The notes beneath the pieces are model-generated. The model had not been told where the DNA came from, made no database searches, and was given only the letters and a program-made list of their open reading frames with translations. Positions 1-37,790 of a stretch of 37,790 nucleotides of DNA are shown here, piece by piece (position 1 is the stretch's first letter; every line of letters starts with the position of its first letter). The stretch covers positions 62,001-99,790 of the forward strand of contig KZ538210.1 in assembly GCA_000934665.2 (NCBI GenBank). The letters run 5' to 3'. The stretch is from Catajapyx aquilonaris. Lineage: Eukaryota. A program made the translations under genes and the position numbers.

Positions 1-118
1 TAGTTATTATTAAATATTAATGGTCACACCATGCACATCACTGGCTTTATGAACTTGCGAATTACCTTAAGCAAAGTTAATGCTACCAGTTTCAGTCAAT
101 GTTCACATCATTACGCAC

Positions 119-1788
119 CTGCCAGAAGGTATCCCATATGAAAAACGAAGGAGAATATGACTGAGAAGAGAGTCCCTCCGCAGCTGACCAGTGTGAGGTA
201 CAGAACCAGTACACATGATATGGAATGAATTATTGAGCAGCCTGAAAAATTCAATTGTCACATTTTTAAGGTAAAAACAATCTGTATGATAATAAACTTA
301 CCATAATTAAAATACCCGAGGCTAAGCCCACAGGAGATAAAGTAGAGGTGCTGCAGAGTTGCAGTGTTGTCATGTAGTTTAGATTTGTGGAACAGCACAA
401 GTACATAAGCTAGGGATAAAAATAAAATCAGAATCAGATTAATCAGTTTTACTCAACCTTCATTCATGCTGTGCAAGCGCTATTGGGTCACTTATCAGCA
501 AAGCCAACTTCGCAGTGCCCAGTAAATTGCATAATCTTATCTCTTTTTCTCATGTTGTGTTTGTCTAATATGAACGTGGCTTCTCCCTCCCACCACACCA
601 CTTTTTTAATCCTCAGTTTCACCAACCATATGGTCCCTCGTACCCAACACACCCGATCAGTTACACAATTTAATCCATTGAACTCTATTACGGAACACTG
701 TTCTAATTATTTAAATGAAAGGGCAGTGGGGGCACATAATATGCACAGCTTGCGGGTTTGCTCAGAACAACTTTCGCTGCATAATTTTTCTGGTAACTTA
801 TTGCGCAACAAAAGCATTGGAAATTGAATGCAAAAAGAGCCATTAAATTCTGGTCGATAAAGATATGCAAAGCCACATAATGGAGCATGACATTCACGTT
901 GGGACATATTAGTGCCTGCTCGTGCGCTCATAAATTACCACAGATAAAAAGGGGCAACAACTCTCACTGTAAACTCGCTCTCACAAACCACTGAGTTGCA
1001 TACAAACCGCAGAAATTTCACATCCAGCTGACCATTGGAATTTGGGCTACGGGAAAGATTGTTTGGCGCAAACAAAGATTACTTGGGCACTGAATCTTCC
1101 TGACTATCAATTGGTCAAAGTACCAACATGCCATGTCATGAAGCGTGCAACAGTTGAGAAAATATACAGTATGTATATATTTATTCCAACGATCAAACCA
1201 TCTGAAATGTAACAAGTGGTCCAAGTCCTGCTTCGCATGCGCTACCCTTTGCCCGCAGCATGACAAGTGATAAGTAGCTTTGATTCAGGTCAATGTAACA
1301 CACGCCGCAAGTACACCCAATTCTTGCAAACATTGCGCCGTTTAAAAAAATTAAAAATAATGCTCATGGCGGTACATGTCTCATGGTGGTGCACGGCTCA
1401 TGGTGGTGCACGGCTCATGGCGGTACATAGTTCATTATGGTACATGGCTTATTACGGTACATGTGCTCACAACATGGTCAACTTATCGTGTGTCTGTGTC
1501 TCGATGAGTTTATGTGTATACAGCGTACAGCAATATGTTAGCGTGTGTTCCATTGGTTTGGAAGCGCACCTGCACAACGCTAGTGTTTTCCCATCATCTG
1601 CGGTGACACCTGGGCACCACCTGTGGCCCAACCTGACCTTTTTTTTTTCTTTTGACCTGCCCATGCTTACCGGTGAGTAACGAGATGAGTAACCTAAGGG
1701 CAGGCTCAGTGGTCCCCAGGTACCCTGCCAACTTTTCGATCGGATAGCTGCTGGTGGCCATGGATGGGTACGACTCGGCCGCCGCCAT
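119..1788 (-). CDS. LPCAT3: Lysophospholipid acyltransferase (LPCAT3/MBOAT5/nessy), first three coding exons; gene continues left of the window
   Basis: Exons 1788-1671, 409-302 and 241-119 join through GT-AG introns in phase: MAAAESYPSMATSSYPIEKLAGYLGTTEPALRLLISLLTAYVLVLFHKSKLHDNTATLQHLYFISCGLSLGYFNYGCSIIHSISCVLVLYLTLVSCGGTLFSVIFSFVFHMGYLLAG. Matches LPCAT3 N-terminal motifs (LG.sEqALRL, GLSiaYFNfG, FqMaYLLAG). Confidence 0.9.
1362..1463. repeat. 17-bp minisatellite, 6 imperfect copies (consensus GCTCATGGCGGTACATG)
   Basis: Units start at 1362, 1379, 1396, 1413, 1430 and 1447, in LPCAT3 intron 1. Confidence 0.85.
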
Positions 1789-3547
1789 CTTCCGACTTCC
1801 ACTCACTCACTCGAAGGCTGTGGAACTAACTGTGGCCGGGCGTGTTGCTTTCTGCTCTCTCTCTCTCTCCCTGCACCGACGCACACCGACGATGGAATGG
1901 TCCCAGCTCACTCACTCCCGCTCGGCCCCAGCCAGTCAACAAAATGTTTCGTCACACTTCTATTATGCAACTGCCAGCTTGGACTCTTCTCTTCTTTTTT
2001 TTATATATATACTATTACAAATTCGCACGAGGGATATACGCGACGAGGTGCCCCACACAGTCAAGCCAGCCAGCCAGCCAGGCAGCCTCAGGGGGAATGG
2101 GGCCATTGGGTTAGGAGTGGAAGCATGATACTGTGCAGCCTTGAGATGCAATGAAACCAGTTCCTCATCTACTCACGTATGATCCACATGGGGGGTGGAT
2201 TATACATATCGTATTGCACAAGTAGGCACATGTTGCGTTTCTCCCGTGACCCCCGAGAGCTATGCCGGCGGTGGACTTTTTCTTAGCTTCTCTTCGTCGT
2301 TTATTCTGTCTCCATCTCACACCTTTGCGTCTTATTATTCTGATAGCCTGATATTGTCACAGTTGGCTTTGGCTCCTTATTCCTATAGTATACAAATACA
2401 TAATAAACCCTAAACCTGAAAAATGCATTCGAATCAGTTGCTGGGGTGAACAATCCGGAATTATATTGATATAGTGCCAGTTTCTTTTATGTGCATATAT
2501 TGATATTCAATGAGGGTATGATGGTGATAAAATTGAGGCGGATGTTTACAGAGGGGTGATTTATATAGCCGGGGGTACGTGACAGTTTATTGCGAATAGG
2601 AATAGGTTCATTTTGAACGCGGAAGTGTGCTGGATATTATTTTTGTGGAGATTTATTATAGCGGCCTTGAAGGTAACGTCGCGAATCCTGAATTGCTAGC
2701 ATATAGAGGAAGGTGTTGGATGAGTTGGTAACATGGGGAAAGTATTGCTTTTATATATGGAAACAGTAATAAACCAATTATGACGAGATACCTATATAGT
2801 CATGCTCAGGAATAGTAGCCTAAAGTGATGCTATGGCCTACACCGTATAAACCATATAAAGGTGACGATGGAAAATGTACGGTAGGTTTATAACTTGGTA
2901 TGGTAGCCATTTATCGCCGGGCTTCTCTTCCTGGGTTATTATTAATTGTTACATGATTACTTGAAACCAAGGCCAGCAACTTGCGCGTATATTTGAACTT
3001 TTTGTTACATACGTGATGTTGATGGAGAAGGCATCAGGATCAGCCGTCCTTTATCATAGCATGCAGTATAAATGTGCATGTGGCCCACTCCGGATCACCC
3101 ACCGTCTGCCCACCGTCAGTGGGCGATAAAAATATAAGCTCGATGTTTGATTATTTCAAAGAAATCTCCAGTCAAATGTACAGTACCCTACTCAGCCACA
3201 CTCTACCAATAAACTTCCTATCGCACTACTCTCGTCATATCGTAGTGATCCGGAGAGGGTATATAGCATTATTCATTATTATAAGATGATGAGACGTTCT
3301 TGTGTCAATAGGACCATGGACGTGGCTGAGGCTAGGGTTGTTTGTTTGGATAGGTGTAAATGGCGTAGGTTAATTAATGGGTAAATAGGTAAATATGTCT
3401 GAGGATAAGGTGATGTCTGAGGTGGGCAGGGGTGGGGGGTGGGACAGGTTCTTTTTAGGTCTTTCTCATGAGTTTTATTAGTTCATATGTTGGGTTAGCT
3501 TGCATCTCCCTTCATCGCTGACTACCCCTCATAGGGAAATGTCGTGA

Positions 3548-3548
<1 letters not shown>

Positions 3549-3588
<40 letters not shown>
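3549..3588. repeat. (TTG)n microsatellite
   Basis: Directly visible perfect run. Confidence 0.95.
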
Positions 3589-3589
<1 letters not shown>

Positions 3590-3929
3590 ATAAGATGATG
3601 GGTGCTGGAACCTGCCTTATATATGTTTCGTAGTAAAAAATATAACGCTTATTCATGTGCAGTATACGTGTCCATGTTGAAAACATACGATTTTAATCTA
3701 TCCACGTGGGAAATTTGCAAATGGAAAAGCAGCAATATTGCGAACGTATATGTGGCCTGATATAGACTTCAAGGTTATACTTGCTTATCCCCTCATAATA
3801 CATTTATCAACATGTGTGGGCACTATTCAGCCAGTGTGAATCCCAAAGGACCGAATTAAAGTTTTGCAATGGGCAGCGAAATACACGTTATCATTTTTAT
3901 ATACAGTGACGTATTTAAACTCCGTTCCA

Positions 3930-4090
3930 ACTATTGGCTCCCCTGCCCCACGCTGACGTCATCTCATGACGGACCAAGCGGTGCTCCGAACACACCCACG
4001 GCGTCACTATTGGCACCCCTTCTCAAATGACGTCACCCCCCGTTTTTTATCCGCCCTTCAGAACGCACCTCCAGATGCGCGCGCATCTTC
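3930..4090 (+). promoter_or_regulatory. CpG-rich TDP-43 promoter with CRE, CCAAT and NRF1-like motifs
   Basis: TGACGTCA at 3954-3961 and 4028-4035; ATTGG near 3934 and 4009; palindrome GATGCGCGCGCATC at about 4074-4087; all upstream of the first TDP-43 exon. Confidence 0.6.
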
Positions 4091-4164
4091 ACTCCCCCCT
4101 AGAACGCAATCCCCCCCTTCCCTCCCATCCACCCCGCGCCCACTCCCCCCTCCTCCTCCCCCCC

Positions 4165-4183
4165 NNNNNNNNNNNNNNNNNNN
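4165..4183. other. Assembly gap (N run) in a poly-C tract
   Basis: N characters in the sequence. Confidence 0.95.
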
Positions 4184-4435
4184 CCCCCTCCAAAAGTGGC
4201 GTCTGTTCCCTCCATCCAGATTCGGGAATCGGGAGTTCCTCCCCACCCCTGCCTGCCTCTTCTCTCTTCCCCGTTCCCCTCCCCCACACCCCGATCCTCC
4301 CGATCCCCTAAAAAAGAATTAGTGATCCTGCGGAGCTTGTATGTACAGCGGACCACTGGGAGCGCGTGAAAAAAGGTGGCGACCTGCCCCGAACTGGCGG
4401 TGGGACGAGGGCCTGACCCTCTGAAGGGTGAGAGC

Positions 4436-4467
<32 letters not shown>

Positions 4468-4573
4468 AGAGCTGCAGCACGAGGAGGAGGAAGAGGAGGA
4501 GGAGGAGGAGGAGGAGGGCAGCCCCGGGGCAGCGGAGGCGGAGGCTGCTGAGGTTGGTGGTGGTGGCCCCGAG

Positions 4574-7500
4574 ATGAGTTCGTACATCCAGGTGGCGGAG
4601 GAGGAAGGGGAAGAGCCCATCGAGCTGCCCACTGAGGATGATGGCACCCTGCTGCTTTCAACGCTGGCCGCACAGTTCCCTGGGACCTCCGGGCTCAAGT
4701 ACAGGAACCCGGAGTCTAGGGCCATGCGGGGAGTGCGCTTGGTGGACGGGAGGTTCCACTCGCCGGAGACCGGCTGGGGGAATGTCGTCTACTACTGCGT
4801 CTTCCCTAAAGGTATTGCCACGTAGAGGACACGTAGGCCTAGTCCAAGGATAGCCGTAGTTGCTTTGGCTCCTTAACCTGAACGTAAGCCTAGTACAAGT
4901 TGGAGTAGTGTATGGGTGTTGTGCAGCATGAGGAAGACGCAACAACCTTAGCGAACTTGGCCAAACACTGTCATGGAAATTATGTGTCCAAAATTGGGAA
5001 AGATTGATGTATAGACAGAGATGAGATGACGCTCATATGGAGTGCAAGTGCTCATGACCTTGAAACAAAGAATTTGCCTCGACCAATTAGAAATGTGGCG
5101 CTGTGCTTGTCGCTGGACCACATATCCTACGTGCATCATTTTTGTCAATACAAATTGCCATGCGAAGCTACGACATGACTGTCACTTCATATAAATGTGT
5201 CCTAAGATGCACAGGACATGTTGTTGCAGTCGTGATCACAACATTAGAGGCTCATTCACATGTAGCTGAATTTGGGACTCGCAGGTGAATATTGCACCCA
5301 AACATTACTGCATTCAAGGGTCATGATGCGGAAAGATCCATGTGAATGAGTTTGAACTGTTAAGGTGTGAGTCCCAAATTGGTCAATAAGTGAATTGAGC
5401 TAGACATTGATGAATAGAATGTGTGATGCCTGCTGCATGCCTTTTGTATACACACAAAAATCCTGACAAGTTCTTTGATATGAACATTTATAATTATAAA
5501 AATATACTGAATCTGAATACCTGGTGTAGCACTTGGGTCACTCGGCCTATCTGAATGTTAGCTATTGCCAGTAGAAATTAGTGGCTGACAATGGGGGAGA
5601 CATGTAGATAAGCAGTGATCTGATCAGTTCCAGGTAGGATAGCATCCTGCATAGGTTTCTGTCTGCCATGACTTGTTAATGCTAATTTTTTTCATGTCCT
5701 TTCCATGTATGCAGGGAGATTAGCTAGATTGATAGGTTGGTGAAGGACTGCATTATTTTTAAATTCCATTGTAAATATTTTTCCTTCGACCCGTGAAATT
5801 CCTCAGATTAACCTTTTACGATGATTAGCCATAATCTTGTATTTGTGACCATTTTGTGAGGAACATTACCGGCTCAGGTTGTCCAACTGGAGTTCTGAGA
5901 TTGGGGAAATGAGTATGCTACAATCGCTACCATTGAACTGTTGCTAATTCCTCAGATAAATTTTGCTGGATATTGCTACTAATTGATTTCATGAATGCAT
6001 TGCTGTGTCATTGTGGATTTAGGTTTTAGGCTAGGCTATGAGGTTATTGCTATTCGGTGAAGCATATAGTATTGCCAATGAGGTGGATGATGTAGGTTAC
6101 ATTGTTAATTATAATGCGTTCATAAAGACAGCTGTTGAACAGATATGTCAGCTAGGCATTACTTTGCACAACAGTGGTATATTTGTTATAGCTGTTAATT
6201 AAAACATAGATGATGCAATACAAAATTAATAGTGAAAAATTCAGCCATTAAATGTGGCACAAAACATGATTTAGATTGAGAGTGTAATGCCAAGAATGTA
6301 CGGAATTGTTTTGCCAGAAATCCTCTGCAATGGTATTCAGCAACACAGTAGCAAGTATGTGTGCATAGATTTTTTTCTTTATGTTTTGATGATTGCTTGC
6401 CATACATTCACTCTGGAACATGAATGAATGTTGGTTTTGTGTGCTTTTTGTGGCATGCATGTCACCATGAAAGTATTTTAAAATTGTTGTTTTTCACTTC
6501 AGAGAACAAGCGAAAGTCGGATGACCACCTTGAAAACTCAACAGCAAAAACGAAGCGAATGGAAACCAAGCAGAAGTGTTCAGACCTTATAGTCTTAGGA
6601 CTGCCATGGAAGACGACAGAGCAGCAGCTGAGAGAATACTTTGAATCCTTCGGAGAGGTTTTAATGGCACAAGTAAGTTACATTTGGAACACTGCCATAT
6701 TCTAATTTGCTGTCATTTTTTTTAGCATCAATTTGTTCTTGTAATTCCTTGATTTCTTCAACAGGTCAAAAAAGATCCAAAAACAGGCCAGTCAAAAGGT
6801 TTTGGTTTCATACGATTTGCCAACTACGAATCACAGATGCGTGTCTTGGCACAGAGGCACATGATTGACGGGAGATGGTGTGACGTGAAGATCCCCAACT
6901 CAAAGGTAACACCCATTTAAACTGTAGGTCATATTTGGCATAGTGTGATACACCATAAGAACAAGTGCATAATTTTATTAGTGCATGGCTCTTAAAAAAA
7001 AAAAATGCTGAATCACACTTGTTAGTGAGTCTAAATCAACAATCCCTACCATTGAAAATTGTTGAGCACTAATGTTCATTTGCCTTACTTCCTTTGGCTT
7101 TTGTTGCTGTGTGTGAAATCCCTTTTCATGCCTTTAACAAGAATCATAACAATATCTGCACGTGCTATTCTTTTGTAGGATAAGTGACATGTAATTTGTT
7201 TTTTTCCTTCTGTGTTTCCTGGGTAGTTCTCTTGTTACAAAAAAAAAAAAATTTAAGTGTTCCAATGGTGCAAAATGCTTATCTCTGCACAAAGATGTTA
7301 ATATTTTTGCCTTCTTTGGAGAAACCAGGGGTATTTCAATGACAAGTACCATTGTAATTGTCATTAGAAGTAATTGAGGAGGCTGTATCATCGTGACTGT
7401 TGTGTAAGTGCAAGGCCTTCTAGATTTGAGGAATGAGAAAAGAAGACAGGTATGCATGATTGTTCATGTGTGATTTATTGCATGCGAAAAGTTATTATCA

Positions 7501-10163
7501 AATTATTATTTAATTCCTTCCTGCTTCCCTACCTTGCTAATGTGTTCAAATCAATTTTCAATCCCTTTGTCAAGCTTATTTGAGGAGTGTCATTTGAAAG
7601 AGACCTAAGAAAGTGCAGAGTTGTACTAATTAGGGACAAGTGGCATGTTGAGAGTGCGTGTATGGAGAAAGAGACAAGGAGAGTGTGTGTGATGTCGTAA
7701 ACTGGAGCAGGTGTGAATTTTTATGTTGTTGTCCGTTACTTTCGGAGAAGATGGGAGAAGTGAGTTCTCGATTTAGAGAAATTATTTACGCAACTGTGCG
7801 ATTGACTGCTGGTAGCAACGCAAAGGAGTATGTGAGGACGTGAAGGAAGTGGTGATCATGTGAGAGAGGAACAGTGTGTGTGGGAACTTGTGTGGATGAT
7901 TTTTGTCAAATTTGGGACACCCATGTGCTCCACTGAAGGATAAATAAATAAAGAAAGCATGAGGAATTTGTGGCGAAGAATGGAAGGAAAAATACTGACG
8001 CTTTGAAAGAGGGAAGTACGGCAATGCCCCACAGACATTTGTACTAGTTAACTTGTTAGAACAACATTTTGTTTTTGTATACCTGGCCAAGTTGCTCAGA
8101 AATTATGTGGTGATGTTGATGGTGACGTGTCACTTGATTGCAGCTTGAATCCAGGAACCAAACACACTACAGAGTTCAATGTGGGATGCAGCATCAAGAT
8201 TTATATTGATCTCCTGCTTACCGGGGATGCAACTTGTGGAAAACGCTGTAAGTTCTGGAATTTTAATGCCGAATTGGCCGTTGGTTGGTTCTTTATTTTA
8301 TATGATTACATACCATATACATTTTCGTTTTTTGTATACACTGTATGGGTATGTTTCCAGGGCTTTTTTTTTTTTAGGTCCTACTTGCCCTTTTGTTGGG
8401 AATTTTTTTGTGGGATGAAAACTTGTGCTCCAGTTTGCGTTGAGTGAAAAAAAAAAGAAACATTGTCACTACTGTCCCTCAGAGGTTTTCAACATGTGTA
8501 TGTTGAGATGCTTCATCATTGTACTGTGTGACCACTCATGGCAGTGAGAGTGCTCTTTCATGATTTTGTTTTTGTAATGGCTTGACACAAGAGCGAATGT
8601 GTGACAGATCAACATTTCAAGGCCAAACATAAGCACAGTGGTAATGCAGTTGGTAAATATTTGCACCATTGGAATGTTCCAGTCCTAGAAGGGTTTCTTG
8701 GTTTTAACACGAAAAGTGCTGCATAATGATTAGAGAATTTCGTCTTATTGGGCCAGTGTGTGATTGAGCTCAAGGTTGACATGAGGGTCATTGTGCTGAG
8801 ATCAGCAAGAGGCAGTTAATGAAGAAGTGTGAAGGTGGGATCTTTCATATTGAGTGACATGGATAAAAGTTGAGTGTTATGCAGTACATTTCTTAGTTTC
8901 TGCTGCGCAGAGAAATTCCAACAGTCCTTAGCCAGAAAATATCGGTTTATTTTATTTATTTATTATTTATTTGCTTTGCCTGTTGTGCATGAGATGGAGT
9001 GTTTTTTTTTTCTTTACTATTATTTTGCACTAGTTGGACCAAACTTCTGTTCTTTTGAAAGTTCCACAAAAGGAGGGAATTATATAGGGGAGTGGCAACA
9101 CCACCAACTACAAACAAACAAAAAAAATGAAAAAGAAAGAAATCCCCGAGAAAAGAAGTGTCCTCGAGTAGCTCCAAGTTATCTTACCTTGCAGATGCCT
9201 GATTGGTCATGTTGCCCCTTACAGGAGGGACAGGTGCAGCAGGTCCCTTGCAAGGTGTTTGTGGGGCGCTGCACGGAAGACATGACCGCCGAGGACCTCC
9301 GTGAGTATTTCTCCAAGTTCGGTGAAGTGACAGACGTGTTCATCCCCAAGCCCTTCCGCGCATTTGCCTTTGTAACCTTCCTGGACCCCGAGGTGGCGCA
9401 GAGCTTGTGCGGGGAGGACCACATCATCAAGGGGGCCTCGGTGCACGTCAGCAATGCCGCCCCCAAGAGTGACCCAAATGCGAGGGGAGGGGGTGGGGGT
9501 GGGGGTTTTAATCGAGGGGGTGGTGGGGGTGGAGGAGGAGGCGGAGGTGGAGGAATGCGTGACCCAAAGGGAATGGGAGGTGGTGCTGGCTACACGCAGC
9601 ATTACAGTGGTGGAACTATGGGTGGGGCAGGTGGCGCTGGTTGGAACCAGGGTGGGTCCAGGGGCAGCCTTGACATGCCCAATTTGCAGACCCTGGGAAT
9701 AACTGGCAATTTGGGCCAGCCTGGCACCAGCGCTGGGAGTGGGAGCATGTCGAATCCATTGGGTATGGGTCCTCTTAACCTGGGCCTGCCCATGAATCCG
9801 GCTCTGGTGGCAGCTGCGCTGAACCAGGCAGGTTGGGGCCTCATTGGTAACCTGCAAGGAGGCCAGGGCCAGGCTGGGGCTGGGCAGGATGGCAGCCAGG
9901 CGTTTGGTAATCCGTCGGGGTTTGGAGCCACACCTAACAGTCACCAGCAGGCTGGTGCGGGGCCAGGGGGAGGGGGTGGGGGTAGTGCAGGTAAGGGTCA
10001 GGCCCCGGGTCAGGCAGCGGCGGGGAGTGGGTTTTTGGGATGGATGAATCAGGGAGGTGGGGCAGAAGGAGGGGCAGGAGGTCCAAACCCAACACCACCT
10101 CAGCAGGCAGGGTCATGGCCGCAGAGGGACAAAGGGGGAAACTTCCTCAAGTATGACATGTAA
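4574..10163 (+). CDS. TARDBP: TAR DNA-binding protein 43 (TDP-43/TBPH), 495 aa from the conserved ATG
   Basis: Exons 4574-4811, 6503-6672, 6765-6905 and 9225-10163 (1488 nt, in frame). [40 protein letters not shown]...KTKR; RRM1 [17 protein letters not shown]2 [14 protein letters not shown]; Gly-rich C-terminus with the [20 protein letters not shown] helix. Confidence 0.97.
5249..5401. mobile_element. Degenerate inverted-repeat element (MITE remnant) in TDP-43 intron 1
   Basis: GGCTCATTCACATGTAGCTGAATTTGGGACTCGCA pairs imperfectly with TGTGAGTCCCAAATTGGTCAATAAGTGAATTGAGC. Confidence 0.45.
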
Positions 10164-12798
10164 ATATGTAATGTTGTTTTTTTGTTAGGGGTTGGTTTTG
10201 GGTGGGCGTCCTGACTCGAACACGGGGGCGGCGGACTACCAGGGGTACCCCTTGAGAAAGTTACTTGGGATCTGCTGTTTTTGAAAGATTGGGCCAGGTT
10301 GTGATGGCGTAGTGTGGGTGTGATGTGACCTGTCTTGTTATTTTTTTGTTCTTTTATTATTTTGACTTTGTATGCAGAGATGTGTGAATTGGAATGCTTG
10401 TTAATTTAAAGAGAAATAAGGAAGAAAAACATGATTATACAGGTAAACTGGTCAACTGCCAAAAGGAAAGGACAAAGGAGTACATTGTTGAAACCAAAAA
10501 TAATTATTATATGAGAGTAGTTACACATGTGTGTGCATGAGTGGGCAGGTTTCTTTTCTTCATTGTGATGACCTGGGATGAAGAGTGATTCCTTTCTGAA
10601 GGCAGTGTTGTTTTGCACATAGTGTTCAAATGGAGTTTATGAAATGGATGATGAAATATTTATCTTGTCGTACATCACTGTGTGAATGGGATGTTAACTG
10701 CGTTGTCAGAAGCAATGAAAGAAAATCATGCACATCATGAAGACTATTAAGAGACGCATATAATATTTAGAAGCAGTATTGTTACCAGTGAGTGCAAGAA
10801 ACATAAAACTACACTTTATTATTTTTTATCTGCAGATAATAATAGTCCTGTCTCTGCTACAATTGAAGGCCTGTTGAAATGGCCCCTACTAGAATGGAAA
10901 ACTATAACTTCGTAAATAATTGAGAATACTGATAGATGGTTTTTGTGGGTGTGTTTATTTTATCATGTATGTAAACTTTTCTTTGTTAATTCCCTCACCT
11001 TGGCTTCCGGGGTTAGTTTTTATTCTATGATCAAATGATTGTAATGGGGGGAGTGTTGGGAGGCCCAAAATAATCAAGCAGAGATAATCGTGGTGACTGT
11101 CAGTCAAAGAACAAAAGCGTTGGCCTTCCAGCCTCCTTCCAGTGGTTTGTCATTGATGTGACTGGGTGTGCACGCAGTTCTAAGTAGGCAAAATCTTTTC
11201 TCTTGTAATTTTCTTTTTTTGTTATTAGGAATGTTGTAGAAATTGATATTCCTTTATTTTTTTGGTGCCTAGATGAAAAGGCCTATCAGAAATGTGTTTG
11301 CAAAGGTCTTTTTTTGGGGGTGAAAGAGTGTGTATGCATATATATATGAAGGAGAAAGGCTTGCTTCAACAGATTCATCATCAATCTCAGGGAGAGGAAT
11401 GTGTAGGAAGTGAATGATGAAGATCAGAGAGAAAGAGTGAGAATGATGGTTGAGGAAGCGAGGGAATATATATAAATATATATAAAATATAATTGAAAGT
11501 TTGCTTGTGGTGTGTGTGTTCAGTGTGCATTGGCTGTTGCAGAAAAAATATTTATTCGTATTTTTCCTGCCCTCTTTAAAAGAAAAAAAAAAAATCCTAT
11601 CCTGAACCTTGTCCTGCCTGCCTCTTGCAAAAGTCTTGGTGATGTGCCCAGTTTGTAACATACGGAAAGCATGTGGAAAATTAGAGCAGAAAGAGCGAAC
11701 GAGAGCGAGAGATCATCACAAAGCTCATATTTTTTTAAAAAAAGGTCATGGATATGTGTGTGAGAGGCCTAATGTGTCGTTAGAGAGACTGCATGCACCA
11801 CTTCGTGTTTTTTTCTGCCCCATCTCCCTTTTAATTATTTTCTCATCACCTCATTAGCTTCATAGTTGTCTACTGTTGCAAACATTTTATCTCGATTGCA
11901 TATGCAGAAGAAAGAAAGAAAAAAAAGGGGAAAACGAAAAGAGATGGAAAAAAAGAAAAGAAAACAGCAACCAGGCTCCTTCTACCTCCCCTCCATACTC
12001 CTATCCCCCTCCATAACATGATTTAACATAGCTTCATTTCACACAGGATTTACAATTTACCAACTGTTGAGAGATCTCTAAATTATAATTTGTGAGGAAA
12101 GTGTAAGTGACGTCGCTGCAAACCTAAGAGATTATGAACATATTCGTTCATAATGATTGAAAGTGACAAGTAGCCAATGTTAGTAGCCCTGGCTACGATT
12201 TCAGACACAAATTATGTTGTCATTGTTGACATTTGTACAGAGTTTTAAAAATATTTTAACCTTGTGTGATTTGCCTGTATATACAGAGTGTGTGCGACAT
12301 TTCTAGTTAATTTTATTACCCTTAACAGTCAGCTAGAGGTAATACCTGTGTGAATGAGGCCTTGGATATAAATCAATTTTTGTCCCATCTTGATTTGTGA
12401 TGGTGTGTGTACACAATGGGAGAGATTGAAAAATGTTATTATATGTATGTGTGTGTGCGCGTGTATATCACTGAGGTGAAGCGTTTCTATTGCATAAATA
12501 TTGTAGAAGGGGTGTTTGGCTTTACAAGTGTGAAACATTATATTTTATGACAAGAGGTGAATGGTTATAAACACAGCCTATGGGGAAGGATAGAGCAGAT
12601 GGGTGAAAAATGGAAGAATGAAAAATCATCTTTTATGAACGATGTGTGTTTGAGAAAGTTTTTTCTGAGGTTTGTTGAGTGTCCGCCAATGTGAGGAGAG
12701 ATCGAATTCTTTGCCATTTACACCAAGGTACAAAATGCTGTGTAGTTGGAAAGAGTGGTTTTGTGTGGAATTTGTGTGTTTATAAAACTATTATAAAC

Positions 12799-12804
12799 AA
12801 TAAA
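12799..12804 (+). terminator. Probable poly(A) signal ending a ~2.6-kb TDP-43 3'UTR
   Basis: AATAAA with UG-rich sequence upstream and a U/GU-rich tract downstream (12837-12849); a more distal AATAAA lies at 13961-13966. Confidence 0.55.
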
Positions 12805-14212
12805 TGATTCTCATGCATGCATCACATGGCACATCATTTTTTTTGTGTCAAGTAGTTCCTATGAATCGAGTGTTGACAAGGTGGTCAAAAGTCATCTTCA
12901 CCAAGTGATTTTATCAACATATGTCTGCCATTAGTTTCCTTGTTTTGTTTACCTGCTGACTTGAATGACACTTGCGAGTTGTTGCTCAAGTGACAAATTG
13001 ACCAACTTGTTAGCTTGAATCCATATCCTTCTTGGTCTATGTTTCTTTTGCTGTTTAGTCACCACCATCTTTTGCCTGAGGAGTGATTGTTGTTTGTGAT
13101 CTGCTGAGTGCATCCTGGACGAATGGAAGCGACGATGTCTGAGTCTTCCATTTCCATCGCTACACTACTGTAGTCCCGGTGAAAGGCACTGTGTGAGAGG
13201 TATGAGTGGGAGTTGGATGTTACGAGAATTTTTATTTAATTGACTCTGCAATACTCCCGTAATAATATCTTCCTCTCCCTACGAAATGTAATCGCCCAAA
13301 TAGCAATACATTTTTGTCGTCATTCATGTAGGTTTGGAGATTAACATATAAGCTGAGCAACGGAAATGAACCAAGGCTTGTACTTGCTTGCCTACAGAAA
13401 TTGAACTTAAATCTTTGAGAAGTAACTTTTCCACATGTCAAGTTATGTCAATGTTCTGTTGCTCAGAATCTAAATTTTTTTGTGGTTGCAAATGGGATTC
13501 TTGCAGCTCATGAATAACACTTTGCTTTTATTTTCATTCATTTTATCAGGGGAAATTTGAAGGCTGAGGTCAGTGGAGGCAGAGGTGTTGCTCGTTTTCA
13601 TTGTGAATTTCCATTATGTCCATCCAAACCAAACTATGTGGCAAAATGGTCCAGAACAACGTTGGAAGGTAAGTTCCTGCAACACTTTATATTTTCAGAG
13701 GGGATTAGAACTAACCTTCCAATAGTAGAGATATAAGTACGTATATGTGTGTGACAAAAATAACTGTATAAAAATAGGGGTGTGTGTGAACAGTTGTGGT
13801 CGAAGGGGTAATAGCAGTTGCAAGTGATGAGAATGTTTATACAGTGTGATGTTTTGGGAAATGGTGATGCAAGTACCTTAAAGTTACAATGTTGCCACAG
13901 TACAAATATTTTGGAATAGCAGAGATCATGGGTGACTAATGGATTATGATGAAAGCATTAAATAAAGGAGGCTGGCTTTTATGTGGAGTTTTACTTCCAA
14001 TTAAGATTGCACACTATATGGGTACGTACATATAATAATATGATTGTGCCTTTAGCCTGACACCACCTTCCTGAGTGTTCTGTTCATTGAGTTTCATTTG
14101 CCATCCACAAAAACTAATCCAACACAAAATAATTTGTTCACTGACATGTAACTGAAGTTTAAGATAGGAAGAATTCACCGTCAAGTGACATGTGCTAATT
14201 AATATACTGGTT

Positions 14213-15688
14213 TTACATCTGGTTTGTCTTGAGTGCTTTTCTTGCAAAGCGAGGGAGAACAAAGGCAGCAGAGTGGATCTCAGTAGAGTAGTAACGGAGG
14301 CCCATTTGATCCATCTCTTCCTCTGAGAACTGTTGGAGTGGGACATCAAACTTGGTTTCCTGACAAAGGAGCACGAGGCTTAGAACAATTCCCATGCAGC
14401 AAATAAGACAAAACTCACAGCATCCTTTCCGCAAAGTAGAAACCCAATTTGACCTCCAGGATAGGTGGGTATGCATGTGTAAGCATACGATACGGATGGG
14501 AAGATGGTCTGGGAGAAGCTGATCATGCTGTTTATCAGCCCTGCATTGTACCACATGTTCTCTCCTTGCGAGCAGATTATTCCTCCCTTCCTCAGTGCCT
14601 GGCTGGCCAGTTGGTAGTAGCGCTCTTGAAAGAGCGACTCGGCTGGTCCTAAGGATGAGATTAACATTGTTGCTGTTGAATTGCAGATTTGAAGAAGTTG
14701 GAAAATTCATTGATATACAAAGCACCCATTGCTGCAGTGATAAATGAAGCAAATAAAATTTTGTAAAACATTCATGCCTTGATTTGTTTCTATCTCGCGT
14801 AACATTTCCATGTTCTGAATCCTTCAGAATCAACTCGCTTATTATAATTATCCATGATGTAACACTATTTCAATCACACATAAATGTTTTGCTGATGGTA
14901 AGCTATTTGATAAATCCAACATAGGGCGAATTGCATGATTAATAATCTGTTGATTGTAAATTCAGAACTTGATTAATGACACGGTCAATTGATTGTTCTG
15001 GATTTACAACCATTCCTACCAGTGCAAGTAAATTACCCTGAGGCCTGATCTTCCGCATTCATTGCTTACCTATTGGATCTGACGAGTCGGTGATGATGAT
15101 ATCAAACTCATCTGTGTGATTCCCCATGAAATCAAATCCATCTCCAATATGCAAGGACAGCTTGGGACTGTCAAAACCACAGCCCATGAAGGGCAGGTTC
15201 TTCTTGGACAGCTCAATCACCTTCTCATCAATCTCACACTGGACAATGGATTCCACAGTGGGATGCTTGGCCACTTCCCTGGCCACTCCACCATCACCCC
15301 CTCCAATTATCAGAACCTGTAAAGCACAATTTAATAAATCAAAACGTAACGAAGATGTATGAATCAGTACCTTTTTGGGGCAAGGATGTGAGCATAGAGG
15401 AAGGAATGAGATCATTTCCTGGTATGCAAATTCATCCTTCTCCGTACACTGGATGACCCCATCCAGCACCAGAGCCCTTCCGTACGATTTCCTGGAATTT
15501 TAAAAAAATCCCTTGGTAGTACCGAATCCCCTAAATGAACTGTGTGCGCACATTTACGTTTTGAGGAAGAGTAGATCCTGGAAGTCCGACTTCTCCCTGT
15601 GCACCACCTCCTCCACTTCCAAGGACATCGCCTGCCCTGGCCAGAGAGGACTCAGCTCTGTGAACCACCCGCTCTTGAACTCATCCAT
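14213..15688 (-). CDS. SRM: Spermidine synthase, 291 aa
   Basis: Exons 15688-15558, 15491-15371, 15316-15070, 14648-14419 and 14359-14213 (876 nt). Motifs [76 protein letters not shown]...HSAAFVLP. Confidence 0.97.
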
Positions 15689-15702
15689 ACTTCGCTCTCA
15701 CC

Positions 15703-15990
15703 CTGGAAAGATTGCACTCTACCAACTTATAGCCTGTAGCACAACACAACGTTGGGAGCAACAATCACGGCTCATTAAACCTGAAATGGTTGTTGCCCCC
15801 CCTTTTACCTCGCTTGACACTCTGCAGCCTCCTCTCGCGTCCTGTGTCTTGAGGCAGACTGAGCGTGACCTTTGCCTTGAGTTGACTGTGGGAAACGTGA
15901 TGGGAGTCCAATGACTGGGCGAGATAATAAATGAAGAGGGGGGTGAGCCAGCAGCAGGCCGATTGGTTTCGGATTATCTTGACGTCAAGA
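15703..15990 (-). promoter_or_regulatory. SRM 5'UTR intron (15808-15703), non-coding first exon and proximal promoter
   Basis: Minus-strand donor GAG|GTAAAA at 15809/15808 and acceptor CTTTCCAG at 15703; CCAAT box (ATTGG on +) at about 15962; 14-bp palindrome TCTTGACGTCAAGA (CRE) at 15977-15990. Confidence 0.5.
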
Positions 15991-18511
15991 GACCTCGAGC
16001 TGACTGCATTCCTCGGCTGCCCAACTCGCCTAAAAAAGTACCTGAGGCCATCGATGCCAAAACTACATCGGGCCCTCTCTTTGCTCATGCCCTCAGCATC
16101 CCCCATCATCTGGCAATCAACACTAGCCCTCTCAATTCCCTACTCATTATATGATTCCCAAGAGCTATTATTATGTAGGAATTTCCACAGTATTATTTCC
16201 CAGCAGCTAAGGCGATCCCTTGACGTCTAAAAAAAAATTACAACCATTTTAATGCGTATTTTTGGCGTGCCACGGCGGCAATTATTTGATTACTGTAATA
16301 GGGTTCTCGAGCTTAGCTACTTTATTATAAAATATCAGGAACTTGGTGATTCAAATGATAATGTCCTTCTTGGCTCATTCTCATGATGGACCGATTCATT
16401 CGAGTTCGATTTTATCCTATATATTGGCGTGGTCGTGAATAGGCCAATTTATTGTACTCGGGCTGCATCATTATCGTAGTTTCATTATCGTCCCTTGTCA
16501 GTGTGTAGTACAGAGGTCAGTAACTGCAGTACTGTAGTGTGAAAGGGATAGGGTAGGTCATAGTGTAGCTACTACTCGTGTAAGGATGACATCACTGTCC
16601 TCCATCTCTTATCTCCGAAATTATTCACAATGATAGGTTATTGTCACGTGCGTCTTCCCAGATGTCATGTCAGTGACGTCACGTGCAGGTCGTCGAATGT
16701 TGGGGATGGGAAAAAGATGCCGTCGTACTAATGTACTGCATAGTACACATACCGTACTTGCGCCGTGACCACGAGGGAGGAAGGGGAAGAAAATTGTTAG
16801 ATACTAACTATATGATTGCAAGGATTGGGTGGTTTTACCGGGAGAATTTGGACTTTTATACTGCATAACCTTTTCGCGGATATCCTGCAAGGATAAGGAC
16901 TTCACCGTAAAATAGCGTGTTTTGTGCGGTGTAGTCTGCATTTTTTTTCTTCTTCAAGAATTTATATTACATTATTTTATCGAGCAAGATATCCATTTGG
17001 ATTGACTAAGGGTCCAGTTGTAATAACAAAAAATTAAGGAAGATCAAGGAATTTTTTTAAAGGATCACACTTCGAAGGATCTACCTGGTAAAACTTTTTC
17101 TGGACATTAGCCTCAGCTAAAATATTTGGTCGAAAATTCGGCACAAAATGGAGTATTAATAGCATTAATCCAGTTTAATCCAGTGCAGCCGTGTGTCTAC
17201 ATTGTGGGTTCCACTGTGAAGGACTTGGAGAAGAAAAAAAAAATCGGTCTAAAGCCAGTCCAACTTCCTTTAATCAAAACCTGTAAAGAAGTTAAATACA
17301 GATACTGTATACCACCATACACTTATTTAATACTGACCTGGCATCCATTTGGTATTTGGGTAAGTTCGACTCTCTTATAATTAAGAAATGCACTTAAATT
17401 GACATTTGATAACAAAATCTGCAACATACAATGTTCTGAAGTTGTTTCCAGATCAGTGTAATTATGGCATTTTATTGGGCTCTTAGGTAAAATGAAGGTG
17501 TAATTTTCAACACGGCTTTTGGTGACTTCATGTGCTTCATACCAGCCTACACCTTTCAAGTGGATATTGTTTGCAGATTTGTAGGTACTTAAAAATTGTA
17601 GTAGAAGGGTATGCAGCAATGCAATGGTTTGACTGACTGCGTTTATATTTTTCACTGGAGTTTCAGCTTATCAACTATCAATATCGTTAAATCCAGCTTT
17701 ATTAGGTGGTCTGGAAGCGGGTTAAAATTTACAAACATACAAACTTTCTCCTTTGTACTGTATACTTGGAAAATTATCATCATGGCCAATATAGTAATAA
17801 TAATAATAATAATAATAATATCCAGGTAGTGCTTGGCCTCTCGGCATGTAGCACTGACCTTTATTGGTACCATGTACATTTTTGGAACCTAATTATTGAA
17901 GCGCCCAGGCCCACGGGCAGGATGACAGGAGGGGATGTGCAAGGTGCAGTGCTATGTCCTTGTGTGGCCATTTTTAGTGAACTCCCCCAGGTGGTTTAGT
18001 CTATTGGAAATACCACCTGAGATGAAGCCAAAGGTGACCCTGAACTCTGCACGAGATGAAGGGGGTGTCCTCGGGTGGGATTTGATCCCGGAACCGTAAC
18101 ATCCGTGGGCATGTATTACGTTACCGCAGCACCACTTTGCCTCCACATCATGGCCAAAGTTTAGTTTTTGATGGACCTAAGAAAACCATCAGACGTGGCC
18201 TGTGATTAAGGATGTGATTCCCACCAGAGTCTTCGAAGTTGAAAATTACATTTTTGTTGTTGTTTTAATAATTGCATTAGCTACCTTGGTCATTTCCAAT
18301 TTACAAAGCAAGTAATATACCAGCGTAACTAGCTTGTAATTGTTAGTTACATTGATGAAACTTTTCAAGTCCTTTTGCCAGTGTGGAGTCAGTATTCAAG
18401 TTCATATTCCATGTTCTATGGCCACACTCCAACATACATTAAGTGGATCATTCCGTAACATTCACCTTCATCAAGTTTGGCAGCATTTTACGTTACTAGT
18501 TTGTTCCCTAG

Positions 18512-18558
<47 letters not shown>
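18512..18558. repeat. (ATT)n microsatellite; a shorter (AAT)n run lies at about 17795-17820
   Basis: Directly visible. Confidence 0.95.
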
Positions 18559-19122
18559 GCATAAGTCAGGCCTTTTAAAATAAGTCTAAATATACATAAT
18601 TATGTCAGAGCTATGTAAGTATGTAGGGGACTTGCTGTAAATGAGTTGATAATTATTATTAGACAGATGCATCAGGTTACAATAACACACAAATTAAATC
18701 AATAAAATTTAAATTAAGTACATATCATTAGGATAAGGCAGGAAGCCACACTTTATGGTACATGGTGACAGCAGTTTGTCCTCCACTGTGTCACCTCGCA
18801 CGTGAGCATAACAAATGAAAATACATATTTTAGTTGGCCAGCAGAGATGACCTCTCACTCACTCCGTATAGAATGCCACAAATATCACCCTTTCATGACT
18901 TTTCAATCATTAAAAATGACAAAGTTCACGAAAGAAACAATGTTAACATATATTTCAGATATAATCAAACACACTGTAATGCATATCGAACATAAGATGA
19001 CACACTGGTAATATTATATAAATGAATAGTATGCCACCTATTAGGCCTACTCAGAAAACATGGTTGGTAAAATGGCGCAAGTTTTGGCAGTGATGCATGT
19101 TAAGATCGCTGCTGCACATTCT

Positions 19123-22100
19123 TCAAGTCTGTCGCAGCAACCGCTGAACCCTCTGCAGCATGGCGGCTGTGAATGGCCCATCCCCAGTCTGCCCTGCCTC
19201 GTGGGTGGCCTGCAGCTTAGGCAATCCAGCCTCTTGCAGGCTTCTTCTCATTTCAGGCTGCAGCCTCACCCTGTCCTCTGCCGCTAGTGCTAGAAGCTGG
19301 CTCCACAGCAGTGCCAGTGATGCCTGCAGTATTATCCTTGCTAGCCGTTCCTTTCGCTGACACTGGTTATGCTTCATCTGCAAGCTGGACAGAACCTTAT
19401 GGCGGGCCTGGGCTAACCCCTGCTCGCCTGCCAAAGTTGTCGATGAAATGTCTATGCCACCTTCCTGGGCCACAATCTGGGCCAGTTCCGCAACTGAACT
19501 TGATGGCACAGCTGTCAGATGCCGCTGAAGAAGCCTCAGTTCCTCTCCTGCTGAATCCAGCCAGTTTATGCCATTTTTCACCTGCAGTACCACCGCTGAA
19601 AGCCCTGGAACCTTTCCTGTATACGTGAAAAAAAAGGGTGTCAATTGATAAGCAGGTTGAAAAAATATGCTCCATGAAGCAAACTCAGCTCATATCTGCA
19701 TTGGCCTTTTTTTTGGGTTAAATTTTCAAAAATCCAAAATTTTCATTTTTAAGGTAATTTCAAACAGGTTGTTAATGTGACATGTAAAATGGTATTGATG
19801 CCTTGCAACATCTAAAATTATTGCCAAAAAATATATATTGTATCTAATAATTCAAGACTTTTGTGATCCTAAGGCTGAATGTATTACATTAATACTGTAT
19901 TATGCCTTCAGATTAATATGTGCACTCTACTATTAAAGCATATTAATCAAAAGCAGTAAAAATTAGTTCACCTGGGCATTCAATCCCGACAGATGCATCC
20001 ATGACCATGCCTGGCTTGGGTGGCCCTGGTTGCATCTTGCCAATTCTGGCCATCTGCAGTGCCAACATTAATGTGTGGCACACAACCAGCAGTGAATCAT
20101 CTCCAGATGCCCGACTCAGAATCTGCAGAGCCATACGGATCAGCCTGCCCAATTTCGCCTCACTATTAACTTCGCTGGCCAGCACTGCCTCAGGGAATAG
20201 TGACTGTGCCAGAACTCCAACACACAATGTTGTCTCCTCATTACTCCCTTCCCGCATCATTCTGACAATAGTCTCAGCATGGGCCATCTCAAATGATAGC
20301 ACCATGGACGCTGCTGATTTGTCTATGGTACCCAATCCAAGAAGTATCGCATGGCATAAGCGTAAGACTGGCACACACATGTTGTCCCCTTCTGGCTGTT
20401 CCGAGTCCAAGCAATGAAGTTCAACCAGGCGCTGAGCCAGACCATTTTGAAGAAGTGCCTGCAACATGAATTTATGACATAATGGAAACAGTTTAAGGAC
20501 ACTGAGATATTCCTAATTACCTGTGAGCCATCAGGAGTTAAAGCAAGACGACATATGAATGCCAGCTTGGACTGGAACACACAGCTGCGCCTGACCACCT
20601 CATCTGGAGCAGACAATACCGCGTCGTCTTCTTGAAGTGAGGCTAGCAAGTGACGCAGGTATCCTTTCGAAGTTAGGTTCTGGAGCCAGGCTGGGTCACC
20701 AGATGATGCCAGGGAATCAAGGATAGAAAGTGCCAGCATCTTCGTGATTTCATGACCAGATGCTACATCACGACACAGCACCCCGATCAAAGTTTCACCA
20801 TAACCGCGTGCCACTTCATTGCACACTTCCCGCTGCACAGGTGTGTCGTCATGGTTCGCCAAACGCAGCAAGCAAAGTGCAGCACAGTAGAGGTTGGCAC
20901 GAGATCGCTGTGGAAGACCGCCAGATTGCAAGAGCCAAGAGATTATGGACGAGAATAGCTGGTGCATGGCAGCAGCACTGGACACCACGTCCCGCGAGGC
21001 TTCTCCTAGTCCAAGACACGTTTCTTGAAGGCACCGAGTGAGAACTAAGACAGTCCCGGAGGCTAGGCTGCAAAGTTGGGGGTTGGCTTGAGGTAAGAGC
21101 ATGCCACGTAAAAGAGTTTGGAGGATATCAACCAAGATGCGAACCCGTTCTTCAGGTGGTACAATGGATGATGGCATTGTCACCATCATGGTCTCTGTAA
21201 CTTGACGCCATGATTCCAGGAAATGCAGAACTGCCACTTCACCTGAACGATGTTTGTTAATTTCGTCTGCCATTTGTAATATGCCCCGCACTTCTTGCAT
21301 GATCATCTGACGCTGGCTAACTGCTGATGACTGCAGCATCGACACTTCTGAAAATAACACACGATGCACCTTACGAATGTCAATAAGTCCCTTCCGGTTG
21401 TGATGATATCTACAATCATCAAAGAGTTGCAGTACACGAGCATTATCAAAGTATTCCCAGGTAGCTCCTCTTGCCTCAGGTGGTCCAGTGAAGTCAACTG
21501 TCTCTAGCAGCACCAACAGAGGCAGCTGGTGCGGTCGGCCTTGTAGAAGGAGGGATGCCAAGCGCTCCAGATGTGAATGCTGGCGACTGCGTGCTGACGC
21601 AAGGGTCTCGACTGCAGCACAGCGGAGGATCCAACCAGATAAGTTGACAGTGGAAGTACTAGTTGCAAGTGCTTCCAACCATCGATACAAATGTCCAGTT
21701 GAATGCAAGTAACGCAGTAGTGGCATAGCTGTTGTGCTATCAGTGCATAGCGAGTGGATAACCTTAGCACACTTCTCGGCTAATGGTACTGATGGCGATT
21801 TAAGTGCCACCAGATCTTTGTCACTCTTGGTAAGTCCAGTATCCAGTATGGACAATAATGAATGAAGTACAGAGTGGGGTGAGCCCATTACTCCCGGGTT
21901 CTGAAGAGTTGTTGCCACAGGTCTTCGCAGGTCATACCCCAAGAAAAAGTGAGCCAGATTTGGTGGTGGATGTGGCAGGCACTTCTGCAGGAGTTCTAAA
22001 ATGGACAGCTTTGTGTTTTCACGAATGTGGTGTTTGGGACGAGTTCCTGGCAAAACATCTCTATCTTCATCACCATCATCTTCAATCCTGTCTTCGTCTT

Positions 22101-32874: not shown

Positions 32875-34026
32875 CAAGGGGAGCAATGTATAAGGTATAC
32901 GAGTGACTGGGGGCTGTACCAGACCAAGAAACTAGCCTCCAACAGAGGTGCAATATCATCAGGGGGAGGTGGCATCTCTGTTGGAGGCTAATTGCTAGGT
33001 CTGGTAAGCTACTCCTTTAACCGACTGTACATCAAACCATTCACTGACTTAGCCATTGCCCACAGCAGTTGCTGTTCTGCCATGAAGACAACAATGCAAC
33101 ATCTTGCATTGACTCATTATGTGCAAGTTTGTTGAAAGCATTAAGCAAATGTGGACCAAATGGAAGTTTTGTCTGATTTTTTTGACATTTTGTCAGAGAC
33201 CTGTTAGAATGGTCTTTGCCTGGACCATGGGCCAATATGGGGGCATTCCAATCTTAGTAGTGGTCAAGAGAATCAGATGCCTGCATGAGACAGGAGGTGT
33301 TGCCAAGACATTGACCAAGATCATGGTAAAAAGAATTGGAGATAAATATTCAGTACATTAATAAGATTGCATACTTTTAGAAGCATTATCTAAATGAAGC
33401 AGGTACTAAAAAGTCAGTAACTTGCGCCCGGTTGTGGCATTGTAACTGTAAGCATCCTGCTACAACATGAGCGGTTACAGGAGGGAGACTTAGGAGCTCT
33501 CATTGCTTGATATGCAGCGCAGTACGAAAGGTGAACATTTCCTGTTGGGGTATTTTAAGGCAAAATTATTATAGCTGATATATGTTGATGTAGGCTGCAG
33601 ACAAGGGTAATCACATTTGAAATCCAAATCGATCACGTGATCTGTTGCAAGCTTCGCTTGGACTGGAGGGAGTGAAGACAAAGGGAGCAACCAATGCTAT
33701 GTTAGCATTGGCTCCCTTACACATGTGCTTATGCATAAAAACAAAAGTCTGAGAAGGTGAATAAACTTCAAGACATGTTTGAGGGAGGTGTCTGATGCCA
33801 AGGTGGAATAGGTCAACCCTGCTGATATCATCCTTACTCACTCCCTGCCATCTGACCTTTAAAGCCAGCACAGACAGACAGTAATGCCATGGAATGCCAT
33901 AACCTCGACCATGGAGCCCAACTCAACAAACATACTGTATTTATTTCTACAAATACTATCAGAAATAACCTAGACATGAGGGGAAGTGCACATGTCTTGC
34001 CACCCTGCCTGTGGGGGGGGGGGGGN

Positions 34027-34049
34027 AGAGAGAGAGAGAGAGAGAGAGA
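34027..34049. repeat. (AG)n microsatellite next to a poly-G run and an N
   Basis: Directly visible. Confidence 0.9.
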
Positions 34050-34094
34050 AGTTCATCCCAATTTTATTTTGACTGGAACTTTTGCTTTCATTTT

Positions 34095-34258
34095 CCTTAG
34101 CTTTGTGGGATAGGATAGGGACGGAAGGAATCGGCTGTTGTCTATTTTTACGGAAACTGCCCCGGAATTATCCTGGGAGGACCGTGGGAAACCACAGAAA
34201 ACCACGGTCAGGGTTACCGGCCCCGGGATTCGAACCCAGGACCTCCCGAAGTCACCGG
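34095..34258 (-). mobile_element. 5'-truncated tRNA-derived SINE
   Basis: Minus strand B box GGGTTCGAATCCCGG followed by CCCTGACCGTGGTTTTCTGTGGTTTCCC...CCGATTCCTTCC, a body typical of arthropod tRNA-SINEs. Confidence 0.7.
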
Positions 34259-34847
34259 TATTAGTGCAGGGTGTGCACGCGAACTTCAGCCTTATTGTTT
34301 TGCAATTAGGGTGTTTTACCTTGGGACTGCAGATTAGCAGTGGTGAGACTTATTTTTTAAAACTGGGTACAGTTATTTTTAGGCCATCCTATTATCCCAT
34401 TATCAGTGTTATGAGAAGCCTTACAAGATAGCAGAGTAGCTTATACGACTTCTGAATCAAAATGTCAGCAAAGCTGAGATGAAGAGAAAAACACTTCAAC
34501 AAAGCATTGAGGTTTGCGAATTGTGTGGGGGGCATCCCACTTGGCCATTGTGTGGCTGGAGTGTAATTTTAGCTCCTTTTGGTTGCTGCCTGGGGAGTGC
34601 GGGTCATTGGATCCTTATCAGTGCTGAGCCGAGCCCTACTTCGCAATGCTTAGTACAGAAGCTTTAGGAATGTCTTCGTGATAGCTCTAAATACAGTGTT
34701 AATCAGCTGCAGGGCAACAACCCCAGGGAACCATAGGACTGAGGGAAGGAGGTAAAGCCTTGTGCCATGTTTGTGTGATATACTCGCACAGTATGTATTT
34801 ATATATCAGGCATAAAATCATTCTGATTACTTGCCCTCCAAGCCCCT

Positions 34848-35080
34848 ATCCCCAGATGTTCGGAACATAAAATTGAGTGGTATATCCCTATGACCCATGC
34901 ACATCTTCCTGTAGGCCTGTACTCTAAATCATCTAGAGGTTACTTTTAATACCAAATACAATGTAAATGCTACGTTGATAGTTACAATGCATTGTGCTTG
35001 GCATGTGCCAAATTCAAGTTTTGATCGCAGGAACCTTTTCTGTATGGAATGTTGGCGACCCATAGATGCAGAGGGCTGAC
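34848..35080 (+). mobile_element. Tigger/pogo-family non-autonomous element fragment (MER2/MER2B-like)
   Basis: GCACATCTTCC...TAAATCATCTAGAGGTTACTTTTAATACCAAATACAATGTAAATGCTA, GCCAAATTCAAGTTTTG and the terminal ACCCATAGATGCAGAGGGCTGAC resemble the MER2/MER2B consensus as I recall it. Confidence 0.6.
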
Positions 35081-35195
35081 ATTACTATCACTTAGAGTTC
35101 ATTTGAGAAATTGACAATAGCATAACATTTTGTAAATGCACGTGAAAGTGAAACTGATTACAAGTAATATATTATCTGTAGTGTGTTCAGCAAAA

Positions 35196-35366
35196 AGGCC
35201 CATACACACAGACAGTCCACAGTTTTGGTTTTTGGTCGTGTTGACGCGTGACTCATATAAACAAGCGCAACCCATTGTTTAGAGCTTGTTTACATGGGTC
35301 ATGATTGGTCCGCGGCATCATCGCAACCGAAAACCAAAACCGTCGACGGCCTGTGTGTATGGGCCT
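35196..35366. mobile_element. MITE with PIF/Harbinger-like termini
   Basis: TIRs AGGCCCATACACACAG and CTGTGTGTATGGGCCT; internal arms GTTTTGGTTTT/AAAACCAAAAC and TAAACAAGC/GCTTGTTTA. Confidence 0.75.
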
Positions 35367-36501
35367 AAAGAATGCCATGACGTAACACTAACAATGAATT
35401 ACAAGAAGTATGTCGCCAGGCAACCTGCAAGCCATTCATTGTCACAGAGTGGCGTCATGGCATTCTTTCTCAGAACAAGCTACACATTCAGTGTATGTTC
35501 TGAGTATTATGGTTGTTTTCAGTTATTGCTAATTTTGCCCAACATGGTTTTGTGTAGCTTGATGGGCCCCGATCCAGGTGCCAAATTATTCCCAGGTGGT
35601 TGAATATAGCTGCTGCTATATAATAGGGTACCTCTAGACTAGACAGCCTTGAGGAAGAGTCGCCAACTTCTGAAGTCACATTGTCTCTGATTGGCTGGAG
35701 TAATTATGGACTGTTGGCTGTTCCAATGGAGGCTGCCATCTTGCAAATAATGACTCCCTTCCTAGAGCGCCTCTAGGCACCTCGTTCGGTGCACAACAAG
35801 CTAGAAAAAAAATAACTGCTTCGAGTGCAATTTCCTGTAAGTAAAAGGACATGGATACTTGGAACACCCTGTACTTGCCATGGTGACTGGCTGCCTCGTA
35901 AATATGCAACCTAAAACGTGTTACTTGGGTACGTCATTTTGTACTGCACATTATTTTCTAGAACTGGCATGAGACAGGTCGGTAGTATAGCACGGTGTAA
36001 CTCGATGAGAAACATCTATGGTGAAATATGGACAAAAGGATAGCTTTGTGTCGATGTGCAATTTGGTACCCAAAGCCATGCTACCGAGATAATGGGCTTC
36101 AAATGCAGGTTGTGTTCCTCCAAGCAACTCTGCCTTATTAGGTCTTACCATGAAATTTAAATTAATGGTACAATCTCATTTGGTGTAATGGTCAATGGAT
36201 GAGGCGAGGAAATTTTCAAGGGCTGTTTCTGTTGTGCAGAAGTCCATATTTTGTTAAATGACAGTTATCTTGAATGAGGCTGGCTGTAAGGAAGGGCAAG
36301 AGAAAGGGAGGAGTATTGGGGGGAGGAGGAGGAAACCCTGGACAGTTCCAGCTTGGAAGGCTCTAATTGCAGTACCCACATGTACTGACTGTGCATTGTT
36401 ACTGTGTGCATGTTTCCTCTTGGCCGTAGTATGTTGATTCTTGCATTGATACAAGGCATCCAAGCTCAGTTGATATGTGGCTATCTCTCATCTTATTTTA
36501 G

Positions 36502-36949
36502 ATGGACATCAAGCAGAAGGTTCAGTGTGTGGAGTGGATGGTGAAGATGTCTGATGCGGAGAAGGTGCAGAAGGAATTTACCAAGGAGTTCAAGAAGGAT
36601 GCACCCTCTGAGACCTTCCTGGAGCACCTCATGGAAGCTTTCCGCAGCACTGGGTCCATTGTTGATGTGGAGGAGGAGGCTATGAATGGAAACGCTTCCA
36701 ATGATGAGGAGGAGGCGGCCCCTGCTGCCAAGGCCAAGCGTGGAGGAGGGGCTGCTAGGGGTGGAAAGGCTCGTCGTGGACGTGGAGCCCCAGCAGCTGG
36801 TGGGACCAAGGGCAGGCGCGGCAAGAAGGCTGCCAAGGAGGAGTCGGACGAAGGCGAGGATGAGGAAGAGAAGATGGACGATAAGTCTGAGGATGACAAT
36901 TTGGATGATATTGAGGAGAAATCGGAAGAGGAGGAGGAAGAGCCTAAGC
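36502..36949 (+). CDS. First coding exon of an uncharacterised nuclear-type protein: DUF4817/Tc1-mariner-like N-terminal HTH, RG-rich basic linker and acidic tract; continues right of the window
   Basis: Acceptor TCTTATTTTAG|ATG at 36501 and donor AAGC|GTAAGT at 36949/36950. MDIKQKVQCVEWMVKMSDAEKVQKEFTKEFKKDAPSETFLEHLMEAFRSTGSIVD fits the pattern K.qCV.W.....s...VQr.F...f...pPs...i..w...F..TGSv.d. Strong GAG/AAG codon bias. Confidence 0.8.
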
Positions 36950-37004
36950 GTAAGTGGTTGCATTGCAGCATATGTGGAATATGGTGTTCTGAATGTTGGG
37001 GGTA

Positions 37005-37166
37005 CAGCGTTGGACATTAATCGAGTCATACTGCTAGCGACATTTTCCAAAGTGGCAGAAGAACGAATCTTGCTCACATGGCTTGCACTATCCGTATCTT
37101 CGATTCGATCATCTACCGCTGTGGAAAATGTCGCTAGCAGTATAACTCGATTAATGTCCAACACTG
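37005..37166. mobile_element. Tc1/mariner-type MITE, 162 bp, TA target-site duplication
   Basis: TA|CAGCGTTGGACATTAATCGAGTCATACTGCTAGCGACATTTTCCA ... TGGAAAATGTCGCTAGCAGTATAACTCGATTAATGTCCAACACTG|TA. Confidence 0.9.
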
Positions 37167-37560
37167 TACATTGAGACTTCTCACTTTTGTTGGGCTGGGC
37201 ATTTAAAAAAAATTGAGATTGGAAAGCTGAGTTTTCTGAATGGGGCTGGCCAGGCGCAAACTACACCACCAGTTGGCGCTAGTGGGCAATTGTGTGTTAT
37301 TTGCTATTTTAAGGAGGGCTCGTAGAGCTATTCGTGAGAGCGACTCTGACCGCGACCAATAACGGCTACTGTATAACATTATACTGACATGTTCCAGGAA
37401 TAATTAGCCTTACAGATGAAATTCATGGCGGAATCACGGATTAACAGCAACATCGCACCGTAATCTTCCCAAATGTTATGGGAAACCGCAATACCCTTGC
37501 AATGTAGGCAAGACTTCTAAGTAGCCGCTATTGCCTTCAACTAAGTGATTTGGCTTCACT

Positions 37561-37757
37561 TTAGAGCCAGATTAGCCAGATAGTATCGTGTATCCCATGC
37601 TTCTTGCACTCCGTGCTTCTTGCCTTCACCTCCTCTCCTTCCTCCTTCCTCCGAATTGCCACCCTCCACTTCAGGTTTAATGCCGGATCTTTCGGAAAGG
37701 AATGCCCGGTGGTTGTGTTTGTGTTGGTGCATCCTGGACCGCGCACGTGTGGGGCAT
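37561..37757 (-). pseudogene. Degenerate THAP zinc-finger fragment, likely a transposon remnant
   Basis: MPHTCAV/(frameshift)GCTN...HSFPKDPALNLKWRVAIRR...CKKH shows the C2CH, FP and W signature; frameshift near 37737 and an early stop. Confidence 0.65.
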
Positions 37758-37790
37758 CGCTCGTGTCAGGGTCGGGCGAAATTGGCGCCC

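What the first reader, a model, noticed from the sequence alone, without database searches (positions are those of the whole stretch)
4367..4576. TDP-43 has a 66-codon in-frame poly-Glu N-terminal extension opened only by a GTG
Seen: upstream of the conserved ATG (4574) the frame is open back to TGA 4367-4369 with no ATG. It starts at AAG GTG GCG (4376; A at -3, G at +4, one base from the AAGATGGCG start of LPCAT3) and encodes (V/M)[20 protein letters not shown]12-LQH-E12[19 protein letters not shown]. The repeat mixes GAG and GAA and keeps frame across the CTG CAG CAC interruption, as coding sequence would. Inference: non-AUG initiation yields a long isoform with a highly acidic arm beside the oligomerising NTD, which could alter solubility or phase separation.
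Basis: partly seen in the sequence, partly recalled or inferred. Interest (0 to 1): 0.72.

Follow-up and report, generated by a model that had tools for sequence, protein, structure and literature searches.

The report
Glutamate-repeat leader before arthropod TDP-43
Just in front of an arthropod's TDP-43 gene lies a transcribed stretch that could be read as a 66-residue acidic arm but has no normal start codon; it is more likely an untranslated repeat-rich leader or a decayed former extension than a working non-AUG isoform, which remains possible but unshown.

Summary
In detail: the frame is open from TGA 4367 to ATG 4574, has no ATG, GTG at 4376, and reads E12-LQH-E12. DNA contigs of the probable source sample agree on GTG and A6. 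A spliced contig from another sample probably includes the second Glu run.

For coding: 17 of 27 other such GAG/GAA runs in this genome sit in long Glu frames, and the non-repeat flanks lean to the TDP-43 frame (p=0.03).

Against: an open frame is cheap here (0.34 with the repeat kept). No homologue carries the arm. The GTG context is no commoner than the TTG one. CTG 4394 is as good a start, and no hairpin follows. TDP-43 leaders of other animals hold unrelated triplet runs, one reading poly-Glu out of frame. GUG gives about 6% of AUG (PMC5714202).

Odds: untranslated leader 0.5; functional non-AUG isoform 0.22; decayed ATG-opened extension, as Trichogramma still has, 0.2. No close relative, TSS or ribosome data were available.

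The parts
4341..4424 (+). Out-of-frame uORF (27 codons) from ATG 4341, weak context (T at -3, T at +4), overlapping the GTG; whether it is transcribed is unknown
4367..4369 (+). In-frame TGA that bounds the open frame; followed by the A6 run 4369-4374
   Evidence: identical in X1 and X2 contigs
4376..4378 (+). 5'-most in-frame near-cognate with a good context, GTG (A -3, G +4)
   Evidence: G confirmed in contigs
4394..4396 (+). In-frame CTG in a good context (G -3, G +4), an equally plausible non-AUG start; GTG 4400 likewise
4376..4435 (+). 5' non-repeat part of the open frame (20 codons); weak frame signal on its own (p=0.17)
4436..4516 (+). Compound GAG/GAA triplet repeat: E12 (4436-4471), CTG CAG CAC (4472-4480), E12 (4481-4516)
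4517..4573 (+). 3' non-repeat part (19 codons, 16 start with G; p=0.036). 4557-4573 is read unspliced in the RNA-derived contig, and about 4488-4556 is inferred to be in it
4574..4811 (+). Conserved ATG and first coding exon: TDP-43 N-terminal domain (PF18694)
   Evidence: joint in X5
6503..6672 (+). Coding exon 2 (NLS region, start of RRM1)
6765..6905 (+). Coding exon 3 (rest of RRM1)
9225..10163 (+). Coding exon 4 (RRM2 and Gly-rich tail); canonical protein 495 aa. The join to exon 3 is by homology and was outside the stretch laid with reads

Best explanation
The stretch is the exonic 5' leader of a single-copy, canonical TDP-43 gene, in which GAG/GAA and other G-rich triplets have expanded by slippage. 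Because such repeats lack T, they make long open, protein-looking frames; here the Glu reading happens to match the TDP-43 frame. How it works (inferred unless marked): the transcript carries at least the second Glu run in exon 1 (partly shown). The scanning ribosome crosses an unstructured purine-rich leader (shown in silico). It mostly passes the weak out-of-frame ATG 4341 (if that is transcribed) and the GTG/CTG codons, and starts at ATG 4574 to make the 495-aa protein (exons shown). Leaky starts at GTG 4376 or CTG 4394 may give a few percent of an extended form, as for any near-cognate in a good context, without this being a selected function.
For: An open frame arises in 0.34 of shuffles that keep the repeat. 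113 of the best 120 full-length homologues and 88 of the best 120 fragments start within 3 residues of the same Met; none carries this arm (these are 120 of 343 and 120 of 332 hits). Of the best 150 of 732 representatives, 5 match from before query residue 50, and none has a poly-Glu arm. In one other animal lineage (NTDs identical at 55-56 of 61 residues), three TDP-43 leaders carry three unrelated triplet runs. L047's GAG run reads poly-Glu out of frame (21 of 33 codons start with G, 0 with T, 12 Glu), with an in-frame TGA 3 codons before its ATG. L037's leader is open in frame for 107 codons without ATG. Among the first 100 of 243 AAAGNTGGCGAC sites, GTG 19 = TTG 19, CTG 13, ATG 49 (counted by hand). 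All 9 other GTG sites fetched open 30 codons or fewer, and 10 of the 11 ATG sites open 35 or fewer, so the motif is a poor marker of starts. No stable structure follows the GTG (z +1.37; 182 of 200 shuffles fold as well). GUG in Kozak context gave about 6% of AUG in HEK293FT cells, with low rates also in fly S2 cells (PMC5714202, passages).
Against: In this genome such runs are mostly in long Glu frames (17 of 27; judged by frame length and look, not confirmed as genes). The flanks alone favour the TDP-43 frame: p=0.03. Only 2.7-8.5% of 840 presumed non-coding windows and 5.6-11% of the 126 with GC of 50% or more score as high. The window's flanks score above 7 of 8 (order 2) or 6 of 8 (order 1) short-frame repeat loci and inside the range of the long-frame ones. 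Its in-frame bias (50 of 66 codons start with G, 1 with T) is stronger than in any of the four foreign leaders measured. Only 2 of 44 other TDP-43 loci are open 60 codons or more upstream (27 had enough DNA). The other two frames carry 3 and 1 stops in the same 198 bases.
Confidence: 0.5

Rival explanations
1. Functional non-AUG isoform. Leaky scanning starts a selected share of ribosomes at GTG 4376 (or CTG 4394). This gives a 561-aa (or 555-aa) TDP-43 with a disordered arm of 31 D/E and 2 K/R next to the NTD. The arm would screen the basic head face (R52/R55) and cap or shorten head-to-tail oligomers, lowering condensation and splicing repression.
For: Coding-like frame bias and genome base rate. 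Good Kozak context and bracketing by an upstream in-frame stop, as in most known cases (PMC3105428, passages). No out-of-frame ATG between GTG and ATG 4574, so leaky scanning would give both forms. The second Glu run is probably in the mRNA. E17, E21, R52 and R55, the human interface residues (PMC5491494, passages), are invariant in the 30-sequence alignment that includes this protein. Arm charge.
Against: No homologue of the arm. The GTG context is not enriched. No downstream hairpin. The GCCGCC enhancer of strong GUG starts (PMC5714202) is absent: the -9..-4 bases are CGTGAA. The overlapping uORF from ATG 4341 would divert some ribosomes if it is transcribed. In the 5MDI crystal the NTD polymerised with an unresolved N-terminal His-tag (21 extra residues), so extra N-terminal residues as such need not block assembly.
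Confidence: 0.22
2. Decayed ATG-opened extension. The lineage once had an ATG-started low-complexity N-terminal arm, as Trichogramma wasps still do. The start was lost by ATG to GTG at 4376 (or by a one-base loss in the A run that uncoupled ATG 4341). The codon pattern is a relic, and today's main product is the canonical protein.
For: It explains the coding-like pattern without needing efficient GUG use. AAGGTGGCG is one transition from the neighbour gene's AAGATGGCG start. Three Trichogramma species have annotated ATG-opened 128-131-aa low-complexity extensions that align with gaps but stay in frame. Another lineage has ATG-opened Gly-rich arms of different lengths (L037, L047, L048).
Against: No relative with the ATG form was found, and no close relative was available at all (best NTD identity 89%). 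The 4316-4375 segment shows no frame signal in the ATG-4341 frame (score -7.6), which speaks against the A-run version. AAAGATGGCGAC mostly does not open long frames in this genome.
Confidence: 0.2
3. The arm is translated from an upstream ATG by another route: a spliced-in ATG exon, a -1 frameshift from the ATG 4341 uORF at the A run, read-through of TGA 4367, or an allele or assembly difference at 4376 or A6.
For: Alternative splicing is the largest class of coding-like 5' extensions in human (PMC3105428, section 10). ATG 4341 is one base out of step with the frame. Contigs cannot exclude a heterozygous allele.
Against: No AG after the TGA resembles this gene's four acceptors (all CAG, T fraction 0.35-0.65). 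The in-phase candidates are AAG or GAG, or a CAG in a purine run, with T fraction 0.29 or less. The RNA-derived contig reads 4557-4573 unspliced. A_AAA_AGG is not an X_XXY_YYZ slippery site (established knowledge) and no stem follows. The in-frame stretch upstream of the TGA has no Met outside a 19-N gap. X1 and X2 contigs match the assembly.
Confidence: 0.08

Closest known systems
TDP-43/TBPH family (PF18694 NTD + two RRMs + Gly-rich tail; human NTD structures 5MDI, 6B1G, 6T4B)
   Same: Full domain order, 495 aa; residues 1-262 are 91.6-92% identical to the closest orthopteran proteins; NTD aligns to human 1-79 without gaps; interface residues kept.
   Different: A 68-codon open, Glu-repeat frame before the conserved Met, not seen in any homologue listed.
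[quoted passage not shown] 2011, PMC3105428; e.g. GUG-started HDGF, EIF4G2/NAT1)
   Same: In-frame, bracketed by an upstream stop, near-cognate in good context, no out-of-frame AUG between it and the main AUG; length 66 against medians of 51 and 65 codons.
   Different: Those cases are defined by cross-species conservation and purifying selection, which could not be tested here; no downstream structure and no GCCGCC enhancer.
Trichogramma TDP-43 with long N-terminal extension (XP_014238144.1, CAB0038849.1, KAL7303250.1)
   Same: Lineage-specific low-complexity, repeat-rich arm fused to the same conserved Met.
   Different: ATG-opened, kept in three species, Ser/Thr/Ala/Gln-rich and unrelated in sequence; annotation only, no experiment seen.
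Triplet-repeat-rich TDP-43 leaders of another animal lineage (L037, L047, L048)
   Same: GC-rich triplet runs directly before the ATG; one reads poly-Glu, one is open for 107 codons without ATG.
   Different: The poly-Glu reading there is out of frame and closed by a TGA; the in-frame bias is weaker than in the window.

Membership tests
TDP-43/TBPH | TDP-43 N-terminal domain at the N-terminus | tested here: met
   PF18694 E 1.2e-34, full profile 1-74; PDB NTDs E about 1e-31
TDP-43/TBPH | Two RRMs followed by a Gly-rich tail with the conserved hydrophobic helix segment | tested here: met
   RRM_1 hits in exons 2+3 and in exon 4; joined protein with Gly-rich tail and ALVAAALNQ segment (the role of that segment is recalled)
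Conserved non-AUG N-terminal extension | Open in-frame region without AUG, bounded by an upstream stop | tested here: met
Conserved non-AUG N-terminal extension | Near-cognate codon in good Kozak context | tested here: met
   GTG 4376 (A-3, G+4); also CTG 4394 and GTG 4400. Not discriminating: the same context with GTG is as common as with TTG genome-wide
Conserved non-AUG N-terminal extension | The codon lies in the mRNA (TSS upstream, no splice that removes it) | tested here: inconclusive
   Spliced contig X5 covers 4557 onward and probably from about 4488; nothing can be said for 4376
Conserved non-AUG N-terminal extension | Frame and start codon conserved, purifying selection across species | tested here: inconclusive
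   No homologue of the arm among the listed hits or 53 loci, but no close relative was available (best NTD identity 89%)
Conserved non-AUG N-terminal extension | Stimulatory RNA structure about 15 nt downstream (supportive, not obligatory) | tested here: not met
   4330-4600 folds worse than the shuffle mean, z +1.37
Conserved non-AUG N-terminal extension | Ribosome footprints or protein evidence | not testable with these tools
   no raw RNA reads, Ribo-seq or proteome for this organism among the 5 runs listed

The most novel reading that the evidence does not exclude
This arthropod makes, by GUG/CUG initiation, a second TDP-43 with a roughly -29 net-charge disordered arm beside the oligomerising domain. 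It acts as a natural, tunable chain-capper or solubility module that sets the length of TDP-43 head-to-tail oligomers and its condensation. The searches run here found no paper describing a non-AUG-extended TDP-43 in any animal.
Probability: 0.2. Interest if true: 0.6.

Novelty: new member of a known kind. Interest (0 to 1): 0.3.

Why it matters
Under the favoured reading it matters little: it is a repeat-rich leader, and a caution that T-free triplet runs mimic coding extensions. If the extended isoform is real, it would be a natural experiment on a disease-relevant protein. Human TDP-43 function depends on electrostatic head-to-tail NTD polymers (PMC5491494, passages), and solubility tags delay its assembly (PMC13266287, passages). 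An evolved acidic arm made by non-AUG initiation would show that animals tune TDP-43 assembly through start-codon choice. Either way, the comparison shows that the TDP-43 N-terminus has gained low-complexity arms independently in at least two other lineages.

Tried and rejected
No RNA holder was listed by the run search; this is not evidence on expression. X5, of unrecorded kind, proved to be spliced. X5 has no piece on 4190-4424; this is not evidence about the TSS. The tool skips 4425-4556 as repeat. 4 of the 5 listed runs were laid (X4 was not). The loose end of an X2 contig before 4295 maps to another C-rich contig (C872) and X1 runs through colinearly, so it was read as a contig misjoin, not a misassembly of the window. 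L084 first looked like the same architecture with a true ATG. It lies at a contig end behind what looks like a tRNA-derived element (by eye) and had no Pfam hit, so it was dropped as support. A shared GT(G)AAAA leader motif in arthropod TDP-43 loci: 5 of 18 against 2.3 expected, not convincing. A second AAAAGTGGCG at 4196 is in frame but upstream of the TGA. Stop read-through, -1 frameshift and a spliced-in ATG were considered (rival 3). Pfam on 64 ORFs of 9 short or ambiguous repeat loci gave 1 hit and did not tell whether non-coding GAG runs favour leaders. The bacterial promoter scan was not applicable. A literature search for insect 5' UTR triplet enrichment returned 0 papers, so that enrichment is not cited. 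Errors corrected: the held-out exon 4 control was in the wrong frame (redone; the flank p-values do not depend on it); exon borders were off by one (redone).

Full report
Locus. The window holds an MBOAT gene on the minus strand (LPCAT3 by recall), then TDP-43 on the plus strand, then spermidine synthase, Nup205 and TAF1A on the minus strand. TDP-43 is single copy in the 286-Mb assembly. It has four coding exons (4574-4811, 6503-6672, 6765-6905, 9225-10163) that give 495 aa with NTD, two RRMs and a Gly-rich tail. Residues 1-262 are about 92% identical to orthopteran TDP-43. The host is an arthropod with no close relative in the databases searched; I did not identify it.

Observation. All stated facts are in the sequence. 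Two additions: other in-frame near-cognates in good context (CTG 4394, GTG 4400), and an out-of-frame ATG at 4341 opening a 27-codon uORF over the GTG. Contigs of two DNA runs of one sample, possibly the source, cover 4295-4424 with no difference, so G4376 and A6 stand; a rare allele cannot be excluded.

Is it transcribed? Run X5 (other sample and study) gave one 1007-letter contig spliced at both expected GT..AG joints, so it derives from RNA. It reads 4557-4809 unspliced, which rules out an acceptor directly before the ATG for this molecule. It has 69 further letters before 4557, in the stretch that the tool skips. Three DNA contigs break 68 letters before the same place. I infer the same graph break in the second Glu run, so the mRNA probably includes about 4488-4573. 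Nothing shows whether 4376 is transcribed.

Is it more than chance? Openness is not: 0.16 of 5000 dinucleotide shuffles, and 0.34 with the repeat kept. The codon pattern is, modestly. A 3-periodic model trained on about 2000 codons of the window's other genes gives the two non-repeat flanks together p=0.03 in the TDP-43 frame (0.17 for the 5' flank, 0.036 for the 3' flank). 2.7-8.5% of 840 presumed non-coding windows, and 5.6-11% of 126 GC-rich ones, score as high. The genome holds 29 copies of (GAG)3GAA(GAG)3, against 12 and 10 of the two non-synonymous interruptions. Of the 27 other loci (L085 dropped as the same place as L084), 17 lie in Glu frames of 150 codons or more. With L079 and L084 left out for short flanks, the window's flanks score inside the range of those 17 (10 higher, 7 lower, order 2) and above 7 of the 8 short-frame loci (6 of 8 at order 1). 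The short-frame loci are not matched for GC.

Is it conserved? No trace was found. 113 of the best 120 long homologues (of 343) and 88 of the best 120 fragments (of 332) start within 3 residues of the same Met. The longer starts are unrelated to the arm and mostly to each other; several bee-type ones look like one leader read in different frames. Five of the best 150 representatives (of 732) match from before residue 50, none with poly-Glu. In 44 TDP-43 loci from metagenome contigs (54 found; 1 partial and 9 duplicates dropped) the median upstream open frame is 9 codons and 2 reach 60. The best NTD identity is 89%, so a lineage-specific arm would not be seen. Two comparisons cut opposite ways. 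Three Trichogramma species have an annotated ATG-opened low-complexity arm of 128-131 aa, so such arms do evolve on TDP-43. In another lineage, three related leaders carry unrelated triplet runs: L047 reads poly-Glu out of frame with a TGA 3 codons before the ATG, and L037 is open 107 codons in frame without ATG. So leaders of this gene can mimic coding sequence. The window's in-frame bias (50 of 66 G-first, 1 T-first) is stronger than theirs.

Is the GTG special? Not evidently. In the first 100 of 243 AAAGNTGGCGAC sites, ATG 49, GTG 19, TTG 19, CTG 13 (hand count). Of 30 fetched, the 9 GTG sites open 30 codons or fewer, and 10 of the 11 ATG sites open 35 or fewer (short first exons are not excluded). 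The likeness to the neighbour's start is therefore weak evidence. No stable fold follows. Tang et al. report GUG at about 6% of AUG in Kozak context, low rates in S2 cells too, and a GCCGCC element for strong GUG starts (PMC5714202, passages; first author recalled); that element is absent here. Ivanov et al. (first author recalled) list five routes to coding-like 5' extensions (PMC3105428, passages and section 10). Splicing lacks a fitting acceptor after the TGA; read-through lacks an upstream in-frame Met; frameshifting lacks a canonical slippery site and a stem.

Mechanism and odds. My rough weighing, which is inference: the coding-like pattern raises the odds of a coding origin some tens-fold over a low prior for ATG-less extensions, leaving it near even. 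I give 0.5 to an untranslated exonic leader with at most background leaky initiation, 0.22 to a functional GUG/CUG isoform, 0.2 to a decayed ATG-opened arm, and 0.08 to splice, frameshift or allele. If made, the arm (31 D/E, 2 K/R) would sit beside an NTD whose polymer depends on an acidic tail face (E17/E21) and a basic head face (R52/R55) (PMC5491494, passages). These residues are invariant here. Competition for the basic face is the likeliest effect; it is untested, and tagged NTDs still polymerise in the crystal.

Literature. Eight searches ran. Those aimed at the claim (34: TDP-43 + non-AUG + N-terminal extension, 9 papers; 51: 3 papers; 69: 1 paper) showed, by listing and abstract start only, no report of a non-AUG-extended TDP-43. 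The library lacks most subscription papers. PMC13266287 was read in passages. The scan's own notes held no earlier report of this feature.

Verdict. Real sequence feature, coding-like beyond chance but only modestly, translation unshown. It is a reasonable candidate for a cheap test, not a discovery. Interest 0.3.

Noticed in passing
window 6905 joined to 8144-8209: The spliced X5 contig continues from exon 3 not to exon 4 but into 8144 (CAG acceptor at 8143). This alternative exon adds 21 codons and a stop: a 204-aa product with NTD and RRM1 only. Many insect homologues also have a different tail after IPNSK/VPNSK. It may be a short isoform or an autoregulatory poison exon; one contig only.
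   Followed up: partly
P0004, P0370, P0372 (Trichogramma): Three Trichogramma species share an ATG-opened 128-131-aa Ser/Thr/Ala/Gln-rich N-terminal extension on TDP-43 that stays in frame despite repeat-length changes; no paper on it turned up.
   Followed up: partly
L037, L047, L048-L050: An unnamed animal lineage has ATG-opened Gly-rich TDP-43 N-termini of different lengths; in L048-L050 the arm appears split by a short intron (read by eye).
   Followed up: partly
P0241, P0242, P0243: Proteins with two tandem TDP-43 N-terminal domains (2 matched stretches): possible NTD-duplicated paralogues that could cross-link or cap oligomers.
   Followed up: no
window 3930-4040: Two CCAAT boxes (ATTGG) and two TGACGTCA elements form a likely proximal promoter 300-450 bases upstream of the GTG (read; motif names recalled); a strong acceptor-like CAG lies at 4219.
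   Followed up: no
window 4165-4183 and 31119-31140: Short N runs inside poly-C and poly-G tracts in two GC-rich upstream regions; reading frames across them are unreliable.
   Followed up: no
window 36502-37020: Exon for a DUF4817 helix-turn-helix protein with an acidic and basic low-complexity tail; its ATG directly follows an acceptor, which suggests a non-coding first exon.
   Followed up: no
L013, L016-L018, L020-L032: Many arthropod TDP-43 leaders carry GTGT/GTGA repeats, which resemble the UG-rich RNA that TDP-43 binds (recalled): possible 5' autoregulation. The window's leader lacks them.
   Followed up: no
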